Shown: piece after piece, positions 1-64,000 of the stretch
Numbering within the stretch: position 1 is the first letter of the stretch
How the letters are laid out: every line of letters begins with the position of its first letter
Assembly: GCA_051294375.1 (NCBI GenBank)
Contig: CM119265.1
Coordinates: 7,450,629 to 7,514,628 of the forward strand
From: Paraspadella gotoi
Lineage: Eukaryota; Animalia; Chaetognatha
DNA length: 64,000 nucleotides
Direction of reading: 5' to 3'
Notes under the pieces: model-generated
What the model was told of the DNA's origin: nothing
The model's input: the letters and a program-made list of their open reading frames with translations, nothing else
Database searches by the model: none
Position numbers and translations under genes: made by a program

Positions 1-69
1 GAACTTCTTGCCTAAAGAAAAAGAAGCAAAAAATAAGAGAAGAGAAAAAAATTAAAGACAAAGAAAAAA

Positions 70-360
70 GTGAAGAAAGAAAAAGAGAAGAAAGAGAAGG
101 AGATGAAAAAAAAGGAGAAGAAAGAAAAGGAGAAGAAAGAAAAGGAGAAGAAAGAAAAGGAGAAGAAAATAAAGGAGAAGAAAGAAAAGGAGAAGAAAGA
201 AAAGGAGAAGAAAGAAAAGGAGAAGAAAGAAAAGGAGAAGAAAGATAATAAGAAGAAAGAAAAGGAGAAGAAAGAAAAGGAGAAGAAAGAAAAGGAGAAG
301 AAAGAAAAGGAGAAGAAAGAAAAGGAGAAGAAAGAAAAGTACAAGAAAGAAAAGGAGAGA
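70..360. repeat. 15-bp purine-rich minisatellite (AAAGAAAAGGAGAAG)n
   Basis: Tandem unit directly visible, roughly 17-19 copies. It explains the KKEKE and FSF ORFs. Confidence 0.9.
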
Positions 361-1505
361 GGCGAAATCGAATGAAATTAAGATGAATGGAGAATCAGAG
401 AAAAGAAAAAAAAAGATTCGAATTTAAGATAAATTCTTTTTTTTCTTTTTTTTCCCTTTTTTAAATTTCGGTAGGCACTAGACAGAGATTTGAAAGAGGA
501 GGAGGAGGGGGAAGAGGAGGAGGAAGAGGAAACGCTGGACCTTTTGAGGAAAAAGTTAAAAGTAAAGAGGAAAGAGGATAAACGTCAAATCTCCCGACGA
601 GAAGCGAATCGAATTTGAAATTTTTTGGCGCGAGGGAATAAAATAATTATCGGTCGTTCTTCGATGAAAAAATATGTAATATGCCGCGTCATATTAAGTT
701 AAAGTAGAACTATTTAGACCAACCAAAATTTTTTCAGTCATGGAAATATCCGTTTTATGCTTGTCAAAAAAGTTAATGTGTAACGGGTTAAAAAAAGGAA
801 GAATATTTGACGAAGGAAAAAGGAAAAAGTGAAGAAAGGAAATTGACATGAGAAAGAAAGTTGAAAGTATTGAAAGGTGATAGACAAGACGAGGGAGAAG
901 GTAATTTTGTGTAAAATATTTTTTTGCAAAAATGTTCCAAACCATGAGTAATTCGCTAAATTAATATTATTATATTGCTATTATAAATGTCAAAAATTTT
1001 TTTTTGGTATTTTAAGTTTTTTAATTGATTTGATAGAGCTTAAAAAGTTAAGCAAAAAATATAATTACACTTTTAAAATTTGATGTTTTATTACTAAAAA
1101 TTAGTAAAAACTGCTAAAATCATCGGATGATGATGATGATGATGATTTTTTAAGTTTTCTCAATTTTAAACCCACTACATCAAAATATTTTGAAAAAATA
1201 ATTATACTTTGTGTAGATAACTTTTTTATAAGCTATTTGAATCTGCTTTTAAAATTAAAAATTCCAAAAAAAATTTTAAATTTTCTATCTATAATAAATA
1301 TTAAAAATTAATTACTAATGCTCTTGCCCATTTTAGAAATTCTTTGCTCCATTGAAATTTTTCTCAGAAATGGTATGAAGTTTATTTGGAAAGGTTCCCA
1401 AATCAAACTTCTGACCCACCCCATTGACGAAGTTTCAAAAACTCGCACTGAATGAATAATTAATTGGGTCATCGATTCATTCCGTAATTTACTCGAGATC
1501 CCTAC

Positions 1506-4500
1506 CTGTCTCGCTCTCTCTCCCGAGGTGAGGAGTGTCGTGACCGAGACGACGACGACGATGCCGCAGCAGACGCTGCCCGCCGCCGACGCAGCGTAAG
1601 CCGCGAGGGCGTCGTTTCCGGCGAGGCGCGCGTCTGCGTCGTGGAAGAGCGGGAGGAGGAGATCGCCGCCGGAGAGAAGAGCGGCGGCGCTGCGGCGGAG
1701 ACGAGGACAGCAGCGGCGAAATATCTTGAGCCGAGGTGCGCGTCTGCGGTGAAGATAAAGAATGTTTCGGTTACGATCCTAATTTGTCATTTCTTAGAAA
1801 TACTACTTCTTTGTTCCTATTTTTCACTGACCTGTCTTCGGCATTTGGCAGCCGGTCCTTGAGCCCGTGAGAATTGCCTTCTCCTTGACTAGTGGAGACA
1901 TTTGGGTCGACGTCCCATGGGATTCTTGTCGAGCCACTCGGCCAGGTGCTTTAGCGGTGGGGCCTTCGAGCCCGTTATCTGTTCAAAAATAATGTAAATA
2001 ATGTAATATATAATTCTATTAATGTTTAGTCGCTTGAAACGATCAAAGTCATAAAAATCCCAACTTACCTCTTCGGTGTAGCGATTAAAAACAGAGACGT
2101 TTTCTTCTCCGGTCACTTTTTCCCAATCGATGGCCCTGGGGTCCAGACGGCCTCTTCTTCCTCTTCCCAACGAGTCGGCCAATCCGGCCGCCGACGGACG
2201 CCGCGAGCCGGAGGCACCGCCCAGCGCCGCGCCATAAAGACCGTCGCCCCGCAGCAGCGCCTGAAAAAACAACAAGAATCCACCTTTTCATTATCTTTAA
2301 TTCCCGATAAAAAAAAATAAAATACATAAAATAATACGACAATATGCAAATGAGATTCAGATAATTCACAATTATCTGCTACAAATTTCGATATTCCCCT
2401 TACTGTAGCTGCAGCTCTGGTCGGCAGCAACCAGCGACGACAGCGCCGCCGCAGTCGCCGGGTCCATGGCGCGCCGGAGCCGAGCAGCGAGATGAGGCGA
2501 GGGAGGAAAGGAGGCTGCGGGAGAGGAAGAGGAGGAGGTTGAGAGAAGAGGAGGAGGAGGCGGCCGTGGTGAGGAGTCCCAGGGGGAGGAGAGGGAAGAG
2601 CGGCCTGAGGAAGACATGAGCCTGCGGAAATGGAAGGGATGGAAGTAAAAAAAAACAGACGAAAAATTAGAACCAAATTAAATCAATTAATACCAACAAA
2701 ACATAGAAATCACGAACACGAACCAGCCAAGGAACTGGCGAAGATAGCGACGAAAAGAGGACGCCGCAGACGAAGACGACGCCGCGGCAGCAGCAGCAGC
2801 AGCCGCTGCCATCGACGACGACGCCGACGATGAATGATGTTTGGACGACGATGAGGCAGCCGGACGCTCTTTGCCACGACCTCGTTAGACGTCGAAGGCG
2901 CGCCCAAAGACGCCGCCACGCCGGTCGCGGCGCCGCCTCCAGCGCACCGCGATGCCCAGTTGGAACCGAGCTTCCCGACGATCCGTCCATTTGGACTTTT
3001 TCTGAGACGCGTGGATCTGCGACCGCGGCCGAAGATTTAGAGACGCCCACGCGCCGGCGGAGGAGGAGTCGAGCCGAGATCGAGGTAAGGAGGTTGAGGT
3101 TTGGAGGTTGAGGGCGAGAGGTCGTCTCTTTGGCAGATAGACTCTTGCCGGAAGCCAATGCCTGAGGAAAGAAATAAATTAATCGTATTTGTATCTTGGC
3201 AGAGATGCGCCAAGAAAGAAAAGAAACGAAAAGAGTCTTACAGGGAGAGATCAAAAGAACCAAAGCTATACGTTGCAATTACTAAAAAAATTACTAATAC
3301 ATTACCTCCTCAGTGAGTCTACTCTGCCAGCGGAGATAGTCGCCACCATTTCTTGGCTCAACCCCATCGACTGCGACCAATTTCTCCGTTGCCTCGAGGA
3401 AACTTGAGGTGCGCCTCGCCAAGGAGGGAGAAGGCCGTAGAGGGCGCTTGTCGCCGCTGGAGAGAGAGAGAAAAAAAAAGTCAAGAGGTAAAAGGAAGGA
3501 GAGGGGAGAAGAGAGAAAGTGAGAGAATGTAACGTCGATAAAAAAAAGAAATATGAACTTACCGCCGCAGCGGCGGCTGCCGCGAGGCTTGGAGTCGGAC
3601 TTGTCTCTTCCCCGGATCGCGAAGAAGCGTGGCTGCCCGCGGGGCAGCGGAACAAGTCGAGAGTCGAGGATCCTGGCGAAAATAACAATTTAGGTTAAAA
3701 GAGTGGTCAGAGACAGAATGAGTTGGGGTCAAATTGACCCCAGGTTAAAGAGTGGTCAGCAGACCAAAATGTGTTGTGGTCAAAACTGACCCCAGGTTAA
3801 AAGAGTGGTCAGAGACAGAATGAGCTGAGGTCAAAACTGACCATGATTACAACCATATTTAAAGAGTGGTCAAAGAGACAGAATGGTTGGGGTCCCAAAA
3901 CTGACCCCAGTTAAAGAGTGGTCAGAGACAAATGTGTTGTGGTCAACTGCCCAGGTTAAAAAGTGGTTCAGAGACCAGATGAGCTGGTGTCAAAACTACC
4001 TGTCCGTGCCCGGCTGGGCGATATGATTGAGAATCAGCAGAGCGACGAACGATAGAGAACGTGGATCGATAAGCGATCTGGTGATAAGCGGGTGGAGCCG
4101 TGGGCCTTAAGGGGTCAAGATGAAGATCAAGGAAATAAAAAAGGAGGTGATAATGTAAAAATATATGAAATCTAATTGGCAATGAAACAATTTTTTACAT
4201 AATAAAGATATAAATAGGAAAATGAGGTACATGCGTACGATATAATAAATTTTATTTATGATCCATCCTTTACTAGTCGTGATACGCACACCCAACAGTC
4301 ACCCTCGGCTCCCATGAAATCACCGCTTGCTGCCCGCCCACCGCCGCCGCGGCTCCCTGCCGATGAAAAAAGCCCCCCCCTTTTTTGGGCCGGGAGCACA
4401 CCCAAAAGGTCCTCGCAACTTGCAGTGTGTTGCGCCATCCAACTCGAGTCTCTTTCCCGCTTTCGCCGAGAGCGGATTCGTAGATTCGTTCTGGGATAAA

Positions 4501-5830
4501 TATGATTATTTATTTAAAATAATAATAATGGGTAAACGTGTCTAATTTTCGAAAGATGTAGTTTCGATCGATTCAATATGCGCGGCGTCAGGAATGAATC
4601 GGCTCAAAAACAATTTGAAACGTCGAAAATGCTGAAGACAGATAAGAATAAAATGTTTTAATCTATAGGTTAACTAATGCGAAAGACTTTCCACCCACGC
4701 TTGTCAACCCTTCCCTCCATTTTTAACATAATTTAAGGATTCTCCAGAAAGGGAGAGAATAATTTCGCAAATAATCGATTGCGAAGAAACTCGAAGCGCC
4801 GCCTAACATGCAAATATAGATTTCATCCCCCAAAAAATTAAAATCCCAGTATTAAGGATGTGTTGAGCAAAGATATATAAGCTGTTATATAGATTTAAAG
4901 ATAAAACGCCGCGCTAAAAAATATGAAAGGGCAAGGCAAAATAGAATGAAATAACCAGAAGTAGTCTAACTACGGGACGGCAAACAAACATTTAAAAGCG
5001 ATATAGGAAAAGCGTGAATAATTGAAAAGCAAACAAAAAGAAAATATGTCGAGTAAGCGACTACGAATCCCGAAAATAACAGGGGAGGGAGCGACGGAGA
5101 AGTTAGCGCTGTGTGGTAGGGAATGGAAGTGAGCGAATGACCGTCTAAACTACGAGGATTATTAGTTAAGCTAAAAAAATTTTTCACTGGTTACAGGGAT
5201 GATTGCGTCTAGCGGTTGGGAGCGCGCTGCCTCTTTCCAGAGAGATTATACTTATTTTAAAAGAATTGAAACTCGCGGGCTCGCCCCAATAATCGACTTC
5301 CGTTAAACAGCGACTGCGTTATTAGACTCCTTAACAAGAAGTTCTGGTCACACTCTCAATCTCTCTCTCTCCTACCTACTGAACGGAGCGCGGATCGAGG
5401 GAGATCGGCCGACCTCGGCCGAAGACGACGCCGACGACGGTGCGCCCGAGACGGCTCCGGCGCCGGCCTCGCCCAGCGTCGCGTCCGGCGTCTCGACCGG
5501 CAGCCAATGATGGCGTAGCCCGAGGGGACGAAGCGGAGGCGTAGGAGCGGACGCCAAGTGGCGCGTCGAGTCAGATCGTCGACTTGGCGGCGGAAGCGGC
5601 CGACGGCCGCACGCCATGCCGACGAGAGGAGGTGTGGTGTAGGCGGGAGGCGAGGTCGGCGGCCACGTCGGCGGCCGAGCCAGCGCCGCCGCCGGCACCG
5701 CCTCGTTTGAGAATAGTATGGGGTGATGCAAGGAGGTATTCGTGGAGGAAGATGAGGAATCAGCGGGTGGAAGAGGCAGGAATTGAGGAGTGATGGTCCG
5801 CAGGGAGGGGCAGCGCCAGGCGGAGAGGTT
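1506..5830 (-). CDS. CHD7: CHD7/Kismet-family (CHD6-9) chromatin remodeller, 3' exons only, indel-damaged
   Basis: Chain of GC-rich minus-strand exons with AG/GT ends, approximately 5376-5830, 4286-4486, 4000-4105, 3563-3672, 3306-3456, 2724-3161, 2404-2621, 2069-2260, 1832-1978 and 1506-1743. A BRK domain spans two of them. The upstream exons show only weak, frameshifted echoes of CHD7 post-ATPase segments. The family call rests on the BRK motif. Confidence 0.7.
1832..2260 (-). CDS. CHD7: BRK domain exons
   Basis: Exon 2260-2069 (..DWEKVTGEENVSVFNRYTEE, donor GTAAGT) splices in phase 0 to exon 1978-1832 (ITGSKAPPLKHLAEWLDKNPM, then DVDP in a shifted frame). This matches the BRK pattern TGEExVxVxNRxxG..APPxKxLxxWLxxNPxFxVxP of CHD7/Kismet. 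Confidence 0.85.
3692..3998. repeat. Intronic ~50-53 bp minisatellite, about 6 copies, with internal palindrome GGGGTCAAATTGACCCC
   Basis: Unit AGGTTAAAAGAGTGGTCAGAGACAGAATGAGTTGGGGTCAAATTGACCCC repeated head-to-tail with small indels. Confidence 0.9.
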
Positions 5831-6322
5831 TGAACGCCAGATCGGAAATCCTCATCTTTTTGTTTTGTATTGTATTTTTTTATTAGTCAGGGGGGGAGAT
5901 ATTTGTTTTTTGTTATTTTTTCGGTAGACGAATCGGAAGAAAAATGGAGCGAGATGAGGAAACAACGGAGAATGAAAAAGATTTTTGAAAGGGAAAATAA
6001 AACAAAAAAGGTATGAAATGAATGCCCACACACCACCGCCCAGCGACCACTAGAGAATTGTTTAATTACCATCATCCTACCCACGACATTGTACTTACTA
6101 CGAGACTTAAAATATACAGTCCTCGGACGACATCCGATGCTAGAACAATATATTCATTGTTCATTCCTCGTTTTCCCCGCCAGTCACCATATTTCGATTG
6201 TTGTCACTATCAGGATAGGCTTTAATAATTTCTTTGGATTTTTTTGGCTCCTCGACCTCCACTATTCATCTTTTTATCCTGTCTTCTCGCTCCAACTACA
6301 ATCCCTTCCAATTGGGTCCTTT

Positions 6323-6396
<74 letters not shown>

Positions 6397-7260
6397 ATCT
6401 CTCTCTCTCTCTCTCCTCTCTTCTCTCTCTCTCTCTCTTACTCCGGGACCTTCTCTCCTTTTGTATTATTTCCTCCTTCTTCNNNNNNNNNNNNNNNNNN
6501 NNNNNNNGAGAGAGAGAGAGAGAGAGCAAAGGACCCAGATTGGATAGAGGGAAGAAAAAATATGGAACGGACCAAAAAAAGAAAAAAAAGGAAAAAAAAT
6601 GCGGGTAAAATGGAGGAATAAAAATAAGTAGATCGGGTCTCGGATGTTTGGAGCGAGAGTCAATGCGTGGGTGGGGATGGAATAAACATCTAGGGTCGCG
6701 GGCGGGATGGTGGGCTCCACCCTATTTCAGTTTATGGTGGATTGGAAAGTTTACTTTAAACAACTAATGTCGGATTAAAGTGGTAGGATTAAGTTTAGAG
6801 TATATAAACGGGAAGATGTTGAAGTTGCTTTTTTTTATTAATATAATACCAAAAACAGTATTCACATCAACAGTGACAGCGTATAACGATAAAGGATGGT
6901 TGGGATCNNNNNNNNNNAACAAAAACAAAAGACTCTAACCTTTAAAATGGAACCATTAATACAATTTTATGAACTAATTCATAAGAAACTTTATAATATA
7001 ACGTTCAACAAGCAAGATTTAAAAAAAAATAAATTAAAAAAAAATCAGAAACAGCATAAAAAACTATAAAATGGTAAACAAGTAAAACCTAAACTATTAA
7101 AATTAAAAAAACAAACAAAAGACACCAGTGACGTTTAAAATTGAAACAATAATAAAATGTTATTAACTCAAGCTGAAGTTGCTTACATTTATTAATTCCA
7201 AAGTTGAGCGTATACCTAAACCGGGAAAAGAATGTGAGGTTAGCAGATCATGTCTAATGG

Positions 7261-7295
7261 CTAACAGCTAACAGCTAACAGCTAACAGCTAACAG
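7261..7295. repeat. (CTAACAG)5 heptamer repeat
   Basis: Five perfect copies visible. Confidence 0.9.
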
Positions 7296-7389
7296 CTGAA
7301 GGTCTTCGGTCGGATAGAGAGAGAGTCAGAAAATCTAGGAAGTTGGGGAGTTTTTTATCCTCCTTCCCGAAAATAAGAGCCAAACCTTG

Positions 7390-7560
7390 ACCTCTCGCGC
7401 CAAAGTGGGAGAAATTGGTGGAATTATTTACACATATGCAAACAGAGAAAATGGAGTAAAACAAACTTGCGAACCCGAACGTCAAGCGAGTTTCGGCGGA
7501 AGTGAAAGAGGGGGCGTGGCGAAGAGCGGCAGGGGGGGAATTTTTGCGCGGGAAACTGAC
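7390..7560. promoter_or_regulatory. Promoter-like GC-rich patch with E2F-, ETS- and Sp/KLF-type motifs
   Basis: TCGCGCCAAA 7395-7404, GGCGGAAGTG 7495-7504, GGGGCGTGGC 7511-7520 and GCGCGGGAAA 7546-7555 in an AT-rich background, 1.4 kb upstream of the ATG at 8923. Motif-only evidence. Confidence 0.4.
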
Positions 7561-8922
7561 GGAGTTGCTATTTCTGTAGCGAACATTTTCGGATTGTGTA
7601 CGATCTGGGATTCTTGCCAAGTCGCCGAGTAATCGCCGCAATCCCGAGAGCGACTTCTGCCTTTTTTTTATACGGGAAGTCTTTAATTTTTATTCTCTTT
7701 TCCCAAAAAGGAAATAATGTCAAAAAGTTTCATTTTAAGTTGACAACTTTAGGTTCGGTTTGACGAAGAAAATCGTCAATTCCAATACAACTGAAAGATT
7801 CACTCATGGAAATAAACATAAATAGAAATAAATAGAAATAAACATTTTTCGTTAAAAGAATTCTTGCAAACGTTCGTTTGAGTTTGGTACTGGTTTGTAG
7901 ATATACGAAGAGTAAAACTTAAAAAGAAATCTACTAACTTGGATAAAATGAAGGTCGTCAACGATTAAACGTGAGAAATGATCGCTAGATCACAACTGCG
8001 AGAATCTATTCCCTCATTTTCTTTCTCTCTTTCTGTCTCTTTTTCTCTCTCTTTCTTTCTTGATCGGACCCGGACTCTCTCCGTGCCTTCCTCTTTACTG
8101 TCGTTGTTGTTTTTTCAAAGCCAACAGCTTTCTCTCTTTCTCTCTCTTCTCGTAAATCCACTTTTTNNNNNNNNNNNNNNNNNNNNNNNNNNNNNNNNNN
8201 NNNNNNNNNNNNNNNNNNNNNNNNNNNNNNNNNNNNNNNNNNNNNNNNNNNNNNNNNNNNNNNNNNNNNNNNNNNNNNNNNNNNNNNNNNNNNNNNNNNN
8301 NNNNNNNNNNNNNNNNNNNNNNNNNNNNNNNNNNNNNNNNNNNNNNNNNNNNNNNNNNNNNNNNNNNNNNNNNNNNNNNNNNNNNNNNNNNNNNNNNNNN
8401 NNNNNNNNNNNNNNNNNNNNNNNNNNNNNNNNNNNNNNNNNNNNNNNNAAAAAAAAAAAAAAAATAAAAGGGGAAAAAATATTCTTCTTGGTTTTTATTA
8501 ATCGTTTTCCGATTCCTTCCTTTCTCTACTTTCTTTGGGTGTAAAGTGTAAACTCGTTTTTGCTAAAAAAATATTTAAAAAAAGGATAAAAATATTCCTG
8601 GTTTGCTTTATTTTTTATCGCAGTTTTGTGTCTCAGTGAGAACGAAAAATTTGTTTTCGGGTTCTGCCTTTCGTAAACTAATTAAAAATCAATATTAAAA
8701 TTTTGTCTAAATTCAGGGGAAAGAATCGAAAAAGTTGTTTTTTTCTATTTTTAGTTCCTAATTAATGATTTTTTTTTCCGTTTTATTAAGGTCTATTCAG
8801 TAAGGGCTATATCACGATTGTTCAAAATTAAAGGGTTCAAACAAAAATGGGTAACTTTTTTTTTTTCTCCAACAGAGAAAACGACAAAAAATACCGTGTA
8901 TTAAAAAAAAAAAGAAGAAAAA

Positions 8923-10196
8923 ATGGCGACGCCCCGCGGTCGTTTGGATTATCGGAAACATCGCGCCATCTCGATGCAGATTGAACAAAAGGGCAACGAC
9001 GACGACGATGGGGACGACGACGAGAACGCCGTCGTCGTCGAATTCAACGGCCATCGCTTCGTCCGCCAGAAAAACGCCAAGACTCGTCCCATCTATTGTT
9101 CCTTCTGCAAGAGGAGCATCCAATGGTCCGGAAAGGATTCGTACAGGTTGGCTCGGGCCCGACATTGTCGGCAACTTGCCAGTCGAAGACCGAGAAATCT
9201 CGGTCTTTGCGACGATGTTATCGCTCAGGGCCGATTTGACTTGAAAGGAATAAAGAAGCGACATCTATTGGTTGTTAAAGAATCGCGTTCGAAGGAGGAT
9301 TAAAGGTTTTAAAGAATTGAGAGACAATGATGATTGCTCACGAACGATTATCGAACTTTAATCTTTGCTTGAATCTTGTCTGGTAAGAAAAGATAATCTC
9401 TCGACTTAAATCTGCGTCAAGTCATTGAGGCACGTTCTTTGGCCACCTTACTCGGTCGTCGTAGTTGTCTAAGTGTTATTTAGTTATACACATGAGAATA
9501 GTAACCGGAAAAGGGTCTTGTAAACTTTTCAATAAGATTTATTACCCTTATTAACTAATACTTTTAAAAATTAAAACGTTGCATATTTCTCCTCCCTCCC
9601 CTTCCCGCGCCAGATGTCGCGGATGCCACCTGTCCGTCCACGCCAGATGTCACGATCAGTTATTGAGCGCCTGTCCAGCCGCTAAGCGCGCCACGCCGGG
9701 CGATGCTTCCCCGAAACTGGCGCGCATCACACTAAACGTCCCTCATCGATTCGTGAAAACGACTTTCAGGGCGCCGGCCTTTTGTCGGGTGGGGAAACCA
9801 ATTGTTCAGTGTGTATTATTATAAAATAAATAGTTTTTTGACCGTTTCTTATCGTTTTATAGTCTCATAGTTTTAAGTGAGATACCATAAACATAATATA
9901 AATTAAAGATCATCATTAAAGCAGTGTCAATAATTCTAGTATAAGTATCGTACTTACACGCCACAATACGAAATTTAAACAATCTGGTAACGATTGTAAC
10001 GTCATTTTTACCAACGCTTTCCAGCAATGCGGTCGAATGATTCACGGGATTCTCAAGCAGGGCGTCCGCTGCTCCGCCTGTGGTGTCGCCTGCCATTTTG
10101 CCTGCTGCAGAAGATCGCTGCGGATTGCGGTTTTTGGATCAAAGGCAGCTCGTTGCGTCGCGTTATCGCTTAATGAAATCTTCGAACAAAAGAGTG
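8923..10196 (+). CDS. Tandem C1 (DAG/phorbol-ester type zinc finger) domains, novel-PKC-like, 3 exons
   Basis: Exons 8923-9146, 9614-9788 and 10025-10196 join with consistent phases (AG|A, phase 2; CGG|CAA, phase 0). C1A is HRF..CSFC-x13-CRGC-x4-H-x2-C-x7-C. C1B is HRF-..PAFCRQCGRMIHGILKQGVRCSACGVACHFAC, and its final x7-CG (xQKIAADCG) needs one added base near 10105. Confidence 0.9.
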
Positions 10197-10583
10197 GTGA
10201 GGTTTCCAAGGCGAGAACAAAATATTATTGCTAGGCCGAAATTGAATTGAAATTCACGAATATTACGTTTGAATATTTGAATATGAATATTTGAGTATTG
10301 TGTGGAGACGATGCCGCGAGCAGTTTACGTTCCGTTGCAAACAAGGGTCCCGAAATTCGGATCGGACTGTAGTCCGTCACTACAGAGTGGGTTAGACGCG
10401 CCCGTCCCGCTTTTACTTAGGTGAATCAGCAGGGCGCGAATCCGAGTCCTTTGGGTTGGGAGGAGCTCGTGCAACCTTCCGGCGCCATAGGTGCTAGCTG
10501 ATTCACGGACGAGTAACGGGGTATGAAATACTACCGCTACAATTGATACTCTATTAGTTCGATCAACAAACCCCGTTTCCAAG

Positions 10584-12123
10584 GCGACCAATAAAGCGCA
10601 ACATGAGCGTCCCGCTCATCGACGACATGGCGGAGGCGGAGTTTCGATCTTCCGCCAAAACCCTGGAGGAGAACGACGTCGTGTTGAAGGCGCTGCGGAA
10701 GCGGCTCATCGAGAGGAAACGAAGGCTGGAGGCGGAGGCGAAACTAGGAAACGACGCCGAGAAAGAGAAAGGAAAGAACGACGGGAAAACGGTGAATACC
10801 GGCGCCGTAAGCGCCGTAAGCGCCGGTGACAACGACTCGGAGGAAGAGTCCATCATGGTAACCACGGTGACGCTGCGAAACTCAATCCCAACGCGGAAAC
10901 AGTCGTCAAGACGCGAAGACGGGTGGAAGGAGGCGTCGACGAGAGACTCCACTCTTCGAACTCTCGACGCCGTCGACGACGCTCCCCACGACGACGGCGC
11001 CTTCGAGGATCTCGATCTCCTCGTCCAACGCGTCTTCGGCGTCGAATCTCATCCCCTCAACAAACTCGACATCCTCCACGCGGAGTCGTTCCGGCGAAAG
11101 GCCGAGTCGGTCCTAGACGCCGTCGCCAAGTCATTCGTTGAAGACCGGCGGCGCCGTCACGCCTACGAGATCTTGGAGAAACGCGACGGGCGGCTCGAGG
11201 ACGCACTCGAGGCGCTGGCTGCGCTGCATCGAAAGCCCGCCGAGACGGACGGAGTCGGCGGCTGAAGCCACTCTAAGCGGAGATGTGTGGGAAGGCGCGG
11301 CGGTGGAAGGCGTGAGATGGTGGATATGGCGGCGTTGTACGAGGAGGCGGCGGACGAGGCGCTCCGGAGAGACGCCGAGTTTCTCGTGGAGGAGGTGGTG
11401 CTGGACAGGAATTGGGGCGCCATGCTGAGGGTGTATCGGTTGGCGGCGGTCGATGATGACGAGAAGTTAAAGCGGGTCTTCAGCAGGGGAAGCAACGAAG
11501 CGAAGGTAAGTTAAGTCGAGGGAGGAATGGGGGTAAGGGTGGCAAGGCTACTTGGTGGAAAATGTGGCAAATTAAAGCGGTTTTGCGATGGACTGAGTGT
11601 GTCATTCTCTATATGTCTGATCATACAATTACACATTAATACCTCGACCAACAGATCGGCGTTCCCCTCGAATTCCTCCCCCGCGACTATGTACCCCTCC
11701 GCCGCCACCGTCGCACCGACCCGCGCCGCTTCAGCCGAAAGCGCCGTCGTCATGGATACGAAGATGTCGTCCGAATCCTCCGCCGGATGGTCGAGTCGGA
11801 GAGCATCCTCGAGAAGTTGGAATGCGTCGTCGAAGCCGCCAAGTCCGTCTGCGTCTGCGCGGCGAGGATACAGATGGCGCGTGGGGTGGTCGAGGAGGAA
11901 GAGGAGGAAGAGGAGACAGGAAAAACAAAAGACGAGATCGAAGCGAGACTGTCGACGGGTGGCGCTCTCTCTTGGGGAGAGACGGAAGATGAAAAACAAA
12001 AGGCAAAGACGATAAGGAGCGAAAAGGAAGAAGACGCTGACATCTCGCTAAATAACGACAATAACAAGGAAGACACGGACAGGGAGAAACAAAAGAACAC
12101 GGAAAAAGGCGTCAAGATCGACG

Positions 12124-12163
<40 letters not shown>

Positions 12164-12809
12164 ATCTTTGCGTCAAAGTCAACAAAATGAGAAGCAAATC
12201 GATGAACAACAAAAGAAGGCAGCGACGACGTCGACAGCGACGACGAAGACGACGACAACGACGACAGCTGTCGTGACGACAAATACAGCGACGAAAACAA
12301 CGACGAAAACAGCGACGAAAACAACGACGACAACAGCAAATAACGAACAAGGTTTTGTCGACGCCTCTACTTTTTTCGATGTCGAATCTTCGAAAATCGA
12401 CGCCTCCGGACGATTGAAAATCTCGGCGCCGATTCAGCTTCAACCGGCGCCAGAGCCAAATTTTGTCGCCACCAATCCGCCAGCCGACGCCGCCGACGCC
12501 GCCTCGCCCGACCTTGTGGCGGCGATGGCTCTGGCGATGCTGAAAACGCGCCGGTTTCTCGTCGCCGCCGAAATCGACGCCGTCTCGAGAGTCTTTTACG
12601 CGCCGCATCGAACGGCGGAGGAGCATTGCTGCATAGGAATGCTGCAAAGGGCCAGGGAGTTGCTGTTGGGCATCGAGGTTGAAGAGGGGGAGGAAGATCA
12701 GGAGGAAGAAGAGGAAGAAGAAGAGGAGGAACAGTTAAGAGAGGAAGAGGAGAAGAGAGAGACGAACTACGAACCTCCGTGGCACAACAGACTCGATTTT
12801 CTTATGTGA
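10584..12809 (+). CDS. VPS9D1-like protein region with a split, divergent VPS9 domain, 2 exons
   Basis: Exon 10584-11505 (two frameshifts around 11240-11315; donor AAG|GTAAGT) and exon 11655-12809 (acceptor ACAG|ATC, in frame to TGA). The segments SHPLNKL, LVEEVVLDRNWGAMLRVYRL, IGVPLEFLP, GYEDVVRILRRMVESESILEKLECVVEAAKSVCVCA and LVAAEIDAV..EEHCCIGMLQRARELL are collinear with VPS9D1 as I recall it (DHPIAQL; EEPFFSPLWPLLLALYR; IGIPTKLLP; KKLECIVRTLRIICVCA; EEGYCLTSLQSAL). Confidence 0.75.
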
Positions 12810-15800
12810 AGGAAAGTAAGAGAAAATGCATTATCACATGATTGAAATGATGTGTAAAATGGCATGGCACTGAAGATTTAGCATGAAACAATTAAATGTC
12901 GTAGTTTTTCGAATATTTCTTTACCTTTCAAACAACGATCGGTAAGGTTTTAATGAGAACGCAGAGAGTCAAAATATGGCAAGTTATAGTTACAGCTAAT
13001 TAAATTATTAAATTAGATATACATAGTTTTATGTAGATCGCTGTTATCATCCAGAATTTCAAAACCACTGTCAATAATTTTTTTCATTCGTCGCGTTCCA
13101 GACTGGGTTGTGCTTTTTTGGGATTTTTTAGTGACGAACCCGTTTTATTTTCTGTTTTTTTTTTATCTGGATTGAGTTTTATATTTTTTGTTTCGGTTTG
13201 AATTTCTCTTTCCTCTCCTCTTTATCAAATTGGGGCACCTCCCTGAGTCTCTGCCCTCAAAACGTCTTCCGTTGTCCTCGATTCAATCGTTAATTTCCTC
13301 GCTTTATCTTCCTTCTCCCTTTTTCCTTTTTTTCCTTCTCCTTTTTCCTTTTTTTCTACTCCTTTTTCCTTTCCTCCATCACCCTTTTACTCCCTTTTAA
13401 AAATCCACCTCCGACAGGGAGCTCAATCTCTCATTCTTTCCGTCTCCTTCTTTCCTTTCCTTTCCTCCTTTTCTTTCCTTTCAATTCTCGCTCGAGAGTC
13501 TCCTCGTTTTTTACAATATTTCATGGCTTTATTTGGCTCCTTTTAATGTTTGGCATAATAATCCGCGTGGCCCGCCAATGTTTCTTTCAATTCTTTCCCT
13601 CGCCAACTCTCTCTCTCTCTCTCTCTCTAGAGCGCCCACCCTCACAGAGACTTCTCTCCCCTTCTCCCCCACCCACTCCCCCTCCACCCTTTGCCCATTT
13701 CATCCTCGCGAAAAGCTCAGGCGTTGACAGGCTGAAGGCAGCCAAACCTCATAAAGCTTGCTACGCGTCGGTAATAAGCAGAACATCTGCAACCTCCTCG
13801 CTCTTTCTTCTCTCTCTCGTCTCCGTCATCGTCTCGTTCTGCTCTTCGTCTGCGATCTCTGCTCTGCTCGGTCCGTTCTCTCTCATTCTCTCCTCGTTCT
13901 TCTCTCGGGTCTCATCATCGTCACTCTCTCCTCGTCTGCTGCTCTCTCGCTGCCCGTGTTTTTTTTTCCTTTATCCGGCCAGAAAACAGAAGTGGAAGGA
14001 TGGGAAAAGCGCCAAAAGACGGAAGAGAGAGGAAAGAGAGTGAGANNNNNNNNNNNNNNNNNNNNNNNNNNNNNNNNNNNNNNNNNNNNNNNNNNNNNNN
14101 NNNNNNNNNNNNNNNNNNNNNNNNNNNNNNNNNNNNNNNNNNNNNNNNNNNNNNNNNNNNNNNNNNNNNNNNNNNNNNNNNNNNNNNNNNNNNNNNNNNN
14201 NNNNNNNNNNNNNNNNNNNNNNNNNNNNNNNNNNNNNNNNNNNNNNNNNNNNNNNNNNNNNNNNNNNNNNNNNNNNNNNNNNNNNNNNNNNNNNNNNNNN
14301 NNNNNNNNNNNNNNNNNNNNNNNNNNNNNNNNNNNNNNNNNNNNNNNNNNNNNNNNNNNNNNNNNNNNNNNNNNNNNNNNNNNNNNNNNNNNNNNNNNNN
14401 NNNNNNNNNNNNNNNNNNNNNNNNNNNNNNNNNNNNNNNNNNNNNNNNNNNNNNNNNNNNNNNNNNNNNNNNNNNNNNNNNNNNNNNNNNNNNNNNNNNN
14501 NNNNNNNNNNNNNNNNNNNNNNNNNNNNNNNNNNNNNNNNNNNNNNNNNNNNNNNNNNNNNNNNNNNNNNNNNNNNNNNNNNNNNNNNNNNNNNNNNNNN
14601 NNNNNNNNNNNNNNNNNNNNNNGGAGAAGTTTAAAGGTGAGTATGGAAGTAAGGCCAGGTTCTTGCTGAAGGGTGGGTTAGTCTCGGGTGGGACGCCCGT
14701 GGAGACGCAGACGCCGATCGATCGAAAAGACGATGAAAGCGACGACGACGACGACGACGATGGAGGCTGAGAATAATGTAGACGATACAGAAATAAAATG
14801 TTTGAAACATAAAGAAATACTGTAAAATGTTTTGAGGGTTTCAACTTTTAGAACCTACTATTAACCATATTTCATTTACGGTATTTAAGTATTGATTCTT
14901 TCTTTCTTAGTTTTTTTTTTCTCGTTTGTTTGTTTATTTATTCTTCTGTTTTTTGTTTAATAAACATGGCGAGGATGACAAAGACGAAGAAGACAACAAC
15001 AACTTCAGAGTCGACGGCGAATTCGGTTAGAATAGAGACGGAGACGAATTTAAAGAGAGAGAGAGAGAGTTTGAGACGGTGAATAGAGACGGAGAGAGAG
15101 AGAGGGAGCGACAGGAGGAGTAAACAGTTGGGGAGACGAAGCGAAAAGAGAAAGTGGATTGTAGGCCTTACAATGAAGGGGGAAGGGAGGGAGAATGAGA
15201 ATGGGGGAAAGGAGAGAAAGGGGGAGGAGAAGTAGAACATAGTTTTGGGTTCGGGCTAAATTCGGGCGTTTGAGCAAAAGGAAGTGAGATGGGTTCAAGA
15301 CTAAGACTAAGAAAAAAAAATTTATAAATTGTTTAAACACATAAAAATACGACTGAAATAGTTGACATCCAATCAACAATAATTGTAAGTACTGTTACGA
15401 AATAACAAACTCTTATATTTCGATGAAAATCAATTTCTTTACTTTTCCCGATGCTCTTCTGTTCATGTCTTGCTGACTCGATTAGTAGCGACATCTTTTG
15501 TTTTACTTTGAATTCAAGTATTTACTAAAGTACAGATTCCGTTGCATTGCACGGCGGTCTCTGATTGCTCCACCGATTCAACGGATTCAAACTTCGTTTT
15601 GACGACTTGTTAGTCTTTCACTGCGTTTTTACTGCTTTCTTAGATTGCAATATAAACACTTTATAGATACTTTAAGAATAAGATAATTTGTGATCGCTGG
15701 ATTGGTGAACTTTTTTGTTAGAGAAGCAACCCTTTTTTGGTACAATTTTGGCTTCAGAAACAAGTAAGAAAAGACTCTTAAAACTTTAATACATTTGCTG

Positions 15801-16199
15801 AGTTTGTATTAAATGTCTTGTTACCTTTGCCCAGGATTTCTAACCCTCATCTCTACATAAAGTCAAGTCGCAGCTTCATCGATTGTCGGCCAGCTTTGCT
15901 CGTCGACGCCGGGCTGTCGAGACTTTGTCGTCCTCAACTACTGAGTGTCTTTGACCGGCGCCATCGTCTCCTCTTATTTATTCAGGAATCCCATCGATTT
16001 CTTTGCGCCGTGTTCGCCCGGAAAGTTAGCGAGTCAATGATAACCAGCTTTCTGAAATAAGTTCGAAACAAGTACTGAGATAAGATCAATTCGACAATGC
16101 GTTTAAACCAAAGATAATAAATAACTACAACAGCCTCGTTGACAACAACACCGGTAAAAGACTCAATTTTCCGACAACTCAATTCTCGTAATTCTTGAT

Positions 16200-16850
16200 A
16201 GCGACGACAAACGACGACGACGACGACAAACGACGACGACGACGACAAACGACGACCGAGAAGAATCTCGGCGTCGAAGTCCGAAGACAAATTCCCGCCA
16301 GCGACCGACGACGACGACGACGACGATGAAGACGACGAACACGACGACCTCTGAGGACGACAAATCTTTGTCAGAGAAAACCGCGCGAAATTGGATTCGA
16401 CGACGACGATGACGACGACGACAACAAAGATGAGGACGAACGCAGAGGGCGTGTCGCGTCGAAGGCGACGAAAGACGGAAAACCGAAAAGAGACGATGAA
16501 GACGACGAAAACAATGACGACGACAACGACGACGACGAATTTCAAAAACTGCGAAACTCGACTTCCGACGAGAGAATCCAACGTAGGAAAAGAAGGACGA
16601 CTAGCAGAGACGATTGCGGCGAAGTCGGCGGCGACGATGGCGGAGAAGAAAGCGACGAATCCCCAGGTCAAAGGCGAAGACTGGCTCCGGAGACAAGGAG
16701 GAAGGTCACGGCGAAACCTTTGAGGACGAAGATGGTGACGACGATGAAGACAAAGGCGATGACGATGACGAAGGCAACGACGAAGGAGAACCTCGCCCGG
16801 TCATTTGCCAATGACGACGACGACGACGACGACGACGACGAAGAGGGCAA
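16200..16850. repeat. Dense (GAC/GAT)n trinucleotide tract
   Basis: Multiple GAC runs. The overlapping poly-D/T/R ORFs have no recognisable domain. Confidence 0.8.
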
Positions 16851-18134
16851 GGTCACGGAATTCCATCCCCGGCAACGACGTCGCTCGTCTTGTTTACGAC
16901 TCTCGCCGTCGTTGGACGCGATTCAATGTAATTGGCCTAATTGTACGTTTGTTCTCGATGACGCCAGGCTGCAACGAAAGAACGATGAGAGAAAAAGAGA
17001 GAGAGGGCGCGATAGTGTGGAGCGGACGAGAGAGATTGAGGAACACGCCGCCTATCCTAAGGCCCACACCGTCCTACCCGGCATGGCCCCACAAACGCTG
17101 TAATGGACAACACCACCGTCCGGACCCGTCTCCCGATAATCGAGAGACGAGACCGAGATGAGAACGAGCAGAGAGAGATAGCAACGGATGAGTAGATACT
17201 TCCCGCTCTCCTCTAGGCAGACGACGATCACGATTATAACCACATGAGAGAGATGAGGAATTAACGATATTTAAAATGTCCAAAAAAAGGAGTGTATATG
17301 GGAGGAAGAAAGTTAGACGGAGAAAAAGCCGTAGGAAAGCCATCAAATTCATTGACGGAAGACAAAAAAAAAAAAAAATACCTTGAGTTTTTCACAAAAT
17401 TATAATCTTAGTTCTATTTATTTCCCTTACTTGTCGTTTCCAGGCGGAGAAAAATTGTGAAGCAAAAATAGAAAAAGGAGTAAAAAAAAAAATAAAATGT
17501 TATTTCAATTTTCGTTTTTCGTTTTTCGTTTTCCGTTTCGGGTTTTCGGTTTAACCGGCATCAAGAAGTCTGCACTCAAACGCAGAAAAACCGAATCCTC
17601 GCAAAACTGAAATTTTCCAGACGCCAACTGGAAAAAATGGAGGAAAAAAGATGAGGAAAAAGGGAAAAAAAAGGGGAAAAAAGGAAGAACAGAAATAAAG
17701 GGGAAATAAAAAATCTGAAAAAAGTCCATGCGTGAGTAGATATTGAAAGGTAAAACCCAGTAGTTATTTGATAGTCAACGTAAGTAGTTTGTCACACGAG
17801 ACTATTAAATCATCAGATTTCATCTGGAGAAAAGTATACAATATTACTTTTTCAAGAACGAATCCTTGAACTTAAAGTCATAGATAATATCAAAACCAAC
17901 TAATCTCAAAAGTACAGCGAGCAATCAAACCTAAATTATAAATGAAGGATGGCATACAATTTGAAAGAATTTCATTGACCAAAAGTAATGGAAATTTCGT
18001 TTGATCTAAAAACCTTTTTTGTCTCAACATCTGTGCGTTTGTGTTTTACACATTCACCCACGTCAATTTCTTCAGCGCCACTGTGCTGCTTCTCTGTTTT
18101 CCATTCGCTCTGTCTTCTCTCTCTCTCTCTCTCT

Positions 18135-19004
18135 NNNNNNNNNNNNNNNNNNNNNNNNNNNNNNNNNNNNNNNNNNNNNNNNNNNNNNNNNNNNNNNNNN
18201 NNNNNNNNNNNNNNNNNNNNNNNNNNNNNNNNNNNNNNNNNNNNNNNNNNNNNNNNNNNNNNNNNNNNNNNNNNNNNNNNNNNNNNNNNNNNNNNNNNNN
18301 NNNNNNNNNNNNNNNNNNNNNNNNNNNNNNNNNNNNNNNNNNNNNNNNNNNNNNNNNNNNNNNNNNNNNNNNNNNNNNNNNNNNNNNNNNNNNNNNNNNN
18401 NNNNNNNNNNNNNNNNNNNNNNNNNNNNNNNNNNNNNNNNNNNNNNNNNNNNNNNNNNNNNNNNNNNNNNNNNNNNNNNNNNNNNNNNNNNNNNNNNNNN
18501 NNNNNNNNNNNNNNNNNNNNNNNNNNNNNNNNNNNNNNNNNNNNNNNNNNNNNNNNNNNNNNNNNNNNNNNNNNNNNNNNNNNNNNNNNNNNNNNNNNNN
18601 NNNNNNNNNNNNNNNNNNNNNNNNNNNNNNNNNNNNNNNNNNNNNNNNNNNNNNNNNNNNNNNNNNNNNNNNNNNNNNNNNNNNNNNNNNNNNNNNNNNN
18701 NNNNNNNNNNNNNNNNNNNNNNNNNNNNNNNNNNNNNNNNNNNNNNNNNNNNNNNNNNNNNNNNNNNNNNNNNNNNNNNNNNNNNNNNNNNNNNNNNNNN
18801 NNNNNNNNNNNNNNNNNNNNNNNNNNNNNNNNNNNNNNNNNNNNNNNNNNNNNNNNNNNNNNNNNNNNNNNNNNNNNNNNNNNNNNNNNNNNNNNNNNNN
18901 NNNNNNNNNNNNNNNNNNNNNNNNNNNNNNNNNNNNNNNNNNNNNNNNNNNNNNNNNNNNNNNNNNNNNNNNNNNNNNNNNNNNNNNNNNNNNNNNNNNN
19001 NNNN
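18135..19004. other. Largest assembly gap (N-run), one of more than 20 in the window
   Basis: N characters. Many gaps abut (GA)n, (GAC)n or homopolymer runs. Confidence 0.99.
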
Positions 19005-21578
19005 TCACCGTACGATCGATGATTAATAAATTATATCCTATAAATTATAATAGAAAACTTATGACGTAAGTCATATAATAGATTTACTTTAGAATTAGTC
19101 CTAGAGTAAATATATTTACCTCTCCTCCTCAGAAGAACAGAGATTGTCCCATTTATCCGCATTAATTTTTTTTTCTCGCCTATTTGTTTGCTTAATTTCT
19201 TTTTTCTCTTCCTTATAATAAATCTTCTTTTATAATTATTTCTATATTTCTTTTCTTTTAATTTTTTTCCTTCATAATCAACCTAATTCATCCTCTCGAT
19301 CCCTTAGCCTCTCTCTCTTAATCAATCATTGATTTCGTCGACGCTCTTCTCTCCTTAAGTCCTCTTNNNNNNNNNNNNNNNNNNNNNNNNNNNNNNNNNN
19401 NNNNNNNNNNNNNNNNNNNNNNNNNNNNNNNNNNNNNNNNNNNNNNNNNNNNNNNNNNNNNNNNNNNNNNNNNNNNNNNNNNNNNNNNNNNNNNNNNNNN
19501 NNNNNNNNNNNNNNNNNNNNNTTCTGTTTTCCAGAGTTTTGCTCTAATTGACGCTCGACTTAAGGAACAAAATCTCTTTCTCACTCGCTCTCTATATTTT
19601 TTTCTCTCCTCTTCTTCCCNNNNNNNNNNNNNNNNNNNNNNNNNNNNNNNNNNNNNNNNNNNNNNNNNNNNNNNNNNNNNNNNNNNNNNNNNNNNNNNNN
19701 NNNNNNNNNNNNNNNNNNNNNNNNNNNNNNNNNNNNNNNNNNNNNNNNNNNNNNNNNNNNNNNNNNNNNNNNNNNNNNNNNNNNNNNNNNNNNNNNNNNN
19801 NNNNNNNNNNNNNNNNNNNNNNNNNNNNNNNNNNNNNNNNNNNNNNNNNNNNNNNNNNNNNNNNNNNNNNNNNNNNNNNNNNNNNNNNNNNNNNNNNNNN
19901 NNNNNNNNNNNNNNNNNNNNNNNNNCTCCCTCCAATTTCGAGTTTCCTTCCTTTTTTTAGTCTCAGCCTTATCGGTCTTTGCTCTTTCATTTCCTATTCC
20001 TCCCTTCCCGACTGACTCCCCTNNNNNNNNNNNNNNNNNNNNNNNNNNNNNNNNNNNNNNNNNNNNNNNNNNNNNNNNNNNNNNNNNNNNNNNNNNNNNN
20101 NNNNNNNNNNNNNNNNNNNNNNNNNNNNNNNNNNNNNNNNNNNNNNNNNNNNNNNNNNNNNNNNNNNNNNNNNNNNNNNNNNNNNNNNNNNNNNNNNNNN
20201 NNNNNNNNNNNNNNNNNNNNNNNNNNNNNNNNNNNNNNNNNNNNNNNNNNNNNNNNNNNNNNNNNNNNNNNNNNNNNNNNNNNNNNNNACCCCTTTCTTC
20301 CCCTTCCTCCTTTCCACCGTCTTATCATGCTCCACGTAATAATTTACTTCCTACTATCTTCCATACATAAAACCTTTACTGTTTGCTATTCATTTTCCTC
20401 TCCTAGTTTGCCCTACATTTTTCTTTCTTTCTTCTCGCCCACAATAATCATTAATACTCGATTTATTCTTTATAATTTTTATTCGTTTTTGCTTTGTTAT
20501 AACTCCCTCTCCTTCCATCTTCACGACAATTAATTCCATTCTCCCACTCTCCTTCCTTTCCTCCCTCTCTTTCTCCTTTTTCAAACTCCGTCTTTCTTCT
20601 TTCCTCCCTATCTCCTTACTCCCCTCCTCCTCCTCCTCCCCTTCCTCCGAACGTGCATCTTGTCCTCGTGTTGCTGTTCTCCTCTTCCCTCCGTCGCCTC
20701 TTCCTCCTCTCATCGACTCTGGCTATAACTCTTCCTCTTCCTCGATGCTCTACGATTCGTCTCCCCTCCTCTTCATCCTCCTCCTCCTCCTCCTCTTCCT
20801 CCCTCTCCCGGACTGAAAAGTCCAAGACTAACTTGTGTGTGTCTCTCGCTCTCTCTTTCTCTCTCTTTTTCTCGCTCTCTCTTTCTCTTTCCATCACTCT
20901 CGCTCTCACTCTCTCCATCTCTGTCTTTCACTTCAATTTTTCTCTCTCAGACGCATTCATTCCGGTTTTCTTCACAAATTTTTTTTTCTTCTCACAATTT
21001 TTTTTTCCAAAGGGAATGAAAATCACGTCCCGCATTTTTTTTTGCGGAATATTTTTCCATCAGGTTTTCGTCTCGGATTTTTTCCCCCTTTTTCTGTGAC
21101 GATGATAAAATAGTTGTGACAGAACAATATTGAGACGAAGCAAAATATGTTGTGGAACAAACGAAAAAACTCAACTGCTTAAACAATATTTAAATGAGTG
21201 GCCGATTAAAGTTGTAAAATTTTTAATGATTTTGATAGAATTGATAGAATTGAAAGAATATTTTTAACAGAATAATGTTAAGGTAACTTTGGGGGTTTGA
21301 AAATTTTTCTGGTGAAAAATATTCTTGTCTGTGTGACATTAAGATAAAAATGGAGTGTTAGTAAGAAATGTCGCGTTGGATCAAAAATAAGTCATCAGAC
21401 GTGATAAAAGGTTTTTTTTATACAAAAAAATTATTTTCAATTAACTTGAAAAAGCCATTACTTAATACAAAATAAAACAGCATAAAATATAGAGGTTACA
21501 ACTTTTTGAGGTCAAACAAACCTGAGGTTTTGCCCTATTTAGAAAAAGGTAGAATATGAATTTTTTGATTTTAGTTAC

Positions 21579-21642
<64 letters not shown>

Positions 21643-21713
21643 AAAAGAGAAATTAAAAATTCATAAAAAGAATCTGATATGAACCGATGAAGCGAAATTT
21701 AAATCGAAGACGA

Positions 21714-21990
21714 TTTCAATTCTCGTCTGCTCTCATCTTTCAATTCTTTCAATTCTTTCAATTCTCGTCTGCTCTCATCTTTCAATTCTTTCATTTCTTT
21801 CAATTCTTTTAATTCTTTCAATTCTCGTCTGCTCTCATCTTTCAATTCTTTCAATTCTTTCAATTCTTTCAATTCTCGTCTGCTCTCATCTTTCAATTCT
21901 TTCAATTCTTTCAATTCTTTCAATTCTTTCAATTCTTTCGATTCTTTCAATTCTTTCAATTCCTTCAATTCTCGTCTGCTCTCATCTTTT
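21714..21990. repeat. Compound minisatellite: (TTCAATTCT)n blocks punctuated by CGTCTGCTCTCATCT
   Basis: Five copies of the 15-bp punctuation unit separated by variable numbers of 9-mers. Confidence 0.9.
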
Positions 21991-22139
21991 CTAAGAAAAC
22001 AATTTTCCCTTACAAGAAAAAGCACAAAACTCAGTCAGACGAAAGACGACGACGATGATAACGATAGAATTGACATCGACGATGACGACGACGAAAAACG
22101 ACGACGAAAATGACGAAGTTAACGAAGACGACGAAGACA

Positions 22140-22200
22140 ACGAAGACGACGAAAACGACGAAAACGACGAAAACGACGAAAACGACGAAAACGACGAAGA
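22140..22200. repeat. (GAAAACGAC)n 9-bp repeat
   Basis: About 5 perfect copies visible. Confidence 0.85.
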
Positions 22201-22475
22201 CGCATCAACGATCAAGATGATTGCGATCAAAACGACGACTATAACGAAATGACGACAAAGAAGACGATTATGAAGGCTAACAGATCAACAAAATAAACAA
22301 CAAAAACAAAAACAAAAACAACAACAAAAAAACAGACGTACATCGAAGCGACATCAACGGTCGACTTTCAACGAAGCATAAAAATAAAAGGAAAGTCGCT
22401 CCGCTTAGACGAACTAGCGTCTCTTTTTAGTCGACTAAACAAATAAAAAAATATAAACAACGACATGGAAACATA

Positions 22476-22507
<32 letters not shown>

Positions 22508-22615
22508 AATGGACGAAAAAAATCGCAAAACGAGGGGAGACAGCGTGCGTTCGGTACTCCGCGGTATAAAGGTGGGAGAAGGAAAACTCTTCCGGGCCTC
22601 TCTCTCTCTCTCCCT

Positions 22616-22652
<37 letters not shown>

Positions 22653-23162
22653 CTCTCTCTCTGCTCTCTTCTCATCCCATCCCTTGTCACTCTCTATCTT
22701 ATCTCGACCGAAAGAGAATTCCGAAAAAAAAGGAGAAAAACATAAATAAAATATTCCGCGTCGCATCGACGAAATAATCGGAAAAAAAAAGTTTTTATAA
22801 ATAAATGAGGCGTTAAATAAATCGCCTTTCAAATAAATCTTTCGTTCAAACGAAATAATAATAATAATAAAAATATTCACCGCCTGGAAATAAGGTCGTC
22901 CCAAACAAAAAGCAGGTATTACTCTAACCGTGTTGCCATTTATTCCCCGTAAATTTATGAAGAAAATATTTATGGTATAAAATATCGTTATTTAAGAACT
23001 TCCCCGCGGTTGAGCGCGTATTTATTTATCAAGTAGGTATTTACTTCGCCTCTAGCGAGAAAAAGCTTAAAACCTTTTTTATTTTATTTTCTTTCGTTTC
23101 TGCTCAACTTTGTTGCGTAGGCAATGTTTGTTTGTTTTTCTCATTTGAACCTTTCCGCACCG

Positions 23163-23262
<100 letters not shown>

Positions 23263-24129
23263 ACAATATTTTTCTCTTACGTAAATTTAATATTCAAGAT
23301 TTTCCGTCTGAATTATGATAACGAAATTAAAAGATATTTTCCTCTTCATCACGATAGCAATCTAATCAAAGTGGCATCAAAATTGCAAAGGTTTCACGTT
23401 TCACGTTTTCTCTCTCCGTCTCTTCCTAAAGCTTCGAGTCCGTGAAAACTAAGATCGTGACCATCTAGAAACCTTGAAAAAAAAAAACCCAAAGCTCTTG
23501 ACGTCTCGCTATCTGACACCGACGTTCGGTGAGAGACCCGAGAGCGACTTTCCTCGGATTCGATTCGACGTTCTCCTCTCCGATTTCCTTTTCTCCATCG
23601 AACTCACCTTTCCTCACCTTCCTCCTTTCTCCTCTTCACTTCAAACTAATCAGCTTCAATTCCAGATCAGACTCTCTCTTCTTCCTCTTCCTCCTCCTCC
23701 TCCTTTTCCTCTTCCTCAATCTTTCTCGTCTCTCCACGTTCCTTCTCAACCTCATCGCCTTCCCCCCTCCCCGCTCACTCACTCTCCCTTTCGCACCTCA
23801 CCTTCGAAAGCTTCGCTTCGTCCTCACCACCTCGCCAGCCCCTTACCTCCCCTCACCTCGGCTTCCGGTTTTCACGAAAACGACGTCGTCGAACATAAGT
23901 AGAGAAGAGTTCTCTCTCCTCTATCTCGTCTCTCTCTCATCTCTCTCTCTGCTCTGCTCATAATCCGAGGCGTCTCGGCATGGGTAGAACATAGGACTCG
24001 ACACCCTCGTCTTCAATCTGTGTTCTCTTCCTCTCCTCTCTCTTCTCACATTCATCTCTCTCTCTGTTCTCTTTTTACGCTATTGTTGCTCAGCACACTA
24101 AATATGCCTATCGACTCTCTCTCTCCTCA

Positions 24130-24167
<38 letters not shown>

Positions 24168-24531
24168 GATCGATCGATCTCCTCTCGTCTCCTCTTCTCT
24201 CGCTCCTCCCTCTCTCTCATCTCTCTCGTCTCGTCTCATCTCTCTCTCTCGCACTCTTTCTCGCTCCTCCGTCACCTAAATATATTCGAACAAACGTTGA
24301 TTGAATAAACAAAAGTAAAACGCGAAACAATNNNNNNNNNNNNNNNNNNNNNNNNNCTCAAAAGTTTTTTTTTTTTTTTTGAGGATTTGTTGAGGAGCGT
24401 TTTTATTTTGAACTAAAGCTCGAATTTTAACTTATTTTATAGTTTTAATAGATAGAAACACCTAACGGTGGAAAGTATAAAAAAACGCCTCTTTTAATGA
24501 AAGGGGAAGCGTCAGGTAAATTAATTCTCTC

Positions 24532-24574
24532 AATCGACAGGTTTTGCGGAAAAATTCCGCAAAATCTGTCGATT
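24532..24574. repeat. 20-bp inverted repeat (hairpin) with 3-nt loop
   Basis: AATCGACAGGTTTTGCGGAA-AAA-TTCCGCAAAATCTGTCGATT, with one G-T pair. Confidence 0.9.
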
Positions 24575-27500
24575 TTTTAAATCTGCTAGGCAACCAAACT
24601 TTTGAATAAAATCATACGCTACCAAATATGTTTTTTTCTTACAATTACATTTTAAAGATTTTTATACGTCTAGTATGATATAAATGCAAAAAATGACGTG
24701 AGAATGAGAAAAGAGAAGGAGAAAGAGAGCTATGGATGAAAAAAAAGTTTCAGGAGAGAGAAAAAGAGGAAAGAAATTTTAATATATGTGGAGAAGGGGG
24801 AGAACGAGAACAATTAGGAAGAAAAGAAAAGATTAAGAAAGAGGGAAGAAAGAGAATCAGAGAGGAGGAGAGATAAGCAGCAGAGATAGAAGAGGAAGGG
24901 AAATAAAGGTAAATAGGAAGAAAACGAAGAAGGGATGACACAGAGGAAATAATGATGACAGAAAAGTCGGAGAAAGGGAGTAGAAAGATAGAGAGAAAGA
25001 GAGAAAAAGAGAGGGACAGAGAGAAGGTTAAAGAGAGAAAAAGTTTTAAAATATAGTGCGTTTTTTGCCTAATATCTAAAAACACGATAGATCTGACAAG
25101 CAATTAATCTAAAAGTTGCCCTTAGAGGCCATAAAAATGGCAATTTTAGTTTCTTTCTTAAAATAAGGGCAGGATACCATTAATAAATAGAAATGATTAA
25201 CTCTGTTAAAAAGAAATTATGTTCTTTACGTATTTTGAAAGCCATAAGAAAATCTCAGATGAGTTCTATGTTATAAGGAGAAGATAAAAAACTTTATAGT
25301 ATGCCAACCGTTTCTTTTTTAAATAAGCTGTATGTTGTTATATAATCGTAGGTGGTGTAAATATAAATACATATTACATAATTAGTTTTATATTATTATT
25401 GAATTTTTCATATAGTTAATGGCATTGTTGAACAAAAGTACCCTCGACTATAGGAAATCACTGCCTATAACAATCCATAAAGGACAGAAGCAAAAACCGA
25501 TAAAGCAATAAATAACTGAAACAATAAAGCATAACACGATTGCGCGGGGGGAAAAAAGCGCTTTTTCCAGCAGATTCCCCGCCGTTTTTCGAACGTCTCT
25601 CTCTCACCAGCGTAGCTCACGTTCCTTTTATAGTCTATTTCCCGTATATGTTATTTCGTACAGTTTTGTATGAAGCTAATAAAACGTCAGCTTTGTTTAT
25701 TTCTTCTTTTGCTTTTACAAGTTGTTTTCTTAAATTCCCCTAATCCTAATTGGAAATCAATTGTTACTATATCCCGTTGTAAAATTTGCGATCTTCAAAG
25801 TAAATCATCTCTCATGTTACACAGACTAAAATCTATAACAAAAAAACAAAAAACATTTCCAATCGTCGATCCCTGGGTTCAGTGTAAAGTCAGCCATTTT
25901 TTCCATCGCGGGTCTCAGACCACAGAATTCCGACCGTCGCGTCTGACGTCAACGCCGAGTGACAATATTCCGTGTCAGGCGCAGGCCTCGCGAATGCGCC
26001 AAAGCCCCCATGGGTCGTCTTCGCCGTCGTTGTCGTCGTCGTCATCTTATTCGTCATCGTTTCATCTTTGTCGTCGTCTTCTCATTTTGTGTCGTCGTTG
26101 TTGTTATCGTTATTACAAATTCCAAATATCAAAATCGATTTCCTATTGTTTGACGACGACGATGACGACGACGACGACGATGACGGAAAAAAAAAACGAT
26201 GACAATGAACGACGACCACGAGGACGACGAAGACAAAGAGGCTTGTGTCATTATTTTAGTCATCGTTGTTATTTTAGGCTTCGTCGTTTTAGTCAGCCTC
26301 TTTGTCTTCGTCGTCCTCGTGGTCGTCGTTCATTGTCATCGTTTTTTTTCCGTCATCGTCGTAGTCGTCGTCATCGTCGTCGTCGTCGTCATCGTCGTCG
26401 TCGTCAACGTCTTCGTCGTCGGTTGTCGTCGCGAAAATTCTCGTTGATGGATAGAATTGGGTTGAAATGCTTTTCCGTCTCCGAGAAACCGGAAGTGGTT
26501 GTGGCGTCGGGAGGCGTCTCGAGGCGCAGGTGTCGGTGCGGTTGTGGGCGTGGGCAAAATTAAGGGTGTGGGATTTTCTCTAATTTACCTTTTACATAGA
26601 GGAGGAAGGCGGAAAATTCAGGTTGATGTGGGTTAGCGGGAGTTGTGGCTGTTTGAGGTCCGTTGGCTTTTGCTGTATAGACTTGACGTGGATAAGCGTT
26701 GTGGTCGTTAGACCTCAGTGGGTGTGGGTTGACGTGGTTGCGATCAAGGTGGAAGTTGAATCTCGGACGGATGGGAACAAGAAAATTGGCGAAGGCGTCC
26801 GGAAAAAAAAAGGATTGCCGAGAAAAAAGTAGAGATGGCAGCCGGAAAAACGAGGATGTGTCAGGAGGACTAGTGATTCTGAGATAACGACAGGACGGAA
26901 AATAATTAATAATAAATAATAGGCATATATGCAATATGCATGAAAAATTAAGAATATGTGACCACGGTAATAACAAAAAATATTAAAAATAGAATTATGG
27001 TAGACATCATTTAAGTTTTCCATAAAATTAGTAACTTTGGACATTGAAAGGAAGTTTCTGCAACAAGCTAAAATAAAAATTACGCCGACCCCGAGTGAGA
27101 TTTTAAAATAACGGCAGGTCGTTAAGTATAAGGAGTTTAAGGTTTCCGGGAAAAAAAACAAGGCGGATAACCGGAAAGGCCCCCCAGACGGAGCGAGTAC
27201 CAACGGAGGCGAAGAAATGAAACAGGACCAGGGGGGAGGTGGGGTGGGGGGAGGAGGAAAGGAGAGTGACACAACATAGGTAGGACCGTGGGGGAAGTTT
27301 TGGGGGAGAGAAGGAGCAGGAAAACGAAATGAAATTAGTTTGGTACCGAAACGACGAAGTAAGAATGAGAAAGAAGGAAAGAGAAGGAATGAGGAAAGAG
27401 AAAAAGGGAAAAAAGAAAAGAAAAGAAAAGAGGAAGATGGCGGAAAAGATGGAGTTAAGAAAAGAGAGAAGAAAAGGAAAAAAATAGAGAGAAAAAATGT

Positions 27501-27846
27501 GGCTTTAATGAAAAAAAAAAAAAAAAAAATCTATTAAATAATTTTAAGTTTAAAAACTTAAAATGGTGAAACAAGTATTTTCGAAAATTTAATGTTTAAG
27601 TTATAAATATGTTGATTGATTGGTGTTAGAATTCGGTTAAATAGAACTTCATTAGTCTTTGTCTTAGTATTCGTCGTTGTTGTTGTCGTCGTCATCGTTG
27701 TTGTCGTCGTTTTGGTCGTCGATCTTCGATCCCTTCGTCCCCGGGCGTCCACCTCTGTTTTGCGCCTCCAGATTTCAAATGTCGCCAACAAATTTAAACC
27801 AAACAACACGGAACCTCAGAGATTTACGTTAAATTGGGAGTGGGTG

Positions 27847-27944
<98 letters not shown>

Positions 27945-28416
27945 TTTTTATTCAACTCTCTCCCTTTCACGAATTCCACTTTCACTTTCTGTTCATTCAC
28001 AATCTCTCCTTTTTTGGCATTTTTTCCTACCTCCTTGCTACAATAACCTAATTTTTTAACGACGTATTATTTCTTTAATTTATGCTTTACTCAGCTCCTC
28101 TTAAATTTTTTTCTTATTTCATTTTTCTTAACTAACCATCTTTCATCTTTCCCTTTTATTCCAGATAATCCTCTCACTTCCTCACTTTTCTCTTCTCCTA
28201 TTTTTTTAAAGCCCACCTTTTATTTATCTTTTCCTCTTTTCAACGCCGCCTCAGAAATTTTGCTTTCGCCGAAACATAATCTTTTTTTTCTTTGTTTATT
28301 CTCGTTGTTGTCTTATCAATTTTTCTTGGTTATGTATGAACTACAGAATAAATGGAACATGATAGAGAAAGTGTTTGGGGATTCGATTTTGGAGGGTGAA
28401 ACAAGATTCTGGAAAA

Positions 28417-28512
<96 letters not shown>

Positions 28513-31500
28513 CATAAAGAGAGAGAGATAGACTGTATGTTCGTCAGTATGCGGAAAAAAAGCGAAAAAAGTACATAGACCTCGACAAAACGATATTAAA
28601 AAAAAATTGAATACAAACACTAAATATATTTTCTCTTCTTTCCACCTTCCACCTCTCCCCATCTCCCCCTCTCCCCCCTTTCTCTATTTCTCTCTTTTTT
28701 CCCCCTTATCTTTCACTCTTTTCTCCGTCGCATCGAAAAGTCGTTTTCTCACAACAAAGGTGAGCGAATCTGCGACGAATGACGAAAGATCGAGTTTGAC
28801 TCTTTTCTCATCATTTTCTCCTTTCATCTTTCCATTCACTTCGGTTCCACGCTTCTTTCAAAAACTCCTTCCTTTCTTTCTGTCTTTCTTTCTCTCTTTC
28901 TTTCTTTCTTTCTTTCTTTCTAATACCAAAAAAAATGGAGGTGAAATCGAAGAAAAGGAACAACGGTCGACTTGAACAATCTTTCATCGTTTCACCTTTT
29001 TGGTTCCGCCCACATCCAAAGATTCCATTTCCCGCCCACTTCGACGACCGCATTTGGCAAAGAGAATGGTTTCAATCAACTTTTTTGGTTTTTGAAGAAA
29101 CTTTCGTCAAAATTTCTCCGCAGCTCAATTACCATGATTATTTTGCAAAATTATAGTTATAACCAAATCTCATGTTTGTCTTAAATTTTCAAAAATTGAT
29201 TTGAATAAAAAATTAGATCTATGTAATACGTATATTTGCGGCCGTATTCAACGCCTTATTCTTAGCGATACTACTATTTAGACATTTATTCATTTACACA
29301 ATACATTTTATGTACAAGCTTAACATGAAGCGTGCAAAGTTCATTCACGGGATCGACTCTTCGACATAGAGTCCCATAATCTCGATTCAACGTTAGAGAA
29401 TGGTTTCGTCTGTTTATCGCTCGTCTCCATGACGACCACGATCGTTATCGGCGTCATCATCGTCGTTCGAAACCAGTAACATCGAGATCCAGATCGACCT
29501 TTTCGCGTCTCTACTTGACTTCCCTTCATTTCGTCGGCATTTGAAAAGTTAAGGACGCCGCCGCCGCCCGCCGCCGCCGCCCGCCGCCGCCGCCGCTGGA
29601 GTCGCAGCTGCCAACGAATGACGTCATCCGAATTTTTTTTTATCGACGAAAATGATTTTCTAGTCACGTTTTTTTTTCGCTGCTATGTGACAAAAGGAAT
29701 TTTTTTTTGTCGGTCCTTATTAAGGACCTTAATCTTTTAGTTAATAAAATAATAATATTAATAATAATAATTTTGATAAGATATGTTTATTTGGAAAAAC
29801 AATGCGAACAAAAAATGAAAAGTGAATCTAATTTTACCTGATTTTATCCAATATTTTAAAATTATTGTTGCATTCAGATTTCCCGCGACTTGAACCTTCC
29901 TTGGTTTCCCATTTTTAAAGTTTTTGATTGTTAAGTTAAAAATCGGGATTTCCACCCACTCCGAATTCTTTTGACACGAAGACGAAAAAATACAATCGTA
30001 GTTTGACTCTTTTTTCTTTGAAACCCTAGTATTTCCTCTGATTCTCTCTCTCTCTCTCTCTCTCTCTCCCCCCCCCAATGAATCTTTCCCCAAGTAAACA
30101 CTTCATTAATTTCTTTCCCTCGTTTATCCTTGTCAGTTGTCATCTTTTTAAAATTCTTTTTTGTTCAATGTCACTTACGTCAATAGGGATTCCAAATAAA
30201 CAACGGCGAAAGATTAAATGTTATAATTCCAAGGCAACTAGTACGTCTTAATAAAATTTGTTACAATAATGAATGTGCCAAAAAATCCCGACAACTGTCA
30301 TCAAAACGTCGTCGTCGTCATCTTCGTCTTCGTCATCTTAGTTGTCGTCGTCGTCGTTTCAGTCATGTTTGTCGTCGACGTCGTCATCGCGATAAGCAAT
30401 ATCATCAGTCTGTTGCCTCTGGCTTTTCCTCCTCTTTGTCACCAATGCGTTGCAAATGCCATGTTTGGTCGTCGTCGTCGTCGTCGTCGCCGCCGTCGCC
30501 ATGGCAACTCCTCGCCTTACCCATAATCCCAGACTTAATTAATTCGTCGTTTTTTTCCGTTGCAAAAAATTTTAAAATAAAGTGTAAAAAAAAAAACACA
30601 CAAAAAAACAACAAAATGAGACGCAAGGGGCTTGCTCAGCTTGACGTTTTGCAGTCTTCCGGCCGTTTAAATCCAAGAAAAAACAAGCTCTCGTTTTCTT
30701 CCTTCTTGCTTGCTCGTTCCAATTTGTCGTCTCTTCCTATGCTTGATTGTGCTCATTGGTCGTTGGTGACCGGCTGTTNNNNNNNNNNNNNNNNNNNNNN
30801 NNNNNNNNNNNNNNNNNNNNNNNNNNNNNNNNNNNNNNNNNNNNNNNNNNNNNNNNNNNNNNNNNNNNNNNNNNNNNNNNNNNNNNNNNNNNNNNNNNNN
30901 NNNNNNNNNNNNNNNNNNNNNNNNNNNNNNNNNNNNNNNNNNNNNNNNNNNNNNNNNNNNNNNNNNNNNATAAGTTTTGGGAAAGTTCCACGTCAGTTTC
31001 GAATAAGACGCCCGAGGTTTGAGAGGCTAGTTTCTTTTCTAAGGAAGAAGAAGAAGAAAAAAAATAGGCGGAAAACGATGATTCTTCTCATTTTCCTCAT
31101 TTTCGTCGTCGTCGTCGTCGTCGTCGTCGTCCTTCATATCTTTTATCGTTTCCGAGTTCAAAAGGGATTTGGGTCAAGCTGAGGCAGTTGAGGATCATAA
31201 GCAAGATTTGACGCCGCCAGTGAGGCGCGGCTTCCTGAGGGGGGGTTAATGTTCGGCTAAGTTCGTTGAGGACAAAAGCAGGCAGTGTTGATGAACTACA
31301 ATCCATGATGACCCAGTCAATACGAATCATTCCTCACGAAATTGAAAGGCCGTCATGATTGTAAATCGAATTTTGAAACCGCCTTCAAATTCATATATCG
31401 TTTTCGGGAATAGAACGCGAGACATATCGGTTTCCTAATTGAGGGGACGGAGCTTCGAGACGATTTCGTGACGCTCGTTCNNNNNNNNNNNNNNNNNNNN

Positions 31501-34500
31501 NNNNNNNNNNNNNNNNNNNNNNNNNNNNNNNNNNNNNNNNNNNNNNNNNNNNNNNNNNNNNNNNNNNNNNNNNNNNNNNNNNNNNNNNNNNNNNNNNNNN
31601 NNNNNNNNNNNNNNNNNNNNNNNNNNNNNNNNNNNNNNNNNNNNNNNNNNNNNNNNNNNNNNNNNNNNNNNNNNNNNNNNNNNNNNNNNNNNNNNNNNNN
31701 NNNNNNNNNNNNNNNNNNNNNNNNNNNNNNNNNNNNNNNNNNNNNNNNNNNNNNNNNNNNNNNNNNNNNNNNNNNNNNNNNNNNNNNNNNNNNNNNNNNN
31801 NNNNNNNNNNNNNNNNNNNNNNNNNCGACGACGACGACGAAGTAAGAGTTATGGTTTCAGAACGTAATGAAGCGAACGTCGGAAGCTTGTTCTCCGTCCA
31901 AATTTCTGAAGGGAGGAGTAGTNNNNNNNNNNNNNNNNNNNNNNNNNNNNNNNNNNNNNNNNNNNNNNNNNNNNNNNNNNNNNNNNNNNNNNNNNNNNNN
32001 NNNNNNNNNNNNNNNNNNNNNNNNNNNNNNNNNNNNNNNNNNNNNNNNNNNNNNNNNNNNNNNNNNNNNNNNNNNNNNNNNNNNNNNNNNNNNNNNNNNN
32101 NNNNNNNNNNNNNNNNNNNNNNNNNNNNNNNNNNNNNNNNNNNNNNNNNNNNNNNNNNNNNNNNNNNNNNGAGAGCGAGAGTAAAATAAAACAAAAGCGA
32201 AACTTCTTTTGTCTTTTGTTCTTTTTTTCCTCTTTTCTTCTGCGTCCGATTTTTTTTCAAATTCTTCCTTCTTTCTCAGCCTCTGCGTGTGCAGCGTGTG
32301 AAGATACGTGTACGTGCCCAAGTCTGCTCGTGTACGTCCGCGTGCGCGCGCGAGAACAGAGCGATGGCAGAAAAGAGTTTTGTTTTTTTCCCTCTCTGAG
32401 AATGGGTGTGCCTTGGTTGTCTTAGCAGCTGCTAAAACGCTTTTACTGTTTCACGAAGATCCTTTCGCTGATGAGGACGGGCTTCTTAACTCTCTTTCTC
32501 TCTTCTCGTCGTCTCTTCCATCTCTCTCTCGCTCTGCTCTCTATCTCATCTCTCTCTCCTTCTCGTCATCTCTCTCTCTCCTCCTCTCTCTCACTCTCTC
32601 GTCGCTCTCTCTCCTTCGCTCCTCTGCGCTGAGACGACCCACCACCAGAGATAATGATACCTTATAACTTAGCTAAAACATGGTGGCGCGCACCAAATTG
32701 CTTTTCGAGATTGGACCAAGTCACGGCTTTACCCGAGAGAGACGAAGCCGCCGCCTAAACCCCGAAGCGGGCATCGAGACTGGCGCCGACCGCAGTGCCG
32801 ATTCTGTGGCACGAAGACCGAGAGATCTTTGATTCGATCCCTTCGTGTGATGATTGTACTCAGTCGTGTGTTGCGGATAATTGAAGGATCTGATCTTTGA
32901 TGTGCTTCATTCGCAGACATGTGATCGATCATGGGTATGGCATGAGGCTATGGTCGCTGAGCGTATCAAGAGTGTCGTAGCGCGGACGTAAATGGGCTAT
33001 CATAATAGCACGTTGTAAGACGTGAGTGACGTGCTGCGTCGTTGGCTGAAATCGAGCCTTGTCGGGTTCAATCATGTGAGGGATCATTACTCCGTCGAAG
33101 AGGTTATTATTTCTGGTGCAAACATCATTCATGGCATATCAATCTGGATTGCCGAGGCCAAGCATGGCTCGTCATATGAGATGAAAACGAAATATGCTTA
33201 TTATAAAACTATTACTGGATATTTTGGTTATAAAGATCTAAAGTCGTTCGGTACTCGAATACTTCTTTCGATCAATTTCCGCTAATTTGTGTCGGTTTGG
33301 AGGGATGTGAGCGAGAAAAGTAAGCACAATTTGTTAGCAAACAAACGATGATATTGTTATTTGGAACATGTTTTGATTGAATTTTCAGTATCACATATGC
33401 CGTCGAGGATTAGTGTTAAATTACAATTAATAATACCTTTCCAAAATAGTCACAGCCTGTACCATTGAACCGAATTCATATTTTATAATCCGATAACGAT
33501 CGAATGATATTTTGTTTTGTTATATCTAGTCGTTCCTTTTCCTCTTTTTTCAAGCTCAACCGCTTTTTTTTATTACTCTGTCTCTCTTCTCTTCTTATCT
33601 CTTTCTCTCTCTCTCTTCTGTTCCTCGTCTCTCTCCCTCTACTTCTCCTCTCTTCTCTTCTCTCGGTCTAGTCTCTCTCTCTGTGTCGTCTCTCTCTCTT
33701 CTCTCTCTCTCTGTGGTCCCGTCCTCTCTCTCTCTTCTTCTCTCTCGTCTCTCTCATCGTGGCGTTTGAAAACAATTTCACGTTTTTGTATGGTTTTGTT
33801 TTTTTCTGATGCCTTTTTTCTCGGGGCAATTCTCTTTTTGGTTCTTCCCGGGTTGCTTCTTCTTCGGATTTTCTCCCTCCTTCCCACCATTTTCTTCGAG
33901 TTTATTCTTCATTCTCTCTCTCATTCTCCTCTCTCCTCGTCTCTCTTCTCTTCTCGTCTCTCTCTCTCCTCTCATCTCTTCTTTTCTCTCTCCTCTTCTC
34001 TCTCTCCTCTCCTCTCCCCTCTTTCTTTCTTCTGCTCCATTTTTTTTTGGAAACCTACCATTCACATTCCTTTGGCCCGTAAGAAATATGTTTTTTTTTC
34101 TTCTCTACGCTCTCTCTTTTTGTCTCGCTCGTCTCTCTTCGTCTCCCTCCTCGCCTCCTCCCCCTTTCGCTCCTTTCTGGTCTTGTAGTATTCTCAGTTG
34201 GGTCTCGCTATTATCCATGATTGCTGTCGCTATGGATCCAGTTCAGACCATGCGTTCCTGACTTCCTCCGGTCGTCGGGGCGTGTAGGTGCTGTCGTTGT
34301 GCGCCGGTCTACTCCTCCTTCGTGCTCTCGGAGTTCTTCTCCTCCCGCCTCTCTCTCTCTCTTCTCTTTTCTTCCTTTTGTATCTCCCATTTTTTTTTGG
34401 TAACTCATCTTTCAAACTTTTGCCCTAAAATGTATGTTTTTTTTTTCCTTCGCTTACATCTCTTTTCTCTCCCTCCTCCTCTCTCTTCTCGTCTCTCTCT

Positions 34501-34882
34501 CTCTCCTCACGCTCCGTCATCTCTCGTCTCTCTTCTCCTCCGCGTCCTGCAGGGCTAGGTCGATGGAGGTCGTCTCCGCTCTGCTCGTGTCTTCGTTACG
34601 CTTGGGTCCCTCTCTGCCTCTCGTCCTGTCCTCCAGCTCGCGTCTCCCTCCTCTCGCGTATGCTCACCCTTTCCCTTCTCCTCTCCGTTGATTGCCTCTC
34701 TCGTCCGCGCTTCTGCCCGATCCGGTGCCTCTCTTCCTCGTCTCACATATTTCGGATTCATCGGCTACATCGTGTCTTGGGGTTCTGAGCATCAACAGTT
34801 ACCACGTCTAGTGAGCATCATGTGAGAGATATGCGGGTCAGGATGAGAGATGAGAGGAGGGTAGACGCTGAGAGTGAGAGTA

Positions 34883-34931
<49 letters not shown>

Positions 34932-35607
34932 CAAGAGAGAGAAGAAGAGGAGGAGAGAGAGTGAATGCGGCTATGCGCGACGGGTATATCACGCATGAAA
35001 CATAATAGATGTGATTGGAACGAAGATCGAATACTCGAAAATCTCGATCACCGGAAAAAAAAACAATGAGCATGCGTTCGGGATTGTAAGGGCTGAGGAT
35101 CTCGGATGAGATAAAGGATCAAACGTAGACTAGAACGGATCTTTTACTGGCGATTTGATTTATTATTAAAATATGTTTTTGTTATCTCGGGAAGCGAGGC
35201 TTGTTTGGGAATTGAGAGAGTGAGAGAGAGAAGAGAGAGAGAGAGGATAGGAGGAGAGAGAAAGAGAGAGAGGAGGAGGAGAGAGAGAGAGAGAGAGAAA
35301 TGCCTCTCTTTCAGAAATATAAATCCGTTGGAAACGCATGGAAGTAAAAAGGAGATGATAACCGGAAGGCGTTGTACGAGCGTCTAAAGGGAAAAAACCG
35401 AGAAAAAATTGATGACGACAAAAAAAGATGTCACGTCAGAGGGCCATAGCGAGACTTGATTCTCTTCTTACGGCAGCAATATCATACATTTAATTACAAA
35501 CTAGTATTTTCGGAATCGAACTCTCACCTAAAGAAAAGAACTTGCGCGATGTTTACGTGCGAAGTCATGCAGAGCAACAAAAGGCAGGGAAGAAAGAGAG
35601 GAGAGAG

Positions 35608-35655
<48 letters not shown>

Positions 35656-35732
35656 GAGAGAGGTTTTGAAGTTCCCAGTCGGCTTTGGGCATAACGAATT
35701 TCCGGTGGGTGTGAAAGAAGATAACAGGAAAT

Positions 35733-35811
<79 letters not shown>

Positions 35812-38800
35812 CGAGAGAGAGGCAGGACAAAAAAGTTGTAACCTGGTTGCACACAAATGCAATATCTCCGAGAAGGGAGCGACTTCTCGACGTCGAGAAG
35901 CGAAACAACAAAGAAACAAAAGAATTGAGGGAGGAAGGTAGGTGGGAAAAAGGTGGGAGGGAGGAAGGGGGCTAGGATGGGAAGGGAAAGGTAGCATGGG
36001 TGACGAGTGAGGTGGCAGGATACGAGAAGGAAGGCGTAAAAGGTGTAAAGGAGAGGGAAGCAGGATGAGAAGTGAGAAAAAAAGGAGTGAAGATGGAAAT
36101 TTGAACAAGACATGAGTGAGGACACATGAAAAGGAAAAGAATGGAGGTCAGCATTTGAAGGAAATGAATTAACGAGTACGGAGGAGAAGGCGAAGATGGG
36201 ATGGAAGAAAAAAGGGACGGAAGGACGGAGAAAAGACATTCGCACCATGGAGGAAACGAAAAGAGAACAGAATGATAGTGATTGATTGAGAATAGGAGAA
36301 GGAAAATCTAGTCAGGATTGAGGACAGGGAGGGAGGAAGACAGAGCAAGGAGGCAAGTAGAGATGAAGATGGGGAGGAAAGCTGAAACGAAAAAAGATAA
36401 AAACGTCTGGAGATTCCAAAGATCAAAGGTTGCTTGAAGGTGAGGAAGCGAGTCTAGGAGATAGGCTTTGTAGAATAATACCAAGGAAAGCATGGACACA
36501 CAACCGACGCTAAAAGACAAAGAAACAGAGATCGCGCTGCGTGAGACCACGGGTCGTCTGCGGCGGACCCACCCACAGGTCTGGCCCCCCGCCGAGACCG
36601 CACGCACACGCCCCGACCGCCACGGCACCAGAGCACCACGCCCGCCCACAGCCGAGAGGAGACGAGAGAGAGAGAGAGAGAGAAGAAGACACGAGATGGA
36701 GAGAGAGAGAGAACCGACCCACGCGCCCATTCCCACACTACCACACCCGCATTACTAGGAAAATAAGAGGTCGACGGAGTCGAACTGCGAATCACGGAGA
36801 ATCGTCTCCGTCGTCGACAGATGATTAGTGAACCGATTTGAGGCTGGGAGGGGGGCAAGATGGGATGAGCGAGGGGGGTAATCAGGGGGCAAGAGGGGGC
36901 AAGAGGGAAACAGGGAGTAGAGAGGGGAGTAGAGGGGTGTGGAGGGGGGTAATAGGGGGCAGATAGGGAAACTGGGTGTTAGCAAGGGCGGGGTCTAGAG
37001 GGGTGTGGTCGGGGGTAATAGGGGGCAATACTAGGTGGTATAAACAGGCGATAGGGGGGGGGGAATAGCAGGGGTGGGACGGGGGAATTAGAGGGGTCGA
37101 AGCGAAAAAAAGGGGCTGAGGGAGGGGAATTCTTCATGTTTTTTACATTCTTCTCGAGACTTTCTATAAATTGATATTTTATGTTCGTTTATATTTGATA
37201 TAAAATTGATATATCAAATGGGTCTTTTAATCTTAAATAGCCACAGTAATCAGTAACATTAATCATTAATATTATTCAGCTTGTTTGTCCATCTGGTCTA
37301 CTTAACACAGACCCGAACTGATGACGAAACCGTAACCAATCGTGAGATGGTTAATGGTGAATCGGCGAATGGTGAATCGGCGAACCCCACATGGGTGAAC
37401 GCGGANNNNNNNNNNNNNNNNNNNNNNNNNNNNNNNNNNNNNNNNNNNNNNNNNNNNNNNNNNNNNNNNNNNNNNNNNNNNNNNNNNNNNNNNNNNNNNN
37501 NNNNNNNNNNNNNNNNNNNNNNNNNNNNNNNNNNNNNNNNNNNNNNNNNNNNNNNNNNNNNNNNNNNNNNNNNNNNNNNNNNNNNNNNNNNNNNNNNNNN
37601 NNNNNNNNNNNNNNNNNNNNNNNNNNNNNNNNNNNNNNNNNNNNNNNNNNNNNNNNNNNNNNNNNNNNNNNNNNNNNNNNNNNNNNNNNNNNNNNNNNNN
37701 NNNNNNNNNNNNNNNNNNNNNNNNNNNNNNNNNNNNNNNNNNNNNNNNNNNNNNNNNNNNNNNNNNNNNNNNNNNNNNNNNNNNNNNNNNNNNNNNNNNN
37801 NNNNNNNNNNNNNNNNNNNNNNNNNNNNNNNNNNNNNNNNNNNNNNNNNNNNNNNNNNNNNNNNNNNNNNNNNNNNNNNNNNNNNNNNNNNNNNNNNNNN
37901 NNNNNNNNNNNNNNNNNNNNNNNNNNNNNNNNNNNNNNNNNNNNNNNNNNNNNNNNNNNNNNNNNNNNNNNNNNNNNNNNNNNNNNNNNNNNNNNNNNNN
38001 NNNNNNNNNNNNNNNNNNNNNNNNNNNNNNNNNNNNNNNNNNNNNNNNNNNNNNNNNNNNNNNNNNNNNNNNNNNNNNNNNNTTTTTTTTTTCTTCTCCT
38101 TTTTCCTGTCATTTTCTTTCTTTATCGGTTTCCTTCCTTCGACTTCGCCATCTTTTTAGCTTTGGGAGATTTTCCTCCCGTTTTTCTCGCCNNNNNNNNN
38201 NNNNNNNNNNNNNNNNNNNNNNNNNNNNNNNNNNNNNNNNNNNNNNNNNNNNNNNNNNNNNNNNNNNNNNNNNNNNNNNNNNNNNNNNNNNNNNNNNNNN
38301 NNNNNNNNTTTTTTTTTTTTTTTTTTTACCTTTTTTTATTTTCTGTGCGAAAATGACAGAATATAAATAATTTTCATGGTTGGCGTTGAGTGATCGCATC
38401 TTGAGTGATCGCATCTTTAGGGTTTGAACGATCGCATGATCGATTGCATATATATTTATCACTCATTTCCCAGGCTACATGAACTTATTGAGTGGTCGCA
38501 TGCCGAGAGTTTACATTCCGGATGCAATTTCGCAACTTGAGAAAAAGAGTGAGAGAGAGACAGAGTTAGTATTCCACGGAAGTAAACCGAAGAAAAGATT
38601 TTTTTTTTCGGGGTGTGCGGTTCTGGCAAAAACATGGCGAGATTTTTTTCCATTATTTTCCTCTCTCTCTCTCTCTCCCCTTTTATTTTATTTTTTTTCC
38701 CTTTCTTCCTTTTTCTCTCTTTTTCTATTTTTTTTTCTCTCTCTTTCTAGTTTCAACCTCCACCCTCTTTTCTCTCTCCTTCTCTTTTCATTTTATCTTT

Positions 38801-39656
38801 TCTTCTCTCCTTTTCTTTTCCTTTCTTCCCCTTCGCTTCCGCATTCACCGCTGGTTCCCCCAAGAAAAAAAAAATCCGGAAAAGAAAGGAAATAAAAGGA
38901 GAAGAAAGGAAAAGAAAGGAAATAAAGAAAACGGTGGGAGAAAAAAAAGGGGGAAAAATGCNNNNNNNNNNNNNNNNNNNNNNNNNNNNNNNNNNNNNNN
39001 NNNNNNNNNNNNNNNNNNNNNNNNNNNNNNNNNNNNNNNNNNNNNNNNNNNNNNNNNNNNNNNNNNNNNNNNNNNNNNNNNNNNNNNNNNNNNNNNNNNN
39101 NNNNNNNNNNNNNNNNNNNNNNNNNNNNNNNNNNNNNNNNNNNNNNNNNNNNNNNNNNNNNNNNNNNNNNNNNNNNNNNNNNNNNNNNNNNNNNNNNNNN
39201 NNNNNNNNNNNGGAGAAAAGGTCTTTTGCGTTTCTTCGACTCAGATTATGAGTTCTCATCTTATTTTTGAGCGCAACTCGTTATGGAATTTGGGAGAGAA
39301 TGATGCCGTTCAATACAACCGATAGTCTTTGCGTGGGAATTCAATTTAAAATTTTTATGGGCAGTCGTTGGTTTCGCTAATAATTTTGGAATATTTTTTT
39401 TTTTCTAAAATGCTGGAGTCATGATATTATTTATTTAAATAATTGGATAATTTATATCTTGGTTGTACATATTTTATATCTGTCAGCTCCTCTTTTAGAT
39501 TGCAAGTGCGGAGTACAATATACTAATTACTATTCTTCCATCATACTTAAGGAGGAGTTATGCCTCTATAGAACTGAAACATTTCTTTAAAACATTATAC
39601 TGTAGTCGAGCATTGCCTAAGTTCACCCCGCCTATAAGCACGACACCTTCACTTGT

Positions 39657-40335
39657 GACCCGGTCGCTCATTGAGTAAAGAAATCATCTCATGACCACTA
39701 GGTACCGGGTTCAATCCCAACCAGCTTGCAGGATTCGGCCGTAAGCCCGCCTTTTGGGGCGGTGGCAATCCTCCTTTCAAAGCCTGGTTCACAAAGCCGC
39801 CAGGACCCGTTCGCATGGCTTACAATAAAGGGGGTTATAGAAGTTACGGATAGTCATTTTTCAGGCCCACTTAGCGCCTATCCACACTGGTGAGCCCATC
39901 CTGTCGAGCGTATTTCCAACCTTCTGATTTCCTCAGGACCCATGGGACGTGCTGAAGATTGCTCCCCTCCCTCANNNNNNNNNNNNNNNNNNNNNNNNNN
40001 NNNNNNNNNNNNNNNNNNNNNNNNNNNNNNNNNNNNNNNNNNNNNNNNNNNNNNNNNNNNNNNNNNNNNNNNNNNNNNNNNNNNNNNNNNNNNNNNNNNN
40101 NNNNNNNNNNNNNNNNNNNNNNNNNNNNNNNNNNNNNNNNCTGAAAGCAGTGCAGGGTGGGTTACAATCTGGGGGGCATGGCTGTTGAGGGGCGTAGAAG
40201 TTACGAATAGTAGTCTTCAGCCCACTTCGCGCCTTATCCACAATACCGCTACATTGATAGGGAAGCCAGGTACTCTGGAAGTGATTTAACTGGACTGTGA
40301 ATCTTGATTGAAATCTTGCAGGGCTCGGCTATGTT
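39657..40335 (+). mobile_element. tRNA-derived SINE-like element(s), interrupted by a gap
   Basis: Degenerate tRNA-like head 39657-39722 with A-box-like GGTCGCTCATTGAGT, CTCATGA in the anticodon position and B box GGTTCAATCC at 39708-39717. A ~55-bp body segment recurs at about 39833-39886 and 40189-40243. Composition is balanced, unlike the flanks. Confidence 0.55.
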
Positions 40336-41884
40336 ATTATCTTCTTGATGGAAGGGGGCCCAAATCCACCCTAGCCTTTCCAAAATCGGGGGCAAGATAA
40401 CCTATTTATTGAATAAATGCATAATTTATAATTGGTTGTACAATTTCACTGAATTAACATTTTACAATTTCGTTATTAAATGATCAAACGCAATCAGTGA
40501 AATTTCAAATCTAATCCGTGAAAAATTCAGACCATCCAAAAAAAAAAAAACATTTCCGCCGTCGAAGAATCGAATTGAATTTTCTCTCTCTCATTTTCCC
40601 AGTTTATTTTTTTTTCTCTCACGAATCGAAAGTCAATTAGTTTTTTCTCTCCTACGCACAAATTTGTTTCCTCGCTCCGATTAAAGGGCGCCGACAATTC
40701 TTGCCTGATTTTTTTCCGCCACCAGCCGCTTTCGACGAGGCGTCGCTTCCGCCCCAGCGTCCGCTACAGCCGCAGCGTCCGCTACAGCCGCAGCGTCCGA
40801 TTTCGCCGCAGCAACCGCAGCAGCATTCGCCACCCACAGTTTAGACAGCGGCGTGAATTTTTCTTCACATCCCATAATAATTTTTTTGTTTTTGGCCGCA
40901 GCGCATTTTTAAAACCACCATCCCGACCATAAAAAAAAAACTTCCGCCTTCTCGCCACCCGATCCACTCACTTTCTACCACCACCGTTTCCACCTTCTCA
41001 GGATTACCACCCTCTTCCGTCCGACGACGACGCGTCGACGGTCAACGACTCACAACCGACGACGTAAATTAACTACTAGAGNNNNNNNNNNNNNNNNNNN
41101 NNNNNNNNNNNNNNNNNNNNNNNNNNNNNNNNNNNNNNNNNNNNNNNNNNNNNNNNNNNNNNNNNNNNNNNNNNNNNNNNNNNNNNNNNNNNNNNNNNNN
41201 NNNNNNNNNNNNNNNNNNNNNNNNNNNNNNNNNNNNNNNNNNNNNNNNNNNNNNNNNNNNNNNNNNNNNNNNNNNNNNNNNNNNNNNNNNNNNNNNNNNN
41301 NNNNNNNNNNNNNNNNNNNNNNNNNNNNNNNNNNNNNNNNNNGAGAGAGAGAGAGAGAGAGAGAGAGAGTCTTTTTTGGATTCTTTCCATTCACTCTATT
41401 TGTTGCCGATTTTCTTCCTTTACGTTTTGTTTCGGGTTCCTCGATATCGCCGGAGGGGAAAAAGGGGAAAATTAGGGGAGGAAAGGAAAGGGAAGGAATA
41501 AAGGAAAAAAAGAAAGGAAAAAAGGAGGGCAATACATGGAAATTAAAAAAAAACAACGACAACAAAGAAGGTGAAAGTCAAGAGAATAAAAAAGGTACAA
41601 AACCTAAAATATAAACTTAAAACGGGTAAGAAAACTAAACAAAGTCAAATAGCAAAAAGAAAACAAAACAAAAAACAAAAGGGAATTCTAGAAACAAAAG
41701 AAAAGGAGAATAAAATACAGAAAAAAAAGTGAAAACCAAAGAGAAAAGAAGAAATAAAAAGGGAAAGAAATCGATAATAGTCATACGCGATCTTTTCTCT
41801 TTTCTCTTTGTGTCTCTTGTTTCTTCTTCGCATCTTCGCTTCTCTCGAAAGAGAAGAGGAGCAGATGTTTGGAACCGGGGTCGA

Positions 41885-41915
<31 letters not shown>

Positions 41916-42951
41916 CGCTCCATCTCAATGTTTTTTCCGCCCCATCGGCGTTTCATGAACGGTGAGCTGTTTCGCCAGTTTTCCGTTTCTGCTCGAGAAT
42001 CAATAAAATCAACAAAAACGTTTTTTTTTTGTTTTTTTTTTTGGCGTTCGTTGGTTCGTTCTTCGTTTCGTTCCCTAGTCCGTTCATTGGTTAGTTTCTT
42101 CTTTCGTTGGTTAGTTGATTCGCTCGTTCGTTCTTCGACACTGATCTTTGTCACCGGTTGTAGATTACTGCAGATGGTTGCAAGCAAATGTCACTCTTGA
42201 CCGTTGACAGCATTTTCTTGAGTTGGTGTCGTCTTATGTAGTTAAATTGGTGTTGGTCGCCTGAGGTCATTTCGGGGTATTCGTTATTTATTCTGGAATA
42301 TCTACGATTAGTNNNNNNNNNNNNNNNNNNNNNNNNNNNNNNNNNNNNNNNNNNNNNNNNNNNNNNNNNNNNNNNNNNNNNNNNNNNNNNNNNNNNNNNN
42401 NNNNNNNNNNNNNNNNNNNNNNNNNNNNNNNNNNNNNNNNNNNNNNNNNNNNNNNNNNNNNNNNNNNNNNNNNNNNNNNNNNNNNNNNNNNNNNNNNNNN
42501 NNNNNNNNNNNNNNNNNNNNNNNNNNNNNNNNNNNNNNNNNNNNNNNNNNNNNNNNNNNNNNNNNNNNNNNNNNNNNNNNNNNNNNNNNNNNNNNNNNNN
42601 NNNNNNNNNNNNNNNNNNNNNNNNNNNNNNNNNNNNNNNNNNNNNNNNNNNNNNNNNNNNNNNNNNNNNNNNNNNNNNNNNNNNNNNNNNNNNNNNNNNN
42701 NNNNNNNNNNNNNNNNNNNNNNNNNNNNNNNNNNNNNNNNNNNNNNNNNNNNNNNNNNNNNNNNNNNNNNNNNNNNNNNNNNNNNNNNNNNNNNNNNNNN
42801 NNNNNNNNNNNNNNNNNNNNNNNNNNNNNNNNNNNNNNNNNNNNNNNNNNNNNNNNNNNNNNNNNNNNNNNNNNNNNNNNNNNNNNNNNNNNNNNNNNNN
42901 NNNNNNNNNNNNNNNNNNNNNNNNNNNNNNNNNNNNNNNNNNNNNNNNNNN

Positions 42952-42983
<32 letters not shown>

Positions 42984-43231
42984 TCCCGCCCTCGTCGGCA
43001 CCGTCGTCGCCTTCGTCGTCGTTTTCCTCCCTTCAAGTGTCTTTTGTTTTTCAGTCAAAAAGATCAAACTCTCCACTAAATCATTTTTCCTTCTCTTTCT
43101 CAAGACGGCGCTACGCGAGGCGAATTAACCAACGAACAGTTGAACAATCCCTTTGCATTTCGACTCTTTTTTACTTTTTTACTTTTTTACTTTTTTTTTT
43201 CTCGCGCCACTAAGCTCACTATATTTTTTTT

Positions 43232-43312
43232 TATTTCCCTAACGCTTGATCTTGATCTTGATCTTGATCTTGATCTTGATCTTGATCTTCTATTTCCCTA
43301 ACGCTTGATCTT
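43232..43312. repeat. (CTTGAT)n hexamer run inside a local duplication of TATTTCCCTAACGCTTGATCTT
   Basis: The same 22-mer starts at about 43232 and 43291. The first copy carries about 7 hexamer units. Confidence 0.85.
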
Positions 43313-43489
43313 CTATATTTTCTTTCTCCCTTTTAAGATTTTAGTAAAAAAATTTCCTCGGCAGTTTTTTTTCCATTTTTTCTCGCTTTCTTTTCTTTTT
43401 TTTCTTTTTCTATTATTCTTCTCTTTTCCTCTTTCCCCCATAATCTCCTTCAATCTCCATGTGTTCTGCCTTCATTTCCCTTTTCATCC

Positions 43490-43760
43490 TTTTCCACTCC
43501 TCCATTTTCCTTTTCCTTCTTTTCCACTCCTCCATTTTCCCTTTCCTTCTTTTTCACTCATCCATTTTCCTTTTCCTTCTTTTCCACTCCTCCATTTTCC
43601 CTTTCCTTCTTTTCCACTCCTCTATTTTCCCTTTCCTTCTTTTCCACTCCTCTATTTTCCCTTTCCTTCTTTTCCACTCCTCTATTTTCCCTTTCCTTCT
43701 TTTCTACTCCTCCATTTTCTCTTTCCTTTTTTTCCACTCCTCCATTTTCTCTTTCCTCCT
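43490..43760. repeat. 30-bp pyrimidine minisatellite, about 9 copies
   Basis: Unit TTTCCACTCCTCCATTTTCCCTTTCCTTCT in exact 30-bp register. Confidence 0.92.
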
Positions 43761-44125
43761 TTTCTTCTCCCCTTCCTCGCCCCTCAACTCATAATTTACT
43801 TCGCAAGCATCACAAAATGTTTCTCGCCTTTTTTTCCTCCGACTTCTCGAGTTTTTGCCTTTTCATTCTTTCTTCCTTTTTCACAAAAACTTTATCATCT
43901 CGCAAATTTTCATTTAATTCCTTCTTTTTTTTGTATTTCTTTTTTCTTCCTTCTATCTTTATTACATTCTTTCATTCTTTAGACTTTTCCTTTTTGGACC
44001 GCCCTGAGTTTATTTTTTTTTACCTTCTTGTTCTCTGTTTATTTTCTTTTTTTTTCTTTTTCTTTTTCTCCCCCATTCGCTCTCCCCTTCTGTTCTTACC
44101 GTCTTTTCATAGCACGTGTTTTTTC

Positions 44126-44156
<31 letters not shown>

Positions 44157-46117
44157 NNNNNNNNNNNNNNNNNNNNNNNNNNNNNNNNNNNNNNNNNNNN
44201 NNNNNNNNNNNNNNNNNNNNNNNNNNNNNNNNNNNNNNNNNNNNNNNNNNNNNNNNNNNNNNNNNNNNNNNNNNNNNNNNNNNNNNNNNNNNNNNNNNNN
44301 NNNNNNNNNNNNNNNNNNNNNNNNNNNNNNNNNNNNNNNNNNNNNNNNNNNNNNNNNNNNNNNNNNNNNNNNNNNNNNNNNNNNNNNNNNNNNNNNNNNN
44401 NNNNNNNNNNNNNNNNNNNNNNNNCTCTCTCTCCCTCTCTCTCTCCCCGGTAATAATAATCCAACCTTCTCAACCGCGAGTCCTTTTCTTCGATTCCTCT
44501 GCTCATTTGTTTTGGTCCGAAGGATTGATAAATGGTGGTCGTCGGCGTTGTTGGCGGCGCTGGCGTCCTCTACGTCGACGATGAAGACGATAGGTAGGAG
44601 GAAGAAGGAGAGAGAGAAGGGGGGGAGAGGGAGAGAGAGCGACCGAAGCGCCACTCTCGGGATGTTACGTGTCATCGGCCGGAGAGAAATCCATTCGTTT
44701 GCGATTATCTTCGCCGCCGCAAAAACCGGAAGTTCCGCGTGGAAAACAAGAGGGGAAGGAAAGGGAGAAAAAAATAAGAAAAAAAGAGGAAAAGGAAGGA
44801 AGAAAAGTAATAATAAAAAATGGAAAAAGAGAGAAAAAAAGGAAAAATATAAAAGGAAAGTAATAATGAAAAAGGAAAAAAATAAAAGAAAAAAGAAGTT
44901 AAGAATAAAAAAGAAAGTAAAAAAGATAAAAAGACCAATTAAGAAATATCCAACAAAAACAAATAAACAAACAAAAAAAAATACTGAAGTAAACAATTAA
45001 CAAAGTTTAAGTAAAAATTAAAAAATTCATGGGCCACTTTTTTTGCCCGCTCAGCCCTCGGTCGTGCAATTGCATTTCTCTCGGCCTCTCGGTCGTCCGT
45101 CTCGTCATCTTATCTCGTCGTCCAGTCTTGTCGTTTCGTGTCAAAGAAATTGACCTCGGCTTCAGCGCGGATGACAAGGCAATGAGTCAAGGAAGCCTGA
45201 GAAATTGAATCGGGAAAAGGGCGTCCAAAACGAGGCAGACTAGTTTTGGCGGGAAAATTCGAATATAAAATTTTGCAACAGCGAAGTAAACATAGAATTA
45301 GAAAAGAAGGGAAAAACCAAAACAAAGAACAAAACGCAAAGAAAAGTTAAGACTCTTTTCACTCTCTATTTTTTTCTCCAAACTAGAGTTATAACTGGTA
45401 AAGTGAAATCCCCAAAAGAAGTTTAAAAGAAGAAAAATAAGAAGAAGCTCTTTAAAAAATACATAAAAAAAAAAAAANNNNNNNNNNNNNNNNNNNNNNN
45501 NNNNNNNNNNNNNNNNNNNNNNNNNNNNNNNNNNNNNNNNNNNNNNNNNNNNNNNNNNNNNNNNNNNNNNNNNNNNNNNNNNNNNNNNNNNNNNNNNNNN
45601 NNNNNNNNNNNNNNNNNNNNNNNNNNNNNNNNNNNNNNTCTCTCTCTCTCTCTCTCTCGTTGCATGAGGATTGAAGAAACTCTGCGCAGGTGGAAAATGT
45701 TCCTCGTTCCATAAATAAAGCGACGAGGGCTGGAGAGGAAAAAACAGAGAAGAGAAGTTGAGAGGAAATTAAGGAAGAGAAGATAAGAGAGAAAAAGAGA
45801 AGAGAAGTAGAGAGGAAATTAAGGAAGAGAATATAAGAGAGAAAAAAAGAAGAAAAAGATGATCGAAGAGGAAAAAGAACTAAAAAGAGAATAAAGTTTA
45901 GAGAAAAAGGAATAAAAATAAAGAGAGGAATAGAGAAAGAAAGAGAGAAAGTAAAGAAGAGAAAAAAAGAATAAGAAAGAAAAAAGGGAAAGAAAAATAG
46001 AAAAATAGAAAGAGACAAATTTAAGGAAGACAGACAGAGATCATCGGGACAGAGACAGAGACAGAAAAAAAAGTTTTTCTATTTTTTACGACTTCGTCAC
46101 ATGCAAATTAAACGAAC

Positions 46118-46233
<116 letters not shown>

Positions 46234-47193
46234 ACGACCAACGACTGAGTCCGATGCCAAACGATCAAAACGCACGCACGAACGCGCGCGTCGCCAAGAT
46301 TTTTTGCGTGCGAATCTCGCGCGCGACAAAGATTCGAAAAAGAATTCGCAAATCGGAAAAGAATCTTCGCGCGCGCGAAAATTCAAACTCGATCTTTAAA
46401 AAGATTTTTAAAAATAATCAAATGGTGGCCGGAGAGATTCGGGAGTAAAATATGTATGACGACGGTATTTTGGGGTATTGGTTTTTGAAAATACAATATT
46501 AGGATTCTCAGGCAAATAAAAGAAATATTATTAAAAATACTATTAATTTATAGTGATATTATAGTATATATATGTATAATTGTATATATTATAGTTTATG
46601 AAAAAAAGGAAAAAAGCAAAAGGTCTTTTGAATGTCATACTCTTAAATTCATACTGGTAAAGTCGTGAGACCACAACATCCAAGTGTGATACAAATATGC
46701 AATAAACCCTAAATTAATTTTTAATGGAATATCCAAACAAATGAAGTGGAACAACAGTAATAACCGGATACTTTGATCGTCCGAACGAAAAAATTGCATC
46801 AGACACTGCGGCGTCAATTTTTTGATTTCGCAGTTAGATTTAACAGTGCGATTATAAACAATTAAGAGTCTGATTCGACCAACGTCGAGTCTTAGCGACG
46901 GCGCATCGATTTGAATTTGGCTTTGATCGCTGATTATGAGAATCCTGCCTCGGGATTCACAGGACTCACAGGATTCACATGCGGATTCGTGACGTATCAA
47001 GTCGTTTACTGATGACGTCATTGGAAGGAGGAGGAGGAGGAAAGAAAAGAAGAAGGAGGTAGAAAAAGGAAGGGAGGAAAGGGAGGTGGAAAGGAGAAAA
47101 AGAAAAGGGAAGAGATAGAATATCGGGATTGATTGGAAGATAGGAGTCGATGGTGGGAAAGTTAGGGAGGGGGAAAAAAGGAGGAAAAAAAAG

Positions 47194-47390
47194 TAGACAA
47201 CTTGGGAAATAAGAAGGTAGAGGAAAAAGTGGAGGAAAAGGAGAAAAGGAGAAAAAAAGAAAAAATAGACAACTTGGGATATAAGAAGGTAGAGGAAAAA
47301 GTGGAGGAAAAGGAGAAAGGGAGAAAAAAAGAAAAAATAGACAACTTGGGAAATAATAAGGTAGAGGAAAAAGTAGAGGAAAGGGAGGAA
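47194..47390. repeat. 72-bp tandem repeat, about 2.7 copies
   Basis: TAGACAACTTGGGA starts at 47194, 47266 and 47338. Confidence 0.9.
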
Positions 47391-47568
47391 GAGAAAAAAG
47401 AGAAGAAAAGTTAAAGAAGGATTGATCGGAAGCGGAGGAAAAGTTGGAGGAAGGAAAATGAGAGGAAGACAATGACGAGGAGGTCCTCTTGCTCTTTTCT
47501 CTGGAATTCGAAGAAAATCGAAAAAGAAGGCCTTGGGGAGTGAAAGAGAGAGAGAGAGAGAGAGGAGA

Positions 47569-47611
<43 letters not shown>

Positions 47612-50171
47612 AGAGAGACTCCAATGTTGGGCTGGAGGCCGGTGCCAACGGAGGCAAGACGTGTTGTCGGATTTTTCACTGATTAAATTTTGTTTTTTCT
47701 CGCCCTAAGAAAAAAAAAATGTGAGCTGTTTGTCGGGGATTTAAGGGGACCAAGTGTGAACAGGGGGGGTAAAAAAAGCTGAAACATAACGTTTGACCCT
47801 TTTAACTTAAGCTGGTTCTGATCATATAATTTTTCTTCTATAATCATTTGGGAAAGTAGTTAAAAAATTCTGATAAAAATCAGCGAGCTTAATTTTCTGT
47901 TTAAAAATCGGTAAGAAGTAAAATCTTTTTCAAGTTTTAAAATTTTTTTTTCCAAAAAAGTTGTAAGATCTAATTTAAAAGATTTTCAGCTTTAACACAA
48001 AAATTTATAGAAAAAAAACTAGGAATGAATCAAAATTCAAGCGTATCGACTGATTTATTTAAACTTCTTTTTCAAATGATTCTGTTATTGGGATACAAAA
48101 AACTCTTTGAAGTAATAATATAATATAAAAGAAAAGAAAGATTCTGTGACTTTTGCTAAATTTTAATTGTGTTATAATTAGGAATCGAAGTATAGGTGTT
48201 AGAATTATACATTTAGGGATGAATAGTGAATATTAATTAATAATTATTAGCAGTATTTGTTCTGTAAGATAGAATTTAGGTTTGATTTGTCTGCTTTGAA
48301 GTAATAATAAAAAATATAAAAATATTAGTCTTGTAAAGCCGTTTGTTCATGAGGCTTAAAGCCTAAAAATTGATAGCTTTGTGCAGCAGGTAAAAGAATA
48401 AAAAATTGGAATTTAGTAAAAATACTTTCTAATGCAGAAAATAAAATAATGGATTATATAAATATTTAGGTTAGGGTTCAACTAATTGTTTTTTTTCATA
48501 GATGGTGTATTAAATTTTTGGGTTTCACGCTACAATAAGAGATAGGATTTTTTGCCACTTTGCCCGTGGCAAAGAAAAATTAATGACATACCATTCAAAT
48601 TCCTTTGATGATGAGCGCGCTTAAGTTATGATATCATTTTATTCACTGGGTCCCTTAAGAAGAGCGTTTCTTAGACTGTTTGCGCGGTAGTTTAGTGGCC
48701 GCGCTCTCGGTTCACTTTTAGCGTGGGCGTAAGATGGTAATCAATCGGAGAAATATTTATTCCTTAATGCGATTGTTTAGAATAACATAAGCAGATTGCA
48801 GACTGCAGAGGGACTAAATCAAGTTAGGAAGGAAGGAAAAATTACATAAGAAAAAAAGATGAATAAATGAATAATGAAAAGTTAAATAAAAGATAGAGGA
48901 AAAACTGAATATAAATACAAAATCTTTCAAAATAAACAAAAAGTTTCCAGGGTCATTTTGTTTAACTTTCGTTATGATATTGACAATTTACCCATCATTG
49001 CACTCGTAACCTTCACAATGTCTCGCCCGCACATTCCAACAAAACGTGTCCGCCCGCCCGCGGACGCATCAATGAAAAAAAAAATTCAGGCTGAAGGAAA
49101 CAGTTTTCCGGAATCGTTCTTCTGTTCCCCATTTCCCGCTCTTCTCATTGTTCTTATGTTCCTTTTCTCCCCCAAGTTCTCATTGTTCTTATGTTCATTC
49201 CCCTTTTTTTGTTCCTTCTTTCCATCGGCGCGACGCCGTCGACTTTCATTATCTCGGATGCTCTTTTGTTCCCATTGTACTGTTCGTCGTTTCGTCGGAC
49301 AGAGGACGCTTCAAAAACGTTCGGACGCCGACGTAAATTCAAGGATGAAATTTTGAAATATATGCTACATCGAAGAAAATTTCTTATTTTAACAATCTAA
49401 GCAGGTTTAAACGATAAACGCCGGAAGCGTTAAAATATAAAGGGACTCAGAGACCGACCGACCAAAAAATATCTTTTGAGAGCCTCGACGAATCGCGTCT
49501 GAAAATACTGTTCCTTTACAACGACTTCAGCCACAAATCTCGACTCAATTCTTCATCTCGACTGCGTTCGATGTGGAGCCATTCAACGGTCGCTCCTTTC
49601 CTCCTCATTTTCTTTTCTCCTTTTTTTCCCTGATTTTTCTTTTCTCTTTTTCTCTTCATTTTATTCTTTCTTTTCTTTCACATTTTTCCTCTTATTTTAT
49701 TAGTTTTCTTTTTTTTTTATTTCTACACTTCTTGGCCTTCTTTTGGCAAAAAGTTAAAGAGATGACATGTCAACCTTTTGACTCGCCTTTTGTTCTGTCT
49801 CATGCTTTTCTTTTTACTAGTTTACTAGTTACTTTTCTCTAAAAAACCTCTGCCACTTTCAAAATTTTCTGTTATCGCATTTTATCCCTTTTCCCCCCCA
49901 TTTTCCCGCCGCCACCTTTCTCTCTTACCTTGCCACTACCCCATTCCTTCCCCTCCTCCACCTACCAAACCCCCCGACACACCCCCCACTCTCCCCGATT
50001 CACTCTCCCGACTTCATCATCATCAACTCCATCATTAAGTCGCGTCGCTTCATCTTTACTTCACCGCGTTGTGTATTTAACTACTTGATAAAGGCCTCCG
50101 TTCCGCGCGGAATCTCCCCATCATCGCCGTCGGTCTCCTTCGCCTTGCCGACCCGACCCGACCGACGGACA

Positions 50172-50244
50172 TTGCCGACGGCTCAGACCGACGGGGAGAC
50201 CGACGGCTCAGACCGACGGCTCAGACCGACGGCTCAGACCGACG
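50172..50244. repeat. 13-bp repeat (CAGACCGACGGCT)n, about 5 copies
   Basis: Directly visible. Confidence 0.85.
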
Positions 50245-51687
50245 AAAGAAGCCGACGCCGTCGGTCCGCTCTTTTCCGTATTTTTTCCCGCCATTGGACT
50301 GGCGTTGGTGACCGTTCGCGACATCATTATTGCGAACCGTTAATAGTCGAGACTCGACCATCATCAAAAACCTGGAATGAAAAGTTTTCGTTAGGTTGAA
50401 ATCGAGATTTGGTCTATGCGTGATTTACGTTTAAAAACGTATTACTTTGTTAAAAACTTAATACTAAATTTAATTGTTTAGTCATGGCAAAGTTGGGCAT
50501 AACATAAAATTAACTGACTCGCCCGAAATCCACAGTTTTAAGTCTATTCACCGTTGTCGCTTTATATTTTAATTAATTAATTTTATTTAATTAACTGTTT
50601 TTTTTCTCTCTATTTTATAATTTTTTTTTTTTGCTTAGACTTAGTCTATCTTTTTTTGTTTGTTTGTTGATGATGATTGTACTGAATCAACCTCGTTGTA
50701 TTCGAATAAAATCGCATATATAATTATCTCCAACGATAAATTACTGGACAAATCTAGAACTACAATCACCATCCATGTCCACCCAAATGATCATTGATCA
50801 CTGGTTTCTTTACCAGTCACTTACCAATCATTTACGCCTCACAAATCACCATCCAAGCCGTAACGTTCCCCTTCTTACCCTCGAGGAATCTGGAAGTAAC
50901 TAACGTTTCTCTCATTTCCCGTCTTACTCGGGGGAGGAAAAAAAGTTTAAAGTCATTATGTCAAAAAGTGGACAAAAAAGTCAAGGACTAAAAATATGTT
51001 TAATTTATATGAATTCATATTTTTCTACCGGTCGTAATCGGAAATTTTTTTCCTTTTTTTTAATTAGTACCAATAACGATTAACACAATTAAGAACAAAA
51101 GACAATAACGGCGTAAAAAGATTAGTAAAAAATAACTTTATAACAAAAACAAAAGATAGTTTATAGGTTCAATTATTAAACGAATAGATAATTAATTTAA
51201 ATTGTTTGAACCAATTTATAATAAAAGACATAAAAGATAAACATTGAACAAGAACTTTTTATTTTTTCAGTATATAAAAATAATTTATCCATGGTATATA
51301 TGAAGACTCGAAAATCTCTGAGTCGAAACATGTCTGCAACTTATTAATAATAAAATCGTTGTAACAATTCAAATTTCCTTGTAAAAACAATTTAATAAAG
51401 TTTACAGCATTTCATGTAAAAAGTAAAAATTGAATTTTTTACGATTACCTAGTAATGTAATTCGTTTAAAATCAAAATCTAATGCAAGATTAAAGCTTTA
51501 TAAAATATTATTACTCTACAGTATTACTTCCTTAATTATTAGGCTTAGATAAGTTGACATGACAATGACTACAAATTAGAGATGACTTTGAAAAGCACGT
51601 CCTTTATGCAGCTACATGCAAATAAGATTTAAGAATAAATTCCAAAATATATTCCTCGTAATGCTGAGATGATAAAGGATGAAATTG

Positions 51688-51718
<31 letters not shown>

Positions 51719-52128
51719 TCATCAACATCATGTTTCACGACGTCGTCTTCCGATGTTTATCCTTGTCGTTGTTTAACGCCTTCCGCCTCGAATTCTCTTC
51801 TCTTCTCTCCCTAATTTCAACACTTTTTACCTCCTTTTCTCCCCTTCCTCCTCTCCCTTGTTTTCTATTCAACGCTCCTCATCCGATCATCATTTCTTCA
51901 CTCCTTCATTCCCCTTCCTTATTCGCCCTGTACCACAAATCCTTTTCTTTTTTTTTTTCTCCTTTTTTTCTTTTTTTCTTCTCGCCCTGCTGCTCCTCTC
52001 TCGCTCCTCCTCCCCTCAATCTCCCGTCGCAATTTAATCTCATCTCATCGAAAATCTTGCCTTCAACGCGTTTAGGGGCCATGCGCCCAAGTGGGCGTCG
52101 CGTTTTGGAAACGACAATCGTCTCTCTC

Positions 52129-52195
<67 letters not shown>

Positions 52196-52672
52196 ATATG
52201 TCTGCTTCAGGATATTTAGTTTTATAAAACTAAACTAAAAAAAATAAATATATTATCACGACTTCAAGGAAACTTTAACTATTAAGTATTTATTATTTAA
52301 TAAAATATAAATCGCTGCTACAATAATTGTCAATTTATTCTCTCGCGCGCAGCCGTCGCTTCACCATGGACCTGTTGTCAGGCATCAGCTTTGTCCCTCG
52401 TCGTTGTTCAGACTCAAACCAAATTAGGCTGGCTTTAATTTCGACAGAATCAGCATCTCTCTCTCTCTCTTACTCTCTTTCTTTCTCGCTAACTTTCGCT
52501 CTCTCTCTCTCTTTCTTCCCCCCTATCTTTTTCTCTCTCTCTCTCTCTAGCACTAATGAGACAAGAAATTTAGTAACTTAACATTGGAGTCATATCTGTT
52601 GAAAATGGTAATATTATTCGCCATATCGTTTTGCTTTTCTGTTGATGTATTTTCTTTTTCCATATGTTGTCT

Positions 52673-52710
<38 letters not shown>

Positions 52711-52857
52711 CTCTTCTCTCTCCTCTCTCTCCTCCTCTCTCTCTCTCTTTCTCTCTCGCCTTCGAGCCAAAAGGCAATGTATTTTTTCTGTTGTGCCGCC
52801 TTTATTTGGTAAATGGCATGGCATGAGAAATAAGACAAACAACACTAAATAGGCCGT

Positions 52858-52892
<35 letters not shown>

Positions 52893-52940
52893 CCACATGA
52901 CTCATGTTTTCCTCTTCCCCTCGCCGGTTTCGAAGGATTC

Positions 52941-53012
52941 GACCAATCAAAAGCCATCAATTTCCAAAGCCGACCAATCAGATTTCGATTATTTTCGACC
53001 TAAAAAATGGCG
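52941..53012 (+). promoter_or_regulatory. Paired CCAAT (NF-Y-type) boxes plus YY1-like motif
   Basis: CGACCAATCA occurs twice, 31 bp apart (GACCAATCA at 52941 and 52972), followed by AAAATGGCG at about 53003-53012. Motif-only evidence. Confidence 0.45.
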
Positions 53013-53159
53013 CGTGTACTTGACCGAAGTTTTAAATGTCAGAAGCGGTTGTAACTTTGGGTCTCGACGTCGTTCAAGGGAGGCAATGTAGTCCTAATCT
53101 TCGACCGTTTATCATTTTGGGTCTTGACTCTCCGATTTTGAGAGCGAGAAAGAGAGAGA

Positions 53160-53193
<34 letters not shown>

Positions 53194-53905
53194 TGTAGTG
53201 AGAAAAAGAAAGAGAGAGACGGAGAGAGAGAGATATTAATTTATTATGCGTAATAATATATATTCTTAAAAAAATAATTATTGTTTTTTTAATTTTTTTA
53301 TTAAAAAGCAAAATTGTACGTTATACATCTTATCAGAACTAATGAATTGTTCTTCTTTAAAAAACATGATATTTGTCAATTTCAAGAGCAAATAGAGAGT
53401 AGCAGAAATGTATTAAAAAAAAACTACAAAAATGAGAAAAGAGGAAAGACCCAAAAGGCTTTAACTCTTTTTCCAAACTCAAATAAAAATGCAAACAGAC
53501 AAAAAAAAGTTTTTCTTTTTAACTGTTTTTTGTTTCATTTTATTCAATTGGAACAGAACGTAGAAAAGAATATAAAGTCGAGATATAAAACAAAATAAAA
53601 ATAAAAAATAAAAAGAAAAGTAAAACTGCGCTCGGTTTTCCTTGGTTAAGAGCGTTTTACTCGGTTCGTTTCCTCTCTCTCGCGCTCGAAAGGGAAAAAC
53701 CCCTCTTTTCATTTTTATTCTCTTTTTTTATCATCGAGTTTTATTTGTTGCTATTTTGTCTTCTTACGGTTGTTTATCCGTTTTATTTCTTCAATTAGCT
53801 CCGCCTGTTGGCGAAACTTGATAATTTTCTTGAACCTCTTCCAAGCGATGGAGAGAACCGCTTTATCTCTTCCCGCCGGATTGATTTTTTTCCCCTTTTC
53901 AATGT

Positions 53906-53971
<66 letters not shown>

Positions 53972-55086
53972 TTTCAGATTTGTTGATAGGCTCATCCATC
54001 TCGTTTTGGCATTCCGAATTCTGATCTTAATTCAACGCCAATATTAAAAATTACTCTTAAAATCAACCAACTTTGTAAATTTATAACAATTTTATTTTCA
54101 TAACATTCATCTATTGTGATTTTTGTATTCATTTTTATCATGTGCCCACTTCTTCTAGTTCCGTGAACAATCGAATTTAACCATTTTAGCGCCAGTAAGG
54201 GGGATTTAAAATCCTTTGATAATAAATTCTTCGGAGATTCTATTGTTTAGTCGCTTTATCTTTTTTTTATCCTCTCTGTCTTTATTCGCGTGACCAGAGA
54301 TTCTCATCACTGAAGAGACAGACGATTCTGACGATAATATTAACGACTCTCTCTCTCTCTCTCTCTCTGTTCTCTCTCTCCTTCTCCTCCTCTCCTCTTC
54401 TCTTCTCTCTCTTCTTCTCTCCTCTCTATTCTCTCTCTGCTCTCTCTCTCTAACGGTCCAGTCGTTGAGCCATTGACGTGAAATTTGGGTCAAGTGACAT
54501 GCGATAGGAGAAGCTGAGACGGCCCGGCGACGCGTTCCATCCGCGCACGCTTTGGTCGCCGCAACCCGCCCGCTCTGATCGCATCCGCTGAGCGCATTCG
54601 ATGCGAACTCAACGAATTCCTTTTTGGTTCATCGCGTTTTTCATTCGACGGAGAAGGAACCTTCCCTTTTTCTTCGCCGGCCCTTTTTTCTTTTTTCTTG
54701 TATAAAAGAGTGAGACAGAGAGGGTGGGGGTTATTTTTGAGGAGAGAGAGAGAGTGACAAAGAGAGATAGATTTTTACTTTGAGATGAAACGTATTTCAC
54801 AGTTTTTCTTGCGATTGCCGGAAATTAGATTTCGCATGAAATATTTACACCCACAGTCACACGCGCAATCACGCAAGACACTAAAATCGCGTTCATAATC
54901 ACACCATTCCACATTAACACTCATTCGCCGCTCGAACGAAGACTCAGATCCTTACTTATTGCACGCGTCTCGGGCATTCAACGCGCCCCGTCTTTTTTTT
55001 TTTTTACGATTCATTCACATCAGAATCTCTCCCACGCGTTTCTCTTTTGATCGCGCGTGAATATCGGGCATAAATATCGCCAAGGA

Positions 55087-55353
55087 GTCACGTGAAGGGC
55101 GGGCCGCGTGATGGCCTTTCACGCCAACTGGGTCTCGCGAAAATATAACGTCACGTTGAATCGGTGAGCCTCTAAAAGAATAAGGTAATAAAACATAAAA
55201 CTAAAATATAGTACTCTAGTTCACTATAAGAAAAAAAAAAGATCTTCCCTGGCCCCTACAAAAACGGACGTGAATAAAACGCCAGACGATCGTGCCAGCC
55301 TCACGAGTCGTCACGTGATCAACGCCCCTTTGGTCACGTGAAAAGTCACGTGA
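55087..55353. promoter_or_regulatory. Cluster of four GTCACGTGA E-boxes (CLEAR/USF/MiT-type)
   Basis: Exact GTCACGTGA at 55087, 55310, 55333 and 55345, within a CpG-rich, repeat-poor stretch (about 54470-55450) with many CACG/CGTG variants. Confidence 0.6.
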
Positions 55354-56076
55354 TCGATTCGGTCGTCGGTCATCGTTGGGCGATTCGAAGCATCACAAAA
55401 GAATTTCGGGAGACGTCGAAGGCCCACGGGTCGAAAAGGGGGAGGCGGGCGTGGGGTGGAATTAATGGATGAGGGGGGGTGTTTCATATTTGGGCGAATT
55501 TGGCGATATGTTGGCTCAATGTAGATGGATGGAGAAAATTTGTTGGCGAATGGGGGATTATTGGTGGATTGCGCCGGTATTAAAAGTTATTTATTACCAT
55601 TTGGCGGGAATGAAGTAATCGGGACTATTTAATACATGTACATATTTTTTCTTTCGTTGTCACTGGAGGAAATGAAGGTGATTAAGTGAGCAAAAGTGTG
55701 AATTGGGGCGGTGACACGATCACAAAGAAGTGGTCATCGGAGTGGTAAGGAGGAAGGGGTTCAAAAACCACAGTGGAGTGAACAATGAACAGTGTTTTCA
55801 AAAGGGGGTTTAGCCGTGAGCAAAGAGCACCGAGCAGGTCGCCTAAAATATTGGCCGATGGAGATAGAGTTGGTTTGTAGAGACAAGAAAGAATCTGCGA
55901 TTAAAACGATGGACGAATTGGGATGAATTAGGGTCTAAGGGAAGACGAGAGGTTCGAGTTTTAGGTCAGGGGGTGTCACTGGTGCCACCCATCGTAGTCG
56001 TCGTCGTCGTCGTCGTCATGGTCGTCGTCGTCATCGCTGTCTACGTAGTCGACGTCCGAGAGGATTAGCCTTCATC

Positions 56077-56116
56077 ATGAGCGTCGGCTGCAGCGTCGGT
56101 GGCGGCAGCGGCGGCG
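56077..56116 (+). CDS. Candidate short first coding exon (MSVGCSVGGGSGG), unassigned
   Basis: ATC-ATG start, GC-rich codons and strong donor GCG|GTAAGC, about 0.7 kb downstream of the E-box cluster. No partner exon identified. Confidence 0.25.
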
Positions 56117-57363
56117 GTAAGCACCAGCGGTACAGAGGATAGGGTGAAAAGGAGAGGTCGAGGAATTCGGGTTGGGAATCAAGAACGAGTAATTCGGGGA
56201 TGGCCGGTCGGGGATTGAAGGAAGGAGTCTCAGATGGAGACCAATGCGAGCGATAGTCCGTTGCCTTGGAAACGATGGACTTTTATTGAGGGAGTTTAGG
56301 GAGATTGGGTGGTCTCGTCTTTTGGGTGGTCTAGCGATTTTGAGCCGATGCAGGGGTGGGAGGGAGATTTTGAGAGGTGGTCGACTACTTTCGAGATTAC
56401 GATTGGTTTGCACCGTTTTTCCTCGAAGTTGTAAGGAAACGAACAAAGAGTGATCGAACATTGCAATGACGATTTGACGAAGACTGGACGTCAATAAGAC
56501 GATGCTATAGCAAAGCGTTACTATTTTTTGTGATAGAGATTATTATATTATTATATCACGGTCCTGGCAACGAGTGGTGGGGAAATGAGAAAGATATTGA
56601 ATAATAGATAATATATTTGAACGCAACAGTCAGAGGGATTGACCAATTAAATGTACACGGATTATCGTTAAAGCACATTCATCAAATTTGATCCAAAGCC
56701 TACGACAACATTTTAAAAACAGCCCCCTCCCTCGATTCTCCGAGACGAAAGAGAATAAAAAAGAATAAAAGAACAAAAAAAAAGAACAAAAGAACAAAAT
56801 AAAAGAACAAAAGATGAACGCGAAAGGATTTCGGTCTCTCTTTTCATTTCTTCTCTCGAGAGACTCTGTTCGACTTTCATCGACGCTTGACCCCGGATGT
56901 AATAAAACGAGATCTTTGACCTCACCTCACCTTCTCGACCTTTTCTCGACCTCACCGTCGTTCCAGTGACCCTCGCCCATCGCTCACCCTCACCTCCTTC
57001 GACTCGTGCTCCAGAGCTACCGATCACTGACCAACTCATTTTATCGCTTTCTCTTTTTCACGCGTTCATCAAGTCTTGCATCCCAATCCGATCATTGCTA
57101 TGTACCGACTGCCGAGTTCTCCATTGGTGCTACTCGAGTCGTATTTTGTTTTCTTCGGTTAACGTTCTCACCATTTAACTCTTTTCTTTTTTCTTTCTAC
57201 GCTTAATTTTTTCATATTTTCCTATCACCGGCTCTAGGCCAAACACTCACTTCTCCCTCCTCATTCACAGTTTCTCCTCGACTCCTCTCCTTCCGTTGAG
57301 CCTCGAGCCTTGCGTGACGACTCACCTTCTGTCCTTACCTTTTTTATCGCCTCAGTATTTAAT

Positions 57364-57464
<101 letters not shown>

Positions 57465-58046
57465 TCCCTCTCCCTTCAATAAATCATTTTTAGTCGCGGC
57501 TCTGATTAAAGGCTGTTGTACCCAGTTTTAGAAATGAAAACAAAAATATAAAATAACAAGTATACGTACTTATATCCTTATATCCGTCAATCTTTTGATC
57601 TATAAAACTAATAATTAGAAAGTCTTCAATCTTAAAGAACATATTTTATTATTTTTCCTTTTAGTTTCATGGTTAAATTGTTGTCTTAAATTAAATAAAA
57701 CGTAAAAGAGAAGAAATTAAAGCAAAAGCCAAGTCAAGCCTCGACTTTGTGAAATGTGAAGCCTCAGCTTTGGCCTCCCCCCCTTATGCATAACGCATCA
57801 GTCAAAAGACTGAAAAAGAAATTGCGGAAACAATCAAATTCAATGTAATGAATTCAATGAGAATTATTATCGCTCTCGCATCGGATTTAATCTGAATGAA
57901 AATGCAAGTTTTACCTTTTTTTTTTTGCACCTTTCGATTTTTTTACATTATTTTTTTATTATATTTTACTTTCATTCACTTTCCCTTTCTTCCTTCCACC
58001 GCATTCATTTTCCACCACCACGCCCCCCTCCATCCTCGTCTTGCCA

Positions 58047-58130
<84 letters not shown>

Positions 58131-59225
58131 AAAGCAACGTCTGATGACGATAGTGATCGAAAAAAGAAAGCGGAAACAATAAAAGCGGGAAAAAAAAAGA
58201 AGCAAATACCGCAAGCAAACAAACCATGATTGCAAAGTCAAACGAGGCGAATTTAAAACCAAATAAAGAGGAAAAGAAGAAAGCAAATTAAAAAAATGGC
58301 CACTAAAATCGATTGGGAAGAGATTAAACGGTTGATGAGCGGAGAATTACTCAAAAGTTAAATAGTGTCTGTCATTTGTATTTACTATCGTATATTTATT
58401 AATGTTATTAACTTTCTGAAAGACTTTTTTTTTCCTGATAATGGAGGTAGAAAAAAAAATTGAGTGAGTTGAAATTGAAATAGAATTTTATGAGAAGGGG
58501 AAAAATGGTAATCTTATCCGAAGGGAAGGGAAAAAAAGAGCAATCATGGGAAAGTAGCAAACAAAGAAAGCGTTTGTAAACGGAGAAGAAAGGAAGACCG
58601 GAAGAAAGCAGGAGAGAAAAGAAAGAAAAAAGTAATGAAGAATACTAGAGAGAGAAAGAAAGAGAGAAAGGAAGATAGAAAGAAAGAGAGAAAAGAAAAT
58701 AGAAAAAAGAAAGAAAGAGAGAAAGAGTTACTCGTGGTGTGTTTTGACGGGTGAGATTTTCTCACGTGATGAAGAGAGATCGACATTCACGAGGAATATT
58801 TTTTGCTCTGGCGAATCACGATGTCGGCGGCGGAAGGAAATAGTTTTGTTTGTTTACGATATTCAAGGTTGAGCTGGCTGGACGAGGTAAGGTAGCCTCG
58901 TTGTTTTGGGGTGAGGGAAAACGGACGCTGGAAACGGGGTTGGAGGAAGAGGTAAGTCCTTGGACATGTTTAATAAAAAGGTCTGAGAAAGTTTCTTTTT
59001 TAAAGGTAGTTGTTTAAAACAAGAGATTCAATAATATTAAATATAAATCAAGTAATAAACGTAAAAAACTATTATCTAAGAAACATAACTTGGCTAATTG
59101 AACTTTTTACAGTATTATTTCCCTTCCTTTCAATCAAATGTGAAAAAAAATTCATTACACGGAAAAAAAACTTTCCTTTTCTCCATTTTTGTGTCTGGGA
59201 AAATGGAAAATTAATTGGAAAAGTC

Positions 59226-59290
<65 letters not shown>

Positions 59291-60910
59291 GATGTTAGGA
59301 GAGAGAGAGAGAGAGAGAGAAAGAAAGAGAGAGAAAGAGAGAGAGAGGGAGAGATCGGTAGACAGAGAGAAAGTAGAGAAAAGAAGGACACAATGAAGAG
59401 AAACGAGGAATGTGAATTCTGAAAATACAAAACGCCAGTGTATAAACGATTCTTCATGCATTGTAATAGAGGCCAACACAAGTTAATTATATTAATTTGA
59501 AACTTTTAAAATTTTTTAAGAGAAAGAAACTAAAATATGAAATGGAGCAATAAGCGGAAGAGATAAAAAATATTAGCCTCATTTACGTTACGGCCACTGG
59601 CGAATGTTAAGCGTCAATCAGAAAGGTTTGAGTGCCATCGAGAAAATGAGTTAAGTGTCAATCGCCGAGGGGCGAGGAGCCAAAGGCGCACTTAGAGAGT
59701 AACAGGAGAGGAGAGAGCAAAGATAGAAAAGAAGAAATAAGCGAAAATTATATGAAAAAAAGACAAAAAGATAAAAATGTATGTTTTAAATATCGTTATT
59801 TATTGTACAATCAGAGATAAGAATGACATTCAGCAGGGAAAGTGACGTAATAAGATCGACGGCGTTCGTGACTTAATAAAAACTTCAAAGAATTACGAAG
59901 TTTTTTTTTTTCTGGAAGAAAGTCAATGAATACAATCGACAACAATCAATGTAATAGATGAACCATACAGATGAGTTACATATATTCAGCGTTCACATCA
60001 ATAAGAAATCTATCTTCTGTCATCTGTTGAAAATTCAATATAAGAATATCAAGTCCGGTAAACTCTTTCTCGTACCAGGTTAATGATCATTTCTGTTAAA
60101 ATCCTCGTTCGATTTTGAGAATTCGATTTCTTAGATCGTTCTCTCATCTTTTTTCTCTTTCGTTTGAGTCACCGGACGCGCTTCTTGTGCCATTTAGCTC
60201 TCATGATTGCCTTTAGTTTGCTATTGACTATCAGTCAAAACTATTTTAAATAAATTGAATGTACTCAATAATTGCTTCAAGAATTACGAAAGAAACTGCA
60301 TTTTTTTTCTTTCCAACAATAAAGAAAATGGCATAAATAGAGATTATTTCCAAATCCACCCTCTAATAAATGATAGTCGTAGCCAAGACATCCACAACTA
60401 ATGTGCAAGAAATAAGGTTACTTTATTATAAAAGGACCTTACCCAACCAACTAAATTATTCCCAAAACCATATTTCTTGAAAATCATACAATTATTATTA
60501 TTATTTTTTGTTTTCAAAATTGTTCAAAGAATAAGGGATTTTGTGATAAGGGAAATATAAAATACATAAATAAAGTCAACTGCTCTTGAACCAGCGGACA
60601 ATAAAAATAATTTAACCGAACCTTCTTATTTTCATTTTCTTCCCTGAACGCAGACTAATTTAGAAAGCCACCAATTTCACTAATACCTTTTTTACATACA
60701 CCGTGGCCATGACGAAGATTTTCCAAAAATTCCGACGTTTGACTGTAATATAATCGGGATTCTCTTCGACTGCAATATGCAAATAAGATTAAGAGATCCA
60801 CATCGCCTAAAATGGAAGAGAGATCTTTCCCCTCGACTGAGACGTCTATTTTCGGGACAAGGGGAGGCGCGGAAGGCCGACGCCCGACCTTACTTCGGTC
60901 TCTGCCTCAC

Positions 60911-61262
60911 CTTTGATCAAAGAAGCGAATCGTAATTCGGAAATGGGGAGAGCGAGAAGGGGTGAATAAAAATGTTGAATGTCGTTCGAATCGAAAGTGA
61001 CCCGACGTAGACGAAGCTAAAAAGGGGCAGCTCAAAGTTGGACCGTCTCTCTCTCTCTTAATCTCTCTCGTTCTCTCTTCATCTCTTCTCTCTTCTCTCT
61101 CTCTCTCCTCTCTTCTCTCTCTCATACCTTCCACTGAACTTCCGTTCTATCCTCCTGTCCATGAACTATTCCTTGTCGAGGAGGCGAGGAATTCGTTTTG
61201 AATCGCTGGACGCACGCCCAGCTGCCCCCGCTGCCCGCCGCCGCTCCGCCGTCGCCGCACAT
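60911..61262 (-). CDS. Two candidate exons of an unassigned gene
   Basis: 61262-61128 (MCGDGGAAAGSGGSWACVQRFKTNSSPPRQGIVHGQEDRTEVQWK, donor AAG|GTATGA) joins in phase 0 across a (GA)-rich intron to 61016-60911 (LRLRRVTFDSNDIQHFYSPLLALPISELRFASLIK, TTTTAG acceptor, AAG|GTGAGG donor). No family recognised. Confidence 0.35.
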
Positions 61263-61897
61263 GCCGCTGCCGCCGCGCCGCCGCAGCCTTTGACCACGGC
61301 GAAAAGGCCGCTGTCGTCGCTTTGAAATCCCTCGTCGCGGCGAAACTGGGATCCCTGAATCCCCGAACAATTTTAGAGGCGAATCGTTGTGGTTTGCGTG
61401 GTCGAGCAGATGTCGTCGTTGTGGTTGTGACAGTTCTCTCGTTTCGTGAATTAAATGAAATCTTAGTTGTGGTCTTTTTTATATGTGAGGACGTCTGAGG
61501 CGACGATGACAGCCATGAGGACGACGACGACGACGTAGTGGTTTTTCGTGTGACGGTGACGCGGCGACGTTTTCGTCCTATCGATCAAATCAGTTAGAAT
61601 CGGATGGAATCGGACGAAATGAGATACAATCGGATAAAATAAAGCGAAGTTGGATTGAATCGGATCTGATCGGTAAGAATCAGATGGCGTATGAGCGAAA
61701 TCGCAAATCATAGATGCAATGACATGAGACCCAAAAGTCCAAGATAAAAAAAAAAAAAAAAATTGAATTCAACTAATTTGTTTATTCTTTTTTATAATGA
61801 AAAAAATTTTTCACGCAGGTTTTCTGAATTTGGCGACGAAACCAAAGAACCTTTGCTTTTTATTTTCCAGGTCTGCCTTTTGACGTCAAGCGAGAGA

Positions 61898-61962
<65 letters not shown>

Positions 61963-64000
61963 GCTCTTCCTCTCACTGTCATCCTATAAGGCACGTTACA
62001 TAACCTAGTGAGCCGAGTAAAAACTAAAAAAATGAATACAAAAAGAAAAAAAGGAGACAAGAAAATGAAAAAAAAATAGCAGACGGTCCGCTGGCTTGAT
62101 TCACTTCATTCGACTTAATCGCTTTTCTTTAACTCTCTCTGTCTCTGTCTCAATCTCTGTATTTGTCTCTGTCTCTCTCTTAACTCGTCCCACCCCTTTT
62201 CTCTCTATCGTCCCGTCTCCTTATCCAATACAAAAAAAAGAGCTTTTATTGTATCATTTCATTTTTCGTTTCATTTTATTCATTTCTTCATTTACTTTTC
62301 TTCATTTTCTTCCGCTTAGTGAACCAGATTAGACTTGACGCGCGACGATACCTCATATCTCACTCCTCCTTTCCTTTTCACCTTTTTTGTTGTTGTTGTT
62401 GTTCTTTTGTTCTCGATCTTGCTCCATATTTTTTTATTATCTTTTCCTCTCTCTCTGTCTCTCTGTCTCTCTGTCTCTGTCTCTGTCTCTGTCTCTGTCT
62501 CTGTTTCTCTCTCTCTCTCTCTCTCTCTGCCCGCGCGGTAGATATTTTTCTTCTTTTCACAAAAGACGCGGTTGTTTTTCATTCGTTTCTCTCGCCCGGG
62601 CATTCTCTGCCTTTACGCTTTGCTTTTTAGCTTTGCTTTTAATCGACCTCGCTTTTTTACCGCCTTTTGTCTCTCCTTATCCTCATTTTTGTATTTTCTT
62701 TTGATATTTCAATTTTTTCATGGATTTTTATTTTTATCAATATATTGATTTTTAATTACTTTTAATACTTATCAAATAGCGCGCTCTCTCACTTAATACC
62801 GACATCTTCCTTCTTCTCCCCCTTTTCACTTTCTTTCGTTCCCTTATTCGCCTCCTTTCTTTTCATTTCCGTCCTTTCCCACCTTTTTTTTTACCTTCCC
62901 TTTTTTTCCCTTTTCATTTTCCCGCGTCGTCGCTTTCCCGCCCCCCCCCCTTGTCCCCCCCTCTCTCACGATTCTCGTCCCAGCAGCAATTTGTTTATCT
63001 CAGTTCCCCACTTTTGCATTTGAGGGGCTTCGTCGTCGTCTCGTCGTCGTCGTCGTCGTCGTCGCTATCGTCCCGTCGTGCTGGCACTCTTTCAACCCTT
63101 TCCGAAGTCCTGCATTCACTTATTTTATCTCCTTTTCACTGAAATAAAAAATACAACGTCTCTCAGTTTTCTTTTCTCTTTTTTTTTCTTTCTGATTCTT
63201 TTTTCAGTTGGAACTCTTTTTCAGTTCTTTGTTACCTGTTCTTTTCTCCTTACTTTCTTACTCTCTTTCTTTCTTTCTTCTTCTTTCTTTCTTTTCTTTC
63301 TTTCTTTCTTTCTTTCTTTTTTTTCTTTCTTTCTTTCTTTCTTCTTTCTTTCTTTTCCTTCTCCTCTCTCCCTTCCTTTATACACTCAGTTCTTTGTTAA
63401 TTTTCTCTATTTTTGTCCTTATCCTTCCGCACTTTACAATGTTTTGAAGGAAGTATCTTCTCGTATGCAGGTCTAGAAGGTCGGTCTCTGAGCACCTCCC
63501 CACTATTTTTTATTATCTTTTCCATCTCTCTCTGTCTCTCTGTCTCTCTGGTCTCTGTCTCTGTCTCTGTCCTCTGGGTCTGCCTGTTTTCTCCCTCTTG
63601 CCCTCCGTCGTGGTAAGGACTACTCTCTCTATGCGTTCGGCGGCCAGAGGCCCCCAGGATCATTCTGGATGCGCTCCTTGGAAACTGTTGCCTGATTCTC
63701 TCTGGGCGGAAGAATGGCTCCAAATAAGCGTGAGGTCGGGTAGGGATATTTTCTTCTTTTGGGGTCTTCTCACAAAACGCAATAACATACCCGGCGGTTT
63801 GCTGTAGATCCCGATTAATTACTACACTCACTCACCTCTCAATTCGGGGTACTCCTCTCGCCCGGGCATTCTCTGCCTAAGTATTCTACGTGTATGCAAA
63901 TATATTATTCATGTTTTAGGCTCTCGCTTTAATAATTTTACTGAGAAAATAGATAAGCAAACTTCGCGACGCTGCACTCCCATTTTTCATCATTCTTGGA

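Follow-up and report, generated by a model that had tools for sequence, protein, structure and literature searches.

A spliced gene in the chaetognath Paraspadella gotoi joins PKC-type C1 domains to a VPS9D1-derived module that lacks the four catalytic residues

VPS9D1 (Vps9DCP1 or C16orf7), which Nakashima in 2023 reportedly described as a Rab22A GEF, contains collinear coiled-coil, helical and VPS9 segments behind an MIT-like N-terminus. The novel PKCs (delta, theta, epsilon and eta) carry two full C1 domains. C1 domains also couple DAG to Ras and Rho GEFs; in particular, RasGRP (Ras/Rap), Vav and GEF-H1 (Rho) combine a C1 domain with a GEF-type domain on one chain, according to the source excerpts available. 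Further, lineage-specific VPS9 fusions are known, for example PDZ-PX-Vps9 in ochrophytes, and the VPS9 additions named in the available text include PH, zinc finger, kelch, CAP-Gly and RasGAP domains (Herman et al. 2018, PMC6032885). Literature and database searches found no described protein that combines C1 and VPS9 domains and no such link from DAG to a Rab-GEF, in agreement with the earlier note on this DNA, which knew of no characterised C1-C1-VPS9 protein.

The candidate locus lies at 8923..12809 on the forward strand of a 64,000-nucleotide stretch of the P. gotoi genome (the window). It is one spliced gene in which PKC-type C1A and C1B domains are followed by an MIT-less, VPS9D1-derived module without all four catalytic residues, and its product is likely a lipid-recruited pseudo-GEF adaptor and not a Rab activator; we give this reading as a whole about even odds. 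The analysis demonstrates the exon joins, the corrected reading frame, the residue changes and the homologies of the C1 and VPS9D1-like parts.

The gene has five exons, all on the forward strand, with its coding start at ATG 8923 and exon ends where the earlier note had placed them; all four introns run from GT to AG, with AAG as the intron 3 acceptor. The coding part of exon 1 (8923..9146) contains the start codon, a short basic stretch, an acidic spacer and the first half of C1A, whose His1 codon is at 9052, and is followed by a GT donor at 9147. Exon 2 (9614..9788) encodes the end of C1A (last Cys, 9672-9674), a 23-aa linker and the start of C1B (His1, 9744), while exon 3 (10025..10196) encodes the remaining C1B (last Cys, 10126-10128) and a short tail. 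The fusion intron, intron 3 (10197..10583; GT...AAG, phase 1), leads to exon 4 (10584..11505), which encodes coiled-coil and helical sequence derived from VPS9D1 but no MIT-like N-terminus. The first part of exon 5 (11655..11882) encodes the N-terminal half of the VPS9 domain and is separated from a degenerate catalytic half (12480..12680) by an insertion of ~200 aa (11883..12479), an acidic and Thr-rich stretch of low complexity recognised by alignment and low pLDDT; the exon ends (12681..12809) with a Glu-rich tether, the C-terminal motif YExPWHNRL (12768-12800) and the stop codon. GC3 is 0.64-0.84 in five in-frame exon stretches, compared to an intron GC of 0.30-0.47. Upstream of C1A there are only 43 aa from ATG 8923, and an additional 5′ exon may lie within the gap at 8167-8448 or past it.

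Four of the 11 listed runs were compared: X9, a run of RNA type that is only presumed to be RNA, as none of the presumed RNA runs is recorded as such, and the DNA runs X1, X2 and X5. A single X9 contig of 2021 nt carries all five exons joined, including donor 10196 and acceptor 10584, which places the C1 and VPS9D1-like exons in one transcript, as had been proposed; the junction is seen in this one contig of one RNA run, from one species. The contig pieces cover 8929-9143 (exon 1, with 1 differing letter, the contig reaching 24 letters past 8929), 9611-9788 (identical in exon 2), 10052-10197, 10593-11503 and 11653-12109. The joint 10197->10593, with 6 letters between and 176 letters on its short side, corresponds to the predicted donor and acceptor and rules out an alternative TAG acceptor at 10558, and X9 depth is zero in bins wholly inside introns 1 and 2. 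Next to none of the locus words are present in X10 and X11, which come from other organisms of the RNA study. All contigs break at a (GAC)n run within the exon 5 insertion (12109/12171), and because the X9 contig ends at 12109, the link from the C1 exons to the catalytic half runs through the open genomic exon, not through a single RNA contig. Beyond the run, X9 record 26 spans 12171-12821 with zero differences from the window, and all four runs are identical over 12171-12693.

DNA contigs from X1 and X2 span intron 3 and connect the C1B exon with the VPS9D1-like exon. A misjoin between the two parts, which the earlier note had raised for 10.2-10.6 kb, is therefore ruled out. The X5 contig breaks at the intron 3 repeat, and X1 is possibly the source sample. 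This repeat is a high-copy element of 250 bp (10301..10550, no strand assigned) outside the protein, with a summed depth in X1 of ~1e5 compared to ~80 for unique DNA; Rfam has no match for it, and it gives no folding signal (z -0.86). Since it is absent from the fused alleles in X1 and X2 (joint 10300->10551), it is ruled out as the cause of the fusion.

Spliced as written, the window yields a stop at aa 194, and the phases at the 10196/10584 junction do not match, as the earlier note had warned. The X9 sequence resolves the mismatch by indel correction. In exon 3, X9 lacks 1, 2 and 8 bases at 10042, 10131 and 10158 and has one base added behind 10051 and one behind 10107 (net -9), so that the window carries five indel differences and the exon measures 163 nt in the transcript, ending in phase 1. 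X9 also lacks 2 bases near 10591, and the phases therefore match. The differences at 10042 and 10051 are present in all three DNA runs compared, and X2 repeats the 11 gap letters (net -9) between 10052 and 10222. Further, the window contains an in-frame TGA (11263-11265) that the earlier note did not mention. X9, X1 and X5 read this stretch differently, extending exon 4 by 27 nt in frame (10 of the 30 inserted letters were seen, so that the lack of a stop over 11250-11330 is an indirect reading), and X2 has no listed piece over it; the window is faulty at about 11250-11330. Both the phase clash and TGA 11263 are indel errors in the window. The corrected frame encodes about 887 aa, and the corrected exon 3 is free of stops up to its donor.

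The C1 identity of exons 2 and 3 is borne out by Pfam C1_1 matches (E 7.7e-5 and 2.5e-5), both below the 26.5-bit cut-off because introns split both domains. In the corrected model, the C1 pattern occurs at residues 44-95 and 119-168 with 16 of 16 zinc ligands kept. The best PDB match of exon 2 is PKC-delta C1A (E 1.3e-4); that of exon 3, in its uncorrected sequence, is Munc13-1 C1, slightly above PKC-delta C1B, and the donor subfamily is thus not settled. The proposal that the tandem is a lipid sensor is half borne out, as C1B alone has the DAG-binding core. C1B keeps all four residues of the DAG-binding core (Pro11, Gly23, Gln27 and Gly28, the contact set as defined in the available text of PMC9110374), is hydrophobic at positions 8, 13, 20, 21 and 24, and has basic loop residues and a net charge of +7; its toggle position 22 is Thr rather than Trp or Tyr in the read-corrected frame. 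C1A keeps one of the four core residues, with Trp, Asp and Ser at 23, 27 and 28, a first loop 2 residues longer and a net charge of +9.

The VPS9D1-like identity of the C-terminal part is upheld by profile comparison. Against the VPS9D1 profile, the sequence across exons 4 and 5 reaches 36.9 bits, compared to at most 5.0 for 200 local shuffles, and the helical region with the VPS9 N-terminal half scores 41.9 bits, compared to at most 5.5 in 500 shuffles. Within exon 4 the first half has weak collinear VPS9D1 matches (3/500 and 34/500 shuffles as good) and the last part a strong one, while the VPS9 N-terminal half scores 24.9 bits and has pLDDT values of 76-95 over residues 31-80. The catalytic half by itself has no score with the VPS9D1 profile, and PF02204 (VPS9, 27-bit cut-off) matches neither the whole of exon 5 nor its halves; a gapless profile-profile match covers 62 columns of the catalytic half (score 25.4, compared to at most 20.0 in 200 column shuffles), and the residue register consequently rests on this modest alignment (HHalign probability 48.6%). 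The earlier note's expectation of a VPS9 match thus failed in Pfam and held in structure: the top 3 among 48,161 chains in a fold search of the predicted model are VPS9 domains, namely Rabex-5 (Z 9.9, rmsd 12.2, 150 aligned), AtVps9a (Z 9.4, rmsd 3.4, 117 aligned, covering model residues 32-351) and Lpg0393 (Z 8.2, rmsd 2.9, 96 aligned), where Z 8-10 is within the tool's uncertain range for helical proteins and the match is partly circular because the model was built from a VPS9D1 alignment. Foldseek returned nothing at E<=0.001 for the model. The C-terminal part is best modelled as an MIT-less, very divergent VPS9D1 whose VPS9 fold is predicted to be intact.

Other parts of VPS9D1 and of PKCs are missing nearby, as had been noted. 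Residues 1-190 have no match with the VPS9D1 profile (258/500 shuffles as good), and a scan of all 1,456 stop-to-stop frames found neither an MIT-like piece nor kinase motifs, with no Pfam kinase match in the window. A word-index search for homologs among longer proteins found none for exon 5 or exon 4 (0 of 7,968 and 7,992 candidates, which is weak evidence), 8 exon translations had 0 exact matches in the protein collection, and the ESM Atlas gave no usable match for exon 5.

Four residues are named as essential for VPS9 GEFs in the available part of PMC3096779. At the corresponding positions (Rabex-5 numbering) the window encodes Pro for D313 (codon 12507-12509), Ala for P317 (12519-12521), Cys for Y354 (12627-12629) and Gly for T357 (12636-12638), so that 0/4 are kept, compared to 4/4 in all 120 listed VPS9D1 matches. 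The replacements are the same in all four runs compared, and only 9 of 42 near-invariant VPS9D1 columns are kept. Given these changes, and those in the relative described next, the working Rab-GEF that the earlier note had proposed is not supported as stated.

A whole-library search of 1.84 billion representatives gave 3 matches, with P0001 the only clear relative (E 5e-21); P0002 was dropped as a low-complexity match. P0001 is an ENA protein fragment of 267 aa from a 1,845-nt contig, has as its first residue an internal Met of the VPS9 N-terminal half, and scores 16.4 bits (E 0.012) with PF02204; its VPS9 clusters in the ESM Atlas, at 0.85 or less, are a lead only. It shares with the window the degenerate catalytic half, an insertion at the same place, the acidic tail and the C-terminal motif, at an identity of about 35-39%; in the catalytic half, 19/58 positions are identical. 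P0001 also keeps 0/4 catalytic residues, with P/G, A/M, C/F and G/K at the four positions (window/P0001); an Asp adjoining a catalytic position is retained in both, and both have the same new residue at 8 of 42 columns that are nearly invariant in VPS9D1. A tree of 19 rows groups the two at 100/99 with branches of 2.9 and 6.1 changes per column, and such very long branches mean that it does not place the lineage. A metagenome alignment scan with Glu-run patterns gave no relative among 627 stretches, and at the 12 loci from a C-terminal motif scan, 0/12 matched beyond the motif itself. Judged by sequence, the module appears to have stayed under constraint after catalytic loss, in a second species as well.

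Because all four catalytic residues are lost, the protein likely serves on endosomes as an adaptor or brake recruited by lipids, and not as an activator. C1B, with its intact core and Thr22, would bind DAG weakly, and the basic, atypical C1A would add contacts with anionic lipids or proteins, so that its recruitment to membranes would be limited to sites of high DAG production. The VPS9 module would keep its fold without driving nucleotide exchange, and its re-shaped surface and tethered motif may bind partners, either Rab5/21/22-family GTPases, which it would hold or brake without activating them, or a new partner. The gene could plausibly have arisen by exon shuffling, with regulatory exons of a novel-type PKC taking the place of the MIT-like exons in a copy of VPS9D1. 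More tentatively, and we are doubtful here, the gene may be the founder of a lineage-wide C1-C1-pseudoVPS9 family, a DAG-gated brake or adaptor that links phospholipase C signalling directly to Rab5/21/22 endosomes without catalysis. We know of no earlier lipid-messenger-controlled pseudo-GEF of the VPS9 family.

A DAG-recruited Rab-GEF that is still active, through a re-modelled active site or a co-diverged Rab, could draw on the predicted intact fold and the retained Asp. According to the available text of PMC3563681, single Rabex-5 mutants have a residual activity of a few percent and continue to recruit Rab5, and the D313A/Y354A double mutant has ~1% of wild-type activity and still drew some Rab5 in cells, so residual activity is possible. 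However, the four positions changed to different residues in each species, unlike a shared new catalytic site, few near-invariant columns survive, and the insertion lies just before the catalytic loop, which makes an active enzyme distinctly unlikely. It is also unlikely that the module is a pseudo-GEF scaffold whose C1 tandem serves protein or constitutive anionic-lipid binding without DAG control; such a role would suit the long first loop and missing Gly23, Gln27 and Gly28 of C1A, the Thr22 and basic loops of C1B and the strong charge of both domains, and a GEF-H1 C1 domain binds microtubules (PMC12475976, available text), but the contact and hydrophobic residues kept in C1B suggest that its groove is maintained.

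Two adjacent genes that work separately, one a PKC remnant with C1 domains only and the other a truncated VPS9D1 paralogue starting at the Met near the beginning of exon 4, joined by minor read-through, would fit an in-frame ATG 20 nt into exon 4, the weak AAG acceptor and a single RNA run whose contigs drop minor isoforms. However, for these exons X9 has just one listed contig, the joined form, which is unbroken at the junction and matches in phase 1, and the stop-free exon 3 also argues against separate genes, which we consider highly improbable. A transcribed but functionless, decaying chimera is very unlikely as well: the long branches, large low-complexity insertions and apparent frameshifts and stop in the window suggest decay, but those frameshifts and the stop are absent from the runs covering them, all zinc ligands are kept, GC3 in exons is elevated over intron GC, and the C-terminal motif persists in a relative as distant as P0001.

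As a lipid-recruited pseudo-GEF adaptor, the gene would represent transcript-supported exon shuffling that united parts of a PKC and of VPS9D1, the product apparently turned into a constrained pseudoenzyme, and a natural test case of a VPS9 fold minus catalysis; its reach is limited to one lineage, and its function is a prediction. Such genes would escape automated annotation, because the VPS9 part goes undetected by Pfam and the reading frame is obscured in the assembly. The fusions described in PMC6032885 likewise join a membrane-targeting domain to VPS9 in one lineage; in contrast, its available text names no C1 among the added domains and does not discuss catalytic loss. RasGRP, Vav and GEF-H1 differ in having a single C1 and active CDC25 or DH domains, and none is a Rab-GEF in the source excerpts. 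Compared to the novel PKCs, the gene has two full C1 domains 23 aa apart, with exon 2 closest to PKC-delta, whereas PKC-beta aligns 8 residues shorter across the C1A-C1B linker; the tail after C1B presumably resembles that of PKC delta/theta. Unlike in novel PKCs, C1A is atypical, and C1B has Thr at its toggle and is spliced into a VPS9D1-like exon with no kinase in the window; the gene as modelled also lacks a C2, with 43 aa before C1A and a possible further 5′ exon. Compared to VPS9D1, the coiled-coil, helical and VPS9 segments are collinear, and the named top matches of the profile search are all VPS9D1 or unnamed VPS9 proteins. In contrast to VPS9D1, where PF00130 or the C1 pattern occurs in 0/120 listed matches, this gene has C1A-C1B in place of the MIT-like N-terminus, four catalytic residues replaced, a VPS9 domain split by a 200-aa insertion, and an added acidic tail that bears a conserved motif.

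The gene at 8923..12809 is a single spliced unit in which a C1A-C1B tandem is joined to a VPS9D1-derived part with a degenerate VPS9 site, as a chimera proposed in the earlier note from the sequence. Its five plus-strand exons (8923-9146, 9614-9788, 10025-10196, 10584-11505 and 11655-12809) and their GT/AG ends all agree with the window sequence. Nine of the 11 listed sequencing runs, from three studies, contain at least half of the stretch's words, and four were compared: the DNA runs X1, X2 and X5, and X9, whose RNA status is a guess. X9 yields a second contig covering 12171-12821 and a single 2021-nt contig that lacks all four introns, runs through exons 1-4 and stops in exon 5 at 12109; because the introns are removed precisely, this contig comes from spliced RNA. 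It contains the predicted fusion joint, 10196 to 10584, an observation from a single RNA run of a single species. Read-through of two genes is the least probable of the readings weighed. DNA contigs of X1 (9890-12109) and X2 (10052-11249) span the fusion intron, and an assembly misjoin at 10.2-10.6 kb between the C1 and VPS9D1-like exons is therefore ruled out.

The fusion intron (10197-10583) has its own peculiarities. Its acceptor at 10581-10583 reads AAG instead of CAG or TAG, and the transcript uses it despite an in-frame TAG 26 nt upstream. Further, it holds a 250-bp high-copy element (10301-10550) that is polymorphic at the site, being absent in X1 and X2 and apparently present in X5. 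The element's family is abundant in the RNA-type run, with a summed depth in the thousands versus 12.7 for the gene; the element itself neither matches Rfam nor shows a folding signal, and the window contains no other copy of it.

Spliced without correction, the window's reading frame ends at aa 194, and the caution voiced earlier about mismatched phases at 10196/10584 holds for the window as it stands; exon 4 also carries a TGA at 11263. Relative to the window, exon 3 in X9 carries five indels that sum to -9, 2 bases are missing near 10591, and exon 4 is longer by 27 nt. The differences at 10042 and 10051 are common to all three DNA runs, X2 shares the 11 gap letters of X9 (net -9), and X1 and X5 have the same 27-nt addition, without the TGA. 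X1 shows no differences from the window upstream, over 8500-9801. Given this identity and the agreement of indels across runs, the assembly is most likely faulty at 9890-10600 and at 11250-11330, two patches that give an intact gene the look of a pseudogene; a damaged haplotype is a possible alternative source of the differences. Both patches show dense indels against every covering run, and the flanking DNA is nearly identical. The corrected frame has 2,664 nt and 887 aa, with its sole stop at the end; 37 model residues at about 11250-11330 are kept as X, with 20 inserted letters not displayed.

The N-terminal part contains two complete C1 domains (model residues 44-95 and 119-168) separated by 23 aa. 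Exon 2 best matches PKC-delta, and uncorrected exon 3 matches Munc13-1 and the PKC-delta C1B about equally. In agreement with the reported lack of a kinase nearby, the six frames of the window contain no kinase motif. A short basic stretch ahead of C1A (8950-8976) occupies the position of the pseudosubstrate in PKCs, and is perhaps a relic of the donor gene; exon 1 has no relevant match in the PDB. The proposed tandem lipid sensor has support at the residue level in one domain of the two. According to PMC9110374, DAG-sensitive C1 domains strictly conserve Pro241, Gly253, Gln257 and Gly258 (C1 positions 11, 23, 27 and 28), and their affinity toggle is Trp252 (position 22). C1B has all four conserved residues, hydrophobic residues at 8, 13, 20, 21 and 24, and Thr at 22, whereas C1A has one of the four, a first loop longer by 2 residues and a net charge of +9.

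The Pfam search suggested in the earlier note calls no VPS9 domain in the remaining part, whose homology is seen by profile. A search with exon 5 against 1.84 billion proteins gave three matches: P0001 (a 267-aa ENA fragment; E 5e-21), a low-complexity match and P0003, a canonical VPS9 fragment. A profile built from these recruits 632 proteins; the 120 listed all have PF02204, are mostly named VPS9D1 and include none with a C1 domain. A further profile, from 23 of these proteins, gives the model 36.9 bits in a match that crosses the exon 4/5 joint (residues 461-578); 200 shuffles reach at most 5.0. Two upstream segments match weakly in the right order (3/500 and 34/500 shuffles equally good), and residues 1-190 do not match this profile; C1A-C1B occupies the place of VPS9D1's MIT-like domain. 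The catalytic half by itself does not score against the family profile; as a two-sequence profile with P0001, it aligns without gaps over 62 columns with a score of 25.4, equaled by none of 200 column shuffles. The AlphaFold model of exon 5 has a mean pLDDT of 61, with 72-95 in the VPS9 helices. Compared with 48,161 chains, this model, which was guided by VPS9D1 sequences, has Rabex-5 (Z 9.9), AtVps9a (Z 9.4) and Lpg0393 (Z 8.2) as its top three matches; Foldseek with the same model finds nothing significant. A 200-aa low-complexity insertion splits the VPS9 domain, and P0001 is interrupted at that point by about 110 aa.

The catalytic site does not support the proposal of a working Rab-GEF. 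Rabex-5 D313, P317, Y354 and T357 are essential (PMC3096779), and PMC3563681 reports that D313A/Y354A has about 1% of wild-type activity and lowers but does not abolish Rab5 recruitment. In the register of the Rabex-5 alignment, D, P, Y and T are kept in all 120 listed VPS9D1 proteins, and are replaced by P, A, C and G in the window, with the same codons in all four runs, and by G, M, F and K in P0001. An active GEF is accordingly unlikely, the predicted VPS9-like fold notwithstanding. Of 42 near-invariant columns, the window protein and P0001 each retain only 9. In 8 of the 42, however, both carry an identical new residue; the pair also agree at 19 of 58 positions and have a common end motif after a Glu-rich tether. 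Catalytic loss with later constraint in a new role fits this pattern better than simple decay, and a decaying chimera is very improbable.

We consider it about an even chance that the protein is a lipid-recruited holder of partners. The C1 tandem would bring it to DAG-rich anionic membranes, C1B sensing DAG weakly and C1A adding electrostatic help, while the pseudo-VPS9 module and tail motif would hold Rab5-family GTPases or other partners without activating them. A scaffold independent of DAG, for which the poorly conserved C1A would speak and against which the conserved C1B residues would count, is doubtful, if less so than an active GEF.

The window is otherwise a microsatellite-rich eukaryotic scaffold whose 20 gaps amount to 5,839 N. 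A minus-strand exon at 1892-2287 encodes a BRK domain (E 3e-9), typical of CHD7/Kismet or Brahma-type remodellers; no helicase motif is found in the window. Taken with the PKC-type C1 domains and the VPS9D1 homology, this exon suggests animal DNA. Further 5′ exons of this minus-strand gene would have higher coordinates, so that it might enclose or adjoin the fusion gene. At 3700-3990, visual inspection shows a run of imperfect repeats, each about 55-60 bp, between minus-strand GC-rich stretches, and a plus-strand frame at 16330-17100 encodes 257 aa of acidic low-complexity sequence with a Cys/His-containing end and no convincing Pfam match.

Literature searches, whose coverage left out most subscription papers, found no C1+VPS9 protein, and a review covering both domains treats the two separately in its available part. 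In PMC6032885 (Herman et al. 2018), the text contains neither 'C1 domain' nor 'phorbol', one supplement gives no match, and the other may list such an architecture. A C1-C1-VPS9 architecture with a pseudo-catalytic site is apparently undescribed so far. Domain addition to VPS9 is itself a known kind of event, and the available text of the same study describes many lineage-specific VPS9 fusions.
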